NCBI GenBank assembly: GCA_966212465.1
Contig: CBIHRK010000002.1
Span: 28,806-92,805 of the forward strand
Length of the DNA: 64,000 bases
Reading direction: 5' to 3'
Source of the DNA: an uncultured Lacisediminihabitans sp.
GTDB taxonomy: Bacteria > Actinomycetota > Actinomycetes > Actinomycetales > Microbacteriaceae
Below are positions 1-64,000 of the stretch, piece by piece. The translations under genes and the position numbers were made by a program. Positions within the stretch are counted from its first letter, which is position 1; every line of letters begins with the position of its first letter. The notes beneath the pieces were generated by a model. The model was not told where the DNA came from. It worked only from the letters and a program-made list of their open reading frames with translations, and made no database searches.

Positions 1-725
1 GCGACCTGCACCAGCCCGGCCACGAGCGATCCGAGGAAGAGCGCGGGCATGATGGTCGCCGACTCGTGCTGGAAGAGCTCGACGCTGCGCCGCCAGCGCG
101 TCTGACCGCTTTCGCCGGGGTCGGGCAGCCGGCACTCCGCAGCGAACGACGGGGTCATCAGGCTGTCTTCGTCCGGATGGCGCGAGAACAGCCATCCCAC
201 GACGTTCGCCACCACGAACCCACCGACGATCCGCCCGACGAAGACGGGACTGTCGAAGCCGAACGCCTGACCGGTCGTCAGGATCGTGATCGGGTTGACG
301 ATCGGCGCGGCGAGCAGGAAGGTGATCGACTCCGAGACGCTGAAGCCCTTGACGATGAGCCCGCGTGCGAGCGGCACGTTTCCGCACTCGCACACCGGCA
401 GGAGCACACCGATCAGAGAGATCACCGCGCGGCGGAGCACCGGCGTTCGCGGAAGCACCCGTGCGATCCAGCGATCGGGGATCCAGACCTGCACGAGGAT
501 CGAGAGGAGCACGCCGAGGATCACGAAGGGCAGCGATTCGACGATCACGCTGATGCTGAGCGTCAGCAGATCCTGCACCTGGTTCGGCAGCGACCAGGTT
601 CCGGTCGCCGACGTCACCGCGCGGATCGTGAACACCGCAGCGATCGCCGCGAGCCCGATGAGCAGGGCGGCCAGTGGAGAGAGCCGATTGCGGCGCCGTT
701 CCCTGACCTCCGCCCGCGTGCTCAC
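1..725 (-). CDS. Permease, DUF318/UPF0718 family (3' end runs off window)
   Basis: Not in ORF track (open at window edge). Manual translation from GTG at 725 gives MSTRAEVR...VESLPFVILG...LLPVCECGNVPLARGL...FLLAAPIVNP, with the family PVCECG motif and hydrophobic helices. Confidence 0.85.
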   Translation of the reverse strand, partial: MSTRAEVRERRRNRLSPLAALLIGLAAIAAVFTIRAVTSATGTWSLPNQVQDLLTLSISVIVESLPFVILGVLLSILVQVWIPDRWIARVLPRTPVLRRAVISLIGVLLPVCECGNVPLARGLIVKGFSVSESITFLLAAPIVNPITILTTGQAFGFDSPVFVGRIVGGFVVANVVGWLFSRHPDEDSLMTPSFAAECRLPDPGESGQTRWRRSVELFQHESATIMPALFLGSLVAGLVQV

Positions 726-800
726 CTCGGGAATACTAGGCGGCCGATCACGCCGATTCGGGGAACGCCCACGCTGAGTCGCATGAGCGTTCCCTCAGAA

Positions 801-3251
801 TCAGTCGGAGTCGCCCGGTCGCACCGTGCCCGCGCTCGAGGCGCGACGCGACCCGCGCGCCCGGCCCTGACCGGGCTGCTTCGGCTCGGGCAACGCGTCG
901 AGCACCGAATCGAGGATCTGCTCGGCGTCGTGCGTGCTGATGCGACGCGGCGCGCGCTGCACCTTCTTGACGGGGATGTCGAGGATCGCCACCGCGGCCT
1001 CGGCCGCGGCCACGCTCGCCTGCTCGACGACGGCAGAGGGGGCCTCGCTCGCGGGCGCGGCGGGCGCGCCCGGCTCCACTGCCTTCTCGGCATGGGCGTG
1101 CGACGCGGACTCGGCGTGAGGAATGGTGGATGCCGCGATCTGGGCGAGCGCGTTCTTCACGTCATCCGTGATCGCGTGGGTGCCGCCGTTGGCGGGACCC
1201 TTCGACTGCGGGCCCGAGTTCGAGTTGGAGTTCCCGTTGCCGCCGTTGCCGCCACGGCCGCCACGGCTGCGACGCACCTCCGGCTGCGCACTCTGACGGT
1301 GCTTCGTCACCGGATCGTGGTGCACGATGATGCCACGGCCGGCGCAGACCTCGCAGGGCTCGCTGAACGACTCGACCAGGCCCAGTCCGAGCTTCTTGCG
1401 GGTCATCTGCACGAGTCCGAGCGAGGTGACCTCCGCGACCTGGTGCTTGGTGCGGTCGCGGCTGAGGCATTCGACGAGTCGGCGCAGCACGAGGTCTCGG
1501 TTCGATTCCAGCACCATGTCGATGAAGTCCACGACGATGATGCCGCCGATGTCGCGCAGCCGAAGCTGGCGCACGATCTCCTCCGCGGCCTCGAGGTTGT
1601 TCTTGGTCACCGTCTCCTCGAGGTTTCCCCCGGATCCGACGAACTTGCCGGTATTGACGTCGACCACGGTCATCGCCTCGGTGCGGTCGATCACGAGCGA
1701 TCCGCCCGAGGGCAGCCACACCTTGCGGTCGAGCGCCTTCTCGATCTGCTCGCTGATGCGGTACTCGTCGAACGAGTCGGCGGTGCCTTCGTAGGTCTGC
1801 ACGCGATCCACGAGATCGGGGGCGACCTGCTTGAGGTAGGTGGAGATGGTCTGCTCTGCGTCCTCGCCCTCGATCACGAGCTTGTGGAAGTCCTCGTTGA
1901 AGACGTCGCGCACGATCTTGACGAGCAGGTCGGGCTCGCTGTGCAGCAGCGCCGGGGCCTGCACGTTCTCCAGAGTCTCGCTGATCGCCGTCCACTGTGC
2001 GGTCAGGCGGTTGACGTCGAGCGTGAGCTGCTCGTCGGTCGCACCTTCCGCGGCGGTGCGCACGATGACGCCCACCTTCTCCGGCAGGACCTCTTTGAGG
2101 ATCTTCTTGAGACGTGCGCGCTCGGTGTCGGGAAGCTTGCGGCTGATCCCGGTCATCGAGCCGTTGGGCACGTAGACGAGGTAGCGGCCGGGCAGGCTCA
2201 CCTGGCTGGTCAGACGGGCGCCCTTGTGGCCAACGGGGTCTTTCGTCACCTGCACGAGCACCTTGTCGCCGGGCTTCAGAGCGAGCTCGATGCGCCTGGC
2301 CTGGTTCTTGCCCTCGGCCGAGTTCTCCGCCGCGGCATCCCAGTCGACCTCGCCCGAGTAGAGCACGGCATTGCGACCGCGGCCGATGTCCACGAACGCG
2401 GCCTCCATGCTCGGGAGCACGTTCTGCACGCGTCCGAGGTAGACGTTCCCGATCAGACTCGCGTCGGCGGCCTTGGCCACGTAGTGCTCGACCAGAACGC
2501 CGTCTTCGAGCACGCCGATCTGGATGCGACCGAACTTGGAGCGCACCACCATGACGCGGTCGACGGCCTCGCGACGGGCGAGGAACTCCGCCTCGGTGAT
2601 GACCGGGCGGCGGCGGCCCGCGTCGCGGCCGTCGCGGCGGCGCTGCTTCTTCGCCTCGAGTCGGGTCGATCCGCGCACGCGCGTCGGCTCGTTGCTGAGC
2701 TCGGGCTGCGGGCGCGGTGCGCGCACCTTCACGACGGTCTTGGCGGGTCCGTTGCCGTTGCCTCCGCCGTCGTTCTGCTCAGACCCGTCGTCGCCGGCGC
2801 GGCGGCGCGACCGGCGTCGCACGCTGGAGCCCTCGCTCCCGTCGTCGTCGTCGGGGAGATCGCGCAGGAGGTTCTGGTCGCGCTGGCCTGATCCGCGAGG
2901 CGGCAGAGGAGGAAGCGGGGGAAGGTCGGGCGCCTGGAAGAGCGGCGACAGCGGCGGCCGGGACGGCGCGGCCGCGGGCTTCTCATCCTGCGCGTCGTCG
3001 ACGGAGTCGGTGGATGCCGGGGCAGCAGCCTTCTTCGCGGGCGCTCGGCGCTTCGCGGGTGCTTTGGCGGGCGCTTCGAGGGCCTCAGCGACCGGCGTCG
3101 GCGCTTCGAGGGCCTCAGCGACCGGGGCGGGGGCGGCGGGGGCCTCAGCGACCGGGGGCTTCGGGGACGACTTCACCCGGCCGAAGAGCCGGCCTCGCTT
3201 CTTCGTCGGTTCGGCTGCCGCTTCGGTATTTTCTTTGTTGTTATCCACCAT
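801..3251 (-). CDS. rne: Rne/Rng family ribonuclease (RNase E)
   Basis: S1 and RNase E/G catalytic motifs (GNVYLGRVQNVLPSMEAAFVDIG, TVVDVNTGKF, DIGGIIVVDFIDM), CEVC zinc link, disordered termini. Confidence 0.97.
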   Translation of the reverse strand: MVDNNKENTEAAAEPTKKRGRLFGRVKSSPKPPVAEAPAAPAPVAEALEAPTPVAEALEAPAKAPAKRRAPAKKAAAPASTDSVDDAQDEKPAAAPSRPPLSPLFQAPDLPPLPPLPPRGSGQRDQNLLRDLPDDDDGSEGSSVRRRSRRRAGDDGSEQNDGGGNGNGPAKTVVKVRAPRPQPELSNEPTRVRGSTRLEAKKQRRRDGRDAGRRRPVITEAEFLARREAVDRVMVVRSKFGRIQIGVLEDGVLVEHYVAKAADASLIGNVYLGRVQNVLPSMEAAFVDIGRGRNAVLYSGEVDWDAAAENSAEGKNQARRIELALKPGDKVLVQVTKDPVGHKGARLTSQVSLPGRYLVYVPNGSMTGISRKLPDTERARLKKILKEVLPEKVGVIVRTAAEGATDEQLTLDVNRLTAQWTAISETLENVQAPALLHSEPDLLVKIVRDVFNEDFHKLVIEGEDAEQTISTYLKQVAPDLVDRVQTYEGTADSFDEYRISEQIEKALDRKVWLPSGGSLVIDRTEAMTVVDVNTGKFVGSGGNLEETVTKNNLEAAEEIVRQLRLRDIGGIIVVDFIDMVLESNRDLVLRRLVECLSRDRTKHQVAEVTSLGLVQMTRKKLGLGLVESFSEPCEVCAGRGIIVHHDPVTKHRQSAQPEVRRSRGGRGGNGGNGNSNSNSGPQSKGPANGGTHAITDDVKNALAQIAASTIPHAESASHAHAEKAVEPGAPAAPASEAPSAVVEQASVAAAEAAVAILDIPVKKVQRAPRRISTHDAEQILDSVLDALPEPKQPGQGRARGSRRASSAGTVRPGDSD
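3071..3157 (-). repeat. ~30-bp tandem repeat (two near-exact copies, one degenerate) in the RNase E N-terminal disordered region
   Basis: gcgcttcgagggcctcagcgaccgg at 3071 and 3101, partial copy ~3140; encodes (A/T)PVAEALEAP. Confidence 0.8.
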
Positions 3252-3545
3252 TGCTGGTGCACTCCTTGCCCGGGCTGGGCGACCGCGCCACCCGCCGGGT
3301 GCTCTCTAACGCGATGTGCCGCGTTCGGCCCATCGCTAATCCTTGACGTTCACGACCTGCGCCGGCCCTTACGGCTCTGGCTTGCGGTCCCGTTCGTTCA
3401 CTTGAGTTGTTCGCAACTGGCTATGCGACACGTGTTTCGTTGCGGCACGGAGGTGTGCCGATCCTGCGTGGCCCGGTTTGGTGCCCGGTAAGCATTCTCT
3501 GGTGTCGCCGGAGCGCGGCTCCTGCGACTTGTTCAAATTATCGCA
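3252..3545 (-). promoter_or_regulatory. Putative rne promoter and ~280-nt structured 5' leader
   Basis: Minus-strand GATAAT -10-like hexamer near 3535-3540; several hairpins, e.g. CGGCAC/GTGCCG at 3443-3460; GGAG SD before the ATG at 3251. Confidence 0.55.
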
Positions 3546-3589
3546 TGCATTGCCTAGGACCTCGCATTTGCGCCTGCAATAATCCGGGG

Positions 3590-4591
3590 GTGACCCAGAC
3601 GACGCCGGTATCCGCGCCATCCCGCTCCACGTTCCTCCTCGCCGCGGCCGCCGCCGCAGGGGTCCTGGTCGCGTTCATCGCGACGGTCGGGGCCTTCCAT
3701 TCGATCGAGGCGGCGGGCAAGGCGGCGAAGCTGGTCGGCGCGGACAACGAACTGGGGTTCCCGGCATCCGCCTTCGCCATGGCGCTGTTCGTGGCCGTGC
3801 TCGCCGTGGCCGTGGCGCAGCTCGCCGGGGCCGACCTCCGGCCGGGAATCTGGGCAGCCTTCACCCCGATTGCGCTGATCGGGATCATCTTCGAGCTCTG
3901 GGTCATCTATCTGCGCGCGGTCGGCAATGTCGGCTTCGACCTGCTCGCCTTTCTCCAACTCATCGCGATGGCCGTCGCCTTCGCCCTCATCGTGAGGCGG
4001 ATGCCACGTGCTCTCGGCACTCCCGTGCTCGGCGTGTTCCTCGTGGTCGCCGGGGTCACCGGATTTTTCGCCGCCTTCCGGCTCACCGTCGACAAGGTCG
4101 GCACCTACATCAACCCAGACATCGCGCCGAGCTGCAACGCGAGTGTTCTGGTCCAGTGCGGGGTCAATCTCAAGTCCTGGCAGGGCTCGCTGTTCGGTTT
4201 CCCCAATCCCGTTCTCGGAGTCGGGGGCTGGATAGTCGTCATCCTCATCGGCATTCTGCTTCTTAGCGGCGCGCGTTTCGCACGATGGTTCTGGATCGCT
4301 TTCAACGTCGGCATGGCCGGAGCGCTCGCGCTGGTCGTGTGGCTGATCTCGCAGAGCATCTTCGCTCTCAGCACCCTGTGCCCGTGGTGCATGGTCACCT
4401 GGGCCGTCACCATCCCCACGTTTCTCATCGTCACGTTCGTCAACGGCATGAATGGTCGCTTCGGAGGTGGTCAGCGCACTCGGTCTGCGTTCACGTCCCT
4501 CTTCGGCTGGCTGCCGGTCCTCACTCTTGTCTGCTACCTCATCGTCGCGGTGGTCGCCCAGGCGCGGCTGGACGTCCTCAGCACTCTGTAG
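3590..4591 (+). CDS. Vitamin K epoxide reductase (VKOR) family disulfide-bond formation protein with N-terminal duplicated membrane domain
   Basis: PSCNASVLVQCG loop cysteines, GFPNPVLG, CPWC active site. Start reassigned to GTG 3590, 7 nt after AATAAT (leaderless-like). Confidence 0.9.
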   Translation: MTQTTPVSAPSRSTFLLAAAAAAGVLVAFIATVGAFHSIEAAGKAAKLVGADNELGFPASAFAMALFVAVLAVAVAQLAGADLRPGIWAAFTPIALIGIIFELWVIYLRAVGNVGFDLLAFLQLIAMAVAFALIVRRMPRALGTPVLGVFLVVAGVTGFFAAFRLTVDKVGTYINPDIAPSCNASVLVQCGVNLKSWQGSLFGFPNPVLGVGGWIVVILIGILLLSGARFARWFWIAFNVGMAGALALVVWLISQSIFALSTLCPWCMVTWAVTIPTFLIVTFVNGMNGRFGGGQRTRSAFTSLFGWLPVLTLVCYLIVAVVAQARLDVLSTL

Positions 4592-4707
4592 CTCCCCTCT
4601 CAGCCACTTCTAAGCACAAGCGTCCGCCATTTGGCGACTCCAACTCGTTCGATCTCATAGAGTCGTGTGGTCTAGCGTTCCGACAAAAGAAACGAGTCAA
4701 GTCAGCC

Positions 4708-5592
4708 ATGGTCCCTCCCGCTCCCGGAACACAGCCCGGCAAGAAGGATCGCCGCGAGGAAGCGCGCGAGAAGGCCCGCATCGAGCGTGAAGCGCAAAAG
4801 CGCAGAGAGCGCCGGAACCGGATCTTCCTGCAGGGCGGAATCGGGCTCGCGGTGATAGCGATCGCTGTCGTCGTCGTGCTGCTGATCGTGAACGGAAGCA
4901 AGCCGGTCGTCGCGGGGCCCGGACCGAAGAATATGGCGAGCGACGGGATCCTCATATCAGGATCGAACCTCGACGCCGTCCGGACTCCGGCCCTGTCGTC
5001 GAAGCAGAAGCCCACTCCCACCGACCGGTCCAAGCACACGAGCACCGTCAATATCGTCACCTACATCGACTATCAGTGCCCGTACTGCAACCAGTTCGAG
5101 ACGACGAACGAATCGCAGATCGCCGACTGGATCAAGGCGGGCAAGGCGACGATCGAAATCCACCCGATCTCATTCCTCGACCGGTCGTCACTCGGCAACA
5201 AGTACTCGACCAGGGCTGCCAACGCGGCTGCGTGTGTCGCAAACTATGACCCGAACAACTTCTACGCGGTCAACACTGCCCTGTTCAAGGACCAGCCGGC
5301 GGAGAACACCGGTGGAAAGACGGACAAGGAACTGATCGCCACGCTGAAGTCGGCTGGGAGTTCGAGCGCCGCGATCAGCTCCTGCATCACATCTCAGAAA
5401 TTCGTGCCCTGGGTGACGGCGGCGTCGAAACGCATCGACACCACTGGTCAGACTGTCGTCTTCAAGGGAGTCGCGAACACCCCGACGGTATTCGGCGGAA
5501 CCCCGACTGTCTTCGTGAACGGCGAGCAGTACAAGGGCTCGCTCACCGACCCCAGCGTGTTCGCGAGCTTCGTACAGGCGCAGGCCAAGTAG
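4708..5592 (+). CDS. dsbA: DsbA-family membrane-anchored thioredoxin-fold oxidase
   Basis: Basic N-terminus plus TM helix, YIDYQCPYCNQFE (CPYC), GTPTVFVNG; adjacent to VKOR. Confidence 0.9.
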   Translation: MVPPAPGTQPGKKDRREEAREKARIEREAQKRRERRNRIFLQGGIGLAVIAIAVVVVLLIVNGSKPVVAGPGPKNMASDGILISGSNLDAVRTPALSSKQKPTPTDRSKHTSTVNIVTYIDYQCPYCNQFETTNESQIADWIKAGKATIEIHPISFLDRSSLGNKYSTRAANAAACVANYDPNNFYAVNTALFKDQPAENTGGKTDKELIATLKSAGSSSAAISSCITSQKFVPWVTAASKRIDTTGQTVVFKGVANTPTVFGGTPTVFVNGEQYKGSLTDPSVFASFVQAQAK

Positions 5593-5701
5593 CTTCGACG
5601 AGACGAGTTGCGCGCTACTGGTTCGCGCGCAGGTAACTCGCGAGTCGCTGTGTAAAGTCGGCTGATTGTGGACGCCCGCCTCTCAGCGTCACGTCACCCG
5701 A

Positions 5702-6121
5702 TCAGTCGAACCAGAGCGCCAGCTCCCGCGCCGCCGACTCCGGCGAGTCGGAGCCGTGGACGAGGTTCTGCTGCACCTTGAGACCCCAGTCGCGGCCGAG
5801 GTCGCCGCGAATCGTTCCGGGGGCCGCTGTGGTGGGGTCGGTCGTGCCCGCCAGGCTGCGGAATCCTTCGATCACCCGTTCGCCCGCGATGCGCAGCGCC
5901 ACGATGGGCCCCGACTCCATGAACTCCACGAGAGGCTCGTAGAAGGGCTTGCCCTGGTGCTCCTCGTAGTGGGCGGCCAGGAGTTCCCGGCTGGCCTCGA
6001 CCAGTTTGACGTCCACGAGCTGGTAGCCCTTCGCCTCGATGCGGCGGAGGATCTCGCCGGTGAGGTTGCGCGAGACTCCGTCGGGCTTGACGAGGACGAG
6101 GGTTTCCTGAACATCGGTCAC
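5702..6121 (-). CDS. ndk: Nucleoside-diphosphate kinase
   Basis: TLVLVKPDGV...PGTIRGD...NLVHGSDS; GTG start at 6121. Confidence 0.97.
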   Translation of the reverse strand: MTDVQETLVLVKPDGVSRNLTGEILRRIEAKGYQLVDVKLVEASRELLAAHYEEHQGKPFYEPLVEFMESGPIVALRIAGERVIEGFRSLAGTTDPTTAAPGTIRGDLGRDWGLKVQQNLVHGSDSPESAARELALWFD

Positions 6122-6498
6122 GATAGTGGCTCCTTGTTTGTGGTGGCGTTGCGGCGGTCGAGTCGACGACCCATGACGAAGCAATAGATCCAGATGGCGA
6201 GGAAGAGGGCGCCGATGAAGTACATGAGGGGAAGCAGGATGCCGAGGGCCACGAGCACCGCCTGCAGCAGCCAGCCCAGCCACACGCCCCACCCGTATCG
6301 CACCAGGCGGGTGGCCACCAGCAGCAGCACGAAGAGCACCGCTCCCCCGCCGAACACGAGGCCGGCAGGAAGCAGCCGAAGCCCGAACACGACCAGCACC
6401 ACGAAGAAGACCAGCACCGCCTCGAGGGCGAGCGCGATCGACAGGAGCGACTCGCTGGCGCTCCGCTCCCGCCGCACCCGCGTGGGGGCGTCGGTCAC
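6118..6498 (-). CDS. DUF4233-like small membrane protein
   Basis: Hydrophobic ~126 aa between folC and ndk (conserved actinobacterial position); GTG overlaps the folC stop. Confidence 0.8.
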   Translation of the reverse strand: MTDAPTRVRRERSASESLLSIALALEAVLVFFVVLVVFGLRLLPAGLVFGGGAVLFVLLLVATRLVRYGWGVWLGWLLQAVLVALGILLPLMYFIGALFLAIWIYCFVMGRRLDRRNATTNKEPLS

Positions 6499-7880
6499 CG
6501 CTGCCAGCCCTCGGCCGCGGCGATCACGAGCGCGTCGCCGATGAGCGTGATCGACCCGGTGATCACCACGCCGCGTCGAGGGCCCTCGGCGGCCCACTCG
6601 CGCGCGGCGGCGATCGCCTCCGCGGGGCTGTCGAACGGGTAGGTGACCTCATCGCTCGTCAACTCGCGCACGGTCTCTGCGAGGTCGTCGACGGGCACGG
6701 CGCGATCCGAGCTCGAGGCGGTGACGTGGATGCGCTCGGCGAAGGTGGCCAGGGCGGAGACGATGCCCCGGGCATCCTTGTCGGCCAGCACGCCGAGCAC
6801 CACGGCGACCTCGTCGAACGTGAAGTAGGTCGCGATCGACCTGGCCAGCGCCAGGGCGCCGTCCGGGTTGTGGGCGGCGTCGATGATCACCGTGGGCTCG
6901 ATGCCGATCACCTGCAGGCGCCCCGGCGAGGAGGCCGTGGCGATCCCCTCCGCGAGCACGTCGCCCACCAGCGGCTGGCTGCCCCCGCCGAGGAACGACT
7001 CGACCGCGGCGATCGCCACGGCGGCGTTCTGCGCCTGATGATCGCCGAAGAGCGGCAGGAAGAGGTCGCTGTAGGTGCCGGCGAGTCCCCGCACCGAGAT
7101 GACCTGGCCGCCGACGGCCACCGTGTTGCTGAGCAGGTCGAACGCTCCACCCTGAACGACGATGGTGGACTCGGTGAGCTCGGTCGCCCGCTCGAGTTCC
7201 ACGAGCGCGGAGGCCGGCTGGCGAGACGACACGACCGATGCGGCGGGCTTGATGATGCCCGACTTCGTGCGAGCGATCTCGCCGACCGTGTTGCCCAGTC
7301 GCGCCGTGTGGTCGAGAGAGATCGGAGTGAATACTGCGACGACGCCGTCGGCCACATTGGTCGAATCCCACTCGCCGCCCATGCCCACCTCGATGACCCC
7401 GACGTCGATCGGAGCATCCGCGAAGCAGGCGAAACCGAGAGCGGTGAACGCCTCGAAGAAGGTCAGCGGCGCCTCACCCGATCCGACCAGCTCCGCGTCC
7501 ACGATCTCCAGGTAGGGCTGGATGTCCCGGTAGTTGGCCACGAAGGCCTCGTTGGAGATCGGGTGACCGTCGATCACGATCCGCTCGTTCACCCGGACGA
7601 GGTGCGGGCTCGTCAGCAGGCCGGTGCGCAGATCGTGAGCACGCAGTACGGACTCGATGATGCGACTGGTGCTCGTCTTGCCGTTGGTGCCCGTGATGTG
7701 CACGATCGGGTACGCCCGCTGCGGGTCGCCCAGCAGCTCGAGCACCCGGCGGGTCGCGCCGAGTCGAGGCTGCGCGTTCGCCTCCCCGATGCGGGAGAGG
7801 AGCTCGGCGTAGACCTCGTCGGCTTCGCGCTGGTACAGCGCGTCATCGCCGAGTTCGGGGTCTTCAGTGGTGTCAGACAT
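6495..7880 (-). CDS. folC: Folylpolyglutamate synthase / dihydrofolate synthase
   Basis: [12 protein letters not shown]-loop, [24 protein letters not shown]. Confidence 0.95.
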
Positions 7881-10800
7881 CGGTTCCCGCTCCATGGATT
7901 CTCAGCTCGACGACGACGTCGCCCGCGTTAGCGTACTGCCCCGCCCCGACGACGGACCGGAACGATCCGGCCCGCCCGTGCTCGGCAGCGTAGACCTCGG
8001 CGTTCTCACCCTCGGCGAAGTAGCCGTCGATCGCCAGGGCGAGCGTCTCCTTCGCGATCGACTCCCGATGGTTGCGGAGGGCCGCGAAGTCGGTGCGATC
8101 GCCGAAGAACAGCACCAGGTCGATCCGGTCGCTGACCGCGAGGCCCGCCGACTTCCGGGCGTCTTGAACGGCGCGGGTGAGGTCTCGGGCCAGTCCCTCC
8201 GCGGCGAGCTCGGGCGTGACCTCCGTGTCGAGCAGCACGAAACCGCCGTCGGCGAGGAACGCCAGGGCGTTCGAGTCCCGGGGCAGTTCGAACCTGAGAT
8301 CGAACTCGCCCGGCTGCAGCTCGAGGCCGCCGACCACCACCCCGTCGCCCTGCAGCGCCCAGTCGCCGGACTTCGCGGCCTGGATTGCGGACTGCACCTG
8401 CTTGCCGATGCGCGGCCCGGCCGCGCGGGCGTTGACCGTGAGACTCCGGGTGATGCCGAAGTCGGCGAGCGTGTGATCCGAGAGTTCGATCACCTCGACC
8501 GCCTTCACGTTGAGCTCGTCCCGCAGGATGTCGAGGAAGTCGGCGAGACCGTCCGGGCTCGGCGTCGCCACGGTCAGCTTCGCGAGCGGCAGGCGCACCC
8601 GCAGCCCGGTCGACTTGCGCACGGCGAGGCCGACGGAGACCATCTCCCGCACGCGGTCCATGACGGCGACGAGGGCGTCGTCCTCCGGGAAGACCCGGTA
8701 GTCCGGCCAGTCCTCCAGGTGCACGCTGCGCGCTCCCGTGAGCCCCTTCCACACCTGTTCGGTGACGATCGGCAGGAGCGGCGCCGCCACCCGGCACACC
8801 GTCTCGAGCACCGTGTACAGGGTGTCGAACGCCTCGCGGCTCTCGCCGTTCCAGAACCGTTCGCGGCTGCGCCGCACGTACCAGTTGGTGAGCACGTCGG
8901 CGAAATCGCGCAGCGCCGCGGCGGCGAGCGGGCTGTCGAGCTCGTCGAGCCGGCTCTGCACGTCGACGATCAGGCGACGCGTCTTGGCGAGGAGGTAGCG
9001 GTCGAGCACGTCGGTCGAGTCGGTGCGCCAGGTGGCGGTGTAGCCGCGGGGTGCGCCGGCGCCCGTCCCGCCGGGAGCCTCGGGCGCCGCATTGGCGTAG
9101 AGACTGAAGAAGTAGTACGTGTTCCACAGCGGGAGCATGAGCTGGCGGACGCCCTCGCGGATGCCCTCCTCGGTGACGATGAGGTTTCCGCCGCGGATCA
9201 CCGACGAGGCCATGAGGAACCAGCGCATGGCGTCGGCACCGTCGCGATCGAACACCTCGCTGACATCCGGGTAGTTGCGCAGGCTCTTCGACATCTTCTG
9301 ACCATCGCTGCCCAGCACGATGCCGTGGCTGATCACGTTGGTGAACGCCGGCCGGTCGAAGAGCGCGGTCGAGAGGATGTGGAGCATGTAGAACCAGCCG
9401 CGCGTCTGCCCGATGTACTCCACGATGAAGTCGGCCGGATTGTGGGTGTCGAACCACTCCTGGTTCTCGAACGGATAGTGCACCTGCGCGAACGGCATCG
9501 AACCGGAGTCGAACCACACGTCGAGCACGTCCGGGATGCGGCGCATCGTCGATCGACCGCTCGGGTCGTCGGGGTTGGGGCGGGTCAGCTCGTCGATGTA
9601 GGGCCGATGCAGGTCGGTGGGGCGCACGCCGAAGTCGCGCTCCAGTTCGTCGAGGGAGCCGTAGACGTCGATGCGCGGGAACTCGGGGTCGTCGCTCTTC
9701 CAGATCGGGATCGGCGAACCCCAGTAGCGGTTGCGCGAGATGGACCAGTCGCGCGCGTTCGACAACCACTTGCCGAACTGGCCGTCCTTCACGTTCTCCG
9801 GAACCCAGTTGATCTCCTGGTTCAGCTGCTCCATGCGGTCGCGGATCTCGGTGACCCGCACGAACCAGCTCGAGACCGCCTTGTAGATGAGCGGGTTCTT
9901 GCACCGCCAGCAGTGCGGGTAGCTGTGCTCGTAGCTCGCCACGCGCAGCAGACGACCGTCGGCCCGCAGCTTCTGGATGAGGGGCTTGTTCGCGTCGAAG
10001 ACCTGCAGGCCCGCGACATCCGCGATCAGGGGAAGGAACTTCCCCCCCTCGTCCACGGAGATGATCACCGGAATGCCGGCCGCGGCGCAGGTGACCTGGT
10101 CGTCCTCGCCGTAGGCGGGAGCCTGGTGCACGATGCCGGTGCCCTCGCCCGTCGCGACGTAGTCGGCGACCAGCACCTGCCACGCGGAGCCCGTGCCCCA
10201 CAGGTCGGTGTCGGCGTAGTAGTCCCACAGCCGGGCGTAACGGATGCCGCCCAGCTCGGCACCGCGGTAGCTGCGGGCCACCGCGTCCCTCGCCGCCTCG
10301 GGCGAGCCGTAACCCAGGTCCTTCGCGTAGGCGGCGACGGTGTCGCGGGCGAGCAGGAACTCGGCGACGCCCTCGGCCGACCCGTCCGCCGCACCGAGCG
10401 GCCCGCTGGGAACGACCACGTACTCGATCTCGGGACCCACGGCGAGCGCGAGGTTCGTCGGAAGGGTCCAGGGGGTCGTCGTCCAGGCCAGCGCCTTCAC
10501 GCCGGTGAGGCCGAGGCTCTCGGCCTTGGCGCCGTCGAGCGGGAAGGTGACCGTGACCGACTGGTCCTGGCGGTTGCGGTAGATGTCGTCGTCCATGCGC
10601 AGCTCATGGTTGGAGAGGGGCGTCTCGTCGTGCCAGCAGTACGGCAGCACGCGGAAGCCCTCGTAGGCGAGCCCCTTGTCGTAGAGCTGCTTGAACGCCC
10701 AGATCACCGACTCCATGAACGTGATGTCGAGCGTCTTGTAGTCGTGCTCGAAGTCCACCCACCGGGCCTGGCGGGTGACGTAGTCCTCCCACTCGGCGGT

Positions 10801-11217
10801 GTATTCGAGCACGGATTCACGGGCCTTCGCGTTGAAGGTCGCGATGCCCATCTCCTCGATCTGGTGCTTCTCGTTGATGCCGAGCTGGCGCATGGCCTCG
10901 AGCTCCGCGGGCAGGCCGTGGGTGTCCCAGCCGAATCGGCGGTGCACCTGGCGCCCGCGCATGGTCTGGTAGCGCGGGAAGAGGTCTTTGGCGTAGCCGG
11001 TCAGGAGGTGCCCGTAGTGCGGGAGGCCGTTGGCGAACGGCGGGCCGTCGTAGAAGACCCACTCCTCGCGGCCCTCGCGGGCCTCGATCGAGGCCCGGAA
11101 GGTGTCGTCGCCCTTCCAGAACGCCAGGATGCCGCGCTCGATGGCCGGGAAATTCGGGCTGGGCGTGAGGGGCTCGCCGAATGCGTCGCCGTTCGTGCCG
11201 GCATTCTTCGGGTACAT
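7873..11217 (-). CDS. ileS: Isoleucine--tRNA ligase (type 2)
   Basis: [14 protein letters not shown] (HIGH), [14 protein letters not shown]; Ile T-box upstream. Confidence 0.97.
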
Positions 11218-11224
11218 GGGTTCT

Positions 11225-11403
11225 CCTGCGGTCGCGTCCATGCGGGGACGACATCGCTGCCGCGGTACCACCCCGCTTGCAACCTCGTGAGAGGAGCCAC
11301 TCTGTACTGGTCCGGTTCTAATGAGCCCGAACTGCCGCGAATGCTCGCGGGCCCCGGCCGTTCTTCCGGCGACTCCCCGGTGATGGCCGGATCGCTGTCG
11401 TTG
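11225..11403 (-). promoter_or_regulatory. Actinobacterial translational T-box riboswitch (Ile)
   Basis: Minus strand: ultrashort stem I GATCCGGCC-ATC-ACCGGGGAG with AUC specifier (11382-11384), GGAAGAACGG, T-box GGGTGGTACCGCGG (11260-11273), GCGGGG/CCCCGC pairing; TAGAAT -10 at 11410-11415. Confidence 0.92.
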
Positions 11404-11441
11404 ATCACGATTCTAGCGGATGCCACACGGCCGCCGCCCGT

Positions 11442-12086
11442 TCACAATGCCCGGCCGAGTCCGTTCCGCACGACCTGCATCGCCCGCTCGATGTACTCGG
11501 TGAATGCGGCGCGCTCGGCACCGTCGCGCGCCCAGGTCATGCCCGCGGCGGAGACGGCTCCGGCGATCATGGTGGCCGAGACCGCGACCAGCAGGTCTCC
11601 CTCCGGGCGCCCCAGATCCTTGGCCAGGAACGAGGTGAGGATGTCGGCCTGCCGGGCCAGGATCCGCAGCCGGGCGGTGCGCACCTCCGCCGCCACTCCC
11701 ATCACGTCCCGCTGGGAGACGGAGAGCGGCACGTGTGACGTGCCGAAGTCCTCAAGGCTGCGCACGAGCGCCCCCTCGATCGCGTCGAGCGCATCCGGCT
11801 CGGTGGCCACGGCGAGTTCCTTCTCGAAGCGATCCAGCGCCTGGTCGAGGTCGAGGAACAACAGGTCGCCCTTGGCGGCGAAGTAGTTGAAGAACGTGCT
11901 CCGGCTCACGCCGGCGCGCTGGGCGATGTCGTCGATGGTCGTGGCGCTGAAGGTCTTCTCGATGAAGAGCTCGATGCCGGCCTCCTCGAGGGCGGCGCGA
12001 GACGAGGTCCGAGGGCGACCCGGTCCACGGTGGCCGGATGCTGCGATCTCGGCCATGTCGACCGTAGCGGCTGCGGTGCGAGGCAT
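11442..12086 (-). CDS. TetR/AcrR family transcriptional regulator
   Basis: TTIDDIAQRAGVSRSTFFNYF HTH; start uncertain (12086 or 12057). Confidence 0.9.
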   Translation of the reverse strand: MPRTAAATVDMAEIAASGHRGPGRPRTSSRAALEEAGIELFIEKTFSATTIDDIAQRAGVSRSTFFNYFAAKGDLLFLDLDQALDRFEKELAVATEPDALDAIEGALVRSLEDFGTSHVPLSVSQRDVMGVAAEVRTARLRILARQADILTSFLAKDLGRPEGDLLVAVSATMIAGAVSAAGMTWARDGAERAAFTEYIERAMQVVRNGLGRAL

Positions 12087-12176
12087 TGGGAATCTTTTCC
12101 TGATCGGTACGTTGGGAATACTGCTCCACCCATTTTCCTGCACTCAGTCCACATATTTGTAACGAAAGTCTGACAA

Positions 12177-13532
12177 ATGACTACAAACCCGTCCGAAACC
12201 ATAGGCGCCGACCGAGCAGGCCGTGCACGACGGGCGGTGTGGGCGTCCTTCGTCGGCACGTCCCTCGAGTCCTACGACTTCTACGTGTTCGCCTACTTCA
12301 GCGCGATCTTCGCCGCTCCGCTGTTCTTCCCCGAGCAGAGCCCGGCGACAGGGCTCATCTCGGCCTTCCTCGTGCTCGCCACCTCGTTCATCGTGCGGCC
12401 CATCGGCGCCGTGCTCTTCGGCCACCTGGGCGACCGCATCGGCCGCAAGCGCACGCTCATCCTCACCATCACGATCATGGGCGTGGCCACGGCGTTGATC
12501 GGCGCCCTCCCGTCGTTCGCCACCATCGGCATCCTGGCCCCGATACTGCTCACCCTGCTGCGCGTGATCCAGGGCCTCTCGCTCGGCGGGGAGTGGGGCG
12601 GCTCGATCCTGGTCGCGGTCGAGCACGCGTCACCGCGCAAGCGCGGGCTGTACGCGGCGCTCCCCCAGCTCGGTTCGCCCGTGGGCACGATTCTCACCGG
12701 TGCGCTGTTCCTGGTGCTCTCGGCCACACTCAGCCCGGCCGACATGCTCGCCTGGGGCTGGCGGCTGCCGTTCCTGCTGGCGCTTCCGCTGCTGGCCGTC
12801 TCCCTCTATCTGCGTCTGGCCATCGACGAGACGCCGGTCTTCGAACGCATCGTCGAGACCGGTCGTCGGCTCCGGCTGCCCGTGCTGCAGGTGCTCGCCA
12901 AGGAGCCGGTGCTGGTGATCATCGCGATCGGGGCGGCGCTGCTCGGAATCGGTTCGTACTCGCTGATGAACACCTACACGATCGGCTACGGCGTCTCGGT
13001 GCTGCACTTCTCCTACCAGCAGCTGTTCACGGCCACCCTCATCGGCAGCCTCCTGCAGCTCGTGACCATCCCGCTGTTCGGGGTGCTCGCCAGCCGCATC
13101 GGCTCCGCCCGCGTCGTGGCCATCGGCGCGTTCGGAACGCTCCTCATCGCGTTCCCGATGTACTTCCTGCTGCAGTTCGCGACCTTCCCCATCCTCGTGG
13201 CCACCATGATCATCGGCGGAATCCTCCCCACTCTCTCGTGGGCCGGGCTCGGCGGGCTGATGGCGGATCTCTTCGCGGGCCCGAGCCGCTACAGCGCACT
13301 GTCGATCTCGTACAGCATCGCGGCCGTGGTGTCCGGCTTCATCCCGGCCGTCACCGCCGGCCTGTCGCAGGCCACGGATGCCGCGTGGTGGCACCCCGGC
13401 GTCATCCTCGCCACGATCTCGCTGCTGACGCTCGTCGCGTCGGTCGTGGCGGCACGGATCGCACGGAACCGGGCCGCCGACGCGTCACCGATGGTGGACA
13501 CTTCGCTCACCGAGGCTTCCGCGGTTCGCTGA
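12177..13532 (+). CDS. MFS transporter, MHS (ProP/ShiA-like) family
   Basis: GTSLESYDF, FGHLGDRIGRK, QGLSLGGEWGG; about 12 TM helices. Confidence 0.92.
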   Translation: MTTNPSETIGADRAGRARRAVWASFVGTSLESYDFYVFAYFSAIFAAPLFFPEQSPATGLISAFLVLATSFIVRPIGAVLFGHLGDRIGRKRTLILTITIMGVATALIGALPSFATIGILAPILLTLLRVIQGLSLGGEWGGSILVAVEHASPRKRGLYAALPQLGSPVGTILTGALFLVLSATLSPADMLAWGWRLPFLLALPLLAVSLYLRLAIDETPVFERIVETGRRLRLPVLQVLAKEPVLVIIAIGAALLGIGSYSLMNTYTIGYGVSVLHFSYQQLFTATLIGSLLQLVTIPLFGVLASRIGSARVVAIGAFGTLLIAFPMYFLLQFATFPILVATMIIGGILPTLSWAGLGGLMADLFAGPSRYSALSISYSIAAVVSGFIPAVTAGLSQATDAAWWHPGVILATISLLTLVASVVAARIARNRAADASPMVDTSLTEASAVR

Positions 13533-13582
13533 CCCGCCCGTAGGATGGCGCCGACGCGGCTACTCACACGATCGGGGCGACG

Positions 13583-14260
13583 ATGAGCGACGACACTCCC
13601 ACTGTGCGGTTCGACCAGCAGCCTCCGGCGCCGGGTTCCCCGGGAGCCGGAGGCCCCGGTGCGGGAGGCCCGGTTCCCGGGGGTCCCGCACCCGACGAGC
13701 CCGGCAAGGGCCGCCCCAGGACCCTGCTCATCGTGCTCTCGATCGTGGGCGGCGTGCTGCTCGTCGCGGTGATCGTGCTGCTCGCCCTCCTGTTCGCACG
13801 AGGATCGGGCACGACGCCGACCCCCACCCCCACCGCGACCTCGCAGACCCCTACGCCCACCCCGACGCCCAGCGCCACCCCGAGCCCGACCCCCACGCCG
13901 AGCAAGACGACGGCACCCCCGCCGAGCACGGCGCCGACGATCGGCTCGTTCACGATCAGCACCCGCACGGTGACCTGCCCGGCGTCGAGCAGCGATCCGG
14001 CGCCCACGCTCACCTTCAGCTGGACGAGCACGAACGCCTCGACCGCGTTCTTCGGGGTGGACACGAACGACGCCTCCATCGCGCCGTACTTCACGAACCT
14101 TCCGCCCAACGGGAGCACGGCGAACTTCCCGGACCAGCAGACGAACAACCCCTTCGAGTACTCCTGCCCGAAGGCCCAGCACACCTACACCATCACGGTG
14201 GTGGGCAACGGGCAGAAGGCCAGCCAGACCATCACCGTGACGAACAACGGGAAGCAGTGA
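13583..14260 (+). CDS. Hypothetical single-TM protein with Pro/Thr linker and extracellular Cys-pair domain
   Basis: One hydrophobic helix, (TP)n linker, beta-rich C-terminus with two Cys; stop overlaps pdxH start. Confidence 0.75.
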   Translation: MSDDTPTVRFDQQPPAPGSPGAGGPGAGGPVPGGPAPDEPGKGRPRTLLIVLSIVGGVLLVAVIVLLALLFARGSGTTPTPTPTATSQTPTPTPTPSATPSPTPTPSKTTAPPPSTAPTIGSFTISTRTVTCPASSSDPAPTLTFSWTSTNASTAFFGVDTNDASIAPYFTNLPPNGSTANFPDQQTNNPFEYSCPKAQHTYTITVVGNGQKASQTITVTNNGKQ

Positions 14261-14907
14261 CCATGACCGACTCGCTCAGCGCGCACAACGACTACGGATC
14301 GGAGAGCCTGACCGAGTCGGAGGTCGACCCCGACCCGTTCACCCAGTTCACCGGGTGGCTCCGCCACGCCGAGGCCGAGGGCGTCTACGAGCCCAACGCG
14401 ATGGTGCTCGCCACCATCGACCCCGATGGACGGGCGAGCGCCCGCACGGTGCTGCTTCGCGCCATCCGGCCCACCGGCATCGAGTTCTTCACCGACTACG
14501 GCTCCCGAAAGGGCCGCGCTCTCGCGGCGAACCCCTCGGCGAGCGCCGTCTTCCCGTGGTACCGACTCCACCGACAGGTCATCTTCTACGGCGCGGCGTC
14601 CCGCGTCTCGGCCGAGGAGAGCAACGCCTATTTCGCCTCTCGACCCCATGGATCGCAGGTCGCCGCTCTCGCGAGCGAGCAGTCGCAGGTGATCGGCGGC
14701 CGCGACGCGCTGGAGGCCCGGGTGCGCGAACTGGAGGACGAGTACCCCGACGGCTCGACCGTTCCCCGGCCTTCCGACTGGGGCGGATTCCTCCTCGAGC
14801 CGCAGCAGATCGAGTTCTGGCAGGGGCGCACGTCGCGGCTGCACGACCGGATCAGGTACACCGCGCAGCCCGACGGCTCCTGGCTCGTCGACCGGTTGCA
14901 GCCCTGA
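14257..14907 (+). CDS. pdxH: Pyridoxamine 5'-phosphate oxidase
   Basis: EPNAMVLAT, RTVLL, FFTDYGSRKG, IEFWQGRTSRLHDR. Confidence 0.95.
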   Translation: MTMTDSLSAHNDYGSESLTESEVDPDPFTQFTGWLRHAEAEGVYEPNAMVLATIDPDGRASARTVLLRAIRPTGIEFFTDYGSRKGRALAANPSASAVFPWYRLHRQVIFYGAASRVSAEESNAYFASRPHGSQVAALASEQSQVIGGRDALEARVRELEDEYPDGSTVPRPSDWGGFLLEPQQIEFWQGRTSRLHDRIRYTAQPDGSWLVDRLQP

Positions 14908-15003
14908 GGGGCGCGCCCGGGGTCGGGTAGAATCGAGGCATCCTGACACTCAGGCACCTCTCCACGAACACGGTGCCGCACATATCGAACCGAAAGCGAC
15001 ACC

Positions 15004-17553
15004 ATGCCCGCAAGCCTGCCCGAGAAGCCCGCCCTCGAAGGACTCGAAGCCAAGTGGGCACCCGTCTGGGAGCAGCAGGGCACCCACCGGTTCGATCGTG
15101 AGAACGCGACCCGCGAGAACATCTTCTCGGTCGACACTCCTCCGCCCACGGCCTCCGGCAGCCTCCACATCGGCCACATCTTCAGCTACACGCACATGGA
15201 TCTGGTCACCCGGTACCAGCGCATGCGCGGCAAGACCGTCTTCTATCCGATGGGATGGGACGACAACGGCCTGCCCACCGAGCGCCGGGTGCAGAACTAC
15301 TACGGCGTGCGGTGCGACCCGACGCTCCCCTACGATCCCGGGTTCACGCCCCCGCTGGACGGCGGGGAGGGCGCCTCGTCGAAGGCGGCCGATCAGCTGC
15401 CCATCTCCCGACGCAACTTCGTCGAGCTCTGCGAGCGGCTCACGGCGGAGGACGAGAAGCAGTTCGAGGCGCTCTGGCGCGACCTGGGGCTGAGTGTCGA
15501 CTGGTCGCTGACCTACCGCACCATCGGCCCGGAGGCGCAGCAGGCCGCGCAGCGCGCCTTCCTGAGGAACCTCGCCCGCGGTGAGGCGTACCAGGCGGAT
15601 GCCCCGACCCTGTGGGACATCACCTTCCGCACGGCCGTGGCCCAGGCCGAGCTCGAAGACAAGGAGCAGCCCGCCGCCTACCACCGGCTCGCATTCCACG
15701 CCCCCGACGCCGACGTGTTCATCGAGACGACCCGCCCCGAACTGCTCCCGGCCTGCGTGGCCCTGGTCGCGCATCCGGACGACGAGCGATACCAGCATCT
15801 CTTCGGCACCACCGTCACCACCCCGCTGTTCGGCGTCGAGGTGCCCGTGCTCGCCCACCACCTCGCCCAGAAGGACAAGGGATCGGGCATCGCCATGATC
15901 TGCACCTTCGGCGACGTGACCGATGTGACCTGGTGGCGCGAGCTCGCGCTGCCGAATCGCACGATCATCGGGCGCGACGGCCGAATCGTGCTCGACCCGC
16001 CCGACGTGATCGAATCGGATGCCGCACGCGCCGCCTACGCGGAACTCGCGGGCAAGACGGTCTTCAGCGCCAAGGCGAGAGTGGTGGAGCTGCTGCGCGA
16101 GAGCGGCGAGCTCATCGGCGACCCCAAGCCGATCCAGCACCAGGTGAAGTTCTTCGAGAAGGGCGACAAGCCCCTCGAGATCGTCTCCACCCTTCAGTGG
16201 TACATCTCGAACGGTGCGCGCGACCTCGCCCTCCGCGACACGCTGCTCGCCCGGGGCACGGAGATCAACTTCGTGCCCGAATTCATGCGCGTGCGCTACG
16301 ACAACTGGGTCGGCGGGCTCACCGGCGACTGGCTCATCTCACGCCAGCGCTTCTTCGGAGTGCCGATCCCCGTCTGGTATGAGCTGGACTCGTCGGGCGA
16401 GCGCGCCGGCGTCATCGTCCCCACCGAGGACGCCCTGCCGGTCGACCCGTCCTCGGCGACGGCGCCCGGCTACGACGAGAGCCAGCGGGGTGTGCCCGGC
16501 GGCTTCGAGGGCGAGCTCGACATCATGGACACCTGGGCGACCTCCTCGCTCACGCCCCAGATCGCCGGCGGCTGGGAGCGCGATCCCGAGCTGTTCGACC
16601 TAGTCTTCCCCTATTCGCTGCGCAGCCAGGGGCAGGACATCATCCGCACCTGGCTCTTCTCGACCGTTCTGCGCGCCGAGCTCGAGCACGGCTCGGTGCC
16701 GTGGCTGAACGCCGGGATCTCCGGCTTCATCGTGGATCCGGACCGCAAGAAGATGTCGAAGTCGAAGGGGAACGTGGTCACGCCCGGCGCGATCCTCGCC
16801 GAGCACGGCTCTGACGCCGTGCGCTACTGGGCCGCCTCCAGCAGGCTGGGCACGGATGCCTCCTTCGACCCGCAGAACCCCAAGCAGATGAAGATCGGGC
16901 GCAGGCTCGCCATCAAGGTGCTCAACGCGGCGAAATTCGTCTATTCCTTCCCGGCGGCTGAAGCCGATGCGACCCCGACGGAACCGCTCGATCTCGATCT
17001 CCTCGCCGAACTCGACGCCGTGACCCGAGCGGCGACGGCGGCATTCGACGACTTCGATCACGCGAAGGCGCTCGAGACGGTGGAGCAGTTCTTCTGGGTG
17101 TTCTGCGACGACTACCTGGAGGTCGTGAAGGAGCGCGCTTACGGGGCGGGCTCGCCTGCGGGTCAGGCCAGCGCGGTGGCGACCCTCCGACGCGCGATCG
17201 ATGTGATGCTGCGACTCCTCGCGCCGTTCATCCCGTTCGCCACGGAGGAGGTCTGGAGCTGGACGCACGACGGGTCAGTGCACCTCGCCGAATGGCCGGT
17301 CGACGACCCGACGAGCGAGTCGAACGGCTTGAGGGCCCTCGTGAGCGAGGCGCTGATCGGCATCCGGCGGGCGAAGACCGACGCGAAGGCCTCGCAGAAG
17401 ACCGTGGCGCTCAGCGCGACGATCACCGGCCCGTCGCTGCTCGCTCTCGCCGCCGACGACCTGGCTGCGGTCGGCCGCATCCGCGACCTCACCGTGGCGG
17501 AGGGCGACGCGGTCGCCGTCACCGACATCGTGCTGGAAGAGCAGGTGGACTGA
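15004..17553 (+). CDS. valS: Valine--tRNA ligase
   Basis: DTPPPTASGSLHIGH, MGWDDNGLPTE, KMSKSKGN; TAGAAT -10 near 14928. Confidence 0.96.
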   Translation: MPASLPEKPALEGLEAKWAPVWEQQGTHRFDRENATRENIFSVDTPPPTASGSLHIGHIFSYTHMDLVTRYQRMRGKTVFYPMGWDDNGLPTERRVQNYYGVRCDPTLPYDPGFTPPLDGGEGASSKAADQLPISRRNFVELCERLTAEDEKQFEALWRDLGLSVDWSLTYRTIGPEAQQAAQRAFLRNLARGEAYQADAPTLWDITFRTAVAQAELEDKEQPAAYHRLAFHAPDADVFIETTRPELLPACVALVAHPDDERYQHLFGTTVTTPLFGVEVPVLAHHLAQKDKGSGIAMICTFGDVTDVTWWRELALPNRTIIGRDGRIVLDPPDVIESDAARAAYAELAGKTVFSAKARVVELLRESGELIGDPKPIQHQVKFFEKGDKPLEIVSTLQWYISNGARDLALRDTLLARGTEINFVPEFMRVRYDNWVGGLTGDWLISRQRFFGVPIPVWYELDSSGERAGVIVPTEDALPVDPSSATAPGYDESQRGVPGGFEGELDIMDTWATSSLTPQIAGGWERDPELFDLVFPYSLRSQGQDIIRTWLFSTVLRAELEHGSVPWLNAGISGFIVDPDRKKMSKSKGNVVTPGAILAEHGSDAVRYWAASSRLGTDASFDPQNPKQMKIGRRLAIKVLNAAKFVYSFPAAEADATPTEPLDLDLLAELDAVTRAATAAFDDFDHAKALETVEQFFWVFCDDYLEVVKERAYGAGSPAGQASAVATLRRAIDVMLRLLAPFIPFATEEVWSWTHDGSVHLAEWPVDDPTSESNGLRALVSEALIGIRRAKTDAKASQKTVALSATITGPSLLALAADDLAAVGRIRDLTVAEGDAVAVTDIVLEEQVD

Positions 17554-17777
17554 TGCAGCTCGGAACACGCTGGCCGGTCGGCGGAGAGACTCCTCCCCGA
17601 CTGCCCGACACGATCGCCGCCGCCGTGCGCGCGGTCGAGACCGAGCTGATGGACACCGACGTCTCGCAGTGGCGCTGGACGCTGACGTGGCTGGAGGGAC
17701 GGCCCGTGGTCGAACTCGACGACAGCACGACCATCCGGTTGGGCCATGACGGGCAGGCCGTCGTCACTGCGGGATGA
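17553..17777 (+). CDS. Small hypothetical protein (74 aa) coupled to valS
   Basis: TGATG overlap with the valS stop; MQLGTRWPVGG...WRWTLTWLEGRPVVELDD reads like a real globular protein. Confidence 0.7.
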   Translation: MQLGTRWPVGGETPPRLPDTIAAAVRAVETELMDTDVSQWRWTLTWLEGRPVVELDDSTTIRLGHDGQAVVTAG

Positions 17778-17790
17778 TCCGCGGGTGGTG

Positions 17791-17882
17791 CCGATGAGCG
17801 CCGCCGGAAGAGTCTGCGTGGAGCGGCTCGTGCACAGGAGGTGGCGCTAGGACGCCGGTGCTGCACCGGCGACGCTCATCGG
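17791..17882. repeat. Intergenic inverted repeat (REP/terminator-like) between convergent genes
   Basis: CCGATGAGCG (17791) and CGCTCATCGG (17873) flank an inner GCCGGTG/CACCGGC hairpin. Confidence 0.4.
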
Positions 17883-17895
17883 GGTCGGTGACGGG

Positions 17896-18201
17896 TCAGA
17901 AGACCCGGGCTGCGATGCGCAGCGACGCGTGCGACTGCGCGTCGAGCTCGCGCTCGACGAGGTAGCGACGACGATGCTCGTCGAACCCCACGGATGAACG
18001 CACCGCCCGCCTCTGCGCCCACAGCAGCATCGCGACGCTGAGTCGCATCACCAGGCGGTCGAAACCGTGCGGCCTGGCGCCGTTCGCCAGCGGGGCGTCT
18101 GCAAGATGGGCGTCGACGAGGGGTGCGGCGGCTCGCGGCGTGCTGGTCTGAATGGTGTCGACTGCGCCCTCGGCGCGGTCGAGAACGGCTGCTGAAGTCA
18201 T
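17896..18201 (-). CDS. Hypothetical protein
   Basis: ORF with a GAGAGGAAGAGG SD-like run upstream; follows the HTH regulator. Confidence 0.6.
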   Translation of the reverse strand: MTSAAVLDRAEGAVDTIQTSTPRAAAPLVDAHLADAPLANGARPHGFDRLVMRLSVAMLLWAQRRAVRSSVGFDEHRRRYLVERELDAQSHASLRIAARVF

Positions 18202-18270
18202 CACGATCACCTCTTCCTCTCTACTGAAACTACGGTCGACCACCGACAATCCGAGCGGCGTCGACATGGT

Positions 18271-18909
18271 CTATTCGTCTGCTCCGGGCTGAGCCGACGG
18301 GGTCGGTGTTCCACCGGGAACGGGGAACGAATTGAAGTGGATCTGCACGGGCCGCGCGCCGGGCTCGTCCCGTCCGCGATGGCGGTCCACCCAGGGCTGG
18401 ATGGTCGACTCGAAGAGCGTGCCGAGCTCGGCCAGCTGAGCCTGGGTGAGGCGCAGGTTGATGGTGGTGACGCTGCTGACATCCGTCCATTCGGCCGGGA
18501 ACTCGTCGTACCCGGTGCGCAGGAATTCGTTCAGCAGGCCCTCGGAGTGCTCCTGAAAGTGCAGCGCCACGAGTTCGGTGACGGCCCGGCCCACCGGGTC
18601 GGCCACGGTCTCCCTGTGGTCGACGGTGATGCCTCCCGGAGTGCGTTCCCACCAGCGCTCGCGGGCATTTCCGCGACCCTCGACCTCGCGCACGAAGCCG
18701 TGCTTCTCCAGCTGGCGCAGGTGGTAGCTCGTCGCCCCGCTGGACTCCCCCAGCCTCTCGGCCAGGCCGCTCGCGGTGGCGGCGCCGAAGGTCGAGAGCT
18801 CGTCGAACAGCCGCAGACGCAGGGGGTGCGCCAGCGCTTTGAGCGATTCGAAGTCGAGGGTGCGATCCCGCCGCACCTCGACCTCGGTCGTCTCCGTCTG
18901 TTCGTCCAT
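18271..18909 (-). CDS. ArsR-like winged-HTH transcriptional regulator
   Basis: LKALAHPLRLRL...ATASGLAERLGESSGATSYHLRQLEKHGFV. Confidence 0.88.
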   Translation of the reverse strand: MDEQTETTEVEVRRDRTLDFESLKALAHPLRLRLFDELSTFGAATASGLAERLGESSGATSYHLRQLEKHGFVREVEGRGNARERWWERTPGGITVDHRETVADPVGRAVTELVALHFQEHSEGLLNEFLRTGYDEFPAEWTDVSSVTTINLRLTQAQLAELGTLFESTIQPWVDRHRGRDEPGARPVQIHFNSFPVPGGTPTPSAQPGADE

Positions 18910-18911
18910 GG

Positions 18912-18971
18912 TGCAAAGATAGCATTGCAAAGCATTCTTTGCAAGCTAACTTTTGCAATCAGACCTTTGCA
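18912..18971. promoter_or_regulatory. Operator array of TGCAAAG half-sites in the divergent regulator/dcp promoter
   Basis: Perfect TTGCAAAG-catt-CTTTGCAA at 18925-18944 plus TGCAAAG (18912), CTTTTGCAA (18950) and CTTTGCA (18965). Confidence 0.7.
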
Positions 18972-18991
18972 TTCGGGAATAGGCTGGAGGG

Positions 18992-21022
18992 ATGGCTGAC
19001 TCCAATCCCTTCTTCGAACCCAGCACCCTCCCCTACGGCCTGCCGCCGTTCGCCGAGATCCGTGACGAGCACTACCTCCCCGCATTCGAACGCGGCATGC
19101 AGGAGCAGCTCGACGAGGTGCGCCGCATCACCGCCCTCGACGAGGAGCCCACCTTCGAGAACACGCTGATCCCGCTCGAGCGCTCCGGCCGCGTGCTCAC
19201 CCGGGTGGCCACCGTCTTCTTCAACAAGAGCTCCGCCGACAGCAACGACTTCACCAACGAGCTGGAGGAGCGGATCGCGCCGCTGCTCGCCGCGCACGGC
19301 GACGCCATCCAGCTCGACGCCGAGCTCTACCGCCGCATCTCCGCGGTGCACGAGCAGCTCGACGAGCTCGAGCTCGACCCGGAGTCGCGCTACCTCGTCG
19401 AGCGCTACCACACCGAATTCACCCTGGCCGGCGCCGGGCTAGATGACGCGCAGAAGGAGACGCTGCGCGACTACAACCAGCGGCTCTCCACCCTCACCAC
19501 CCGGTTCGAGAAGAACCTGCTCGCCGACACCAACGAGCTCGCGGTCGTCATCGACGACGTGCGCGAGCTCGACGGCCTCGGAGCCAGCGAGATCTCCGCC
19601 GCCGCGGAAGCCGCCAAGGAGCGCGGGCTGGACGGGAGCTACCTCATCACCCTCGTGCTGCCCACCGGGCATCCCTACCTCGATTCCCTCACCGACCGCG
19701 CCGTGCGACAGCGCGTGATGGCGGCCTCGCGGGCGCGGGGCAGCCGGGACAACGAGCACGACAACCGCGAGCTCGTGCTCGAGATCGCCCACCTGCGGGC
19801 GCAGCGTGCGCGTCTGCTCGGATTCGAGAACCACGCCGCCTTCGTCACAGCCGACGAGACCGCCAAGACGCCGCACGCCGTTGCGGCGCTGCTCGGACGG
19901 CTCGCGCCGATCGCCGCGCGCAATGCGCGCACGGAGCAGGCCGCGCTGGAGACCTCGGCCGGGCATCCGATCGAGTCCTGGGACTGGGCGTTCTACACCG
20001 AGAAGGTTCGGCAGGCCACTTACGACGTGGACACCGCCGCGATGCGCCCCTATTTCGAGGCAGAGCGCGTGCTCCGCGACGGCGTCTTCTTCGCCGCGCA
20101 GCGTCTTTACGGCATCACCTTCACCGAGCGACCGGACCTCGTCGCCTACCACCCCGAGGCCCGCGTCTTCGAGGTCCGCAACGAGGACGGCTCGGCGCTC
20201 GGGCTCTACGTGCTCGATCTCTACACCCGCGACTCGAAGCGCGGCGGAGCGTGGATGAACGACCTCACGAGCCAGAGCACCCTGCTCGGCACCGATACCG
20301 TCGTCGTCAACAACCTCAACGTGCCGAAGCCTGCCGCGGGCGAGCCCACGCTGCTGACCTACGACGAGGTGAACACGTTCTTCCACGAGTTCGGCCACGC
20401 CCTGCACGGTCTCTTCGCCCGGGTGACCTACCCGAAGTTCTCCGGCACCAACGTCTTCCGCGATTTCGTGGAGTTCCCCAGCCAGGTGAACGAGATGTGG
20501 ATGCTGTGGCCCGAGGTGCTGGAGAACTACGCCGTGCATCACGAGACGGGCGAGGCGATGCCGAGCGACTTCGTAGAGCGCATCCAGGCGTCATCCGCCT
20601 TCAACGAGGGGTTCAAGACCAGCGAATACCTCGCGGCGGCGATGCTCGACCAGGCGTGGCACACCATCACCGCAGACGACACGGTCGCCGATGTCGCCGA
20701 GTTCGAGGCGGAGGCGCTCGACTCCTTCGGCCTGGCGAACCCCGCCGTGCCGACCCGGTATTCGAGCCCGTACTTCGCCCACACCTTCTCGGGCGGATAC
20801 GACGCCGGCTATTACTCCTACATCTGGAGCGAGGTGCTCGACGCCGACACGGTCGAGTGGTTCAAGGAGAACGGCGGCCTCACCCGCGCCAACGGCGATC
20901 GGTTCCGTGAACGCCTGCTGGGGGTGGGCGGCTCCAAGGATCCCCTGGCGGCCTACCGCGACTTCCGCGGTCGGGACGCGGTGATCGAGCCGCTGCTCGA
21001 ACGCCGCGGCCTCAGGGCGTAG
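18992..21022 (+). CDS. dcp: M3 family metallopeptidase (peptidyl-dipeptidase Dcp)
   Basis: FFHEFGHALHG zinc motif, DFVEFPSQVNE, GYYSYIWSEVLDAD. Confidence 0.93.
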   Translation: MADSNPFFEPSTLPYGLPPFAEIRDEHYLPAFERGMQEQLDEVRRITALDEEPTFENTLIPLERSGRVLTRVATVFFNKSSADSNDFTNELEERIAPLLAAHGDAIQLDAELYRRISAVHEQLDELELDPESRYLVERYHTEFTLAGAGLDDAQKETLRDYNQRLSTLTTRFEKNLLADTNELAVVIDDVRELDGLGASEISAAAEAAKERGLDGSYLITLVLPTGHPYLDSLTDRAVRQRVMAASRARGSRDNEHDNRELVLEIAHLRAQRARLLGFENHAAFVTADETAKTPHAVAALLGRLAPIAARNARTEQAALETSAGHPIESWDWAFYTEKVRQATYDVDTAAMRPYFEAERVLRDGVFFAAQRLYGITFTERPDLVAYHPEARVFEVRNEDGSALGLYVLDLYTRDSKRGGAWMNDLTSQSTLLGTDTVVVNNLNVPKPAAGEPTLLTYDEVNTFFHEFGHALHGLFARVTYPKFSGTNVFRDFVEFPSQVNEMWMLWPEVLENYAVHHETGEAMPSDFVERIQASSAFNEGFKTSEYLAAAMLDQAWHTITADDTVADVAEFEAEALDSFGLANPAVPTRYSSPYFAHTFSGGYDAGYYSYIWSEVLDADTVEWFKENGGLTRANGDRFRERLLGVGGSKDPLAAYRDFRGRDAVIEPLLERRGLRA

Positions 21023-22253
21023 CCGCCCGCCCGCGACGACGGCTCCAGCCGAGCCAGAGCATCACGAGCGCGCCCACGAGAAGGCCCCAGAACGCGGAGC
21101 CGATCCCGGCCACGACGACACCGGACGCCACGACCAGGAAGGTGACGATGGCCGGGATGCGGTTCGCCGCGTCCTCCATCGCGTTGACCACGCTCGTGAC
21201 GAGCGCCCCGAGCACGGCCAGTCCGGCGACGGCGGTGATGAGCACGGTCGGTGCGGCGCTCACCAGGGCGGCGGCCACCCCCGCCGCGAGACCGAGCGGG
21301 ATGTAGAGGATGCCGTTGGTGAGGGTCGCCACCCAGCGCTTTCCGGGATCCGTGTGGGACTCCGGACCCGACATGATCGCCGCGGTGATCGCGCCCAGGT
21401 TGATGGCGTGACCACCGAACAGGTTGGCCGCCGCCGAGCCCAGTCCGGTCGCGACGAGCAAGAACCTCGGGGGCCCGGCATACCCGTAGGTGGAGAGCAC
21501 GGTGAATCCGGGCACGTTCTGCCCCGCCATCGTCACGACGAACAGCGGAAGGCCCAGGCTGAGCACGATGAACGGATCGAAGGTGGGTGCCACGAACGAG
21601 AGCTCCGGGAGGAGGTGGCCGTGACCCAGCCATCCCGTGCCCGCCGAGGCGAGCACGGCGATCACTGCGGCGACCATGGCGGCCGGCACCGCCCAACGGG
21701 GCGCCACCCGGAAGAGGACGAGCCACACCACCACCACCGGCACCGCCAGGAGGGGAAGGGTGGCCACGGCTTCGATGGGGGCGAGGCAGATGGGGAACAG
21801 CACGCCGGCGAGCATCGCGCTCGCCAGCGGGCGCGGGATCCGCACGATGGCGCGCCCGAGCGCGGGCCAGAGCCCGCAGAGCACGATGAGGGCCGAACTG
21901 ACGAGGAACGCCCCGACCGCGTCCGAGAAGCGGACGTGCCCGCCGTGCGCGGCCAGGAGCACAGCGGCCCCCGGTGTCGACCAGGCGATGGCGATCGGGA
22001 TCCTCAGCCAGAGCGACCCCACGATGGCGACCGCAGCGATCGCGAGACAGACCGCGAGGAGCCCGGACGACGCCTCTGCCGGAGACGCCCCCACGGCGCG
22101 CAGCCCGCTGATGACCAGGACGAACGAGCTCGCGAAGCCGGAGATGGCCGCGACGAAGCCCGCGATAATGGGATGGACGATGGCGATGGCACTCTCTGCT
22201 CGACTGCTGTTCCGCCAGCCTAGGGCGACGAAGCGCGGCGCCGCGCGGTCCAA
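21012..22253 (-). CDS. BenE family benzoate/H+ symporter-like transporter
   Basis: IPIAIAWSTPGAA, TMAGQNVPG, HAINLGAITAAI; start uncertain. Confidence 0.88.
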   Translation of the reverse strand: MDRAAPRFVALGWRNSSRAESAIAIVHPIIAGFVAAISGFASSFVLVISGLRAVGASPAEASSGLLAVCLAIAAVAIVGSLWLRIPIAIAWSTPGAAVLLAAHGGHVRFSDAVGAFLVSSALIVLCGLWPALGRAIVRIPRPLASAMLAGVLFPICLAPIEAVATLPLLAVPVVVVWLVLFRVAPRWAVPAAMVAAVIAVLASAGTGWLGHGHLLPELSFVAPTFDPFIVLSLGLPLFVVTMAGQNVPGFTVLSTYGYAGPPRFLLVATGLGSAAANLFGGHAINLGAITAAIMSGPESHTDPGKRWVATLTNGILYIPLGLAAGVAAALVSAAPTVLITAVAGLAVLGALVTSVVNAMEDAANRIPAIVTFLVVASGVVVAGIGSAFWGLLVGALVMLWLGWSRRRGRAATP

Positions 22254-24479
22254 TCACCCCGGGTTGGCAGCATCCTCACCGTCGGCAGGCTCGAACACCG
22301 GCCGCAGCCTCTCCCACGACTCCGACCGCACGTACACCGGGATCACGTCGATGGGCACCTCGCGCGTCACCGCTCCGGCCCCGACGGCGGCGCCCGTCCA
22401 GGCATCCACCCAGTCGCCCTCGGGCAGGTAGGTCGTCCACTCGGCGGCCCCCGGTTCGGTCACCGGGCAGACGAGCAGGTCGTCGCCGAGCATCCATTGG
22501 AGCGGATGCCGCCACACCGACTCGTCGCCCGGGTGGTCGAAGAAGAGCGGGCGCATGAGCGGTCGGCCGGTGGCGATCGTCTGCCGAGCCGACTCCGCCA
22601 GGTAGGGCACGAGTCGCTCCCGCAGGTGCGCCAGCCGCCGGAAGACGGGGATGACCCGCGCGTCGGAATTGCGCTCCGCGATGTTCCACGGCGTGCGCTG
22701 ACCGGAAGGGGTGCGGTGGTGATTGAACTCCGCGTGGTACTGCATGATCGGCACGAAGGTCGCCGCCGCTGCGGATCGGAGGTAGAGCTCGCCGTCGGGC
22801 ACCTCGCCCGAGAACCCGGCGAAGTCCCACCCCCAGTAGACGATGCCTCCGGATGCCGCGGAGAGCCCCGCGAACAGCGACCAGCGGAACGCATCCCAGG
22901 TGGAATTCTCGTCGCCCGCCCAGAAGGCTCCGTGCGCCTGGCTGCCGACGAAGCCCGACCGGCTGAACGTCACCGGCGCCTTGCCCGCCGATTCGAGCAG
23001 ATCGCCGAACGCCGCCGCATAGCCCACGGGGAACAGCGCGTTCTTCTCGTCGCCGTGCCGGCCGTCGAGGTACCGCAGGTCCCTGCCCCAGGCGTGCTCG
23101 CCGCCGTCGGTCTTGAAGCCGTCGACTCCCAGCTCCTCGACCAGGTAGCGGCGCTTCTCGGTCCACCAGCGTGCCGCGCGCTCATCGGTGAGGTCGGGCA
23201 TGAGTCCGAGCGGGAACCACCAGCCGCGGTTGCGATACGGCCGCAGGGCGCCGTCCGGGGCCACCTCCTTCACCAGCACGTCGTCACGCACCGCCGTGTC
23301 GGCGTCCACCCGCGCCTGGCCCACCGGGTTGGGCCGCATCTTGATCAGCGGGATCTGCCAGAGGTGCAGTTTGATCCCCCGGGCGTGGAGCTCGTCGACC
23401 ATCCCCTTGGGGTCGGGCCACGGACCGTCCGCCGGGAAGGTGAAGTCGGCGAGGCGGTGCGGCCGTTCCGTGACCTCGTACTCCGCCCCGCGCCACGCGG
23501 TGAAGGTGCTCTCGTCGCTCCAGGCCTCGATGACCACCGAGCCGACCGGGATGTCATGCACCCGGTGAAGCTCCACCTGCTCCATCACGGCGGCCTGCGT
23601 GTTCCACTCGTTCGCACTCGCCCACAACCGGAACACCCAGTCGGGCAGCTCCCGGGGGGATCCCGCCTCGGCGAGGAACGATCGGAGCACCTCCGTCGGC
23701 GTGCCGGAGTAGTCGGCGACGTCGAGCACCGGACCGCCATCGGCGGTCGAGTCCACCTCTGCCTCCACCCAGAGCAGGGCGGCATCCGATTCCCCGATGT
23801 CGAACCAGACGCGACGCGAGGTGCGCACGTGGAAGCCCCAGCCCTCGCCGCCCACCACGTGGGCGAACGGCATGGGCAGGTAGGTCTTGCGCTCGGCGCC
23901 CTGGCTCTTGTACTGCTCGAAGACCACCGAGTCGAGGCTCGACCCGCGGTGGTCGAGGGCGTCGTAGCGCTCCCCGAAGCCGCTGACGTGCTCGCCCGGG
24001 GCGAGTGGCAGCGCGAAGCGCACCCGGCTGACGTGCTCGCCGTCGTCCAGTGCCGTCACCGAACCGGGGACCACGCGCGCGCCGGTGACGAGCCCCGGCG
24101 CCGGGCGCCAGGAGGCGGCCGTGAACTCGAACCAGCGGGTCTTCTGCCCCGCCGAGAGGAACCGGTAGCGGTAGCGATCCCCCGCGACCAGGTCGTCGAT
24201 CTCGACCTGCCAACCGCCGGAGGCGCGAGCGAGGCGTGCCTGAGCCGAGGCCAGATGCCCGCCGTCCACCACCTGTCCGCGCGAGCGGCGCTCGACGGGT
24301 GCGAGGTCGAGCACGCGCGTGACACCGCCCGCCTCCAGCTCGCAGCGGACCGCGGTGACGCCCGCCGAGGAACGCACGCCGAGGGTCACCGGTGAGCCGG
24401 CGACCGGGTCGACCGGCCAGCGCTGCTCCGTGTCGATCGAGTAGGGGTGTCCTGAGCCGTACGGTCGATGGCGGATCAT
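22254..24479 (-). CDS. GH31 glycoside hydrolase, 1,3-alpha-isomaltosidase-like
   Basis: GVDGFKTDGGE nucleophile region, FWAGDENSTW, YWGWDFAGFSG. True start is ATG 24479 (MIRHRPYG), overlapping the GH15 stop. Confidence 0.88.
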   Translation of the reverse strand: MIRHRPYGSGHPYSIDTEQRWPVDPVAGSPVTLGVRSSAGVTAVRCELEAGGVTRVLDLAPVERRSRGQVVDGGHLASAQARLARASGGWQVEIDDLVAGDRYRYRFLSAGQKTRWFEFTAASWRPAPGLVTGARVVPGSVTALDDGEHVSRVRFALPLAPGEHVSGFGERYDALDHRGSSLDSVVFEQYKSQGAERKTYLPMPFAHVVGGEGWGFHVRTSRRVWFDIGESDAALLWVEAEVDSTADGGPVLDVADYSGTPTEVLRSFLAEAGSPRELPDWVFRLWASANEWNTQAAVMEQVELHRVHDIPVGSVVIEAWSDESTFTAWRGAEYEVTERPHRLADFTFPADGPWPDPKGMVDELHARGIKLHLWQIPLIKMRPNPVGQARVDADTAVRDDVLVKEVAPDGALRPYRNRGWWFPLGLMPDLTDERAARWWTEKRRYLVEELGVDGFKTDGGEHAWGRDLRYLDGRHGDEKNALFPVGYAAAFGDLLESAGKAPVTFSRSGFVGSQAHGAFWAGDENSTWDAFRWSLFAGLSAASGGIVYWGWDFAGFSGEVPDGELYLRSAAAATFVPIMQYHAEFNHHRTPSGQRTPWNIAERNSDARVIPVFRRLAHLRERLVPYLAESARQTIATGRPLMRPLFFDHPGDESVWRHPLQWMLGDDLLVCPVTEPGAAEWTTYLPEGDWVDAWTGAAVGAGAVTREVPIDVIPVYVRSESWERLRPVFEPADGEDAANPG

Positions 24480-25621
24480 GCGCCGAGCCCCCGAATCAGG
24501 TCCAGTTCCACGGCGAGGCGGATCAGCATGGCGTGACTCCAGAGCAGCGGCCGGGCCACGGGACCCCAGCGCTCGATCCACTCCGCCTCGCGCGAGGGGT
24601 CGAGGAGGTGCCAGTCGACCTGCTCCGGCATCGCACCCCCCTCGGAGGCGGTGCGCGCCGCCCAGTCGAGCTGCTCGAAGGCGCGGGCCGGGTCGCCGGA
24701 TGCCGCGTAGCCGAGCCCGAGGAAGCAGCTGAGCAGCGGCCACTGCCCGCCGCCGAAGAAGGTGTCGGCCCGGTAGCGGTGCACGCCGTGGTCCACCGTC
24801 AGCTCCGCCTCGACCGCGGCGATGGTCGACGCCGCGACGGGATCCGACGCCGGCACCACCCGGAGCGGCGCGATCACGGCCAGCAGACTCGCGTCCACCT
24901 CCGGCGAGCCCAGCCATTTGGCCAGGTGTCCGTGCACCGTGCCCTCGCCGAGCATGAGCGCGCGGATTTCGCGAACCACGCCATCGGCTCCCCCGACGGC
25001 CTCCAGACCGGCTGCGATGCAGCCGAGAGTGGAGATGTGCACGCGGTCGGCGCTCTCCTCCCACCAGTCGAAGCAGGGGCGGTGCCACGAGCTGACCAGG
25101 TAGTCCACGGTGAGGGCGATCGCCGGCATCCACCGGTCCAGCGCGAGCGAATGCCGCTTGGCGTGCTCGGCCACGGCCCACAGCCAGGTGCCGTAGCCGT
25201 CGAGCTGGAAGTCCCACCACTCGTCGTCCCCGTCGCGCCCGTCGAAGGTGAAGCGGGCCGGGAGCATCTCCGAATCCGGAACCGGCTCGCCGATCGCGGC
25301 CATGGCGACGACGCGCTCCACGGTGGCACGGCGGGAGACGAGGATGCGGGCGCACCAGTCGAAGAAGCGATCCGCCGAGTCCACGGCTCCCGCTGCCGAC
25401 ATCGCATCGGCGATGAACGCTCCGTCGCGGAACCACGAGTATCCGGCGTAGGCCGAGAAGGTGGGGCTGGCGGGGTAGGCGCCCGACTCGTCCTGAAGTC
25501 GGAGGATGAGCTCGACGCTCGTCTCGGCCAGCCTGGTCGCCCGGGCCGCTCTCGCCTCATCGGTCATGTCGGCCGGCGTGGCCGGGTCGGTGCGGACGTC
25601 GCCGCGGATCGCCTCGGTCAT
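24476..25621 (-). CDS. GH15 glycoside hydrolase, isomaltose glucohydrolase-like
   Basis: YPASPTFSAY, WFRDG, FQLDGYG, DWWEE, MPEQV, PLLWSHA. Confidence 0.88.
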   Translation of the reverse strand: MTEAIRGDVRTDPATPADMTDEARAARATRLAETSVELILRLQDESGAYPASPTFSAYAGYSWFRDGAFIADAMSAAGAVDSADRFFDWCARILVSRRATVERVVAMAAIGEPVPDSEMLPARFTFDGRDGDDEWWDFQLDGYGTWLWAVAEHAKRHSLALDRWMPAIALTVDYLVSSWHRPCFDWWEESADRVHISTLGCIAAGLEAVGGADGVVREIRALMLGEGTVHGHLAKWLGSPEVDASLLAVIAPLRVVPASDPVAASTIAAVEAELTVDHGVHRYRADTFFGGGQWPLLSCFLGLGYAASGDPARAFEQLDWAARTASEGGAMPEQVDWHLLDPSREAEWIERWGPVARPLLWSHAMLIRLAVELDLIRGLGA

Positions 25622-25670
25622 GGGTCGTTCTCCTGGTTCCGGCCCGGCGGGCCGATCGGGGTGGCGGTGA

Positions 25671-25702
25671 GCGGGTTCCGGAGCGAGCGCCCCGGAACCC
25701 GC
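25671..25702. repeat. 11-bp-stem intra-operon hairpin after the solute-binding-protein gene
   Basis: GCGGGTTCCGG (25671) pairs with CCGGAACCCGC (25692). Confidence 0.6.
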
Positions 25703-25708
25703 CCGGAA

Positions 25709-26962
25709 TCAGCCTGCGAGCAGTGCGTTGATCTTCTTCTCGGCGTTGTCGAGGGCCTGCTGCACCGATTCGCGGCCGGCCTGCGCTTCGACCAGCTCAC
25801 CGGTGATCGCATCCTGCATCGCGTTCTGGTTGTCGCCGATCGACGGCGCCGGAGCGATCTCCTTCGCCGCATCGAACACCGCCTGGCGGTTGGCCGGCTT
25901 GCCCTTCTGCAGGTAGGTGTCGAGCTTGGCGGTGTCGGAGATCGCCGGGAGCTCCCAGCCGGAGTCGAGACGCACGTTCACCATCTCGGAGGACGAGGAC
26001 ATGTACTCGGCCCACTTCTGAGCGGCCGCCTTGTGCTTGCTGGTCGCCGAGACGCCGATCGCGTTCGAGAAGACCGCGCTCGCATGGCGGGTGTTCCCGG
26101 GTTCGACCGCGATGTCCCAGTTGGCCGGGGTCTCGGCGAACGATCCGAACACCCAGATGCCGGTGTGCAGCATGGCGAGCTTGCCCGCCTTGAACAGGTT
26201 GGTGTCGAAGTCGGCCGTGCCCTGCCCGTCGGCGATGGTGGGCATGGTGGTCCCGCTCTTGTCGACCAGCCACTTCGCCGCCTCGAGACCCTTGGGGGTG
26301 TTGAAGGCGACCTTCTTGCCGTCCTTGCTGAGGAACGAGGCGCCGTTCTGCACGAGCACCTTGTAGAACTCGTTGTAGGTCACCGGCTGGTGGTCGCCCC
26401 AGATTCCCGCCGACTTGTCGGTGAGCTTCTCGGCGGCGGCCGTCTCGTCCTTCCACGTCCACGACGCGGTGGGGTACTTCACACCCGCCTTGTCGAAGAG
26501 ATCCTTGTTGTAGTAGAGCACCACGTCCGAGAACGAGGTGGGCAGGCCGTACTGCTTGCCGTCGGTGGCGTAGGTGTCGAGCAGCGCCTTGTTGTACAGG
26601 CTCGACTTCACTCCGGTCAGCTCGGCGAGCACGCCGTTCGTCTGGTACTGGCCGTAGTGCGATGCGCCGTCGATGTCGAACACGTCGGCGGCGGTGCCTG
26701 CGGCCAGATCGGTGTCGAGCGCGGTGTCGTACGAGTCGTAGGGCAACGTCTTCACGTCGACCGTGATGTTCGGGTTCGCCTTCTCGAACGCCTTCACGAT
26801 CGTCGCGAGGTTCTTCTCATTTCCGCCGTTGGAGATGAAGTTCGAGTAGGTGATGGTGACCTTCGAGTCGGCGTCGCTGCCTCCGGAGCCGGCGGCGCAG
26901 CCGGTCATGGCGAGGGCGGCGACACCGGCGATGCCGATGGCGACCGCGAGTCTGCGGTTCAT
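25709..26962 (-). CDS. Sugar ABC transporter substrate-binding lipoprotein
   Basis: Lipobox LAMTG-C, LYYNKDLFDKAG, FKAGKLAM. Confidence 0.92.
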   Translation of the reverse strand: MNRRLAVAIGIAGVAALAMTGCAAGSGGSDADSKVTITYSNFISNGGNEKNLATIVKAFEKANPNITVDVKTLPYDSYDTALDTDLAAGTAADVFDIDGASHYGQYQTNGVLAELTGVKSSLYNKALLDTYATDGKQYGLPTSFSDVVLYYNKDLFDKAGVKYPTASWTWKDETAAAEKLTDKSAGIWGDHQPVTYNEFYKVLVQNGASFLSKDGKKVAFNTPKGLEAAKWLVDKSGTTMPTIADGQGTADFDTNLFKAGKLAMLHTGIWVFGSFAETPANWDIAVEPGNTRHASAVFSNAIGVSATSKHKAAAQKWAEYMSSSSEMVNVRLDSGWELPAISDTAKLDTYLQKGKPANRQAVFDAAKEIAPAPSIGDNQNAMQDAITGELVEAQAGRESVQQALDNAEKKINALLAG

Positions 26963-27022
26963 TGTGATCGATCTCCTTTGATGTGATGGGTGCATGGGAT
27001 TCGGGTGGAACGTCTCCGTCGG

Positions 27023-27889
27023 CTACTTGAGCCCGGAGCTTGCGACGCCCTGGATGACGTACTTCTGGGCGAAGATGTAGAGCGCGAGCATCGGCAGGAT
27101 GCTCACGACCGAGCCGGCCATGATGACGTCCCAGTCCGAGACGTACTGGCCCTGCAGACCGGCGAGCGCGATGGGCAGCGTCTGCAGCTCGGGCGACCGC
27201 AGCACGACCAGCGGCCAGAGGAAGCTGTTCCAGCTGCTCATGAACGAGAAGATCACGAGAGTCGCCAGCGCGGGACGGATGTTCGGGATGACGACCGACC
27301 GGAAGATCCGGAAGTGCCCCGCGCCGTCGAGCGTCGCCGCCTCGTCCAGCTCCCGCGGCACCTGGTTGATCGCCTGCCGGAGCAGGAAGATCCCGAACGC
27401 GCTCGCGAAGGTCGGCAGCAGCGCACCGAGGTAGGTGTCGAGCAGCGAGAACGTCTTCAGTTCGACGAACAGCGGCACGATCAGCACCTGCAGCGGGATC
27501 ATCATGGTCGCCAGGTAGATGCCGAACACCACGTTCTGACCGCGGAACGGCAGGCGGCTGAAGGCATAGCCGGCGGTGGTGCTGGTGACCAGCTGCACCG
27601 CCGTCGTGATCGCGGCGAGCACGACGCTGTTGAGGATCACCTGAGCGAAGGGCCGCTCGGCGAACAGCCGCGCGTAGGCGCCCAGCGACGGGTTCTTCGG
27701 GATGAGCGCCGGGGCGTTCGTCAGCGTCGCCCCGGGTGTGATCGACGTGATCAGCGTCCAGAGGAACGGGAAGAACATGACCAGCGCACCGATCACGATC
27801 ACCACGTTGAGCACGATGAACAGCAGCTGGGATCGGCTGCGCTCCGGGGTGCGAGCACGCCGCGGCATCCGGAGGGCGGTGTCAGCCAT
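27023..27889 (-). CDS. Carbohydrate ABC transporter permease (MalG-like)
   Basis: EAA motif ELDEAATLDGAG, WNSFLWPL. Confidence 0.92.
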   Translation of the reverse strand: MADTALRMPRRARTPERSRSQLLFIVLNVVIVIGALVMFFPFLWTLITSITPGATLTNAPALIPKNPSLGAYARLFAERPFAQVILNSVVLAAITTAVQLVTSTTAGYAFSRLPFRGQNVVFGIYLATMMIPLQVLIVPLFVELKTFSLLDTYLGALLPTFASAFGIFLLRQAINQVPRELDEAATLDGAGHFRIFRSVVIPNIRPALATLVIFSFMSSWNSFLWPLVVLRSPELQTLPIALAGLQGQYVSDWDVIMAGSVVSILPMLALYIFAQKYVIQGVASSGLK

Positions 27890-28832
27890 AGACGACCCAC
27901 CTCCTCTGGCCGCGCACCTGGATGAGCGTGACCGCCAGGATGACGATGAAGAGCATCCAGGAGAGCGCCGAGGCGTCGCCGGCGCGACCGTAGCGGAAGG
28001 TGAGGTCGTAGATCTGCTGCACGACGACCTCGCTCGCGCCGTTCGGGCCACCTCCCGTCATGGCGTAGACCTGGTCGAAGACCTGGAACCCGTTGATCAG
28101 GGAGATGACGATCACGAAGAAGGTGGACGGGGAGAGCAGCGGGAGCGTGACGCTGAACAGGCGTCGCCACCATCCGGCGCCGTCGACCTTCGCGGCGTCG
28201 TAGACGTCCTGCGGGATCGCCTGCAGACCCGCCAGCAGGATGACCATGACGAAGCCGAGATCCTTCCATGCCGAGGCGAGGATGATCGAGGGCATGGCCC
28301 ACGCCGGGTCAGTCCACCAGCCCGGGCCGTGGATGCCGACGAAGCCGAGCACGGTGTTGACCACGCCCGAGTTCGGCCCGAGCAGCCACCGCCAGACCAG
28401 CGACACGACGATCCAGCTCGTGACCACCGGCAGGAAGTAGATGCCGCGCAGGAGCGAGCGGCCCTTCAGGGCGGTGTTGAGAGCGAGGGCGAGCGCGAGA
28501 CCGCCCACGTAGACCAGCGGCAGGTAGCCGACGATGTAGTAGATCGTGTGCAGGAAGACGTTGCCGGTGACCGGGTCGGCCAGCAGGCGTGCGTAGTTGT
28601 CGAAACCGACGAATCGGGCGGGAGCGAGCAGGTTCCACTTGGTGAGGCTGATCCACGCCGCCGCCACCATGGGCCCGAGCACGAAGAGCGTGAGCGGGAT
28701 GGCGCTCGGCAGCAGGAAGGCCAGCACCGTGAGCGCGTAGCGAGCTCGACGTCGGCGGCCGTCGCGCACCGGGCGCGCGTGCGGGAACTGCGGCTTCTTG
28801 TCCGCGAGCACGGTCTGGGCGGCGCTGGTCAC
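27882..28832 (-). CDS. Carbohydrate ABC transporter permease (MalF-like)
   Basis: VYDAAKVDGAG, FQVFDQVYAMTGGGP; GTG overlaps the ROK stop. Confidence 0.92.
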   Translation of the reverse strand: MTSAAQTVLADKKPQFPHARPVRDGRRRRARYALTVLAFLLPSAIPLTLFVLGPMVAAAWISLTKWNLLAPARFVGFDNYARLLADPVTGNVFLHTIYYIVGYLPLVYVGGLALALALNTALKGRSLLRGIYFLPVVTSWIVVSLVWRWLLGPNSGVVNTVLGFVGIHGPGWWTDPAWAMPSIILASAWKDLGFVMVILLAGLQAIPQDVYDAAKVDGAGWWRRLFSVTLPLLSPSTFFVIVISLINGFQVFDQVYAMTGGGPNGASEVVVQQIYDLTFRYGRAGDASALSWMLFIVILAVTLIQVRGQRRWVVYG

Positions 28833-30049
28833 GAGTCCGCCTGCTGCGGTGCGGCCTGCTCCACCAGGCGCTCGCGCACGAGCCTGCCCTGGTCGCCGGC
28901 CACGTCGTCCGAGTCGAAAGGAGTGGCGAGCACGAGGGCGGCGGCGCCCTGCGCCCAGCTCTCGTCTTGCCAGGTCTCCACCGCGACGCCAACGCCGCGG
29001 CGGCTGGGGATGAGCGCGGAACGCAGCGCGGGCTCGAAGCCGTACGACCAGTGCCGCCAGGAGACGGTGCCCTCCCCCAGCACGATCACGATCTCGGGGT
29101 CGAGCGTGTGGATGATCCCCGCGAGGGTGCGCCCGAGCAGATGACCGGCCTCGCTGAAGATGCGGGCGGCTCCGGCATCCTCGGCGTCGGCTGCGGCGCG
29201 CAGGGCCTGGATGCCGCTGAACTCGCCGATCACCCCGCGCTCGCGTGCCGTGCGCACGAGCGCTGCCTCGCCGATGTACGACTCGAGGCAGCCGTGGTTG
29301 CCGCAGGAGCAGAGCGGACCGCCGTCGCTCACCGGGATGTGGCCGATCTCGCCAGAGCCGCCCGCGGATCCGCGGAGCACCACGCCGTCGACGACGATCC
29401 CGGCCCCCACCCCGGTGCCGATGGTGATGACGAGGAAGTCGTCGTGCTGTCGGCCGACGCCGTACAGGCGCTCCGCCACCGCGAGCGCGTTCACGTTGTT
29501 CTCCACCAGCACGGGGAGGTTCAGCTCGCGACGGAGCGTGGCGCCGAGCGGAACCTGCGACCATCCGAGCTGCGTGGAGTCGACAAGGCCGTTGCCCTGC
29601 CGGTCCACGCTTCCCGGCACGCCCACGCCGATGCCCAGCAGCGGCGCGGTGCCTCCCCCGGCGATGAAGCGGCGCAGCAGCACGACGAGTTCACCGAGGA
29701 ACGTGTTGGATGCCGCGTCGAACGGCTCGCTCGCCGAACGCACCATGGAGCCGTCGATCCCCACCTCGACGAATGCCACGTGGTCGGCGACGACCTTCAC
29801 GCCGATCGCTCGTCCGGCGCTCGAGACGAGTCCCAGCATCCGCGCCGGGCGACCGCCCTGCGAGGGCGAGTGCTCGAGCTCCACGAGGAGACCTTCGGCG
29901 ATGAGGTCCTTGGTGAGCTGGGTCATGAGGGCCGGGGAGACGACCAGCGCCCGGGCGAGGTCGGCCCGCGAGGCGGAGCCGTGTGCGCCGAGATGCGCGA
30001 GGATCGCCGAGCGGTTGACGTCGGTGCGGGCTTGCGGGCGAAGAGCCAA
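28829..30049 (-). CDS. ROK family transcriptional repressor
   Basis: N-terminal HTH, ENNVNA, GTGVGAG, GEIGH, CSCGNHGCLE zinc motif. Confidence 0.92.
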   Translation of the reverse strand: MALRPQARTDVNRSAILAHLGAHGSASRADLARALVVSPALMTQLTKDLIAEGLLVELEHSPSQGGRPARMLGLVSSAGRAIGVKVVADHVAFVEVGIDGSMVRSASEPFDAASNTFLGELVVLLRRFIAGGGTAPLLGIGVGVPGSVDRQGNGLVDSTQLGWSQVPLGATLRRELNLPVLVENNVNALAVAERLYGVGRQHDDFLVITIGTGVGAGIVVDGVVLRGSAGGSGEIGHIPVSDGGPLCSCGNHGCLESYIGEAALVRTARERGVIGEFSGIQALRAAADAEDAGAARIFSEAGHLLGRTLAGIIHTLDPEIVIVLGEGTVSWRHWSYGFEPALRSALIPSRRGVGVAVETWQDESWAQGAAALVLATPFDSDDVAGDQGRLVRERLVEQAAPQQADS

Positions 30050-30059
30050 GGGGAACCTC

Positions 30060-30082
30060 TTTGTTCAGGACTAAATAAACAA
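30060..30082. promoter_or_regulatory. Putative ROK operator
   Basis: AT-rich TTGTT-N12-AACAA inverted repeat directly upstream of the ROK start. Confidence 0.5.
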
Positions 30083-30127
30083 TAGAAGTATGGTCCCCCC
30101 GAGTCAAGTCCGTCCCGCGCACCTTCT

Positions 30128-30217
30128 GAAAACGCAGGAGATTCGCCCCGGATGGCGCGCGCGACAGCGCGAATGCGGGCGCGCCGACACGCACGGCGGC
30201 GGATCTCCTGCGTTTTC
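30128..30217. repeat. REP/MITE-like intergenic element with perfect 15-bp terminal inverted repeats
   Basis: GAAAACGCAGGAGAT (30128-30142) and ATCTCCTGCGTTTTC (30203-30217). Confidence 0.65.
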
Positions 30218-30359
30218 GGCAGCGACGGAAGGGGGGGGCGGAGACGGAGGGAGCGGGGGGCCGGCGACCGCAGCGCGCGCGGACAGCGCGTCAGGGCGCG
30301 CGGGAACCGGGAACCGGTTGGCGGTCCGTCAGGGCGGAGGAGTCAGCGGGCGGCCCGAA

Positions 30360-31637
<1,278 letters not shown>

Positions 31638-31832
31638 GCTCGGCCTCCTCCTGGTCTCGGCCCCCGGTGCCTTGAACACCAGCCGGAAAATGTCGCTGCG
31701 GGTTACGTCTCCACGGTGAAACGTGTATTGAGCCTAACGCGAGTCGGTGACAGAGCGTGCACCACGGCGAAATACGTTACGGCGCGCCCCCATCGGGCGC
31801 TTTAGACTTCTTGAGCGAACAGGAGCGGGTGG

Positions 31833-32414
31833 ATGACGACACGAGCGGCACGGGCGGCACGCGGCACCGTCGCAGCCACCGTCTCGCTCTTCGTCGCTCT
31901 GTGCTCGCACGCCGCCGCCGGCGGAGGGATGCCCGGCCTCGCCGGAATCGCCCTCTGCGGCGCCTTCGCGACCCTCGTCTGCATCGCACTGGCCGGACGC
32001 ACGCTCTCCCTCCCCCGCCTGGCCGCCTCCGTGGTGGCGAGCCAGTTCGCGTTCCACGCGCTGTTCAGCGAGTTCGCGCCCGCCGCGGGTGCACGGGTGG
32101 TCCCCGCGATGGCGGGGATGCACGGCCTGCCCGAGCCGCTGGCATCCGCCCACCCCGGCCACGAGACGATGCCCTCCTGGATGTGGTTCGCGCACGCGAT
32201 CGCCGCTGTGGTGACGGTCGCGGCGCTCGGCTTCGGCGAACGCGCATTCTGGGCGGTCGTGATGCGGGTGGCGCCCCGGGCGTTCCGGATGCTGCTGCCC
32301 GCGCCGCAGCCCTCCGCCCGACCCGCGACACCCTCCTTCGCTCCCCGCGTCATCCGCCGTCTCGCTCCCCTCTCGGCCATGCGCCACCGCGGGCCGCCGG
32401 TTCCGTCGTTCTAG
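31833..32414 (+). CDS. His/Met/Cys-rich membrane protein ending in RGPP; candidate arrest-type leader of the copper operon
   Basis: About 4 hydrophobic segments, LCSH, MAGMHG, AHPGH, FAHA; C-terminus ...MRHRGPPVPSF; TAGACT -10 at 31803. Confidence 0.75.
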   Translation: MTTRAARAARGTVAATVSLFVALCSHAAAGGGMPGLAGIALCGAFATLVCIALAGRTLSLPRLAASVVASQFAFHALFSEFAPAAGARVVPAMAGMHGLPEPLASAHPGHETMPSWMWFAHAIAAVVTVAALGFGERAFWAVVMRVAPRAFRMLLPAPQPSARPATPSFAPRVIRRLAPLSAMRHRGPPVPSF

Positions 32415-32484
32415 AGATCTCCCCCATTTTTTTCTCTCCGCGGGCGCGGAGCCGCTGGCGCGCGCCCACGAAACGAAGGACGAT

Positions 32485-33183
32485 ATGAACAACTCGATGA
32501 AAAAGGCTGCGATCGCGCTCGGCGCGGGTGCGCTGCTGGCCGTTGCCATCCCGCTCTCCGCGAGCGCTCACGTGACGGTGACCCCGTACACGGCGAAGCC
32601 GGGCGAGTTCGCCCTGGTCACCTTCAAGGTGCCCAACGAGTCGGGAACGGCCTCCACCACGAAGGTCGAGATCGACCTCCCGAGCGACACGGCGTTCCAG
32701 TACGTCAGCTACGTGCCGGTTCCCGGCTGGACGGGCGAACTGGTGACGACGACTCTCGACAAGCCCATCAAGGTGGAGGGCAACGAGCTCAAGGAGGGCG
32801 TCACCCGGGTGATCTTCACGGCGAATGAGGGCCAGGGAATCGCCGACGGGCAGCTCCAGCTCTTCCAGATCTCGGTAGGCCCGGTGCCGGATGTCGGCCG
32901 GCTCTACCTCCCCACCACTCAGACCTACAGCGATGGCAAGGTCGTGAAGTGGTCGGACCGGGGCGGTGACGCCGAGCACCCCGCGCCGGTGCTCTACGTC
33001 AACGACGCTCCCGTGGTGAGCCATGACGAGGATGCCGAGGTGACGGCTGCGTCGCAGGCCGAGAACGCGCCGGCGGCGACCACGGATGTCGTGGCCCGCA
33101 GCATCGGAATCGGCGGCCTGGTGGTCGGCGCCGTCGGCGTCGTGGTGGCGATCGCGGCTCTGCGGCGCCGGAGCGCGGCCTGA
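32485..33183 (+). CDS. ycnI: YcnI (DUF1775) copper-binding membrane protein
   Basis: Signal peptide ...ASA followed by N-terminal His (HVTV), FKVPNES, TQTYSDG..VKW, C-terminal TM anchor. Confidence 0.88.
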   Translation: MNNSMKKAAIALGAGALLAVAIPLSASAHVTVTPYTAKPGEFALVTFKVPNESGTASTTKVEIDLPSDTAFQYVSYVPVPGWTGELVTTTLDKPIKVEGNELKEGVTRVIFTANEGQGIADGQLQLFQISVGPVPDVGRLYLPTTQTYSDGKVVKWSDRGGDAEHPAPVLYVNDAPVVSHDEDAEVTAASQAENAPAATTDVVARSIGIGGLVVGAVGVVVAIAALRRRSAA

Positions 33184-33185
33184 CC

Positions 33186-33782
33186 ATGGGAATCCTGAAG
33201 CGTGCGGCCGCGGTGGTGGCGATCGCGGCGGCGGCGGTGCTCGCCACGGTCTCCCCGGCGAGTGCGCACAACTACCTCGTCTCGTCGACCCCGTCGTCGG
33301 GCGAGACGGTGACCGCGCTCCCCGCGCGCTTCTCGGTGACCACCAACGGGATCCTGCCGAACGTGAACGACGACGGTTCGGGGTTCGCGCTCCTGGTTCG
33401 GGACGCCGACGGCCGCTACTACGGCGACGGCTGCGTCACCGTGCAGGGCGCCGGCATCTCGATCCCCGCCGTGATCGGGAAGCCGGGCGCCTACACGATC
33501 ACCTGGCAGGTGATCTCGACGGACGGGCACATCGTCTCCGACACGTTCCCCTTCACGTGGGCCCCCTCGGGCGCGGCGAAGGAGAGCGCGGGGAGCACGC
33601 GGATCCCGGACTGCCACGGCAGGGTGCATCCGAACTCCTCGGGCGTCACCCAGGGCACCGGCTCGAGCGCCGTGTCGGACGACACGCTGGTCACCGTGCT
33701 CTGGATCGGCGGAGCCGTGCTCGCGGTCGGTGCCGCAGTGGTGGTCACGCTGCTGGTCATCGGCAGGCGCAAACGCGCATGA
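33186..33782 (+). CDS. copC: CopC-family copper-binding protein with C-terminal TM anchor
   Basis: ASA-HNYLVSSTP N-terminal His, WQVISTDGH motif. Confidence 0.9.
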   Translation: MGILKRAAAVVAIAAAAVLATVSPASAHNYLVSSTPSSGETVTALPARFSVTTNGILPNVNDDGSGFALLVRDADGRYYGDGCVTVQGAGISIPAVIGKPGAYTITWQVISTDGHIVSDTFPFTWAPSGAAKESAGSTRIPDCHGRVHPNSSGVTQGTGSSAVSDDTLVTVLWIGGAVLAVGAAVVVTLLVIGRRKRA

Positions 33783-33823
33783 GAAGAGGGGCCCGTCGCG
33801 TTCCCGCGGCGGGCCCCTCTTCT
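33782..33823. terminator. Bidirectional terminator hairpin between copC and clpP2
   Basis: AGAAGAGGGGCCCGTCGCG-ttcc-CGCGGCGGGCCCCTCTTCT, ~19-bp stem. Confidence 0.8.
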
Positions 33824-33839
33824 ATTCGACGGTCGGCGA

Positions 33840-34505
33840 CTACTTGGTGATCGCCGGGATGTTCTTGCGCGTGACCAGAACCTGGTCGATCAGGCCGTAC
33901 TCGAGAGCCTGCTCGCCGCTCAGGATGTTGTCGCGATCGATGTCGCGGTTCACCTGCTCCGGCGTGCGGTTCGAGTGGCGCGACAGCGTCTGCTCGAGCC
34001 AGGTGCGCATGCGGAGGATCTCCGCCGCCTGGATCTCGATGTCGGACGCCTGGCTCGACCCCTCCGAGCCGGCGGCCGGCTGGTGGATGAGGATGCGGGC
34101 GTTCGGCAGCGCGAGACGCTTGCCGGGCGTTCCCGCGGCCAGGATCACCGCGGCGGCCGAGGCAGCCTGGCCCAGAACGACGGTCTGGATCTGCGGGCGC
34201 ACGTACTGCATCGTGTCGTAGATCGCCGTCATCGCGGTGAACGAGCCACCGGGCGAGTTGATGTACATGACGATGTCGCGGTCCGGGTCCTGGCTCTCCA
34301 GAACGAGCAGCTGCGCCATCACGTCGTCCGCCGAGGCGTCGTCGATCTGCACGCCGAGGAAGATGATGCGATCCTCGAACAGCTTCGCGTACGGGTCCTG
34401 CCGCTTGTAGCCGTAGGCCGTGCGCTCCTCGAAGGTCGGAAGGATGTAGCGCGACTCGGCGGTCGGCCGGGCGAGACCCGATCCCAGGGTGAAGTTGGTC
34501 TCCAT
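33840..34505 (-). CDS. clpP2: ATP-dependent Clp protease proteolytic subunit (ClpP2)
   Basis: [36 protein letters not shown]. Confidence 0.96.
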   Translation of the reverse strand: METNFTLGSGLARPTAESRYILPTFEERTAYGYKRQDPYAKLFEDRIIFLGVQIDDASADDVMAQLLVLESQDPDRDIVMYINSPGGSFTAMTAIYDTMQYVRPQIQTVVLGQAASAAAVILAAGTPGKRLALPNARILIHQPAAGSEGSSQASDIEIQAAEILRMRTWLEQTLSRHSNRTPEQVNRDIDRDNILSGEQALEYGLIDQVLVTRKNIPAITK

Positions 34506-34507
34506 GG

Positions 34508-35128
34508 TCAGTCCTTCTTTCCGGTCGCGTCGAGGTTCGACACCGCGTCGTCTGTTCCGCCGCCGCCGACGACCTCGTCCGCGTGCTCGCGGAGGTGATC
34601 GACGAAGCCGTACTCGAGGGCCTCCTTGGCGGTGAACCAGTTGTCGCGGTCGTTGTCGATGAGCACCTGCTCGACCGTCTTGCCGGTCTGCTCGGCCGTG
34701 AGCTCGGCCATGCGCTTCTTCATGTCGAGGATGACGCCCGCCTGGGTCTGGATGTCGGCCGCCGTTCCGCCGAATCCGCCGGACGGCTGGTGCAGCAGCA
34801 CCCGCGCGTTCGGGGTGATGTACCGCTTGCCCTTCGTGCCCGACGAGAGCAGGAACTGCCCCATCGAGGCGGCGAGGCCGATGCCCACGGTGACGATGTC
34901 GTTCGGCACGAACTTCATCGTGTCGTAGATCGCCATTCCCGCGGTGATCGATCCACCGGGTGAGTTGATGTAGAGGAAGATGTCCTTCTTCGGGTCTTCC
35001 GCAGCCAGGAGAAGCATCTTGGCGCAGATCTCGTTGGCGTTGTCGTCCCGCACCTCCGAGCCAAGCCAGATGATGCGGTCCTTGAGGAGTTGGTCGAAGA
35101 TGCTCGAGACCAATGCCGGTTGGGCCAT
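34508..35128 (-). CDS. clpP1: ATP-dependent Clp protease proteolytic subunit (ClpP1)
   Basis: [34 protein letters not shown]. Confidence 0.96.
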
Positions 35129-35143
35129 TGTGTGCGCTCCGTT

Positions 35144-36121
35144 TCAGTTATCGCTTGGTGACGAATCTATCGGAGCGGGGCCGCCCCCAAGTCGCTGTTC
35201 GCCGTGGGCAGAGCCACGGGGCCGATCGATGGAGGCGAGGGCGAATTCGCGCACCGTGACCGGGTGGATGGCCGCGCACGTGCTGAGCAGCGGCTCGGAG
35301 AGGGTCTCGGTGAGCGATACCGTCAGGGGCGATCCGTCGTGGTCGAGCGACACCCGGATGCCGGCCGGCCCCTTCTGCTCCATCGTCACCCTGAACGCGT
35401 CGATGCGGTCGTCGCCGGTCGACTCCGTGGCGAAGGCCACCGCGGCCTGCGCGGCGTTCGTGAGCGAGGTGCGACCGCGGAGGTAGCGCGGGAGGGTTCG
35501 CTCTGCCGTGTAGGCCTCGATCACGCGGTGGGATTCGGCAGCCGGCATCCGGCCGTAGAGCAGCGCGTGCGGGAACACGATCATGGTGGCCGCGAAGCGA
35601 TCGCCGCCGAGGTGCGAGCACTCCCAGGTGAGGGCGGGGTACGCCCGGGCGAGGGCGGCGACCACCGGGCGGCCCTTCACGGCGCAGCACTGATCGTGCC
35701 GGGCGTGCGTGCAGACGCAGATCACCGGATCGTCGCTGGCGACCCCGGTCGATCCGTCGAGCGGCACGTCGAGCAGCTCGGCGGGATCGTCGACGCTCCC
35801 CCAGCGCACGGACTCGACGCCGGGTCGTGCGTCCACGGCTGCCCAGCGCCACCGCCGCTGCGCTCGGCGCTCGTCGGCCCGGCGCCCGGTCCGGCGGATC
35901 GCGAGCGGGCGGATTCCGGCGCCCTCGATCCGCGCCACCAGCCGGCGCGCCAGCCCGGGGTCGAGCCGGGACTGGAAGAAGGCGTGCTCGCCCCAGGCCC
36001 CGTCGATCTCGACGAGGAACCAGCGGTCACCTCGCCCCGCCGTTCCTGCGAGCGGGTCGTCGCGCTCGAGCGAGCGGTCGCTGCACGGAGCCCAACCGGT
36101 CGACGGCAGGGCGACCGTCAT
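35144..36121 (-). CDS. Sucrase/ferredoxin-like [2Fe-2S] protein
   Basis: DDPLAGTA, WFLVEIDGAWG, VCTHARHDQCCA, WECSHLGGDRFA; ATG overlaps the JmjC stop (ATGA). Confidence 0.88.
   Translation of the reverse strand: MTVALPSTGWAPCSDRSLERDDPLAGTAGRGDRWFLVEIDGAWGEHAFFQSRLDPGLARRLVARIEGAGIRPLAIRRTGRRADERRAQRRWRWAAVDARPGVESVRWGSVDDPAELLDVPLDGSTGVASDDPVICVCTHARHDQCCAVKGRPVVAALARAYPALTWECSHLGGDRFAATMIVFPHALLYGRMPAAESHRVIEAYTAERTLPRYLRGRTSLTNAAQAAVAFATESTGDDRIDAFRVTMEQKGPAGIRVSLDHDGSPLTVSLTETLSEPLLSTCAAIHPVTVREFALASIDRPRGSAHGEQRLGGGPAPIDSSPSDN
35165..35214 (-). promoter_or_regulatory. Putative clpP1 promoter with ClgR-like site
   Basis: TAGATT -10 (35165-35170); GTTCGC-CGTGG-GCA at 35197-35210, one mismatch from the ClgR GTTCGC-N5-GCG motif. 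Confidence 0.55.
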
Positions 36122-37341
36122 CGGAGCACCAGCACGCCCTCGCGCAGCAGCCGGCGGGACACCACGAGCGACGATTCCGCATCCAGCCCGGGGAGCGCGC
36201 CAGCGGCGAACTCGTCGCCGAGGGCGAGCGCCCGGACCGCCTCCGCCGCCTCGACGGGCAGGCCGATCGTCGTGCCGCCCAGCACGATGCGAACCGTCTC
36301 GTCCACCTCCACCCGGTTGGCGAGAGCGTCCCGCCACGATACGAGTGCCTCGCCGTCGAGCTCCGCGAGCGACTCGACCGTCGCCAGGGGGAAGACCGGT
36401 TCCGCTCGCGTGGAGGTTGCGAGCATGGTGGCGAGTCCGCGGGTGACCGCCGACGCGTCAGCGGCGGCCACGGTGTGGGAGAGCCGGGCGGCGGTGTCTG
36501 CTACGAGGTCGGCGAGGGATGCGGCATCCGAGTAGTCCGTGCCGAGCGGAAGCGAGCCGCGCAGGGCCGGGTCTGCGGCGGCGAGGCCGATGAGGCGCTG
36601 CACGATGGCCCAGCGGGTGAGGGCGTTGACGCCGATCGTGAGGTGGATCGACGTGCCGCCGAGGGCGGTGGCCGAGTGGATCCAGCCTCGCGGCAGGTAG
36701 AGAACGTCGCCCGGGGAGAAGGTGGCGTCGATCGCCGGTGCGCCGGATGCCTTCGCCGCGACCTCCGCGGAGTGATCGCTCCACGGCTGGTCGCGCAGCG
36801 GGTCGGGGTGCACCGGCTCGTGGATGGTCCAGTGCTTCTGCCCGTGGACCTGGATGACGAAGACGTCGTGCACGTCGTAGTGCGGGTCGAAACCGCGCGA
36901 CGATGCAGGCGTGATGTAGGCGTTCACCTGGGCGGGGGCGGCGAGCTCGGCGCTCAGTGCCCGCGTGAAATCCGCGATCGGCTTCCAGGTGCGGTGCAGC
37001 CCCTGCAGCACGAGCGTCGCGCCCGCGACGAACTCGGCGAGCACCTTCGCGGAGTCGAGCTGATCGGCGACCTCGGCGCCGAAACCACCCGCGCTCGTGT
37101 ACCTCGACGGGTCGAGCAGGGAGCCCTCCATCGCCATGCGCACGAAGGGGGTGCGGATGCCTCGGGTGGCCACCAGCTCGTCGGCCGCGGCCAGCGAGAA
37201 CAGGTCGGAGAAGTCCCCGATCGACGGGGACAGAAGCGGCCTGGTGCCCCAGTACTCGCGCGCGAAGTCGTCGCCGGAGGTGCTGATGAGACGGGTGAGC
37301 GCGGGCCGGCGAACCGACCCGCGCCCCGATTCAGCGCTCAA
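36118..37341 (-). CDS. JmjC/Cupin_4 (ROX; YcfD/NO66-like) Fe(II)/2-oxoglutarate oxygenase
   Basis: VNAYITP, GFDPHYDVHDVF (HxD), GQKHW, YLPRGWIH (distal His), C-terminal winged-helix-like tail; TTG start overlaps the peptide stop (TTGA). Confidence 0.88.
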   Translation of the reverse strand: MSAESGRGSVRRPALTRLISTSGDDFAREYWGTRPLLSPSIGDFSDLFSLAAADELVATRGIRTPFVRMAMEGSLLDPSRYTSAGGFGAEVADQLDSAKVLAEFVAGATLVLQGLHRTWKPIADFTRALSAELAAPAQVNAYITPASSRGFDPHYDVHDVFVIQVHGQKHWTIHEPVHPDPLRDQPWSDHSAEVAAKASGAPAIDATFSPGDVLYLPRGWIHSATALGGTSIHLTIGVNALTRWAIVQRLIGLAAADPALRGSLPLGTDYSDAASLADLVADTAARLSHTVAAADASAVTRGLATMLATSTRAEPVFPLATVESLAELDGEALVSWRDALANRVEVDETVRIVLGGTTIGLPVEAAEAVRALALGDEFAAGALPGLDAESSLVVSRRLLREGVLVLR

Positions 37342-37583
37342 GCGGAACCGTCGGCCCCGCCGTCGTGACCGCCGGGGTTCGCGCCGCCGTCGGCCGTGCC
37401 CTCGCCGGCCGAGCCGTCGGCTCCGCCGTCGTGACCGCCCGGGTTCGCGCCGCCGTCGGCCGTGCCCTCGCCGGCCGAGCCGTCCGCTCCGCCGTCGTGA
37501 CCGTTCGGGTTGGCTCCGCCGTCGGCGGTGCCCTCCGCAGCGCCGCCGCTGGCGGTCGTGATGTCGTCGTCGTTGATGCTCAT
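37338..37583 (-). CDS. 81-aa Gly/Asp-rich peptide with three 22-aa repeats; candidate multicore precursor
   Basis: GGAGG SD; MSINDDDITTASGGAA + EGTADGGANPNGHDGGADGSAG + EGTADGGANPGGHDGGADGSAG + EGTADGGANPGGHDGGADGSA; TACTGT -10 at 37630-37635. Confidence 0.8.
   Translation of the reverse strand: MSINDDDITTASGGAAEGTADGGANPNGHDGGADGSAGEGTADGGANPGGHDGGADGSAGEGTADGGANPGGHDGGADGSA
37341..37535 (-). repeat. 66-bp tandem repeat x3 (coding)
   Basis: Differences between copies are mostly synonymous third-position changes, consistent with protein-level selection. Confidence 0.9.
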
Positions 37584-37661
37584 AGGGGACCTCCGAACGT
37601 TGGTGAACGCGGCTTCTGCCGCTCCCCTCACAGTACTTCGAAGCGGGCCGAAGGGAAGGGG

Positions 37662-38105
37662 TCAGTGCCAGTCGCTGATCTGAACGTCGCGTGGCGCGGG
37701 GTGGCCCGATCCGGTCTCCACCAGCTCTGTGAGACTGAGCAGGAAGCTGGCCCACTTGGTGCTGCAGTGGTACATGAACTCCACCGGCTCCGCCCAGCCG
37801 GCATGACGGAACAGCACGATGGTGTGGTCGCCGCTGCGCGCGATGCGGAACTCGACCGTGGTGCCGATCCACTCGGCCGGTCCGCCCACGACCTCCCAGC
37901 GCACCAGCTCGTCCGGCACGAGTTCGGTCACCTTCATCTCGATGTCGCCGGGGCCGAACCGGAACAGGATGACGCCGCCCACCTCCGCGGATCCGGTGGT
38001 GTGCTCCGTCCACCAGCCGCGCAGTCCGTCGATCGTCGCGATCGCCTCGTAGACGGCGCCGGGAGTGACGCCCCTCGCGCCGACCCTGTGCAGGATGTCC
38101 ACCAT
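37662..38105 (-). CDS. SRPBCC (AHSA1/START) domain protein
   Basis: VYEAIATIDGLRGWW, WIGTTVEF, FRHAGW, CSTKWASFLLSL. Confidence 0.88.
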   Translation of the reverse strand: MVDILHRVGARGVTPGAVYEAIATIDGLRGWWTEHTTGSAEVGGVILFRFGPGDIEMKVTELVPDELVRWEVVGGPAEWIGTTVEFRIARSGDHTIVLFRHAGWAEPVEFMYHCSTKWASFLLSLTELVETGSGHPAPRDVQISDWH

Positions 38106-38108
38106 GGT

Positions 38109-38450
38109 TCAGTCCTCCTCGTTCCTCTGCTTCTCGATCGCTTCCGCGATCCGCTTGATGCGCGCGAGCCGCGCGTCCCACGCCGTGCCCACGGCGGCCA
38201 GCTGGGCCACGGCGCGGGCGAACTGAGCGTCGTCGATGCCGTAGCGCACCTCACGCCCGGATGCCGCGGGGTGCACGAGCCCGGCTCGGTCGAGCACTCC
38301 GAGGTGCTTCGCCACCGCCTGTCGGGTCACGGGCAGATGCTCGCTGAGCGCGGTGGCGGTGGCCGGGCCGTTCGCGAGCAGGAGGTCGAGCATCCGTCGC
38401 CGAGTGGGATCGCCGAGTGCCGACCAGAGCACGTCGTCGATGGTGCTCAC
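38109..38450 (-). CDS. ArsR/SmtB family transcriptional regulator
   Basis: ALGDPTRRRMLDLL, VTRQAVAKHLGVLDRAGLV. Confidence 0.92.
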   Translation of the reverse strand: MSTIDDVLWSALGDPTRRRMLDLLLANGPATATALSEHLPVTRQAVAKHLGVLDRAGLVHPAASGREVRYGIDDAQFARAVAQLAAVGTAWDARLARIKRIAEAIEKQRNEED

Positions 38451-38908
38451 GCTGCGGCCAGCCGTGACACGTACGCGGCCAGGCGCGGGATGAAGTGGTC
38501 CCAGCCCGCCACGTGATCGTTGTAGGCGGCTTCGAGCACGGCGGCTTCCCAGCCGCGTTCGCGGAAGCCGGTCTCCGTCATGCGCACCCGGGTGCCCTCC
38601 CCCGCGGGCTCGAGTTCGAAGGTGACGAGGTAGGAGTTGCCGACGCCGGGCTCGACCCCCTCCTCGTAGGCCCAGCGGAACGAGAAGCGGCGCGGCGCAT
38701 CCACGTCGAGAACGGTGATCAGCTCGACCTTGTCGGTCTTCGGCGGGGCGTTGCGGAAGACGATGTGGCCCGAGGCGCCCGGCTCCGGCTCGAGCACGGC
38801 CTCATCCGGCCACCACTGGCTGAGATGTTCGGGGCGGCTGATCACCTCGAAGACGACCTGCGGTGAGGCGTCGACGTGGATCTCGCGCTCGATGCTTCCG
38901 TATTCCAT
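38447..38908 (-). CDS. SRPBCC (AHSA1/START) domain protein
   Basis: IEREIHVDASPQVVF, RFSFRW, VTFELEP, MTETGF, GWDHF. Confidence 0.88.
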   Translation of the reverse strand: MEYGSIEREIHVDASPQVVFEVISRPEHLSQWWPDEAVLEPEPGASGHIVFRNAPPKTDKVELITVLDVDAPRRFSFRWAYEEGVEPGVGNSYLVTFELEPAGEGTRVRMTETGFRERGWEAAVLEAAYNDHVAGWDHFIPRLAAYVSRLAAA

Positions 38909-38920
38909 GCTGGGCTCCCT

Positions 38921-38943
38921 ATCTGCAACTAATGGTTGCAGAT
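38921..38943. promoter_or_regulatory. Palindromic operator for the SRPBCC-ArsR-SRPBCC operon
   Basis: Perfect ATCTGCAAC-taatg-GTTGCAGAT covering the predicted TSS, just downstream of TAACCT -10 (38945-38950, minus strand). Confidence 0.75.
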
Positions 38944-38957
38944 TAGGTTAGCCCACG

Positions 38958-38994
38958 AAAAAGGGGATGCGCAACACTTGGTTGCGCATCCCCT
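38958..38994 (-). terminator. Intrinsic terminator of tig
   Basis: 14-bp perfect stem AGGGGATGCGCAAC/GTTGCGCATCCCCT followed by a T-run on the minus strand. Confidence 0.85.
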
Positions 38995-39010
38995 CGTTCG
39001 TGCGTATCAG

Positions 39011-40429
39011 TTATGCGTGGTCGTGCCCGTAGTGCTCGTGAGACGGCTTGCGTCCGTGGCTGTCCTTGCCGCCGGAGGCGCCGTGGCTGTGGCCCGCGTT
39101 CGCCTCGCTGATGAGGCTGGCCGCGTCAGACGTGTCGAACTCGTCGGTCTCGGTGACGGACGCGGTGAACGGCGTCACGTCGACATCCTTGCCGTTGGTG
39201 TCTTTGACCTTGGCCTTCGAGAGCACGGTAGCGAGCGCCTTGCCGCGGGCGACCTCACCGATCATGCCGGGGATCTGGCCGTTCTCGTCGAGCACCTTGA
39301 TGAACTCGCCGGGCTCCATGTTGTACTGCGCGGCGCCCTGCACGAGGTACTGGGTGAGTTCGTTCTGGCTCACCCGCACGCCCTCCTGCTCGGCGATCGA
39401 GTCCAGCAGGATCTGGCTGCGGAAGGTCTTCTCGCTCGACTCGGTGACCTCAGCGCGGTGCACGTCGTCGTCGAGACGGTTCTCGTTCTCGAGGTGGCGG
39501 TGCACCTCGTCGAGCACGAGCTGCTCCGGAACGGGGATCTCGACGGTCTCGAGAAGCTTGTCCACGATCTGGTCGCGCGCCTGAGCGCCCTGGCCGAACA
39601 CCTTCGAGCGCTCGATCTGGCCGCGGATATCTTCCTTCAGCTCTGCGAGGGTGTCGAACTGGCTGGCGATCTGGGCGAAGTCGTCGTCGGCGGTGGGAAG
39701 CTCGCGCTCCTTCACGGCGAGGAGCGTGACGGTGATCTCCGCCGCCTGGCCCTCGTTGTCGCCGCCGAGCAGCTTCGCCTCGAAGACGGTGGTCTCGCCG
39801 GCGCTGAGCCCGTCGAGTGCCTCGTCGATGCCGTCGATGAGGTCACCCGATCCGACCTCGTAGGAGATCGCATTGGCGGTGTCGACCTCGTTGCCGTCGA
39901 TCTTGGCGACCAGGTCGATCTGGGCGAAGTCACCGGTCTTGGCGGGCCGGTCGACGGTGATGAGGGTGCCGAAGCGCTCCAGCAGCGCGTTGAGCTCGTT
40001 GTCGATGTCCTCGTCGGTGACCTCGATCGGGTCGACCGTGAGCTCGAGCCCGTCCAGCGCCGGGATGGTGAAGTCGGGGCGCACGTCGACCTCGACGGTG
40101 ACCTCCAGGTTGCCGCTGAAGTCCTTCACGCTCGGGAGCCCGGTGATGTCGGCCTCGGGGCGACCCAGCGGCTTGATCTTCTGCTCCTCGACCGCCTCGC
40201 GGTAGAACTTGTCGAGCCCATCGCTCACCGCGTGGTTGAGCACCTCTTCGCGGCCCACGCGCTGGTCGATGATGGGCGGCGGCACCTTGCCCTTGCGGAA
40301 GCCGGGGATGTTGATGGACTCCGCGATGTGGCCGTAGGCGTGGTCGATGCTCGGCTTGAGCTCCTCGGGGGTGACTGAAATGCTCAGCTTCACGCGCGTG
40401 GGGGTCAGCTTCTCAACCGTGGTCTTCAC
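39011..40429 (-). CDS. tig: Trigger factor with His-rich C-terminal tail
   Basis: [18 protein letters not shown] ribosome-binding signature, FKBP domain; GTG start at 40429. Confidence 0.96.
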
Positions 40430-40472
40430 GATGGTTCTCCTGGTGGGTCGATGGGGGGAAAAAGGATGTCCG

Positions 40473-40546
40473 TCGGGATGACAGGAGTCGAACCTGCGAC
40501 ATCTCGGCCCCAAACCGAGCACTCTACCAAGCTGAGCTACATCCCG
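40473..40546 (-). tRNA. tRNA-Pro(UGG)
   Basis: Cloverleaf CGGGATG...CATCCCGA; anticodon arm CTCGG-TTTGGGG-CCGAG; TTCGA T-loop; no encoded CCA. Confidence 0.93.
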
Positions 40547-40675
40547 ATGCCGCATGCCCAGCGGTGGCCGGGCCAAAATGGGCCTTGGCAAGTCTAGCCC
40601 TCCGCGGGCGGCATGGCCCTGTCGGATGCCACGACCTCCCCGCGGCGTCCGGTACAGTATTCATCGGACCCACCC

Positions 40676-40749
40676 GGGGATGTAGCTCAATGGTAGAGCC
40701 TCAGTCTTCCAAACTGATCACGCGAGTTCGATTCTCGTCATCCCCTCCA
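40676..40749 (+). tRNA. tRNA-Gly(UCC)
   Basis: GGGGATG...CATCCCCTCCA; anticodon arm TCAGT-CTTCCAA-ACTGA; encoded CCA. Confidence 0.96.
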
Positions 40750-40756
40750 CGCTCTC

Positions 40757-40790
40757 GAACGAAGGCCCGGCATACGTCGGGCCTTCGTTC
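40757..40790 (+). terminator. Hairpin after tRNA-Gly
   Basis: GAACGAAGGCCCG/CGGGCCTTCGTTC, 13-bp stem. Confidence 0.75.
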
Positions 40791-40882
40791 GTTCTACCCC
40801 CACATCAGCATGAGCGCTGGGGCTATGCGACGAGTTTCCCCCCCCCTGCCGGTGCACCGACCGAGTCGCGCCTCACGCCTCC

Positions 40883-41128
40883 TCAAGTGATGAGGAAGAC
40901 GACCAGAAGGATGAGGCCGACGATGATCACGACGATGTTGCCAAGTCCGGCGATCGACCCGAGGGGACTGGCCGCGGGGAGCAGGCTGTGCATGAAGATA
41001 CTCGGATCAGTGGCGGCGTGGATGAGGATCGGCGCGATCAGTGTGCGCGTGACGCAAAGCGCGAGGTACATGCAGAATCCGAAGAAGAACGTGGAGACCA
41101 GCTGGATCAGCGTCGGCCCCAGAACCAA
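40883..41128 (-). pseudogene. 3' fragment of a CPBP (Abi/CAAX) intramembrane protease gene
   Basis: C-terminal CPBP-like motif FFFGFCMYLALCVTRTLIAPILIHAATD; the EE and F..LH motifs are missing; in-frame stop ~15 codons upstream. Confidence 0.6.
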
Positions 41129-41343
41129 TCGCTCAGCGAGTCGAACTACGTTCAGATAACTCTCGCGTTCGGGTCAGTTCAAGCCCGACCGAGAAACTGC
41201 GTCACACCACGGATCGCGTCCTTCCAGCCCGTCCTTGCGCCCGCCCCATGCCGCCGATTAGCGTCGTAGGACTCGCGACAGACGTGACCAGCACTCACTC
41301 GCCGATCACGGGACCGGGTCGCGGCTGACGAAAGGGCAGTACC

Positions 41344-42120
41344 GTGCGCGTCAAACCTCGGGTGTGGATCGGGTTCGCGATCTGGGTCGGCTATCTCATC
41401 GTGATCGTCGCGGTGACCAAGCTCATGGGGGTGCCGTTCCCCAAGATCGGCACCACGGCCGAGAACACCTGGAAGGGCGCGGTGGCCGACCTCGCCGTCG
41501 CTGCGGTGCTTCTCGTCATCACCACGGCCGCCCTCGGATGGTGGCGACCCGCGCTCTTCGAACGCAGGCGGTCGCACCACAAGTGGCCCATCTTCGTGCC
41601 CATCGTCATGCTGCTCGTAGCGATCGCCAACCTCGCCACCACCGACTGGTCGAAGTTCGACGCATCCTTCGTGCTCTCCCTGGTCTGCCTGGGCGTGCTG
41701 GTGGGCTTCAACGAGGAGATCCTCGCGCGCGGCCTCCTGCTCACGGCATTCCGGTCACGCCTCCGGGAGGGGTGGGTGTGGTTCCTGTCGAGCCTGCTCT
41801 TCGGCGCGATGCACCTGCTCAACATCGCCCTGGGAGCCCCGGCATCGGGCACGCTCTCCCAGGTCGTCCTCGCGTTCGCCTCGGGCACCGCGTTCTATAT
41901 CGTCAGGCGCGTCACCGGATCGCTGATCTGGGCCATGCTCCTGCACGGCATCTGGGACGCCTCCGTCTTCTCCGTCGGGCACGCCGCGCTCGGCACGCCG
42001 TACGCCGGTATCCTGGCGCCGCTCGTGGGAGTGCTGGCCGTCGCGGTGGTCTTCTGGGTCATCAAAGGCACCGACGAGAAGCCGGTGGATGCCCCGGCCC
42101 TCGCCACCGCAACGGCCTAG
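41344..42120 (+). CDS. CPBP family intramembrane glutamic endopeptidase
   Basis: VGFNEEILARG, SLLFGAMHLLN, MLLHGIWD. Confidence 0.9.
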   Translation: MRVKPRVWIGFAIWVGYLIVIVAVTKLMGVPFPKIGTTAENTWKGAVADLAVAAVLLVITTAALGWWRPALFERRRSHHKWPIFVPIVMLLVAIANLATTDWSKFDASFVLSLVCLGVLVGFNEEILARGLLLTAFRSRLREGWVWFLSSLLFGAMHLLNIALGAPASGTLSQVVLAFASGTAFYIVRRVTGSLIWAMLLHGIWDASVFSVGHAALGTPYAGILAPLVGVLAVAVVFWVIKGTDEKPVDAPALATATA

Positions 42121-42227
42121 GCGTTATCCACTCCTCCCCCGTCTCGAGTTCCCACATGCGGGCGACGAACCCGTTCGGCGGGCTGTGCAACCACTAACCT
42201 GATCGCACAGACCACCAGGGGGCACCG

Positions 42228-44858
42228 ATGGCCGAGGAACAGAAGGACTACCGGGCGCACGCCGGGTACGTGCTCTTTCCGCGCTCTCCGGGCGATCTCA
42301 CCTCAGTCGCCGCGTGCCCGGCCTGTTTCACTCCGATCGACGGGCCCACGTGTCGCGTCTGCGGTCTCGATCTCGCGCACCCGGCAGCGGCCGAGCTGGC
42401 CGCGCTGTCGCAGGATGCCGCGGCGCTCCTCGATCGCCGCCTCGATCTCATCGGCCGCATCCGCTACGAGACCGAGCCGGCCGGCGGCGAGCGCCCCTCC
42501 GGCGAACCTTCTCCACCCGAGCGGGCCGACGCAGCCCCCGGCACACCTCAGGCGTCGCCGCCCGCGCGCCGATCGGGCGTGCAGGTCGTGCTGCTCGTCG
42601 TCGGGGTCGCGCTGCTCTCCGTCGCCGCGATCTTCTTCCTGGTGTACGCCTTCATCGTGTTCGGACTCGTTGCGCGCACGGCCATCGTGGGGACTGCGAC
42701 GATCGCCTCTATCGCGGCGGCGGTGCTGCTGAGGCGGCGACTTCCTGCGACCGCGGAAGGCATAGCCGCGCTCTCGGTGGTGCTCGTGCACCTCGACATC
42801 TGGGCGATCCAGGCGAACGACTTCTTCGCCGCAGGCTCGGCCGACTCCGCGACCTACTGGGGCTCCGCCCTCGTGCTCACGGGTGCGATCGGCATCATCT
42901 GGGCCCGCTTCGGCGGTCCGCGAGCGTGGGGCGTCGCGGGAGCGATCGTCATCGGAACGGGTCTGGGGCTGCTCGTCGGACGACTCGCGGATCGGGCGGT
43001 CGGCGGATGGGCGCCGTTCGCGTTCGCCGCCGCGCTGGCCCTCAGCGGCGTCATCCATCGGGTCGTGAAGCGACCGGAGCAGCGCGCGATACTGCTGTGT
43101 ATCGGCGGCGCGGGAATGGTGCTCACGTCGATCGGCGTCGTGCTCATGCCCGTGCTCGTGACGCGAACCGCAGGCGAGAACCTGGTGGTCGCCCTCGTGC
43201 TCGCGGCGGTGGGCACGGCGAACGTCGTCGCCGCAGGCGCCTCGGCGCGCACCACCGCGCTGCTGTTCGCGAGCGCGGCGGCGGTCGCGCCCGCGCTCGT
43301 GCTCGCGGGGCGGGCGGCGCTGCTCGCCGCGGCCGGCCTCGGGCAGTCCTGGTCGTTCGGCGCCTCGGACACGCTCATCCCCTCCGGTGGCATCGATGGT
43401 CCCGGTGCCGTGGCTTTCACGAGCCTCGTGGCGCTCGTGCTACTCATCGCGGGACTGGTCGCCGCGGGCCGCTGGTCGATCGCTCCGCTCGACCGACCGT
43501 TCGGCATCGTGATCGCCGTCAGCTCCCTGCTCGTGCTCGCGGGCGGTGTGATCGAGCCGATCTTCGCCGAGCAGGCCTGCTGGACCCTCGTGGGTCTCGC
43601 CGCGCTCGTTCTCGGCATCGTGCTGCGTCGTCGCCTCGCGCCGCGATCCCGGCTCCTCGCGGGTCTCGCCGCGCTCGTTCCCCTCGGCCTCTCCTACTGT
43701 GTCGGGTGGGCCACCCTGCAGACCTGGCAGGGTCCGACCGTCCTCGCGATCGCCGCCCTCATCCTGGTGCGGATGCTGCTCCGGAGCGCCAGAACCAAGG
43801 CCGCGACACTGCTCGCCGCGATCGTGCTCCTCGTGGTGTGCGCGGGCGCGGGAGCACGCGCGCTGGCCCTGCCGCTGAGACCGGGGGTGGCGGCGGATGC
43901 CGTGAACGCCGCGCATGCCACCGGATTCATCAGCATCCTGCTGCTCGGAGCCGCGGCCTACATCGTGGGTGCCCCCATCAGCACCCTCGATCGTCGGGTG
44001 GCGTTCTGGCTGCCCCTCGGCGCGATCGCGGTGAGTACCGCCATCACCCAGATCCTGCTCCCCCTCGGCGTGCCGGTCAGCTCGCTGCTGCTCCCCGAAT
44101 ACGTCACGAGTCTGCTCGTGAGCCTGTTCCTCATCGCTGCGCTCGCATCGTGGGCGGTGTCCGCCGCGACCGCCGCGTATGCCGCGGAGCGCGCCGCTGC
44201 GGTCGGCGCACTCCCGGTGGCGCTCGCTCTGCTCGTCGACGGCCTGGCGCGCACCATCGGAGTCGAATCGGTGCAGCGCGCCGTGGCGATCGTGCTCGTG
44301 CTCAGCGTCGCGCACCTGGCCGCGCGCCTCTCCTCCCTGCCTCACCGCCGGGTGGCCGCGGGCTCCGCCATCGTCACCGCGGCGGCCGCCGGACTGTACG
44401 AGTTCGCGATCGGCGAGCTCACGCCCCTGGAGTGGGCGACGGTTCCCGTCGGGCTCGCGTTGATCGCGACGGGAGCGCTGCACCTCGTTCGCACCCCCGA
44501 GGCGCGCAGCTGGGCCTGGCTCGCCCCGGGCACGGCCATGCTGCTCCTGCCGAGCCTCATCGCCACCGCGTTCGACCGGCCGCTGTGGCGTCTCGTCGCG
44601 CTCGGGGTCACCGGCGTCGCCATCATCGTGGTCGCGGCCGTGCTCCGCCTTCAGGCCCCGCTCGTCCTCGCGTCGGTCGTGGTGCTCGTGCACGCCGTCG
44701 CCACCTTCGCCCCGCAGATCCGAGCCGTCTACGAACTCGTCGAGTGGTGGGTCTGGATCGCGATCGGCGGCGCGATCCTGCTCGCCCTGAGCATCCGGTT
44801 CGAGGCGACCAGACGGGGCGTCAGCGGGTTCGCGCGAAGAATAGGCGCACTCCGCTGA
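42228..44858 (+). CDS. Large polytopic membrane protein (SCO7613-like C-terminus) with N-terminal zinc ribbon
   Basis: CPACF...CRVCG, many TM helices, SWAWLAPG...WRLV...GGAILL C-terminal motif. Confidence 0.75.
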   Translation: MAEEQKDYRAHAGYVLFPRSPGDLTSVAACPACFTPIDGPTCRVCGLDLAHPAAAELAALSQDAAALLDRRLDLIGRIRYETEPAGGERPSGEPSPPERADAAPGTPQASPPARRSGVQVVLLVVGVALLSVAAIFFLVYAFIVFGLVARTAIVGTATIASIAAAVLLRRRLPATAEGIAALSVVLVHLDIWAIQANDFFAAGSADSATYWGSALVLTGAIGIIWARFGGPRAWGVAGAIVIGTGLGLLVGRLADRAVGGWAPFAFAAALALSGVIHRVVKRPEQRAILLCIGGAGMVLTSIGVVLMPVLVTRTAGENLVVALVLAAVGTANVVAAGASARTTALLFASAAAVAPALVLAGRAALLAAAGLGQSWSFGASDTLIPSGGIDGPGAVAFTSLVALVLLIAGLVAAGRWSIAPLDRPFGIVIAVSSLLVLAGGVIEPIFAEQACWTLVGLAALVLGIVLRRRLAPRSRLLAGLAALVPLGLSYCVGWATLQTWQGPTVLAIAALILVRMLLRSARTKAATLLAAIVLLVVCAGAGARALALPLRPGVAADAVNAAHATGFISILLLGAAAYIVGAPISTLDRRVAFWLPLGAIAVSTAITQILLPLGVPVSSLLLPEYVTSLLVSLFLIAALASWAVSAATAAYAAERAAAVGALPVALALLVDGLARTIGVESVQRAVAIVLVLSVAHLAARLSSLPHRRVAAGSAIVTAAAAGLYEFAIGELTPLEWATVPVGLALIATGALHLVRTPEARSWAWLAPGTAMLLLPSLIATAFDRPLWRLVALGVTGVAIIVVAAVLRLQAPLVLASVVVLVHAVATFAPQIRAVYELVEWWVWIAIGGAILLALSIRFEATRRGVSGFARRIGALR

Positions 44859-44980
44859 GTGGCACCGTCCCCTGTTCGGGGGTCTAGGTGTCCCCACTTG
44901 TGGGGACTAACCTCATGTCAACCGCTCCCGAAAGCGCCTTCCCGCGGTGAGGCACCCCCCGAAAACCGGAGTACACACCC

Positions 44981-45142
44981 ATGTCCTCAACCCAAGCAGT
45001 CGCCCCCGCCGGCTGGTACCGTGACCCGCTCGGACTCCCCCAGGTCCGCTGGTGGAACGGGATGAGCTGGACCAACCGCATCGAAGCGCTCCGTCCGGAG
45101 ATCCAGTACACGGAGCCCAACCGGGCGCTCGTCGCCAGCTGA
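44981..45142 (+). CDS. Stand-alone DUF2510 microprotein (53 aa), missed by the ORF track
   Basis: APAGWYRDPLG...VRWWNGMSWT; GGAG SD upstream. Confidence 0.8.
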   Translation: MSSTQAVAPAGWYRDPLGLPQVRWWNGMSWTNRIEALRPEIQYTEPNRALVAS

Positions 45143-45151
45143 CCTCGCGCG

Positions 45152-45805
45152 TCAGCGCTGAAGCCAGGCGAGCACCGCGAGCACCCTGCGGTGGTCCGAC
45201 CCGGAGTCGTCGAGCCCCAGTTTCTGGAAGATCGACGAGATGTTCTTCTCGACCGCGCCCGTGCCGATCACGAGCGCCTCGGCGATCGCCGCGTTCGTGC
45301 GACCCTCGGCCATGAGCACGAGCACGTCGCGTTCACGGGCCGTGAGGGTCTCGAGCGGATCGCGGCTGCGGCCGATCAGCTGCGCCACCACGAGCGGGTC
45401 GAGCACGGTTCCCCCGCCGGCGATCCGGTCCAGAGCATCCACCAGTTCGTCGAGTGAGGCCACGCGATCCTTGAGGAGGTAGCCGACCCCGCCGGAACCC
45501 GAGGAGAGCAGCTCCTGCGCGTAGGCCACCTCCACATACTGGGAGAGCAGCAGGATGCCGACCTGCGGAAGAAGACGCCGCGCCTCGAGCGCCGCCCGCA
45601 CCCCCTCGTCGCGGTAGCTGGGCGGCATCCGCACGTCCAGCACCACCACGTCGGGCCGCAGGGCGACGAGATCGGCCAGAAGGCCGACCGCGTCGCCGTA
45701 CGACCCGACGACCTCGTGACCGGCCTCCACGAGCACCCGCACCAGCCCCTCACGGAGCAGGAGCGAGTCGTCGGCCACGGCGATGCGAAGGGGTGAGTCA
45801 GTCAC
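45152..45805 (-). CDS. NarL/LuxR family response regulator
   Basis: IAVADDS, VVVLDVRMPP, LTARERDVLVLMAEG. Confidence 0.95.
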   Translation of the reverse strand: MTDSPLRIAVADDSLLLREGLVRVLVEAGHEVVGSYGDAVGLLADLVALRPDVVVLDVRMPPSYRDEGVRAALEARRLLPQVGILLLSQYVEVAYAQELLSSGSGGVGYLLKDRVASLDELVDALDRIAGGGTVLDPLVVAQLIGRSRDPLETLTARERDVLVLMAEGRTNAAIAEALVIGTGAVEKNISSIFQKLGLDDSGSDHRRVLAVLAWLQR

Positions 45806-45809
45806 GCAC

Positions 45810-47174
45810 TCACCCTAGGGTGACGGGGAGGTTGGCGGTGGCGACGGTGGGGCCGCCTGCAGGACTCGAGATGACGAGCACCCCGCCCAGACCCCGAACG
45901 CGCTCCTCGAGCCCCGCGAGCCCGTGTCCCGGAGTGGCCGCCGCGCCGCCGTGCCCGTTGTCGGTCACGATCACGTCGAGCCAGGTGGCATCCGTCTCGG
46001 GCACCCTGCGCAGCTCGATGGTGAGGCCCACTTCGGTGGCGCGCGAGTGCTTGGCCACGTTGGTGAGCAGCTCGCTGGCGATGAAGTAGGCGTTGCGCGA
46101 GAGCTCCTGCGGCAGGTCCACCCCGGGCTCGATGAGGTTGGTGAACCCGACCGTGACATTGCTGCGCGCCACGAGCGACTCGAGGGCCGCCACCAGGCCG
46201 CGGTCGAGCAGGATGGGCGGCGCGAAGCCCTGCGAGAGCGCACGGAGCTCCTCCAGCGCCTCCTTCGACTGGGCCATGGCACCGTCGATCAGCTCGCGGG
46301 CCGCAGCCGCATCATCCGGAAGCTGGCGCTGAGCGGCGGCCAGGTCCATCTGAAGACGCACGAGACGCTGCTGCGGGCCGTCGTGGATGTCGCGCTCCAG
46401 CCGGCGCAGCGCCGACCCTTCCGCCGCGACCGCCGCGGTGCGGGATGCCGCGAGGTCGGTCACCTGCTGCTGCAGCTGCTTGGTGCGGAACGCGCCGAGC
46501 ATGAGCCGGTCGACCTGGTAGTGCACGAAGACGAAGCCACGCACCACGAAGGGCAGCAGGGCGGTGAGCACCAGTCCGGAGACAACGCTGATGAGAATCG
46601 CGAGCGGGAGCGGGATGTGCACGTAACGGCCGTCCTGGATCTCGTCGAACCCGAAGTGCACGCCGGGGATCGCCCACGCGACGGCGGGGGCGACGACGGC
46701 GGCCAGCGCGGTGACCAGCCAGCTGAACGTGATCGTGATGGTGACGATGCCGAGGATCGGGAGCACCACCATGCCGTGCAGCAGGTAGAGCCAGTAGTGC
46801 GGGTTGCCCAGCACGGTGAAGAACCGCATGAACGCATTCGCCTCCGGCTTCGCGTTCCAGTCGGGCGGGGTGATGGTCTGCGGCTGAGCCCAGCGGATGC
46901 GCACCAGCTCGAGCGCTCCCAGCCATCGGGCACCCCAGAGCGAGGCGATGATGAGGAAGATGCCGACGACGGCGCCGATCAGCCCGACCCCGGCCCAGAA
47001 CAGCGTGTACAGGAGGGCGTAGCCGGTCAGCAGCAGCACGGCGAGCAGGCCGAGGTACCCGAGATCCCGGGGCAGACGCTTCCAGAGACGGCCGTAGCGC
47101 ACGATCGGCGAGGCCCCTTCGTCGGGTCGGGCGGGTGAGGGCATGGAGTCCAGAGTGGCAGATGCTGTTGTCAT
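45810..47174 (-). CDS. Sensor histidine kinase (HisKA_3) with membrane sensor domain
   Basis: LERDIHDGPQQRL, ELLTNVAKHS, DNGHGG, GLAGL. Confidence 0.93.
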   Translation of the reverse strand: MTTASATLDSMPSPARPDEGASPIVRYGRLWKRLPRDLGYLGLLAVLLLTGYALLYTLFWAGVGLIGAVVGIFLIIASLWGARWLGALELVRIRWAQPQTITPPDWNAKPEANAFMRFFTVLGNPHYWLYLLHGMVVLPILGIVTITITFSWLVTALAAVVAPAVAWAIPGVHFGFDEIQDGRYVHIPLPLAILISVVSGLVLTALLPFVVRGFVFVHYQVDRLMLGAFRTKQLQQQVTDLAASRTAAVAAEGSALRRLERDIHDGPQQRLVRLQMDLAAAQRQLPDDAAAARELIDGAMAQSKEALEELRALSQGFAPPILLDRGLVAALESLVARSNVTVGFTNLIEPGVDLPQELSRNAYFIASELLTNVAKHSRATEVGLTIELRRVPETDATWLDVIVTDNGHGGAAATPGHGLAGLEERVRGLGGVLVISSPAGGPTVATANLPVTLG

Positions 47175-47351
47175 GCACCCAAGCCTCGTCAACCCGGGGC
47201 CTCGGCGGCATCCGGCCCACATACCGAATCGATGGGGGGTTAACCCCCGGTAAGGACGACCTGACCGGCCGTTTAGCCGAGCCTCAGCTTGGTTGCGCGG
47301 CGGGAGACGCTGCGCGACCCTGGGGAGACGCACACGAAGGAAGGGCGCATT

Positions 47352-47837
47352 ATGACCGACGTCACCTCAGTCCCCACCACCTCCATCGACCCCGACATCG
47401 CCTCGGGGGTCGCCCAGTTCCTCGGGCCCGTCGTCGTCGACCTGACCGCCCTCGCGGTCGACGGCAAGCAGGCGCACTGGCACGTCCGCGGACCGAACTT
47501 CCAGGCCGTGCACGAGCTGCTCGACGAGGTGGTCGAGCACGCGCGCGAGTATGCGGACACGGCGGCCGAGCGCGTCGTGGCCCTCGGGCTGCCGATCGAC
47601 GCCCGCATCCAGACCGCCGGCTCGACCACGACCACACCGGCCCTCAGCGTGGGCTTCCAGCGTTCCGACGTCGTGATCGCCGAGATCATCGCCTCGATCG
47701 ACGCCACCATGGCGACGATTCGCACCGCGGTCGCCGAACTGGCCGAGCTCGACCCGGTGAGCCAGGATGTCGCGATCGAGATCGCCCGGGGTCTCGAGAA
47801 GGACCGCTGGTTCCTCTTCGCCCACATCAGCCAGTAG
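47352..47837 (+). CDS. dps: Dps family DNA starvation/stationary phase protection protein
   Basis: KQAHWHVRGPNFQAVHELLDE, DTAAERV, LEKDRWFL. Confidence 0.94.
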   Translation: MTDVTSVPTTSIDPDIASGVAQFLGPVVVDLTALAVDGKQAHWHVRGPNFQAVHELLDEVVEHAREYADTAAERVVALGLPIDARIQTAGSTTTTPALSVGFQRSDVVIAEIIASIDATMATIRTAVAELAELDPVSQDVAIEIARGLEKDRWFLFAHISQ

Positions 47838-47852
47838 CGTCGACCGCGTCCC

Positions 47853-49283
47853 TCAGAAGGCGCGCCAGGTCCAGCGACCGGCGAGCAGGGTCCCATCGAC
47901 GGGCATCGACCTGAGTTCGTCGACTCCCGCCGCGCGCGGGTCGATCGAGGTCACCACGAGGTCGGCGGGCTGCCCCACCGCCACGGTGGTGCGGGTGCTC
48001 GCCCGCAGCGCCTCGTCGATCGTCACGGACTGCTCCGGATGCCACGGCTCCAGCCCGTCGCGCGTGCGCCCCACCGCCGCCGCCATGGTCACCCACGGGT
48101 CGAGGGGGGCGACCGGCGAATCGGAACCGAAGAGAAGCCGCGCGCCCGCATCCAGCAGGCTCCGCAACGCGAACGCCCTGCCGGTGCGGCCTGCCCAATA
48201 GCGATCTGCGACGTCCCGATCGTCCATCGCGTGCTCCGGCTGCACGCTCGCGGCGACGCCCAGGGCCGCGAACCGCGCCAGGTCGGCATCGAGCAGTAGC
48301 TGCGCGTGCTCGATGCGACCGCCACGGCCCACCGTCTCGAACGCGTCGAGGGCGAGCCGGTTGGCCTCGTCGCCGATCGCGTGCACCGCCGGGATCAGCC
48401 CGGCGTCCGTGGCGCGCTTCAACTCCCGCACCAGCAGGTGCGGAGGCACCGTGAGCACCCCGCGGGCGTCCGGACCGCTGAGGCCCGGATAGTCGTGCGC
48501 GCAGTAGGCGGTCCGGGTGTTCAGGGAGCCGTCGGTGAGCACCTTCCACGGCCCGACCCGGATCAGCCCCGTGCCGTCGAGGGGCTGCCCGGTGCGCAGC
48601 CCCGCGGCGATCGCGCAGTCGAGGAACTCGGTGTAGACGCCCGCGTCCACCCGAATCGCATCGAACCCCTCCCGCGTGCGCCGCGGCCAGTCCGCGAGAT
48701 TGTCGGCCATCTCGAAATCGACCACGCCGACCACACCGCGGGATGCCGCCGCCGAAGCCGCAGCCGCGACCCAGTCGTCGACGAGCCCTGCGGGAACCTC
48801 CTGCAGGGCCGCGGTGACGGGGAACGCGTCATCCTCGCGGAGCACGCCCGTGGGATGCCCGGCGTGGCCGAACCGGTGAAGCGCGGCCGAATTGAGCCAG
48901 ACGCAGTGCAGGTCGCCGCTCACCAGCACGGCGGGGACATCGGGCACGTAGCCGTCGAGCAGACGGGCGGTGGGCTGGTCGGGCCACAGGCCGTCGCGGA
49001 ACCCGAACCCGACGAGGGGCACTCCCCCGCCGGGGCGCGGTGACGACGCGAGCGTCTCGGCGGCCTCAGCGGCGGACGCGGCTGCCGAGACATCCACGCG
49101 CCGCGACGCCAGGGCGGTCTGGGCGAGGTGCACATGCTCGTCCCACAGGCCGGGGATGACGTGCCGGCCCTCGAGGTCGAGTCCGGGCCGGTCGGTGCGG
49201 CCCAGGGCCACGATCCGGCCGTCCTCGATCGCGATGTCGGTGCGCTCACCCTCGATGGTCGCGTTGCGGAGCACCAGCGTCAT
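47853..49283 (-). CDS. Amidohydrolase family protein (YtcJ-like)
   Basis: PGLWDEHVH, DGSLNTRTA, VHAIGD, RIEHAQ, FGSDSPV. Confidence 0.9.
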   Translation of the reverse strand: MTLVLRNATIEGERTDIAIEDGRIVALGRTDRPGLDLEGRHVIPGLWDEHVHLAQTALASRRVDVSAAASAAEAAETLASSPRPGGGVPLVGFGFRDGLWPDQPTARLLDGYVPDVPAVLVSGDLHCVWLNSAALHRFGHAGHPTGVLREDDAFPVTAALQEVPAGLVDDWVAAAASAAASRGVVGVVDFEMADNLADWPRRTREGFDAIRVDAGVYTEFLDCAIAAGLRTGQPLDGTGLIRVGPWKVLTDGSLNTRTAYCAHDYPGLSGPDARGVLTVPPHLLVRELKRATDAGLIPAVHAIGDEANRLALDAFETVGRGGRIEHAQLLLDADLARFAALGVAASVQPEHAMDDRDVADRYWAGRTGRAFALRSLLDAGARLLFGSDSPVAPLDPWVTMAAAVGRTRDGLEPWHPEQSVTIDEALRASTRTTVAVGQPADLVVTSIDPRAAGVDELRSMPVDGTLLAGRWTWRAF

Positions 49284-49894
49284 CGGCCGTGCACCCTGCG
49301 CATCTCCCTCGCCAGCTCCGGCTGGGCGTAGAGGTCACCGTTCTCGAGCCGGTCGATGACGGTGTCGACCACCTCCGGGCTCTTGTTCTGGCTCAGCTTC
49401 GCGCGGGCGTCGAAGCGCGTGACCCGCAGGCGGAAACCGGCGGTGCCGTGCACGATCCGCCGGGCGTACTCCTCGTTGTATTCGAGACGGGCGGGCTGCG
49501 GCATCCTCAGTTCGAAGCGATCGACCAGATCGCCCAGCACGCGGTAGTTCTCCTCGTCGGACAGGATCTCGGGCGTGCCGTAGAGGTGCGCGGTCACGTG
49601 ATTCCAGGTCGGCACGGCGGGCACGTCGCCGTACCAGCCGGGCGAGATGTAGCCGTGCGGTCCCTGGATGACGACCAGCACCTCATGGCGGCCCAGCTCA
49701 TGCAGCTCCTCATCGGGTCGGCCGACGTGGCTCACGAGGGAGATGCCGGGCTCGCCCTCCTCCAGCATGACCGGGTAGTGCGACGCCACGAGGCCGTTCG
49801 CGGTGGCGGAGACGATCGTGGCCCACGGGTTCTCGCGGATCAGACGTCGGACCTCGTTCTCGTCCTCGAGCAGGAAGGCGGGCGTGTGTCTCAT
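49280..49894 (-). CDS. FMN-binding negative transcriptional regulator (PaiB family)
   Basis: GPHGYISPGWY, VPTWNH, KLSQNK. Confidence 0.9.
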   Translation of the reverse strand: MRHTPAFLLEDENEVRRLIRENPWATIVSATANGLVASHYPVMLEEGEPGISLVSHVGRPDEELHELGRHEVLVVIQGPHGYISPGWYGDVPAVPTWNHVTAHLYGTPEILSDEENYRVLGDLVDRFELRMPQPARLEYNEEYARRIVHGTAGFRLRVTRFDARAKLSQNKSPEVVDTVIDRLENGDLYAQPELAREMRRVHGR

Positions 49895-49909
49895 CGCATC
49901 AGCTTGGCA

Positions 49910-50899
49910 TCACGCCTGGTCCACCGGGCACCAGTACAGCTTGCGAGAGCCGAGCTCCTCCATCACGATGTTCGTTCCGCACACCCGGCACGGCAGCCCG
50001 GTGCGGTGGTAGACCCAGTGGCGGTCGTCGCGACTGGCGAGCGCCTTGCGATAGTCCGCCTCGTCCAGGTCGTCCATGGTGAGCATCTGGCCGGTCTCCA
50101 CGCCGATCGCGAGCAGATGCGTCCAGTCGCGCCAGAGCTCCCTGACCTTCTGCTCGGGTACCTCCTTGCCGGGGGTGTGCGGATTCAGCCGTGCCCTGAA
50201 CAGCAGCTCGGCCCGGTAGACGTTGCCGATGCCGCTGACCACCGACTGGTCCATGAGCAGGAGGGCGATCGGTGTCGGCTTCTTGCGCACCGCGTCGACG
50301 AAGCGCTGCTCGGCCACGGGTCCGTCGTCGACCTGGGGGTCCGGGCCGAGCTTCGCGATGGCGGAGGCGACCTCGCCGGCGGTCAGCACCTCGCACGCCG
50401 TCGGTCCGCGCAGGTCGGCGACGGCGTTCTCGGTGAGGATGCGCACCCGCACCGCGCCGATCGGCTCGGGCGGGAACACGTCGATCGGATCCTCCAGTTT
50501 CTCCTGCTCCGACATCCGCAGCCGGGTCCTGCGCGGCGCGCCGATGCTGGAGAGGGAGGCCTCGTTGTCGCTCGCCCTGGTGAGGGCCGGGTCGACGGTG
50601 CCCTTCATGTTCGTCTGGCCCATTCGGCCGGCCGCGGATGCCGTGGTGGCGTCCGCCGTGATGTCGCCCGCGAAGTCCCACGCCCCGTAGAGCCCCAGAT
50701 GCACACGGAGCCAGAGCCCGTTGTCGAACTCGAGGAACATCTGCTTGCCGACGGCCTCAGCCGACACCATCCTGTGCCCGTCGATCAGTCGCGCGCCGTC
50801 GGCGAAGCGGCCCTGCGGAGACGAGATGGCCGCCGGGGTGTTGAGGAAGTGGAGTGCGAACTGGCGCGCGATGCGGTGTACGGAATGGCCCTCGGGCAC
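49910..50899 (-). CDS. Fpg/Nei family DNA glycosylase
   Basis: N-terminal PEGH, GKQMF, HLGLYG, SGIGNVYRAE, CRVC...CPVD zinc finger. Confidence 0.92.
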   Translation of the reverse strand: MPEGHSVHRIARQFALHFLNTPAAISSPQGRFADGARLIDGHRMVSAEAVGKQMFLEFDNGLWLRVHLGLYGAWDFAGDITADATTASAAGRMGQTNMKGTVDPALTRASDNEASLSSIGAPRRTRLRMSEQEKLEDPIDVFPPEPIGAVRVRILTENAVADLRGPTACEVLTAGEVASAIAKLGPDPQVDDGPVAEQRFVDAVRKKPTPIALLLMDQSVVSGIGNVYRAELLFRARLNPHTPGKEVPEQKVRELWRDWTHLLAIGVETGQMLTMDDLDEADYRKALASRDDRHWVYHRTGLPCRVCGTNIVMEELGSRKLYWCPVDQA

Positions 50900-50901
50900 G
50901 A

Positions 50902-51387
50902 TCAGTCGATCTCGTGGCCCGCGATGAGGCCGGTCTTCTCGTATTCGGCCAGCTGGGCGATGCGGCGCACGTGGCGCTCCTCGCCGGAGAACGGGGTCGC
51001 GATGAACGTGTCGATGAGCGCGGTCGCCTCCTCCAGAGTGTGCTGCCTGGCCCCGATCGAGATGAGGTTCGCATCGTTGTGCTGACGCGCCAGCTCCGCC
51101 GTCGAGGAGTTCCACACGAGCGCGGCGCGGGCGCCGAGCACCTTGTTCGCGGCGATCTGCTCGCCGTTGCCCGATCCGCCGAAGATCACCCCCAGCGTCT
51201 CGACGCCGGCCTGCTGGTCTCGCACCACGGCTCGCGCGGCGTTGATGCAGAAGCTCGGGTAGTCGTCCAGCGGGTCGAAGCTCGTCGGCCCGTGGTCGAC
51301 GACCTCGTGGCCGGCACCGCGGAGGTGCTCCTGCAGGTGCTCGCTGAAGTCGAGCCCGGCGTGATCGGTGGCGATGTGGATGCGCAT
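50902..51387 (-). CDS. rpiB: Ribose-5-phosphate isomerase B
   Basis: ATDHAG, DDYP, GGSGNGEQIAANK, RQHNDAN, RHVRRI. Confidence 0.95.
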   Translation of the reverse strand: MRIHIATDHAGLDFSEHLQEHLRGAGHEVVDHGPTSFDPLDDYPSFCINAARAVVRDQQAGVETLGVIFGGSGNGEQIAANKVLGARAALVWNSSTAELARQHNDANLISIGARQHTLEEATALIDTFIATPFSGEERHVRRIAQLAEYEKTGLIAGHEID

Positions 51388-51397
51388 GCCGACCAAT

Positions 51398-51979
51398 TTA
51401 CGGCACCCAGTAGCCCACCTTGCAGAGCAGCACGGTCTCGGCGTCCGCGCCCGCCGGCGGGGTGATCTCGGGCGGGAAGACGCCCATCGAGCGCCATTCG
51501 GCGATGTGCGGCACGACCTCCTCGGTGAACCCGTGGACCACCTCATCGGGAAGCGCGAAATCGAGTCCGATCAGCTTCGCGATCGACCACGCCTGGAACG
51601 CCCGATAGACGGCGAGGTGCACGAACGCGTCGGCCAGTGGGAAGTCTCCATAGCTGAAGTGCACGATCTGTGCCTGGTCGCGATCCTTCAGCGCGGCCTC
51701 CGTCGCGGCATCGTTCAGCTCGTCGTAGTTGCCGATGGGGTCGTCGCCCAGCAGGTCGCCCGACCAGCGGTCCCCGACCTCCTGCGCCGTTCTCCCGGCG
51801 AGCACGTCCGGCACCCACGCCTCGTCGTAGGCGTGGGCGGCGAGGATGTCGCGCAGGGTCGGGTTCGGCGTGCGGCTCCACTCCGCGGGCGCGGCGATAG
51901 AGAGCTGGTCGAGATCGAGCATGTCGATCACGTCGCGAAGGGCCGCATCGGACATGAGGAAGAGGTCACGTTGCTTCAT
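51398..51979 (-). CDS. TIGR03086-like / MDMPI_N (DinB-fold) metal-binding protein
   Basis: TLRDILAAH, HFSYGDFP, QAWSIAK, PPAGADAETVLLCKVGY. Confidence 0.7.
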   Translation of the reverse strand: MKQRDLFLMSDAALRDVIDMLDLDQLSIAAPAEWSRTPNPTLRDILAAHAYDEAWVPDVLAGRTAQEVGDRWSGDLLGDDPIGNYDELNDAATEAALKDRDQAQIVHFSYGDFPLADAFVHLAVYRAFQAWSIAKLIGLDFALPDEVVHGFTEEVVPHIAEWRSMGVFPPEITPPAGADAETVLLCKVGYWVP

Positions 51980-52014
51980 GCGGGAGACGCTACCCGCGGC
52001 ATCCGACACCGGCC

Positions 52015-53436
52015 TCAGGAGTCGAAGCCGAGGCCCGCCGAGTCGAGGGCACGGAGGAAGGCGTTCCGCCTGCCCTCGTTGTGGTCGGCCTCGTCGAGCG
52101 CCGCCCGGGTCGCCTGAACGGCGGCGTATGCGGCCGGCTCGGGCGGGAACGGAAGCGGGATGTCGCGCACCATGCGCAGCCGAGTGCGTTCGGTGCGCTC
52201 GTCGTAGAGCTTGTCGAGCATCACCTGGGCCGCGAAACGCGTCGCCGCGACGCCGAGACCGGTGAACCCGGCCGCATACGCGACCCGTCCCTGGCGGGCG
52301 AGCGAGAAGAACGCGCAGAACCGCGTGCTCGTGTCGATCACGCCCGCCCAGCGGTGGGTGAACCGGATGCCCTCGAGCTGCGGGAACGTCGTGAAGAAAT
52401 GGCTCGCCAGCCGCTGGTGGCTCGCGGGCCGGTCGTCGTAGGCCTTCCGGATGCGGCCGCCGTAGTGATAAATCGCGTCGTATCCCCCGAAGAGGATTCG
52501 GTTGTCTGCGCTGAGCCGGTAGTAGTGGAACTGGTTCGCCTGGTCGGCGATGCCCTGCCTCCCCTCCCACCCGATCGACGCCAACTGGTCGGAGGTGAGC
52601 GGCTCGGTCATGAGCACGTAGTCGTAGACCGGCAGGGTGTGCAGTCGGAAGCGCTTGAGGAGGGCGGGGAACGCATTCGTGGCGAGCGCGACGCGATCCG
52701 CGCGCACGAAACCGCCGTCGAGCGCGAGAGTGACAGGGCTGTCGAGGAGCTCGGAGTCGAGACGGTGCACGGGCGACCCCTCGTAGATCTCGACACCCGC
52801 CTCGACGCACGCGGCCGCCAGTCCGGCGGCCAGTTTTCCCGGATGCACGAGTGCCGTCGCCCGCGTGCTCCAGAGGCCAGCGCGATAGGTGGGCGAGTCG
52901 ACGAGCGCGCTAACACCCGCGGCGTCGAAGAACTGCTCGGTCGAGCCGTTGTGCGCCTCGCGAAGGGCCTCGACCTGGTAGTGCTCGGTGGCCACGGCCA
53001 GCGAGCCCACCCGTTCGAAGTCGCAGTCGATGCCGAGCTCGGCCACGGTCGCCTCGATCTCGTCGAGGTTCTGCATGCCGAGCCGTTCGAGCTCGTCGAA
53101 CTCCTCGGGGAAGCGCGTGCGGCCGTTGGTCTCGCCGTGCGTGAGGGTGGCCTCCACGAAGCCCCCGTTGCGACCCGAGGCGGCCCAGCCCACGCGGCGG
53201 CCCTCGAGCACGACCACCCGCAGCGACGGATCGCGCTGCTTGGCGATGAGCGCCGTCCAGAGCCCGGCGTACCCTCCGCCGACCACGGCGAGGTCGACGA
53301 GATCGGTGCCCGTCCACGCGGGGTGGCGGGTCGCTCCGAGGCCGTCGAGCCAGAAGGACCCCAGTCGGGAACCGTCGAGCGCGGCCGCGACGACGCGGGG
53401 GTCGGGGGCTGAGCGCTCGAAGACGGTGGAGGCCAT
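52015..53436 (-). CDS. FAD-dependent oxidoreductase (DAO/PuuB-like)
   Basis: VVGGGYAGLWTA, ASGRNGGF, GFTGLGV. Confidence 0.9.
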   Translation of the reverse strand: MASTVFERSAPDPRVVAAALDGSRLGSFWLDGLGATRHPAWTGTDLVDLAVVGGGYAGLWTALIAKQRDPSLRVVVLEGRRVGWAASGRNGGFVEATLTHGETNGRTRFPEEFDELERLGMQNLDEIEATVAELGIDCDFERVGSLAVATEHYQVEALREAHNGSTEQFFDAAGVSALVDSPTYRAGLWSTRATALVHPGKLAAGLAAACVEAGVEIYEGSPVHRLDSELLDSPVTLALDGGFVRADRVALATNAFPALLKRFRLHTLPVYDYVLMTEPLTSDQLASIGWEGRQGIADQANQFHYYRLSADNRILFGGYDAIYHYGGRIRKAYDDRPASHQRLASHFFTTFPQLEGIRFTHRWAGVIDTSTRFCAFFSLARQGRVAYAAGFTGLGVAATRFAAQVMLDKLYDERTERTRLRMVRDIPLPFPPEPAAYAAVQATRAALDEADHNEGRRNAFLRALDSAGLGFDS

Positions 53437-53548
53437 GACTCGAATATACGGTCAGCGCCCGAGCGATCACAGGATTGCCCCACATCCCTCTGGCGCAGGC
53501 CGGTGGGGAGGAGGAGACTTGAATGACCACGCTCCCCGGAGGTACACG

Positions 53549-54205
53549 ATGTCGAAGCCCACGACCGAAACCCCGATGCTGATGCCCGTGCTCGGGCGCG
53601 GCAAGCACCGCACGCCCAAGAGCGGCGCGTGCTTCATGGAGTACGCCTCCTGGCTGGCCGGCGAGCGCTGGAGCGACCACCCGGCGTGCACCCACCCCGC
53701 GGTGGCTGCGCTGGCACGCCTGGTGAACGACTGCAGCAGCGATGCCCACCGCAGCGAGCTGGTGGAGCTGGTGCCATCCGTGATCGGACTCCTCGGCGAC
53801 GGTCGCCGCACGAGCGTGGCCGTCGCGGTGCGCGCGCTGGCCGCCGCAGTGCCCGTGGTGAGCTACGGGCGGCAGCGCGCTCTGGCCGCGGGCGCACTCC
53901 GGCTGAGCGTGCTGGTGAACGCGGCGGATGTCGCGGAGCAGACGATGCTCGCCGATGCGCTGGAGGCCGTGCCCGACGCCGCCGTATGGGCGGAGCACTT
54001 CACGGTCGACCTCGCGCCGATCGACCCGCGGATGATCGATCGCATGTGCGACGCGATCATCCGCACCTCGGTGATCGGAATCGCCGAGGCGTGCGTGAGC
54101 GACCCGGATGAGCGGCTGCACTCGCTGCTCGCGACGACCATCGCCGCCCTCTCCTCCACAGCGCCGGCGGAGGAGCGGATCCCCCAGCCGCAGCCCGCCG
54201 CCTGA
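53549..54205 (+). CDS. Hypothetical protein with Cys/His-rich N-terminal motif
   Basis: GGAGG SD; LGRGKHRTPKSGACFMEYASWLAGERWSDHPACTHP. Confidence 0.7.
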   Translation: MSKPTTETPMLMPVLGRGKHRTPKSGACFMEYASWLAGERWSDHPACTHPAVAALARLVNDCSSDAHRSELVELVPSVIGLLGDGRRTSVAVAVRALAAAVPVVSYGRQRALAAGALRLSVLVNAADVAEQTMLADALEAVPDAAVWAEHFTVDLAPIDPRMIDRMCDAIIRTSVIGIAEACVSDPDERLHSLLATTIAALSSTAPAEERIPQPQPAA

Positions 54206-54268
54206 GCGGTCGGGGCGCCCCTGGGTAGACTCTGACGTTGGAATCGAACAGCGTCGAAGGAGTCAGGC

Positions 54269-56812
54269 ATGCCCGGAGAGAACCTCACCCGGATCGAAGC
54301 GCAGCAGCGCAAGACGATCGTCTCGGTGTCGAATTACGACGTGACACTGGACCTGACCCGAGGTGACGAGGTCTTCGGCAGCACGACCGTGGTCACGTTC
54401 ACGGCCACGCCCGGCGCCTCGACCTTCATCGACGCCATCACCCGCACGGTGCACTCGGTCACCCTCAACGGGGTGGAGCTCAACCCGGCGAAGGTGAGCG
54501 ACGGGGTGCGCATCCAGCTCGACGATCTCGCCGAGCAGAACGTGCTCACGGTCGTTGCCGACGCCGAGTACACGAACACCGGTGAGGGTCTGCACCGGTT
54601 CGTCGACCCCGTGGACCAAGAGGTGTACCTCTACACGCAGTTCGAGGTCCCGGACTCCCGCCGCGTCTTCGCCGTGTTCGAGCAGCCCGACCTCAAGGCC
54701 ACGTTCACCTTCACGGTGACCGCACCGAGCGCCTGGGAGGTCGTGAGCAACTCCCCCACTCCGGAGCCCGAGAAGATCGACGGCTGGAACTCGATCTGGC
54801 GCTTCGAGCCGACGCCGGTGCTCTCCAGCTACGTCACCGCGCTCATCGCGGGTCCGTACGCCGTGGTGCGCGACGAGCTCACGTCGCGCGACGGCCGCGT
54901 CATCCCGCTGGGGATCTTCGCGCGCAAGTCGCTCAATCAGTACCTGGACGCCGACTACATCTTCGAGAAGACGCGCGAGGGCTTCGCGTACTACGAGGAG
55001 AAGTTCGACTACCCCTATCCGTTCACCAAGTACGACCAGCTCTTCGTGCCGGAGTTCAACGCCGGCGCCATGGAGAACGCGGGAGCGGTGACCTTCACCG
55101 AGACCTACGTCTTCCGGTCCAAGGTCACCGACGCCATCAAGGAGCGCCGCGTGGTCACGATCACGCACGAGCTCGCGCACATGTGGTTCGGCGACCTCGT
55201 GACCATGAAGTGGTGGAACGACCTCTGGCTGAACGAGTCGTTCGCCGAGTGGGCCTCCACCATGGCCACCGCGAACGCGACCGAATGGACCGAGGCCTGG
55301 ACCACCTTCCAGGCCATGGAGAAGAGCTGGGCCTACCGTCAGGATCAGCTCCCCTCGACCCACCCGGTCGTCGCCACGATCAACGACCTCGAAGACGTGC
55401 AGGTCAACTTCGACGGCATCACCTACGCCAAGGGCGGATCCGTGCTCAAGCAGCTGGTCGCATGGGTGGGAGAAGACGCCTTCTTCGCCGGCGTGGCTGC
55501 GTACTTCAAGAAGCACGAGTACGCCAACACCGAGCTCTCCGATCTGCTGGCCGAGCTCGAGATCACCTCCGGTCGGTCCCTCGGCGACTGGTCGAAGAAG
55601 TGGCTCGAGACCGCGGGCGTCAACACCCTCCGGCCGGAGATCGAGACGGATGCCGCGGGCACGATCACCTCGTTCGGGATCCGCCAGACCGCTCCCGCCG
55701 ACTACCCGACCATCCGCCCGCACCGTCTCGCCGTGGGCTTCTACGACCTCGTCGACGGCAAGCTCGTGCGCACGCACCGCGAGGAGCTCGATGTCGACGG
55801 CGAGCTCACCGCGGTGCCCGCCCTGGTCGACCGGCCGAGGCCCGATCTCGTGCTCCTCAACGACGACGACCTCGCGTACGCCAAGATCCGGCTCGACCCC
55901 GAGTCCCTCGCCGTCGCGATCGAGCACCTCGACGACATCGAGAACCCCCTGGCGCGCTCGATCGTGTGGGGTGCCGCATGGGATGCCACGCGCGATGCCG
56001 AGACCCCTGCGAGCGACTACGTGCGACTCGTGCTCGGCAACATCGCGAGCGAGACCGAGTCGACCACGATCCGCACGACCCTGAGCCAGCTGGGAACGGT
56101 CGCGCGCCTCTACGTCGCCCCGGAGAAGCGCGACGCCACCATCACGGCGGTCGGCGATGCGCTCTGGCGCCTCGCCCAGGAGGCCGAGGCGGGCACGGAC
56201 GCGCAGTTCCAGTTCGTGAAGTTCTTCGCCAACATCGCCTCGACGGCGGAGCACGCCACGACCCTCGCCGGACTGCGCGACGGCACGATCTCCCTCCCCG
56301 GGCTCGAGATCGACACCGACCTCTCCTGGGAGCTGCTCGAAGGCCTCGTGCTGGTCGGCACCGCGACGGAGGCCGACGTGGATGCCGCGCTGGCCGCGGA
56401 CAACACCTCGAACGGACAGCAGGCGGCGGCCCGTGCCCGGGCGACGTTCCCCACGGCCGAGGCGAAGCAGGCCGCGTTCGACTCGCTCGTGTCGAGCGAC
56501 GAGCTCCCCAACGCGATCGTGCGCAACGTGACCCTCGGCTACCTGCACACCAACGACCCGTCGTCGCTGCAGTCGCTGGTGTCGCCGTACTTCGCGGCGA
56601 TCACCGACATCTGGAACAGCCGCAGCTACAAGATCGCGGAGTACCTGGTGCTCGGGCTCTACCCGTCGCCTCTGGCGACCGAACAGCTGGTCGAGGCGAC
56701 CAGGACCTGGCTCGCCGCGAACCCGGAGATCCCGGCGCTGCGCAGACTGGTCTCCGAGAGCCTCGCCGGCGTGGAGCGCGCGCTTGCGGCGCAGGCGAAA
56801 GACGCGGAGTAG
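54269..56812 (+). CDS. pepN: Aminopeptidase N (M1)
   Basis: GAMENAG, HELAHMWFG...LNESFA. Confidence 0.96.
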   Translation: MPGENLTRIEAQQRKTIVSVSNYDVTLDLTRGDEVFGSTTVVTFTATPGASTFIDAITRTVHSVTLNGVELNPAKVSDGVRIQLDDLAEQNVLTVVADAEYTNTGEGLHRFVDPVDQEVYLYTQFEVPDSRRVFAVFEQPDLKATFTFTVTAPSAWEVVSNSPTPEPEKIDGWNSIWRFEPTPVLSSYVTALIAGPYAVVRDELTSRDGRVIPLGIFARKSLNQYLDADYIFEKTREGFAYYEEKFDYPYPFTKYDQLFVPEFNAGAMENAGAVTFTETYVFRSKVTDAIKERRVVTITHELAHMWFGDLVTMKWWNDLWLNESFAEWASTMATANATEWTEAWTTFQAMEKSWAYRQDQLPSTHPVVATINDLEDVQVNFDGITYAKGGSVLKQLVAWVGEDAFFAGVAAYFKKHEYANTELSDLLAELEITSGRSLGDWSKKWLETAGVNTLRPEIETDAAGTITSFGIRQTAPADYPTIRPHRLAVGFYDLVDGKLVRTHREELDVDGELTAVPALVDRPRPDLVLLNDDDLAYAKIRLDPESLAVAIEHLDDIENPLARSIVWGAAWDATRDAETPASDYVRLVLGNIASETESTTIRTTLSQLGTVARLYVAPEKRDATITAVGDALWRLAQEAEAGTDAQFQFVKFFANIASTAEHATTLAGLRDGTISLPGLEIDTDLSWELLEGLVLVGTATEADVDAALAADNTSNGQQAAARARATFPTAEAKQAAFDSLVSSDELPNAIVRNVTLGYLHTNDPSSLQSLVSPYFAAITDIWNSRSYKIAEYLVLGLYPSPLATEQLVEATRTWLAANPEIPALRRLVSESLAGVERALAAQAKDAE

Positions 56813-56815
56813 GCC

Positions 56816-57232
56816 GTGACGACCGCGCTCGCGCAGGCGGCCCTCGTGCTTCAGCAGCAGCCGTTCAGTCGACTGATGGGCGCGAGGCTCACCGCCTTCG
56901 GGGAGGGTCGGGCCGTGATCGAACTCGATGTGCGCGATGATCTGCGGCAGCAGAACGGCTACGCCCACGGCGGCGTGCTCGCCTACGCGGCCGACAACGC
57001 GCTGAGCTTCGCTGCGGGCACGGCGTTGGGGCCCGCCATCCTCACCACCGGCTTCACGATCGACTTCCTCCGCCCGGCGAGTGGCGTGCTGCTGGTCGCC
57101 GAGGCGGAGGTCGTCGAGTCGACCCGCGGTCGGGCATCCGTGAGCTGCCGGGTGTGGAGCGTGGACGCCGACGGCGTGCGCACCGCATGCGCGGTGGCTC
57201 TGGGCGGCGCGCAGGCGGTCTCTCCTCGATGA
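56816..57232 (+). CDS. PaaI family thioesterase
   Basis: QQNGYAHGGVLAYAADNA hot-dog motif. Confidence 0.88.
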   Translation: MTTALAQAALVLQQQPFSRLMGARLTAFGEGRAVIELDVRDDLRQQNGYAHGGVLAYAADNALSFAAGTALGPAILTTGFTIDFLRPASGVLLVAEAEVVESTRGRASVSCRVWSVDADGVRTACAVALGGAQAVSPR

Positions 57233-58227
57233 CGTTCTCCGCGCTCACCACGCCGGTCGGCCAGTTCTACGAGACGTACCGCGTGCCCATCACCGTGCTC
57301 GCGATCGTGCTCGTCGCGATCCTGCTGCGTCTGATCCTGCACTTCGTCATCGACCGGGTTGTGGGTCGCATCGTGAACGGGGCCAAGAAGCGGCAGGACG
57401 CGAGCGACACCCAGGCGCTGCTCACCTCGCCCCTCGCGGCGGTGCGCGTCGTTCAGCGCACCCGCACCCTGGGCAGCGTGCTCAGCAACGTGGTGAGCGC
57501 CGTGATCATCACGGTGGCCGTGCTCATGGTCGTGTACACGATCGCACCGGGTGTCACCGGCGCGTTCTCGCTGATCACCGCCGCGATCGGGGCGGGCCTC
57601 GGCTTCGGCGCCCAGAACATCGTCAAAGACGTGCTCAACGGGCTGTCCATCGTGGCGGAGGATCAGCTCGGCGTGGGTGATGTCGTGGATCTCGGGCCGG
57701 CCACCGGCGTGGTCGAGTCGGTCGGCATCCGCACCACCCAGATCCGCGACGTGAACGGCACGGTGTGGTTCGTGCGTAACGGCGAGATTCTGCGGGTGGG
57801 AAACATGTCGCTCGGCTGGTCGCGCGTGATCATCGACCTCGCCGTCCCCTACGACGCCGACGTGGACGCGGTGCAGGAACGGATGCTCGCCGTCTCGAAC
57901 GAGCTGGCGGCGAGCCCGAAGTGGCAGGCCCTCATTCTGGAGAAGCCGCAGATCTGGGGCATCGAGTCGATCTCCGGGGACGCCATCGTGATCCGGCTCG
58001 TGGTGAAGACTCGCGCCGGCTCGAAGGACGACGTCGCGCGCGAACTTCGGTCGCGGCTCAAGAGCGCCCTCGATGCGATGGGGGTCAAGCTGCCGACGCT
58101 CAACAGCGTGATCCTCAGCGGGTTCGAGGGGGCGGCCAGCGTGAAGGGCCCGAGGCCTCCGCGCACGGCGCCCAACCCGATCGCCAGCACCGAGGAACCT
58201 AAACCGAAACGGCGGCCCACGCGATGA
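57229..58227 (+). CDS. Small-conductance mechanosensitive channel (MscS family)
   Basis: GLGFGAQNIVKD, GVVESVGIRTT, VRNGEI. Confidence 0.9.
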   Translation: MTFSALTTPVGQFYETYRVPITVLAIVLVAILLRLILHFVIDRVVGRIVNGAKKRQDASDTQALLTSPLAAVRVVQRTRTLGSVLSNVVSAVIITVAVLMVVYTIAPGVTGAFSLITAAIGAGLGFGAQNIVKDVLNGLSIVAEDQLGVGDVVDLGPATGVVESVGIRTTQIRDVNGTVWFVRNGEILRVGNMSLGWSRVIIDLAVPYDADVDAVQERMLAVSNELAASPKWQALILEKPQIWGIESISGDAIVIRLVVKTRAGSKDDVARELRSRLKSALDAMGVKLPTLNSVILSGFEGAASVKGPRPPRTAPNPIASTEEPKPKRRPTR

Positions 58228-58649
58228 ACGATCCGATCACCCTGCGCATGAGCGAGGGCGGCGAGGCGGCCGGTGGCAACTTCTGGGCGAAGGTCGGCGG
58301 TCGCGCCACCTTCGAGCGGCTGGTGCGCGAGTTCTACGTCGGCGTCGCAGCCGACCCGGTGCTCCGGCCGATGTATCCGGAGGACGACCTGGAGGGCGCC
58401 ATCCAGAGACTCACCGGGTTCTTGGAGCAGTACTGGGGCGGCCCGGGAACGTACTCCGAGCAGCGCGGTCACCCGAGGCTGCGGATGCGGCACATGCCGT
58501 TCAAGGTCAACCCCGACGCCCGCGATCGCTGGTTGCTGCACATGAGAGCCGCGGTCGATTCGCTGGAGCTCCCCCCTCTCGACGACGCCACGCTGTGGAG
58601 CTACCTCGAACGCGCGGCGCACGCGATGGTGAACACGTTCGACGAGTGA
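58224..58649 (+). CDS. glbO: Group II truncated hemoglobin
   Basis: FYVGV, EQYWGGP..YSEQRGHPRLRMRH. Confidence 0.9.
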   Translation: MNDPITLRMSEGGEAAGGNFWAKVGGRATFERLVREFYVGVAADPVLRPMYPEDDLEGAIQRLTGFLEQYWGGPGTYSEQRGHPRLRMRHMPFKVNPDARDRWLLHMRAAVDSLELPPLDDATLWSYLERAAHAMVNTFDE

Positions 58650-58706
58650 CCCCGTCAGGTCGTGGGAGCCATCGCTCCGATGCGCTCGGCCCGGTAGCGT
58701 TGCCTC

Positions 58707-60368
58707 ATGACACCGTCGTCTCGTGACCAGCCCGACGCCATCGTGATCGGGGCCGGCCTCGCCGGTCTCGTCGCCGCCGCAGAGCTCGCCGATGCCGGCA
58801 AGCGGGTCACCGTGCTCGATCAGGAGCCGGAGGCATCCCTCGGCGGCCAGGCCTGGTGGTCGTTCGGCGGTCTGTTCCTCGTGGACTCCCCCGAGCAGCG
58901 CAGGATGGGCGTGACGGACAGCCTCGAGCTCGCCCGCCAGGACTGGTTCGGCAGTGCCGGCTTCGATCGGCCCGAGGACGAGTGGGGTCGTCGATGGGCC
59001 GACGCCTACCTCGAGTTCGCGGCGGGCGAGAAGCGCGCGTGGCTCAGGGAGCAGGGGGTGCGGTTCTTCCCCATCGTCGGGTGGGCGGAGCGCGGCGGGT
59101 ACACGGCGAACGGTCACGGCAATTCGGTGCCGCGCTTCCACATCACGTGGGGCACCGGCCCCGGTGTGCTGGCGCCATTCATCCGCAGGGTGCAGGCCGG
59201 TGTGGCGAAAGGGCTGGTCACCCTGAGCTTCCGTCACCGCGTGGACGAACTCCTGGTCGAGGGCGGCGCAGTGGTCGGCGCCCGCGGTGCGGTGCTGGCG
59301 CCCGACCCGGCGGAGCGCGGCGCCGCCAGCAACCGCGAGGTCGCCGGGGAATTCGAGGTGCGCGCTCCTGCGGTGATCGTCACCAGCGGCGGCATCGGCG
59401 GCAATCACGACCTGGTGCGCGCGCAGTGGCCGGAGCGTCTCGGCACGCCACCCGAGCACATGCTGTCCGGCGTGCCGGCACATGTCGACGGGCGTATGCT
59501 CGCCATCGCCGAGGCGGGGGGCGCGCGCCTGGTGAACGGCGATCGCATGTGGCACTACGTCGAGGGGATCGAGAACTTCGCTCCCGTGTGGGCGCGCCAC
59601 GGCATCCGCATCCTTCCGGGCCCGTCGTCGCTCTGGCTGGATGCCACGGGCGCCCGCCTACCCGTGCCGCTCTTCCCCGGCTTCGACACCCTCGGCACGC
59701 TGGCCCACCTGCGCACGACCGGGTACGACCATTCGTGGTTCGTGCTTACACAGAAGATCATCGAGAAGGAGTTCGCGCTCTCCGGCAGCGAGCAGAACCC
59801 CGACCTCACGGGCAAGGACTACCGACTGCTCGCCAAACGGATCGGGCCCGGCGCTCCAGGACCGGTGGAGGCGTTCAAGCAGAGGGGCGCCGACTTCGTC
59901 GTGGCCGATACCCTCGACGAGCTGCTCGCCGGCATGCAGCGCCTCTCGCCCGAGGCCCCCCTCGACGTCGCGAGGGTGCGCGACGAGATCGTCGCCCGCG
60001 ATCGCGAGCTCGCGAACGACTTCAGCAAGGATTCGCAGATCAACGCGATCCGGCAGGCGAGGCGCTACCGCGGCGACAAGCTGATCCGGGTGGCATCACC
60101 GCACCGCATCCTCGACGAGAAGGCGGGGCCGCTGATCGCGGTGAAGCTGCACGTCGTCACGCGCAAGAGCCTCGGCGGCATCCAGACCGACCTCGCAGGC
60201 CGCGCACTCGGTGCCGACGGCAGCCCGGTGCCGGGACTGTATGCGGCCGGCGAGGCGAGCGGTTTCGGCGGCGGCGGCGTGCACGGCTACCGGTCGCTCG
60301 AGGGCACGTTCCTCGGCGGCTGCCTGTTCACGGGACGGGTCGCCGGCCGCTCGGCGGCCGCGCAGTAG
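58707..60368 (+). CDS. FAD-binding dehydrogenase (3-ketosteroid dehydrogenase-like family)
   Basis: IVIGAGLAGL, SLGGQAWWSFGG, TRKSLGG, LEGTFLGGC. Confidence 0.88.
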   Translation: MTPSSRDQPDAIVIGAGLAGLVAAAELADAGKRVTVLDQEPEASLGGQAWWSFGGLFLVDSPEQRRMGVTDSLELARQDWFGSAGFDRPEDEWGRRWADAYLEFAAGEKRAWLREQGVRFFPIVGWAERGGYTANGHGNSVPRFHITWGTGPGVLAPFIRRVQAGVAKGLVTLSFRHRVDELLVEGGAVVGARGAVLAPDPAERGAASNREVAGEFEVRAPAVIVTSGGIGGNHDLVRAQWPERLGTPPEHMLSGVPAHVDGRMLAIAEAGGARLVNGDRMWHYVEGIENFAPVWARHGIRILPGPSSLWLDATGARLPVPLFPGFDTLGTLAHLRTTGYDHSWFVLTQKIIEKEFALSGSEQNPDLTGKDYRLLAKRIGPGAPGPVEAFKQRGADFVVADTLDELLAGMQRLSPEAPLDVARVRDEIVARDRELANDFSKDSQINAIRQARRYRGDKLIRVASPHRILDEKAGPLIAVKLHVVTRKSLGGIQTDLAGRALGADGSPVPGLYAAGEASGFGGGGVHGYRSLEGTFLGGCLFTGRVAGRSAAAQ

Positions 60369-60389
60369 CATCGAACCAGGGAGGTAGTG

Positions 60390-60815
60390 ATGAGCGACTG
60401 GAACGATGCGATCATCGCCGAATTCAGGGCGAACGACGGGCGGGTTGCCCGATTCGGCAACGGGCATCTGCTGCTTCTGACGACGACGGGCGCGAAGACC
60501 GGCCTCAAGCGCACCACTCCGGTGCTGGCCGTCGAGCGGCCCAACCCCTACGGCTCGGTCTATGTGATCGCGTCGTATGCCGGGCGCGACATCCATCCGG
60601 CCTGGTACCACAACATCCTCGTGACCCCCGAGGTCTTCGTGGAGCTCGCGACCGACCACGGCATCGTGACCTATGACGCGACGGCCGCCGTGGTGCCGCG
60701 GGCGGAGCGCGATGAGATCTATGCGGAGGTCGCCGCCGGCAACCCGGGCTTCGCGGAGTACGAGAAGAAGACGGATCGGGTCATCCCCGTGGTGGAACTG
60801 CGCCGCCTGGACTGA
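60390..60815 (+). CDS. Deazaflavin (F420)-dependent nitroreductase-like protein (DDN)
   Basis: WNDAIIAEFRAN, LLLTTTGAKTG, HPAWYHN, RVIPVV. Confidence 0.88.
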   Translation: MSDWNDAIIAEFRANDGRVARFGNGHLLLLTTTGAKTGLKRTTPVLAVERPNPYGSVYVIASYAGRDIHPAWYHNILVTPEVFVELATDHGIVTYDATAAVVPRAERDEIYAEVAAGNPGFAEYEKKTDRVIPVVELRRLD

Positions 60816-60842
60816 CGAGCCCGGTCTCCCGCAGCTCGATGC

Positions 60843-61502
60843 TCAGCGCGGCCCGCGGAAGGGTCCGCGCACGACGGACCACTGCAGCAGCATGATCGTC
60901 TTCGCATCGGCGATCCGACCGTCGTCGATCATGGCGAGCGCGTCGTCCACGTCGAGCTCGAGGATCTCGATCTCCTCGCCCTCCTCGGCGAGCCCGCCGC
61001 CCGCGGACGTGCGGCTCGCGGCGGTGTACGGCGCCGCGTAGAAGTGGATCCGCTCGGTGACGGACCCCGGGCTCATGAACACGTCGAACACGTGGTCCAG
61101 CTCCCCCACGGTCACCCCGAGCTCCTCGCTCGCCTCGCGACGGATGGCCGTCTCGGCATCGTCATCGTCGAGAAGCCCGGCCGCGGTCTCGATCAGCATG
61201 CCGTTCGGATGCCCGTTGACGTAGGCGGGAAAGCGGAATTGCCGCGAGAGCAGCACCGTGTGTCGTGCCGTGTCGTAGAGCAGGATGGTCGCGCCGTTGC
61301 CACGGTCGTAGGTCTCGCGGGCTTCCACGGTGACCCGGCCGTCGGCGTGCCGATGCTCGAACGTCGTGCGGCGCAGCACGTGCCACGCCGAGGCGATGAG
61401 CTCGACATCCGTGACGGTGATGTCGGGATTGCCGTCGAGGTGCCGGCCGGCGCGGTCGAGATGCGTGCGACCGCGGGCATCCGGCTCGTCCAGCCCCCGC
61501 AT
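60843..61502 (-). CDS. NUDIX hydrolase (NudK/GDP-mannose pyrophosphatase-like)
   Basis: RETYDRGNGA, ETAAGLLD...REASEELG Nudix box, DAKTIMLLQ. Confidence 0.9.
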   Translation of the reverse strand: MRGLDEPDARGRTHLDRAGRHLDGNPDITVTDVELIASAWHVLRRTTFEHRHADGRVTVEARETYDRGNGATILLYDTARHTVLLSRQFRFPAYVNGHPNGMLIETAAGLLDDDDAETAIRREASEELGVTVGELDHVFDVFMSPGSVTERIHFYAAPYTAASRTSAGGGLAEEGEEIEILELDVDDALAMIDDGRIADAKTIMLLQWSVVRGPFRGPR

Positions 61503-62179
61503 CAGCGCTGCAACGACCAGGCCCGGCGCTTGACGAGCACGTGGCCGCGGTGGGTGGTCAGCCGGGTCCACGGGCCGGTCTCGTAGATGCGCACCGGCTC
61601 ATGGCCGCCGAGGAATCCGAGGCTGACGGCGGCGAATGCCGCCCCCGCCGGAACGTATTCGAGCCCCTCGATCGGGCGGCCCCAGACCTCAGACCGCACG
61701 CGATGCACGATTTGCTCGCCCGTGCCCTCAGGAATGGCGGTGGCGACCTCGTCGATGCCTGCACGAGCGACCGCGTCGAGCGGCGAGGTGGGGAAGTCGC
61801 CGAGCGGAAGCCACCCCCCGCGCGGCGGCGAGATGGCCGCCCACGTGACCGTGTTCACCTGCATGGGAAGGCTGACCTCCACCGGGGCGGTGGGGTCGAC
61901 GATCCCGGACTGCAGGCGCGAGAGCCGGTCGAGCAGGGAGCGCACGGGCACCACCACGTCGAACGAGTCCCGGTCGGTGAGGGCGAAGGTGCGCAATCCC
62001 AGGATGGTGGGGCTCTCGTCGAGCAGACCCACCGGGTAGAACACGGCGACGTACACGGCGAGCACCCCCGAGCCGGCGATCAGGCGCACGGAACCGTCCT
62101 CGACCCGGCCGGCGCGACTGAGGTAGACCTGCAGGTCGCCGAGGGAGAGGGAGTCAACGAGGGAGAATGACTGGCTCAT
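61502..62179 (-). CDS. Conserved hypothetical protein divergent from tesB
   Basis: 225-aa ORF, DLQVYLSRA...PPRGGW...GPWTRLTTHRGHVL; coupled to the NUDIX gene. Confidence 0.7.
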   Translation of the reverse strand: MSQSFSLVDSLSLGDLQVYLSRAGRVEDGSVRLIAGSGVLAVYVAVFYPVGLLDESPTILGLRTFALTDRDSFDVVVPVRSLLDRLSRLQSGIVDPTAPVEVSLPMQVNTVTWAAISPPRGGWLPLGDFPTSPLDAVARAGIDEVATAIPEGTGEQIVHRVRSEVWGRPIEGLEYVPAGAAFAAVSLGFLGGHEPVRIYETGPWTRLTTHRGHVLVKRRAWSLQR

Positions 62180-62244
62180 GTGACTCTTAAACTATTACAG
62201 CGCCGGGCATGCCGCCGACCGCGCCACGAGATGACGGAGAACCC

Positions 62245-63132
62245 ATGCCCGACCCGCTCGAAAACATGCTCGCCGCGCTCGACCTCACCAACACGCACGC
62301 CCGCACCAGCGAGGACATCTTCATCGGCAGCAGCCAGTGGATGCCGCAGGGCCGCGTCTTCGGCGGCCAGGTGCTCGCACAGTCTCTGGTCGCAGCACAG
62401 CGCACGTTGCAGGAGGGTCGCAACGTGCACTCGATGCACGGCTACTTCCTCCGGCCCGGCGACATGGACGAGCCGATCACGTTCTCGGTGGACCGCATCC
62501 ACGACGGCCGCTCGTTCTCCACCCGCCGCACCCAGGCATACCAGCACGGCCTGCCGATCCTGTCGATGATCGCGTCGTTCCAGGACACGAACGACGGGCT
62601 CGAGCACCAGGTGGACATGCCCGTGGATCTGGCGCAGCCCGAGGATCTCCCGAGTGTCTCCGAGCTGCTCGGCGGGTTCGATCATCCGGTGGCGAAGGTG
62701 TGGGCCAACGGGCGCCCGTTCGACATGCGCCATGTGCCCTCCCCCGTGTTCCTCAGCGTGGAGGGCGCTCGCACGGCGCACCAGGCGGTCTGGTTGAAGG
62801 CGATCGGGCCGCTGCCCGACGACCCGGCCATCCACCGCGCAGCCCTCGCCTACGCGAGCGACTACACGATTCTCGAACCGATCCTCCGCAGGCACGGCGT
62901 GCCGTGGGTGACTCCGGGTCTCAAGATCGCGAGTCTCGACCACGCGATGTGGTTCCATCGCTTCGGCCGCGTGGACGAGTGGCTGCTCTACGCGCAGGAG
63001 TCGCCGAACGCCACAGGCGGGCGCGGTCTCTCCCTCGGGCGCATCTACGCGCGGGACGGGCGCCTTCTGGCCAGCGTGGCCCAGGAGGGCACCATCCGCG
63101 TGCCGTTCGACGACGGCGCACCGACCTCCTAG
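62245..63132 (+). CDS. tesB: Acyl-CoA thioesterase II
   Basis: RVFGGQV, HGYFLRPGD, YASDYT, SLDHAMWFH, ASVAQEG. Confidence 0.94.
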   Translation: MPDPLENMLAALDLTNTHARTSEDIFIGSSQWMPQGRVFGGQVLAQSLVAAQRTLQEGRNVHSMHGYFLRPGDMDEPITFSVDRIHDGRSFSTRRTQAYQHGLPILSMIASFQDTNDGLEHQVDMPVDLAQPEDLPSVSELLGGFDHPVAKVWANGRPFDMRHVPSPVFLSVEGARTAHQAVWLKAIGPLPDDPAIHRAALAYASDYTILEPILRRHGVPWVTPGLKIASLDHAMWFHRFGRVDEWLLYAQESPNATGGRGLSLGRIYARDGRLLASVAQEGTIRVPFDDGAPTS

Positions 63133-63842
63133 AGCGCGCCGCTCAGCAGCACGGTGCCGTCGGGCAGTGCCCGCACGTCGACCGATCTGATGCTGTCCAG
63201 CGCGAGTCCCACGGTTCCGGACGGCTCGGCCGTCGTTCCGGGCGACGACCACCACGTCGCCACCTCCGTCGCCACCCCGTGGTCGTCCGTCACGTACATG
63301 GCGTACGACCGCGACGTGCTGGGGTCGTAGGGCGGCGGCGTGCCGGTGGGCCGCGGCCCGTAGCTGCAGTCCATCTCGATGCGCGTGCCCCAGCCCTCCG
63401 GAACCAGCCGGATGCTGGCACTGAGCGGGCTGTCCACGACGCGATCCAGCGCCACGACGCGGGAGGCGGTGGTGCTGGCCGTCGGTGGCGCAGCCGGGAA
63501 CACGGCCGGGAGAACGAGCACGATCGCTGCGGCAGCCGCCGCGGCCGCGAGGATGCCGCCGGTGACGAGCGCGCGGACGCGACGCTGCCGGCGGCGCGCC
63601 GAGCGCACGAGGCGCGGCAGGAGGGTGGGCGGCATCGGGATGGCGGGCTCGCCGTCGAGGGCGAGCGCGTCGTCCGCCGGCACCTTCGCGAGCAGCCCGG
63701 GCAGCCCGGCGATCTCGGCCACCGACTGGGCGCAGGACGCGCAGTCGGCCAGGTGCTGCTCGAACTCCCGGCGCTCCGCGGCCGACAGCGATCCGAGCAC
63801 GTAGGCGGCATCCCATTCCGTGTAGGCGTCGTGTGCGCTCAT
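63129..63842 (-). CDS. Zinc-binding anti-sigma factor (zf-HC2; RslA-like)
   Basis: AAYVLGSL..ERREFEQHLADCASC (HxxxCxxC), one TM helix, extracellular domain. Confidence 0.88.
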   Translation of the reverse strand: MSAHDAYTEWDAAYVLGSLSAAERREFEQHLADCASCAQSVAEIAGLPGLLAKVPADDALALDGEPAIPMPPTLLPRLVRSARRRQRRVRALVTGGILAAAAAAAAIVLVLPAVFPAAPPTASTTASRVVALDRVVDSPLSASIRLVPEGWGTRIEMDCSYGPRPTGTPPPYDPSTSRSYAMYVTDDHGVATEVATWWSSPGTTAEPSGTVGLALDSIRSVDVRALPDGTVLLSGAL

Positions 63843-64000
63843 TGCGTCACCCCCCGCTCCTGCAGCGCGAGACGGAGCGCGCGGAGGGCGTAGTGGAGTC
63901 GCGACTTGACCGTGCCTGCCGGGATCTCCAGCTCCGCCGCGATCTCGGCGATCGACTGACCGCGGTAGTACGCGTGCACGACGACGAGCCGGTGGTCGTT
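63839..64000 (-). CDS. ECF sigma factor, C-terminal region 4 (partial; SigL-like)
   Basis: HRLVVVHAYYRGQSIAEIAAELEIPAGTVKSRLHYALRALRLALQERGVTQ; stop overlaps the anti-sigma start. Confidence 0.88.
   Translation of the reverse strand, partial: NDHRLVVVHAYYRGQSIAEIAAELEIPAGTVKSRLHYALRALRLALQERGVTQ

Follow-up and report, generated by a model that had tools for sequence, protein, structure and literature searches.

A candidate copper-sensing RGPP arrest peptide at the head of a Lacisediminihabitans ycnI-copC operon

What does a 193-residue protein that ends in ...HRGPPVPSF do at the head of a ycnI-copC operon, and could it set the expression of the genes behind it? The question is raised by an open reading frame (ORF) at 31833–32414 on the plus strand of the window, by which we mean the whole 64,000-nucleotide stretch of DNA analysed here; the ORF opens with ATG at 31833 and closes with TAG at 32412–32414. 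Taken as a whole, the locus is best explained by a two-module copper-sensing RGPP arrest peptide that sets ycnI-copC expression, a reading that we hold to be rather probable. The ORF and the genes that follow it comprise these features:

31803–31808, plus strand: -10-like hexamer TAGACT, likely operon promoter, assigned from conservation
31821–31825, plus strand: Shine-Dalgarno (SD) sequence AGGAG of the arrest-peptide ORF, read from the sequence, 7 nt 5′ of the ATG
31833–32294, plus strand: predicted sensor domain, residues 1–154, four transmembrane (TM) helices (alignment, AlphaFold2)
32295–32387, plus strand: linker, residues 155–185, disordered (pLDDT 57–60) and Pro/Arg/Ala-rich
32388–32399, plus strand: putative RGPP arrest core, R186 G187 P188 P189 (invariance; arrest in the homologue SLIV_18480)
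32400–32414, plus strand: tail VPSF (four codons) and TAG stop, containing the proposed anti-SD at 32402–32410
32475–32480, plus strand: SD of ycnI, GAAGGA, 4 nt 5′ of the ATG at 32485
32485–33183, plus strand: ycnI (DUF1775; Pfam PF07987, E 3.5e-40)
33186–33782, plus strand: copC (Pfam PF04234, E 1.1e-13)

Re-reading of the DNA confirmed all of the sequence statements made in the initial annotation, namely the ORF, the His/Met/Cys clusters of its product (LCSH at residues 23–26, MAGMHG at 93–98, AHPGH at 106–110 and FAHA at 119–122), the RGPP codons (CGC GGG CCG CCG, residues 186–189 of 193) and the arms of an intergenic hairpin. The start codon is confirmed by an N-terminal alignment in which M1 is common to 109 of 119 homologues. 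Upstream, TAGACT, TAGATT or TAGGCT is present 25–95 nt 5′ of the homologous ORF at most of 51 loci; the assignment of the operon promoter draws on this conservation, since a scan of 31500–33800 for sigma-70 consensus promoters and intrinsic terminators found nothing. A run of seven T residues at 32427–32433 is not preceded by a hairpin.

An arrest function for the C-terminus led the initial annotation to expect RGPP to be conserved near the C-terminus of homologues, and this is what the family shows. All 52 homologous ORFs retrieved with a TM4 pattern that lies outside the motif (A[LM][RG]xGERAFW) carry RGPP, as do 262 of 263 distinct family proteins, a conservation that overwhelmingly exceeds chance. 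The codons beneath the motif vary synonymously, with five Arg, four Gly and four Pro codons used across the family, for which a profile search returned 4285 representatives. The linker is variable in sequence and constrained in length, the distance from the conserved E136 to R186, which spans TM4 to RGPP, being 49–62 residues in family proteins (median 55). Ahead of RGPP, LS.MRH is moderately conserved, and the tail that follows the motif measures 3–13 codons in the family, with a mode of 5–6. Two cases, one genome (L034) and one database protein (P0248), have no stop at the end of the ORF and read in frame into ycnI, which is hard to reconcile with any mechanism that requires termination near the stall. 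A second RGPP in the window, at 42911–42922 on the minus strand, falls in a shadow frame antisense to an 876-aa gene and was set aside.

The RGPP class itself is not new, having been described in a December 2025 publication. Fujiwara et al. (EMBO J 2025; PMC12992588) reported Arg-dependent translation arrest of S. lividans SLIV_18480, a 4-TM protein encoded upstream of YcnI, whose arrest was seen in PURE systems of both S. lividans and B. subtilis and which gave in vivo β-galactosidase values of 1.78 for the wild type vs 19.1 for R273A. In the same study RGPP is the most avoided tetrapeptide of bacterial proteomes, yet 2570 RGPP uORFs were found upstream of YcnI genes, 140-fold above AGPP, and 2491 of them encode predicted TM proteins (PMC12992588). 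In several sequence contexts the arrest at RGPP is the strongest and is refractory to EF-P, with the upstream context also mattering, and RAPP, the other strongest arrest core, is likewise found upstream of YcnI genes.

An hhalign comparison of the window family with the SLIV_18480 cluster returned a probability of 98.8% (E 8e-17, 191 columns), with H26, Q71, H75, M117 and H121 aligned to H35, Q80, H84, M164 and H168 of SLIV_18480 and RGPP in register. SLIV_18480 (WP_003991421.1) and the window protein both have four TM helices, conserved residues (three His, one Met) located in TM1, TM3 and TM4, RGPP within a few residues of the C-terminus and a YcnI gene downstream on the same strand. They differ in length (193 aa in the window vs 269 aa), in the outer loop (about 30 residues vs about 75 in Streptomyces), in the Cys40/Cys127 pair of the Streptomyces proteins, which is absent from the window protein, and in the residues before RGPP (LSAMRH vs LQHTVVR in SLIV_18480). 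By these alignments the window ORF is a member of the SLIV_18480-type actinobacterial RGPP arrest-peptide family. Microbacteriaceae proteins with the GERAFW motif occur in the source list of PMC12992588, the protein of locus L035 being one of them; the exact window protein is not among the entries listed from it. A Nocardia RAPP protein encoded upstream of YcnI aligns weakly (probability 64%, E 6.5e-5), which is suggestive of a distant homologue and of an RGPP–RAPP exchange within one family.

The initial reading of about four TM segments agrees with the AlphaFold2 model (pLDDT 79.8), which has four helices at residues 4–28, 36–53, 60–81 and 115–154. Fifteen alignment columns are invariant, intramembrane His and Met among them; invariant across the family alignment are H26 (codon 31908–31910), S70-Q71, H75 (32055–32057), M117 (32181–32183) and H121 (32193–32195). 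Residues 82–114 form a His/Met-rich loop. The cysteines show no such invariance, C24 being variable and C50 present in 89 of 120 aligned homologues. The N-terminus, the TM2–3 loop and the segment after TM4 are Arg-rich, which argues for an N-in/C-in topology, and this topology would place all four invariant His/Met residues near the outer face. H26, H75, M117 and H121, together with the His/Met-rich outer loop, are a likely copper site, as predicted from the sequence, and the 193-aa protein, as a member of the RGPP family, probably senses copper. The same copper-sensor hypothesis is put forward in PMC12992588, with a predicted site of three His and one Met in SLIV_18480. A search of the ORF against Pfam and NCBIfam gave no family at E ≤ 0.1, and a Foldseek search of the model against the PDB gave no match at E < 1.

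Copper genes adjoin the ORF at nearly every locus. In the window, ycnI begins after a gap of 70 nt from the ORF stop and its product has a signal peptide, a mature N-terminal His (ASA/HVTV) and a C-terminal TM anchor; the copC product has the same arrangement (ASA/HNYL), and copC is the last gene of the operon, with clpP2 next on the opposite strand. The order ORF–ycnI–copC recurs in about 40 of 51 loci, the remaining loci have CopC alone or a CopD+CtaG fusion next, and copper-gene neighbours are found in 50 of 51; SDs of the AAGGAC type are present at most homologous loci. No CopD was found in the window, and it is absent from most loci. As far as the available text of PMC8424229 and PMC12154828 goes, YcnI and YcnJ are implicated in B. 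subtilis copper acquisition. Among the sequencing runs of this organism, in which RNA-seq and Ribo-seq were looked for, there are DNA and metagenome runs only.

Starting from the arrest demonstrated for the homologue SLIV_18480, we infer copper binding, polarity, regulation in cis and a coupling mechanism along the following lines. The sensor module would be the four-helix N-in/C-in domain, with three His and one Met near the outer face and a His/Met-rich outer loop, and the arrest module would be a disordered linker of about 50 residues with RGPP at its end. The ribosome would stall when Pro188 and Pro189 sit in the P and A sites; at that point the linker would fill the exit tunnel, and membrane insertion of the entire four-helix domain would already be complete, so that a nascent chain still tethered to the ribosome could signal copper at the outer face. 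Expression of ycnI-copC from the same mRNA would then depend on the state of the stall. At low copper the stall would persist and ycnI-copC would be on, while bound copper would exert a pull on the chain, release the stall and turn ycnI-copC off. This low-copper-on, copper-off polarity is the most likely one, by analogy with CruR and because of the copper-uptake role of YcnI and CopC.

Two features between the linker codons and ycnI bear on how the stall might be read out:

32290–32460, plus strand: C>G bubble, candidate Rho-utilisation region (C 0.58 / G 0.20 at the peak)
32439–32470, plus strand: most stable intergenic hairpin (ΔG −21.1 kcal/mol), ending 14 nt before the ycnI ATG and taking in the CTCCGC/GCGGAG arm

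The bubble extends from the linker codons across RGPP into the early intergenic region. Intergenic C exceeds G in 40 of 40 loci, with a C−G of 0.148 vs 0.043 in 28 co-directional control intergenic regions (p 4e-5), a comparison in which the control set is small and crudely called and the 40 target loci are related to one another. The flanking coding regions are also C>G, and the bias could reflect the Pro/Arg/Ala linker codons alone. Intergenic structure at the 40 loci exceeds that of shuffled sequences (mean z −1.30, p 8e-9), and at 14 of these loci the best hairpin stops 18–23 nt short of the start. The small CTCCGC/GCGGAG hairpin of the initial annotation (32436–32441 and 32446–32451, 4-nt loop) does have its two arms, but it is part of a larger GC hairpin that is not conserved. 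RNAalifold on 12 Leifsonia-type intergenic regions yielded only 7 invariant pairs, without covariation; hairpins downstream of the stop seem conserved on visual inspection yet fail to align. A specific form of the mechanism, in which metal-dependent packing of the polytopic His3Met domain would pull the chain off RGPP and readout would be by Rho attenuation and not by SD unmasking, is put forward as a tentative possibility.

The polarity might also be the reverse, as in CutF, with copper inducing or stabilising the stall and ycnI-copC on at high copper for periplasm-side buffering or resistance. Such a scheme would accord with the copper-induced CutF stalling and CutO production of R. capsulatus, with the historical annotation of CopC as a copper-resistance protein (PMC12992588 too speaks of ‘copper-resistance proteins’) and with the lack of the CopD importer at most loci. 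It is nevertheless unlikely. YcnI and YcnJ (CopCD) are implicated in acquisition in the available text on B. subtilis, and CruR, which also heads YcnI or CopC operons, is relieved by copper. Moreover, RGPP arrest is strong in ligand-free PURE systems, and ligand-dependent release therefore fits better than ligand-dependent induction.

For the coupling of a stall to ycnI, the initial annotation had offered a purely translational route, as in SecM, MifM and CutF, whereby the anti-SD TCCGTCGTT (32402–32410) would sequester the ycnI SD and an RGPP-stalled ribosome would cover the anti-SD and free the ycnI ribosome-binding site (RBS). The pairing is present as described: 32402–32410 complements AACGAAGGA (32472–32480), which holds GAAGGA, at 8 of 9 positions, and this duplex appears in the minimum free energy (MFE) fold of 32385–32500. 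The geometry also fits, since a ribosome with its P site at 32394 would cover the mRNA to about 32406–32409; the window SD is paired with a probability of 0.81, its partners lying at −9 to −3 from the stop; and a minority of loci (L007, L029 and L041) have a stall region strongly complementary to the SD. The chance of a 9-mer match with one mismatch or none within 60 nt is about 0.055, a figure that is post hoc because the 9-mer was picked from the match itself. Another 8/9 match lies at 32334–32342.

The wider comparison speaks against this route. The duplex between the SD region and the stall region in the window (−9.3 kcal/mol) is no better than that of local dinucleotide shuffles (−9.9 kcal/mol, p 0.60), the 40 loci likewise equal their shuffles (median p 0.55, Fisher p 0.35, 3 of 40 below 0.05), and the ORF region with the anti-SD is on average less complementary to the SD than other parts of the ORF (z +0.41). 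By partition-function folding, the SD pairing probability over the 40 loci is 0.61 free vs 0.59 with the stall footprint, the partners being scattered with no common location found, and the window SD is still 0.74 paired under the footprint. The 116-nt fold of 32385–32500 has a z of −0.35 and an MFE ensemble frequency of 0.048, and the SD is unpaired in its centroid. Co-variation of anti-SD and SD, which the initial annotation had named as a check, was looked for in the 40 loci and neither it nor a common register was found; the claimed freeing of the RBS fares no better, predicted SD pairing being unchanged by the footprint. No simple SD/anti-SD switch linked to the stall site is conserved across the 40 loci. 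Coupling to ycnI is probably not by the anti-SD, and we regard the full anti-SD scheme as quite improbable; better candidates are shielding of the C>G-rich linker and intergenic region against Rho termination, on the CruR model, or a rearrangement of the intergenic RNA structure.

Very improbable, finally, is that the protein works chiefly as a membrane part of the copper pathway, with RGPP serving the protein itself and regulating no downstream genes: the TM domain, with its fifteen invariant columns, intramembrane His and Met included, and 4285 representatives, is far more elaborate and far better conserved than a leader would require, CopD is absent from the window and most loci, and in-frame YcnI fusions exist (L034, P0248), yet the most avoided tetrapeptide is enriched 140-fold over AGPP upstream of YcnI genes, always lies 3–16 residues from the stop with a tail that is otherwise unconserved and disordered, and is replaced in the probable distant homologue by RAPP, another strongest arrest core. 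Such a component could be, for example, a membrane copper acceptor or permease that partners the anchored YcnI and CopC where CopD is absent, with RGPP slowing C-terminal translation during insertion or acting as a cytoplasmic motif. Working-component and regulatory roles can coexist.

The window contributes a compact Microbacteriaceae protein, whose length is 193 aa and whose outer loop is short, to a family in which arrest is proven for SLIV_18480. What is conserved over the 40 loci is a C>G-rich, structured intergenic region and a tightly constrained TM4–RGPP spacing, and the 40-locus comparison points toward Rho-dependent or transcriptional attenuation and toward a pull from the folded membrane domain. 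If confirmed, this would place thousands of actinobacterial ycnI/copC operons under a nascent-chain copper sensor and not a transcription factor.

Known arrest systems share parts of this design. SecM, MifM, ApdA and ApdP have, like the window protein, an N-terminal localisation signal, a core near the C-terminus (RAGP or RAPP in theirs) and a short tail, and their stall is released by a pull on the nascent chain, as proposed here. Their downstream genes encode Sec or YidC machinery, the source of the pull, whereas the window ORF precedes genes for copper proteins and its sensor would be a conserved polytopic domain. CutF (DUF2946, Rhodobacter capsulatus; PMC9973294, bioRxiv 10.1101/2025.02.05.636593) is a copper-responsive nascent-chain sensor with a C-terminal Pro-rich stall that controls the next gene. 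Its copper-induced stall melts a stem-loop over the cutO RBS, whereas the 40 loci of the window family yielded no conserved structure that shields the SD and depends on the stall site, and the gene downstream of CutF encodes a detoxifying multicopper oxidase where the window ORF is followed by ycnI.

CruR (Bp2923, DUF2946, Bordetella pertussis; Roy et al., mBio 2022, PMC9426467) resembles the window ORF in being first in a copper operon, in an exported or membrane-targeted nascent chain with a C-terminal R-x-P-P core, in a long intergenic region and in a C>G bubble that begins in the unstructured C-terminal coding part and continues past the stop into the intergenic region. YcnI or CopC genes are also found behind some CruR homologues. 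In CruR, copper relieves the RAPP arrest and Rho termination follows at this bubble, where the rut site has been mapped (PMC9426467). Rho dependence is demonstrated for CruR, and at the window locus composition gives a hint of it. The arrest core is RAPP in CruR and RGPP in the window protein, and CruR has DUF2946, a signal peptide and CXXC where the window protein has four TM helices and His3Met. With no DUF2946 match in Pfam (E ≤ 0.1) and no conserved CxxC, the window protein is, on sequence grounds, an analogue and not a relative of the DUF2946 proteins CutF and CruR. If the proposed pull-and-Rho readout is true, the logic of CruR would have evolved convergently in Gram-positive Actinobacteria on an unrelated sensor.

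The gene for the 193-residue membrane protein (the ORF) heads a plus-strand ORF-ycnI-copC operon flanked by clpX on one side and by clpP2 and clpP1 on the other, all three on the minus strand:

30360-31679, minus strand: clpX
31821-31825, plus strand: Shine-Dalgarno (SD) sequence of the ORF, AGGAG, ahead of the ATG at 31833 (sequence reading)
31833-32414, plus strand: RGPP-encoding ORF of 193 codons, ending MRH-RGPP-VPSF-TAG, stop codon at 32412-32414 (sequence and ORF list)
About 32290-32460, plus strand: C > G bubble, peaking at C 0.58 and G 0.20 over the linker codons (window composition)
32388-32399, plus strand: RGPP codons (sequence reading)
32439-32470, plus strand: most stable intergenic hairpin of the window, dG -21 kcal/mol, ending 14 nt before the start codon
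32475-32480, plus strand: ycnI SD, GAAGGA, before the ATG at 32485 (sequence reading)
From ATG 32485, plus strand: ycnI (DUF1775/YcnI; Pfam E 3.5e-40)
33186-33782, plus strand: copC (CopC; Pfam E 1.1e-13), directly after ycnI
33840-34505 and 34508-35128, minus strand: clpP2 and clpP1

Sequence reading over 31500-33600 and the ORF list bore out every sequence statement of the initial annotation, and the spacing between the ORF and ycnI is seventy nucleotides. The operon interrupts an otherwise adjacent, same-strand clpP1-clpP2-clpX run (30360-35128); a Sucrase/ferredoxin-like ORF (PF06999, E 2.9e-17; 35144-36337, minus strand), unrelated to the RGPP ORF, adjoins clpP1. Ahead of the ORF, the window and loci L001-L005 and L036 share the motif GAGCCTAAC, and the placement beside clpX may thus be kept in the closest relatives. 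Immediately 5´ of a -10-like TAGACT lies CGGCGCGCC (31780-31800), an inverted repeat (GCGCCC, 31783-31788; GGGCGC, 31795-31800) whose core is found at the same position in L001, L002, L004, L025 and L036. A -35 region or an operator exerting additional transcriptional control could lie here. The window YcnI and CopC each have a C-terminal membrane anchor and a signal peptide, cleavage of which would expose an N-terminal His. For the ORF product, neither Pfam nor NCBIfam gave a matching model.

The ORF encodes a genuine and widely distributed protein in which nothing is conserved more strongly than RGPP. Sequence searching brought up 161 relatives, those with names all belonging to Microbacteriaceae (Lacisediminihabitans, Cryobacterium, Rathayibacter, Leifsonia, Herbiconiux, Mycetocola and Microbacterium), and RGPP stands a few residues from the C-terminus in all 120 of those listed. 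When 1.8 billion representatives were searched with a profile, 4285 relatives emerged at E <= 1e-3, and RGPP falls within the last 40 residues in 262 of 263 distinct family sequences, the sole exception being a 460-residue YcnI fusion. To avoid circularity, the genomic loci were gathered with queries truncated at residue 148, before RGPP, using the pattern A[LM][RG]xGERAFW in transmembrane helix TM4. All 52 homologous ORFs from the 51 loci so retrieved contain RGPP, 3-13 codons from the stop with one read-through case excepted; the key prediction of the initial annotation, conservation of RGPP, holds in full. The RGPP codons differ synonymously (five for Arg, four for Gly and four for Pro), indicating selection on the peptide and not on the RNA. 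Further invariant columns of the family alignment are G11, A22, H26, V67, S70, Q71, H75, M117, H121, A124 and T128.

The read-through occurs at L034:4001-5479 (Glaciihabitans sp. dw_435), where no stop follows RGPP and the open frame crosses what was the intergenic region to join ycnI in a 492-residue fusion that retains the ycnI SD and ATG. Either a sequencing error accounts for this, or the fusion is a natural variant with a dispensable tail and stop; the database protein P0248 (460 residues) resembles such a fusion. Among the high-GC3 frames of the window, only one more RGPP occurs (42911-42922, minus strand); it was rejected as part of an antisense shadow ORF, not a real gene, opposite an 876-residue membrane protein gene (42228-44858, plus strand).

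AlphaFold2, given the family alignment, predicted helices at residues 4-28, 36-53, 60-81 and 115-154 (mean pLDDT 79.8), with low confidence in the intervening loop (82-114) and in the C-terminal tail (155-193); no similar solved structure was found for this model. Arg clusters in the N-terminal segment (R4, R7, R10), in the helix 2-3 connection (R56, R62) and past helix 4 argue, by the positive-inside rule, for an N-in/C-in topology. This would place the conserved H26, H75, M117 and H121 at equal depth near the outer face and the His/Met-rich loop (MAGMHG, AHPGH), in which an HxH is semi-conserved, on the extracellular side. Between the conserved Glu where TM4 ends on the inner side and the Arg of RGPP, the linker measures 49-62 residues (median 55) and is narrow in length only, its sequence not being conserved. 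With a ribosome at the PP codons, the linker would occupy the exit tunnel and the whole four-helix domain would already be membrane-inserted.

Of the 51 loci, 50 have copper genes as partners, and this links the family to copper; the order ORF-ycnI-copC is found in about 40, L003 has an unrelated gene downstream, and CopD is missing from the window and most loci. In some genomes the RGPP membrane protein has a second paralogue (L033:4001-4615, L042:4001-4603, L006, L011, L016; L038, L040, L045, L048). The second Cryobacterium copies precede a CopC gene alone and the Clavibacter copies a 700-residue CopD + Caa3_CtaG fusion (Pfam 7.6e-18 and 1.2e-81), indicating that one leader family is wired to different copper genes.

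Arrest has been demonstrated for the homologue SLIV_18480 of Streptomyces lividans (PMC12992588), and the window protein very probably arrests at RGPP as well. In the sensor-regulator model, which we consider somewhat more probable than its negation, the nascent, membrane-inserted domain would bind copper, binding would alter the pull on the chain and either release the stall (the polarity of CruR) or induce it (that of CutF), and the stall state would control ycnI-copC. Since YcnI/YcnJ are implicated in copper uptake in B. subtilis (PMC8424229, PMC12154828), we favor low copper giving a stall and genes that are on.

Among possible couplings, we rank Rho or transcriptional attenuation first. 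In CruR, relief of the RAPP arrest by copper lets Rho terminate transcription after the uORF and ahead of the transporter gene (PMC9426467); the C > G bubble of the window has the layout of the mapped CruR rut region. All 40 intergenic regions contain more C than G (0.42 vs 0.28), the median C-G being 0.148 vs 0.043 in a control set of 28 co-directional intergenic regions taken from these loci (p 4e-5), and the bubble lies at -90 nt from the stop in 97% of loci; the bias may merely mirror the Pro/Arg/Ala codons of the linker. A seven-T run (32427-32433) lies inside the pyrimidine-rich, G-poor intergenic start AGATCTCCCCCATTTTTTTCTCTCC of this roughly 70% G+C genome; a scan excluded it as an intrinsic terminator, there being no preceding hairpin.

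Ranked second is an SD effect of a structured intergenic region. These regions (62-191 nt, with AAGGAC-type SDs) are more structured than shuffles in the 40 loci (mean z -1.30, p 8e-9), and in 14 of the 40 the hairpin of greatest stability terminates 18-23 nt 5´ of the start codon; alignment brought out no covariation. With loci that are themselves related, composition and structure are hints, not proof.

Last and improbable is the switch of the initial annotation, in which a ribosome stalled at RGPP would cover an anti-SD (32402-32410) and free the ycnI SD (32472-32480). The 8/9 pairing is present with reasonable geometry. Yet partition-function folding of the 40 loci gave a mean SD pairing of 0.61 in free RNA vs 0.59 with the stalled-ribosome footprint (window, 0.81 vs 0.74) and no common location of the SD partners. 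The SD region formed no better a duplex with the 30 nt covered by a stalled ribosome than with windows elsewhere in that ORF (duplex energy, mean z -0.29, p 0.14) or with local dinucleotide shuffles (median p 0.55, Fisher p 0.35, 3 of 40 loci below 0.05; window p 0.60), and the stretch containing the anti-SD was on average less complementary to the SD than other ORF windows (z +0.41). In the window, the 116-nt fold around the site was no stabler than shuffles (z -0.35), with the SD unpaired in the centroid. A 9-mer with one mismatch within 60 nt has P about 0.055, a post hoc count because the 9-mer was picked from the match. The linker codons hold a second 8/9 complement, TCCTTCGCT (32334-32342), which, like the anti-SD, encodes Pro-Ser-Phe; relative to local shuffles, finding two matches of this kind within 180 nt has P about 0.0007, also post hoc. 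Relatives do not bear out the 9-mer count and show no counterpart of the second match. Strong complementarity between SD and stall site in L007, L029 and L041 makes an SD effect possible in some lineages. Of the initial reading, the arrest-peptide leader, recognized from raw sequence, stood, and the RNA switch did not.

Fujiwara et al. (EMBO J 2025, PMC12992588) mined 52,895 genomes for small ORFs with RGPP or RAPP. Among the groups of their RGPP table consulted, "YcnI family protein" is the top enriched downstream annotation (2570 RGPP vs 33 AGPP, 140-fold), with 2491 of the YcnI-upstream RGPP uORFs predicted membrane proteins. SLIV_18480, upstream of YcnI, has four transmembrane segments and, as predicted by AlphaFold3, a copper site of three conserved His and one Met; with ribosomes of either S. 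lividans or B. subtilis its arrest products accumulated and were RNase-sensitive, and it gave in vivo β-galactosidase values of 1.78 for wild type vs 19.1 for R273A (PMC12992588). We rebuilt eight sequences of its cluster from the supplementary alignment, and in a profile comparison the window family matched them with 98.8% probability (E 8e-17, 191 columns). Microbacteriaceae GERAFW members, including the protein of L035, are present in the source list of that study; the exact window sequence was not among the entries consulted. The profile homology and the listed members make the window gene a new member of a published family. As that class was published in December 2025, with arrest proven experimentally in a homologue, novelty is limited to this member and to comparative constraints on the coupling mechanism. 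H35, Q80, H84, M164, H168 and RGPP of SLIV_18480 correspond to H26, Q71, H75, M117, H121 and RGPP of the window family. Relative to the DUF2946 proteins CutF and CruR, the window system is an analogue and not a member.

Follow-up and report, generated by a model that had tools for sequence, protein, structure and literature searches.

Organization of the cassette and its expression signals

Our analysis identified a three-gene cassette on the minus strand of the window, a stretch of 64,000 nucleotides from an uncultured Lacisediminihabitans sp., encoding, in this order, a small acidic repeat peptide, a JmjC oxygenase and a Suc_Fer-like protein (Table 1). The stop codon of the peptide gene and the start codon of the JmjC gene share a 4-nt overlap (TTGA, 37341-37338), and a second 4-nt overlap (ATGA, 36121-36118) joins the JmjC stop to the Suc_Fer-like start. 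Among orthologous loci, the JmjC start is overlapped by the peptide stop in 58 of 73, and the JmjC/Suc_Fer-like 4-nt overlap recurs in 47 of the 77 loci that have the Suc_Fer gene. The peptide and JmjC genes are translationally coupled. The initial annotation of this DNA had placed the three genes, both overlaps, the repeat, the -10 hexamer and the Shine-Dalgarno sequence correctly.

Table 1. Features of the cassette, in window coordinates.
Feature	Position	Strand	Description or basis
Peptide gene	37338..37583	-	ATG start, 81 aa, 7.0 kDa, net charge about -15, predicted disordered
JmjC gene (ROX-type, NO66/MINA53-like Fe(II)/2-oxoglutarate oxygenase)	36118..37341	-	TTG start, 407 aa
Suc_Fer-like gene	35144..36121	-	ATG start, 325 aa
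-10-like hexamer TACTGT, putative own promoter of the cassette	37630..37635	-	TAnnnT recurrence in orthologues
5'-UTR hairpin GCGGC-AGAA-GCCGC, between -10 and Shine-Dalgarno	37609..37622	-	significance uncertain
Shine-Dalgarno GGAGG, 6 nt ahead of ATG	37590..37594	-	Shine-Dalgarno-like motif in orthologues
N-terminal leader-like segment MSINDDDITTASGGAA	37536..37583	-	M-x-I-N-D-D-D-I-T-T plus variable 5-7 aa spacer
Repeat unit 1, EGTADGGANPNGHDGGADGSA	37473..37535	-	Tandem Repeats Finder; unit alignment
Repeat unit 2, EGTADGGANPGGHDGGADGSA	37407..37469	-	Tandem Repeats Finder; unit alignment
Repeat unit 3, EGTADGGANPGGHDGGADGSA	37341..37403	-	peptide end coincides exactly with unit end

The putative promoter is supported by the recurrence of a TAnnnT motif (most often TACGCT) 40-75 nt 5' of the peptide start, found in 47 of 75 loci against 11.5 +/- 3.0 in shuffles. 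A scan with an E. coli-type promoter consensus gave no match at the cassette, as expected for a host that is a high-GC actinobacterium. A Shine-Dalgarno-like motif precedes the peptide start in all 75 orthologous loci. Hairpins of 5-10 bp beginning at -53 to -28 occur in 43 of the 75 loci, with stems that differ in sequence; the hairpin of the window has no Rfam match, and such structures are common by chance in GC-rich DNA.

The peptide is a conserved coding sequence made of tandem units

The peptide consists of a 16-aa N-terminus followed by three 22-aa units (Tandem Repeats Finder: 66-nt period, 2.8 copies, 93% matches, score 320), which differ from one another at 6-13 of 66 nucleotides, yet at only one amino acid. 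The unit consensus is E-G-x-A-D-G-G-[AS]-N-P-x-G-H-D-G-G-A-D-G-[ST]-A, in which 15 of the 21 core positions are at least 96% invariant (226 units). Repeat number ranges from 2 to 5 in isolate genomes, possibly down to 1, and the linkers between units measure 0 to 7 residues. Across 75 species, the N-terminal segment keeps D7 in 75, D5 in 68, D6 in 66, I8 in 67, I3 in 63 and T9 in 57, and the C-terminus reads DGSA or DGTA in 69. This arrangement, in which a variable spacer separates the conserved MxINDDDITT N-terminus from 1-5 cores, fits a leader/core layout. The peptide has neither Cys nor aromatic residues, and His is its sole basic residue. This His is absent from every repeat of one locus (L060), and elsewhere some repeats carry Gln, Ser or Arg in its place. 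AF2 modeling (pLDDT 46.5, pTM 0.13) predicts an intrinsically disordered peptide; searches of Pfam and NCBIfam returned no match, and neither a signal peptide nor a conserved cleavage motif was detected. In database entries the peptide is nearly always annotated as "hypothetical protein," or left uncalled.

The shortness and low complexity of the ORF, a second frame also open across the repeat within the window, and database counts of 149 called peptides vs. more than 3,950 JmjC proteins might suggest an artefact, that is, a GC-rich tandem DNA repeat open by chance in one frame. Against this, the peptide frame has a dN/dS of 0.13 across species (dS 0.93), while both other frames exceed 2.6; differences at codon positions 1, 2 and 3 number 2861, 2954 and 10672, with 3.7-fold more substitutions at third positions. 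All 74 loci examined keep this frame open, with stops in the other two frames in 42 and 63 loci, the start context is kept together with its Shine-Dalgarno-like motif, and the amino acid motif of the unit is retained from Microbacteriaceae to Mycobacterium. The peptide frame is under purifying selection and is a real coding sequence; the artefact, to which we assign a vanishingly small probability, was rejected on the codon-position and frame-wise dN/dS analysis over 74 loci.

Conservation of the peptide exceeds that of the JmjC enzyme. Such constraint is unlike that of a diversifying natural-product core; a small protein with a conserved physiological role would fit, as would a peptide of the cofactor or metal-binding type. 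The 15 near-invariant positions exceed what substrate recognition usually needs, and the repeat unit is probably functional in its own right.

The JmjC enzyme and the Suc_Fer-like protein

Pfam matches to JmjC_2 (1.7e-28) and Cupin_8 (5e-11) and a PDB profile search (NO66, 7e-27; MINA53, 3e-23; YcfD, 1e-9) place the enzyme, by profile similarity, nearest to NO66 and MINA53, the eukaryotic histidyl hydroxylases, with YcfD ranking far below them. With the ROX enzymes (human NO66/RIOX1 and MINA53/RIOX2, E. coli YcfD/RoxA and Rhodothermus marinus cupin-4) it shares the JmjC double-stranded beta-helix, the HxD...H triad, a 2OG-binding Lys 13 residues after the Asp, and a strand-8 HxT motif (H233-L-T235) of the kind noted in bacterial versions close to eukaryotic ones (PMC2938197). 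The Fe triad H154/D156/H222 aligns with NO66 H340/D342/H405 and the 2OG-binding K169 with NO66 K355; these residues and Y142 are invariant in 81 sequences and, judged by them, the active site is intact. The Tyr that holds the substrate His in position in NO66 (Tyr328; PMC9994133) has an invariant counterpart in the cassette enzyme. A difference from ROX enzymes is the residue matching NO66 Ser421, an invariant Gly. As to the ROX architecture of a helical dimerisation domain followed by a C-terminal winged helix, the profile alignment to Rhodothermus cupin-4 (4csw) reaches residue 386 of the query, and a search with the C-terminal 171 residues alone gave no significant PDB match for the winged-helix part. 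A Streptomyces paralogue, 39% identical to the JmjC protein of the window, is encoded in a TOMM/thiopeptide RiPP operon.

The third protein matches Suc_Fer-like (PF06999, 1.8e-17). In its AF2 model (pLDDT 81.6), the central domain is a thioredoxin-like [2Fe-2S] ferredoxin fold, for which a cluster is predicted (Foldseek matches 1m2d, 1f37 and 5abr; probability 1.00, TM 0.65-0.68 on the target), and Foldseek found no solved analogue of the N- and C-terminal flanking domains. C137-x8-C146, H170-x3-D174, C13 and C282 are invariant. The Apd1/Aim32 class has a bis-histidinyl CX8C...HX3H ligand pattern (PMC8482512), and the cassette protein resembles this class in its PF06999 match, its central domain and its CX8C...HX3 pattern. 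However, the fourth ligand position is an invariant Asp174 (H170-L-G-G-D174) instead of His, which suggests a putative ligand variant of the class, and the protein differs further in having two more invariant Cys (C13 and C282) and extra N- and C-terminal domains, and in being dispensable in some lineages. Its gene lies 3' of the JmjC gene in 77 of the best 80 loci, and is absent from the cassette in 3/3 Micromonosporaceae and in locus L001. By gene content, the Suc_Fer-like protein is thus frequent but dispensable.

Distribution and neighborhood of the cassette

A genome scan for JmjC orthologues found the cassette in at least 584 species, from Microbacteriaceae, Cellulomonas, Brachybacterium, Rhodococcus, Gordonia, Dietzia and Mycobacterium, and the best 80 loci were taken for synteny counts. 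A peptide homologue lies directly 5' of the JmjC orthologue in each of these 80 loci, which span at least seven actinobacterial families (counting L013 and L064, where the peptide N-terminus is cut by the contig end). The peptide also occurs in Mycobacterium, Mycolicibacterium, Salinispora, Actinoplanes and Phytohabitans. The synteny of the cassette is accompanied by co-variation of enzyme and peptide: in a clade with divergent, (DGGA)n-type peptides, five positions of the JmjC enzyme that are conserved elsewhere show changes specific to this clade, one of them Y155F within HxD.

Within +/-4 kb, no further gene is common to more than 7 of the 80 loci, and no protease, exporter or immunity gene co-occurs with the cassette; nor is a transcription factor, kinase or other output domain linked to it in these 80 neighborhoods. 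Genes for iron-siderophore uptake (FecCD, ABC, Peripla_BP_2 and FhuF_C) follow immediately downstream of the cassette in Mycobacterium sp. SMC-4, the single species with this neighborhood.

The initial annotation had named recurring peptide-JmjC-ferredoxin synteny with a variable repeat number and a conserved leader as support for its reading, and JmjC orthologues that usually lack the peptide as evidence against it; the best 80 loci show the former. Its JmjC and [2Fe-2S] domain assignments and its catalytic residues agree with Pfam, the NO66 alignment and Foldseek, its remark that no dedicated protease or exporter is encoded extends to the 80 loci, and its view of an undescribed system is in line with our literature search, in which we found no prior description of the cassette. 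Processing by Clp, which it had raised as speculation, gains no comparative support, as clpP adjacency is limited to the five closest relatives.

Putative function of the enzyme-peptide pair

Taking these comparisons together, we consider it fairly probable that the cassette pairs a dedicated JmjC hydroxylase with its own peptide substrate, yielding a modified intracellular acidic peptide. We infer the substrate role of the peptide, and with it the modified residue, the chemistry and the physiological role, along the following lines. The JmjC enzyme would recognize the MxINDDDITT segment and/or the repeat itself and hydroxylate one side-chain carbon per 21-residue unit, the likeliest site being C-3 of the near-invariant His in N-P-x-G-H-D-G-G and the alternative one of three invariant Asp residues. 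The resulting peptide would be strongly anionic and poly-hydroxylated, with 1-5 identical modified sites, and would act inside the cell either whole or as repeat-sized fragments; the Suc_Fer-like protein may be an accessory that takes part in a second redox step or partners the modified peptide. An intracellular product is most likely because signal peptide, protease and exporter are lacking and the core hardly varies between families. Metal binding or buffering through beta-hydroxy-His/Asp and carboxylates would be the most plausible role, and an antibiotic role appears unlikely.

In both known ROX His substrates, Rpl27a (GNAGGLH*HH) and Rpl8 (GGGNH*QH; PMC9994133), the target His follows shortly after an Asn in a Gly-rich stretch, and the GGANPxGH of the unit resembles both, which we count in favor of the substrate reading. 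The predicted disorder of the peptide is what would be expected of a substrate bound in extended form, and further backing comes from the Streptomyces paralogue in a RiPP operon and from the CzlI and BipG precedents described below. Because the cassette JmjC gene, unlike those of ROX enzymes, invariably comes coupled to a small repeat peptide of its own, its substrate is probably not a ribosomal protein. Several identical target sites per substrate molecule would also be new to the ROX family.

Other observations speak against the peptide being a substrate: the ROX enzymes characterized so far all act on ribosomal proteins, translational coupling implies that enzyme and peptide are made in about equal amounts, an uncommon situation for an enzyme and its substrate, the equivalent of NO66 Ser421 is a Gly, and the repeat unit is under more constraint than recognition by an enzyme usually demands. 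Nor can His be the target everywhere, since one clade has His-free repeats and some repeats elsewhere carry Gln, Ser or Arg. The ferredoxin, which the initial annotation had proposed to supply electrons or a second reaction, is not obligatory: it is missing from the cassette in the Micromonosporaceae and L001, and 2OG oxygenases need no external electron donor.

An exported and processed multicore RiPP, in which housekeeping proteases would excise hydroxylated 21-mers as a secreted siderophore/metallophore or signal and the N-terminus would be a true leader, seems unlikely to us. The 1-5 near-identical cores behind a leader, with short variable linkers, would suit such a product, as would the paralogous JmjC within a genuine RiPP operon; beta-hydroxy-Asp and beta-hydroxy-His are classical Fe(III) ligands of NRPS siderophores, and iron-siderophore uptake genes adjoin the cassette in Mycobacterium sp. 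SMC-4. However, these neighbors occur in one species only, the 80 loci share no protease, exporter or immunity gene, a signal peptide and a conserved cleavage motif are missing from a peptide whose linkers range from 0 to 7 residues, and a core almost invariant across families is unlike that of secreted RiPPs, although cofactor-type PqqA and MftA have this in common with it. The same degree of core conservation argues against a RiPP of antibiotic type. We would give a comparably low probability to a reading in which the peptide partners or regulates the enzyme, whether as pseudo-substrate inhibitor, as acidic chaperone or by delivering metal, and a ribosomal protein is the true JmjC substrate. 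This would agree with the substrates of all characterized ROX enzymes (PMC9994133), translational coupling fits a 1:1 complex, and the Gln found at the His position of some natural repeats recalls ROX substrate peptides that become inhibitors when Gln or Asn replaces the target His (PMC9994133). On the other hand, a 1:1 regulator hardly accounts for 2-5 tandem copies of the unit, the motif looks like known ROX substrates and not like an unrelated binder, enzyme and peptide co-vary, and the closest paralogue sits in a RiPP operon.

Considerably less probable is a sensor of O2, Fe(II) or 2OG, in which the hydroxylation state of the peptide would report availability, as with FIH and PHD, and the [2Fe-2S] protein would read it or add redox input. 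Eukaryotic JmjC and PHD hydroxylases serve as oxygen sensors (PMC10371230), a predicted redox-active [2Fe-2S] partner is co-encoded in most lineages, and the module, which is conserved and intracellular, lies outside clusters of biosynthetic genes. But the idea is entirely speculative, the cassette has no linked transcription factor, kinase or output domain, and the Fe-S partner is dispensable in Micromonosporaceae.

Comparison with known systems and significance

JmjC enzymes acting on RiPP precursors have been described, namely CzlI of curacozole, which converts Phe18 to Tyr (PMC11575548), and BipG of biphenomycin, an ornithine hydroxylase (PMC12707348), so that the enzyme type is not without RiPP precedent. 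As in the cassette, these Fe(II)/2OG enzymes are encoded beside a ribosomal peptide, and czlI immediately adjoins its precursor gene. In those pathways, however, the JmjC enzyme is accessory to class-defining enzymes (cyclodehydratase, rSAM, MNIO), whereas in the cassette it is the sole universal enzyme; their clusters include proteases or transporters, and the cassette has neither protease nor exporter. The cassette core is also repeated and almost invariant, and its JmjC enzyme is NO66-like, whereas CzlI is YxbC-like.

PqqA (PQQ) and MftA (mycofactocin) are, like the cassette peptide, short ribosomal peptides conserved over wide phylogenetic distances and encoded first in a compact operon with a modifying enzyme, and their products are used within the producing cell. 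Unlike the cassette, these systems rely on radical SAM chemistry, a single core, and dedicated peptide chaperones and peptidases, and the cassette gives no sign of excision of a small-molecule cofactor.

More tentatively, the cassette might represent a new RiPP-like class defined by a stand-alone NO66-type JmjC enzyme, with beta-hydroxy-His/Asp in each unit and an intracellular metal ligand as product, a proposal that we find possible but rather doubtful. If true, the product would be a buffer for iron or another metal, or a chaperone working with the Cys2/His/Asp [2Fe-2S] protein; a ROX enzyme would then for the first time have a substrate other than a ribosomal protein, and the hydroxy-amino-acid ligands otherwise known from NRPS siderophores would have their first ribosomal route. 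The system is conserved across Actinomycetota, fast-growing mycobacteria among them.

Should the peptide be the substrate, the targets of bacterial ROX-type JmjC enzymes would include a second class, outside the ribosome, and the bacterial branch nearest to human NO66 and MINA53 would have a model substrate that is natural and genetically paired with it. It would also be a new modified peptide, with a sequence so nearly frozen as to indicate a basic physiological role, possibly metal handling. Outside Pfam and NCBIfam, and hypothetical or uncalled in most annotations, the peptide yet goes with the enzyme in at least 584 actinobacterial species, and the genera concerned include Rhodococcus, Mycolicibacterium, Microbacterium and Cellulomonas.

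Organization of the cassette

Our analysis of the window (G+C content of 69%), which originates from a metagenome-assembled Microbacteriaceae-like organism, identified three consecutive genes whose junctions are the 4-nt stop/start overlaps TTGA and ATGA described in the initial annotation (see the table). Pfam searches assigned the second gene product to the JmjC_2 (1.7e-28) and Cupin_8 families and the third to the Suc_Fer-like family (1.8e-17). The peptide encoded by the first gene matched no Pfam family, and none of the three proteins matched NCBIfam.

Coordinates of the cassette genes and of associated signals in the window
Feature	Position	Strand	Remarks
Peptide gene	37583..37338	minus	ATG start, 81 aa
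JmjC protein gene	37341..36118	minus	TTG start, 407 aa
Suc_Fer-like protein gene	36121..35144	minus	ATG start, 325 aa
Junction peptide/JmjC	37341-37338	minus	TTGA, 4-nt overlap
Junction JmjC/Suc_Fer	36121-36118	minus	ATGA, 4-nt overlap
TACTGT	37635-37630	minus	5' of peptide ATG
GGAGG	37594-37590	minus	5' of peptide ATG
GC hairpin	37609-37622	minus	between -10-like hexamer and SD of peptide gene

The peptide (7.0 kDa; net charge about -15) has the N-terminal segment MSINDDDITTASGGAA, after which come three units of 22 residues, EGTADGGANP(N/G)GHDGGADGSA(G), confirming the previously described arrangement of a putative leader and three near-identical units. Being free of Lys and Arg, a peptide of this size escapes detection in tryptic proteomics. 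Tandem Repeats Finder detected a 66-nt period in its gene (2.8 copies, 93% matches), and the units diverge from one another at 6-13 of 66 nucleotides and at only one amino acid.

The small ORF is a genuine gene

Coding capacity was evaluated in a comparison of 25 equally long orthologues, in which the called frame showed a median dN of 0.125 and dS of 0.93 (dN/dS = 0.13); the two other frames of the identical DNA gave dN/dS values of 2.7 and 3.6. Differences at codon positions 1, 2 and 3 numbered 2861, 2954 and 10672, respectively, and the called frame is open in 74/74 loci, with stops interrupting the other frames in 42 and 63 of them. The ratios, the codon-position bias and the conservation of the frame exclude an artefactual ORF.

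Peptide entries in the protein database are usually named 'hypothetical protein'. Several gene calls at this locus (P0403, P0382, P0376, P0413, P0388, and P0135) are frameshifted chimeras, in which the peptide or the JmjC frame alternates with an Arg-rich out-of-frame translation. In addition, short-read assemblies fragment at the peptide repeat, leaving contigs broken inside it. The locus is systematically mis-assembled and mis-annotated in public data, which accounts for the under-calling of the peptide. An exhaustive profile search (1.84 billion representatives) retrieved 109 peptide clusters, all of small proteins; since the few long matches (P0403, P0382, P0376, P0413, and P0388) are frameshifted calls, we discarded the existence of natural peptide-enzyme fusions.

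Distribution and synteny

A genome scan with a profile of 20 JmjC homologues, using one genome per species, identified JmjC relatives in at least 584 stretches, and synteny was counted in the best 80 of these loci. They span Microbacteriaceae, Cellulomonas, Brachybacterium, Branchiibius, Rhodococcus, Gordonia, and Dietzia, and also include Mycobacterium asiaticum and Streptosporangiaceae. A peptide homologue was detected by tblastn directly 5' of the JmjC gene in 76/80 loci; the remaining four encode a divergent relative, so that the peptide is present in 80/80 (in L013 and L064 a contig end removes its N-terminus). Likewise, a Suc_Fer homologue lies directly 3' of the JmjC gene in 77/80 loci. 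Together with a variable number of repeats and a conserved N-terminus, these counts bear out the comparative prediction made from the single sequence. Stop and start codons overlap at the peptide/JmjC junction in 58 of the 73 measurable loci (by 4 nt in 41 and by 1 nt in 17); at the JmjC/Suc_Fer junction, a 4-nt overlap is present in 47/77.

Gene-context look-ups found all three genes in Mycobacterium sp. SMC-4 and in a Mycolicibacterium. Salinispora, Actinoplanes, and Phytohabitans (Micromonosporaceae) carry the peptide and JmjC genes only, and the minimal conserved unit is therefore this pair. The third gene was also lost independently within Microbacteriaceae, as in Lacisediminihabitans changchengi (L001, 5266-5467) the JmjC gene is followed, after ~200 nt, by clpP1.

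The peptide family

Across 75 species, the peptide begins with M-[SAT]-I-N-D-D-D-I-T-T, where D7 is invariant and D5, D6, I8, and I3 are kept in 84-91%, followed by a variable spacer of 5-7 residues. Alignment of 226 units gave the consensus E-G-x-A-D-G-G-[A/S]-N-P-x-G-H-D-G-G-A-D-G-[S/T]-A, in which 15/21 positions are at least 96% invariant; numbering residues within the unit, Asp5, Asp14, and Asp18 are kept in 100%, His13 in 96%, and Asn9 in 94%. Linkers between units comprise 0 to 7 residues, and the C-terminus nearly always coincides with a unit end (DGSA or DGTA in 69/75). Most species have three units; there are two in Curtobacterium (L049) and mycobacteria, four in L061, and five in Branchiibius (L068 and L078). 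Single-unit peptides (35-40 aa), likewise coupled to a JmjC gene, occur on short metagenome contigs and may be assembly artefacts, since short-read assemblers break contigs inside the repeat. The divergent peptide of the four tblastn-negative loci reads MALDDDDMVTSG...EGPADGGA.GT.GV(H/Q/S)DGGADGGADGG... Identity between families is higher for the peptide (75-90%) than for the enzyme (47-66%).

AlphaFold2, run with a 17-sequence alignment, predicted the peptide to be disordered (pLDDT 46.5, pTM 0.13). This prediction gives no support to a self-folding domain of the beta-roll type; the peptide could still fold upon binding metal.

The JmjC protein is related to ROX hydroxylases

A PDB profile search matched the JmjC protein to human NO66 (7e-27), MINA53 (3e-23), Rhodothermus cupin-4 (5e-12), B. 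subtilis YxbC (1e-11), and E. coli YcfD (1e-9). The HxD...H triad and 2OG-binding Lys noted from the sequence were substantiated by this comparison: H154, D156, and H222 align with the iron triad of NO66 and K169 with its 2OG-binding Lys. Two residues of NO66, Tyr328 and Ser421, position the substrate His (PMC9994133); the former aligns with Y142 and the latter corresponds to Gly237. All six residues are invariant in 81 sequences. The protein also contains the HxT motif (H233-L-T235) described in bacterial relatives near the eukaryotic enzymes (PMC2938197). A single-sequence PDB search for a winged-helix domain in the C-terminal part returned spurious matches only.

The two known His substrates of ROX enzymes, GRGNAGGLH*HH and FGGGNH*QH (PMC9994133), resemble the peptide unit (DGGANPxGHDGG) in being Gly-rich and having an Asn shortly before the His, a likeness that goes no further than resemblance. 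In the four loci with the divergent, His-poor peptide, the enzymes all carry the substitutions L101A, R127G, Y155F (within the HxD motif), P186E, and D245A, at positions otherwise at least 95% conserved. These clade-specific substitutions indicate that enzyme and peptide co-vary.

Plasmid p1 of Streptomyces sp. W1SF4 (L091, 1-5152) encodes a JmjC paralogue (39% identical in the catalytic half) as the final gene of an operon with TOMM precursor leader peptide-binding and thiopeptide-type bacteriocin biosynthesis proteins. This operon is an uncharacterised TOMM/thiopeptide-type RiPP cluster with a ROX-like hydroxylase. Plasmid carriage of the cassette itself was rejected, as Streptomyces/Kitasatospora megaplasmids carry only paralogues (33-39% identity).

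The Suc_Fer-like protein

The AlphaFold2 model of the third protein (pLDDT 81.6, pTM 0.80) has ~100 central residues that superpose on the thioredoxin-like [2Fe-2S] ferredoxins Aquifex Fd4 and Azotobacter FeSI (probability 1.00, TM 0.65-0.68 on target). Invariant residues comprise C137-T-H-A-R-H-D-Q-C-C146, S-H170-L-G-G-D174, C13, and C282; in contrast to the CX8CXnHX3H motif of Aim32/Apd1 (PMC8482512), an Asp replaces the last His. A structure search found no solved analogue for the N-terminal domain or the four-stranded C-terminal domain. Because a 2OG oxygenase requires no external reductant, and because the gene is missing from the Micromonosporaceae cassette, we treat this protein as accessory.

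Expression signals and gene neighbourhood

A -10-like TAnnnT hexamer (most commonly TACGCT) lies 40-75 nt 5' of the peptide start in 47/75 loci (11.5 +/- 3.0 in shuffles), and an SD-like motif precedes the start in 75/75. A short GC hairpin (stem of 5-10 bp, loop of 3-7 nt) begins at -53..-28 in 43/75 loci, with stem sequences that vary. Rfam returned no match in the peptide 5' UTR, leaving a known RNA element unsupported; the hairpin may serve as a 5' stem-loop that stabilises the mRNA or has a regulatory role, or it may have arisen by chance in GC-rich DNA.

All-against-all clustering of flanking ORFs within +/-4 kb revealed no fourth conserved gene, with no cluster in more than 7/80 loci, and the earlier statement that no dedicated protease or exporter is encoded here thus holds across loci. 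Processing by the neighbouring Clp protease, as the initial annotation had speculated, was rejected as a general feature: when the 80 loci were searched by tblastn with clpP1, clpP2, and tig, this context proved common only to the five closest relatives (L001-L005).

Proposed relationship between peptide and enzyme

The universal adjacency of the two genes, their translational coupling, the co-variation of their products, and the shared promoter establish that peptide and JmjC enzyme are functionally linked. The simplest reading of the pair is substrate and enzyme, in which the JmjC protein would hydroxylate the peptide once per unit. By analogy with its family and from the sequence context, we favour C-3 of the His as the putative site; the alternative is an invariant Asp, the target that would be required in the one clade with a His-free peptide. 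Rival readings are that the JmjC protein hydroxylates a ribosomal protein and the peptide serves it as a pseudo-substrate or regulator, or that the system is an O2/Fe sensor.

The frozen core, together with the lack of a protease, exporter or signal peptide, argues against an antibiotic-type RiPP and for a modified acidic peptide that stays inside the cell, where metal binding is a reasonable guess at its role. An exported multicore metallophore is the rival here, and the lack of an exporter and signal peptide counts against it as well.

Proteins as well as RiPP precursors are established substrates of JmjC hydroxylases, and CzlI and BipG have been experimentally proven to hydroxylate RiPP precursors (PMC11575548, PMC12707348). 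The cassette was not described in the literature searched in full text, including the 2010 comparative-genomics survey of JmjC proteins; confirmation of the modification would make it a new RiPP-like class.

Additional features of the cassette loci

In the window, the Suc_Fer stop (35144) and the clpP1 start (35128) are separated by 15 nt containing GGAG (35128-35146), and no terminator-like site was found between the two genes; in this organism, transcription of the cassette probably continues into clpP1 and clpP2. The interval separating tig from the cassette (37662-38908, minus strand) encodes two AHSA1/SRPBCC-fold proteins, one on either side of an ArsR-family HTH regulator (38109-38450). 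This context is not conserved (ArsR homologue close to the cassette in just 4 loci). On the plus strand (32485-33782), two adjacent ORFs encode secreted or membrane-anchored proteins that, judging by their sequences, resemble a copper-binding pair of YcnI/DUF1775 and CopC type; no link between this pair and the cassette was found in other genomes.

In Mycobacterium sp. SMC-4 (L081, 8741-12183), FecCD, ABC ATPase, Peripla_BP_2, and FhuF_C-like genes lie downstream of the cassette in the same orientation and constitute an iron-siderophore uptake and reduction set. A general linkage to iron uptake was rejected, as searches for FecCD, PBP, and FhuF in all loci found them only in L081 and L082, from one species. 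In Micromonosporaceae (L084, L085, and L088, from Salinispora, Actinoplanes, and Phytohabitans), the peptide-JmjC pair adjoins convergent genes including an FtsK_SpoIIIE ATPase of ~880 aa, which is probably lineage synteny.

Finally, a GTCAA(C/T)CC box is located ~60-75 nt 5' of the peptide start in genera distantly related to each other, including Agromyces (L020, L022, L037, L039, L040, L041, and L058) and Rhodococcus (L052, L056, L057, L074, and L075), as well as in L002, L010, L055, and L071; it is not evident upstream of the peptide gene of the window. This box may be the site for a regulator or an alternative sigma factor, and could expose the regulon of the cassette.
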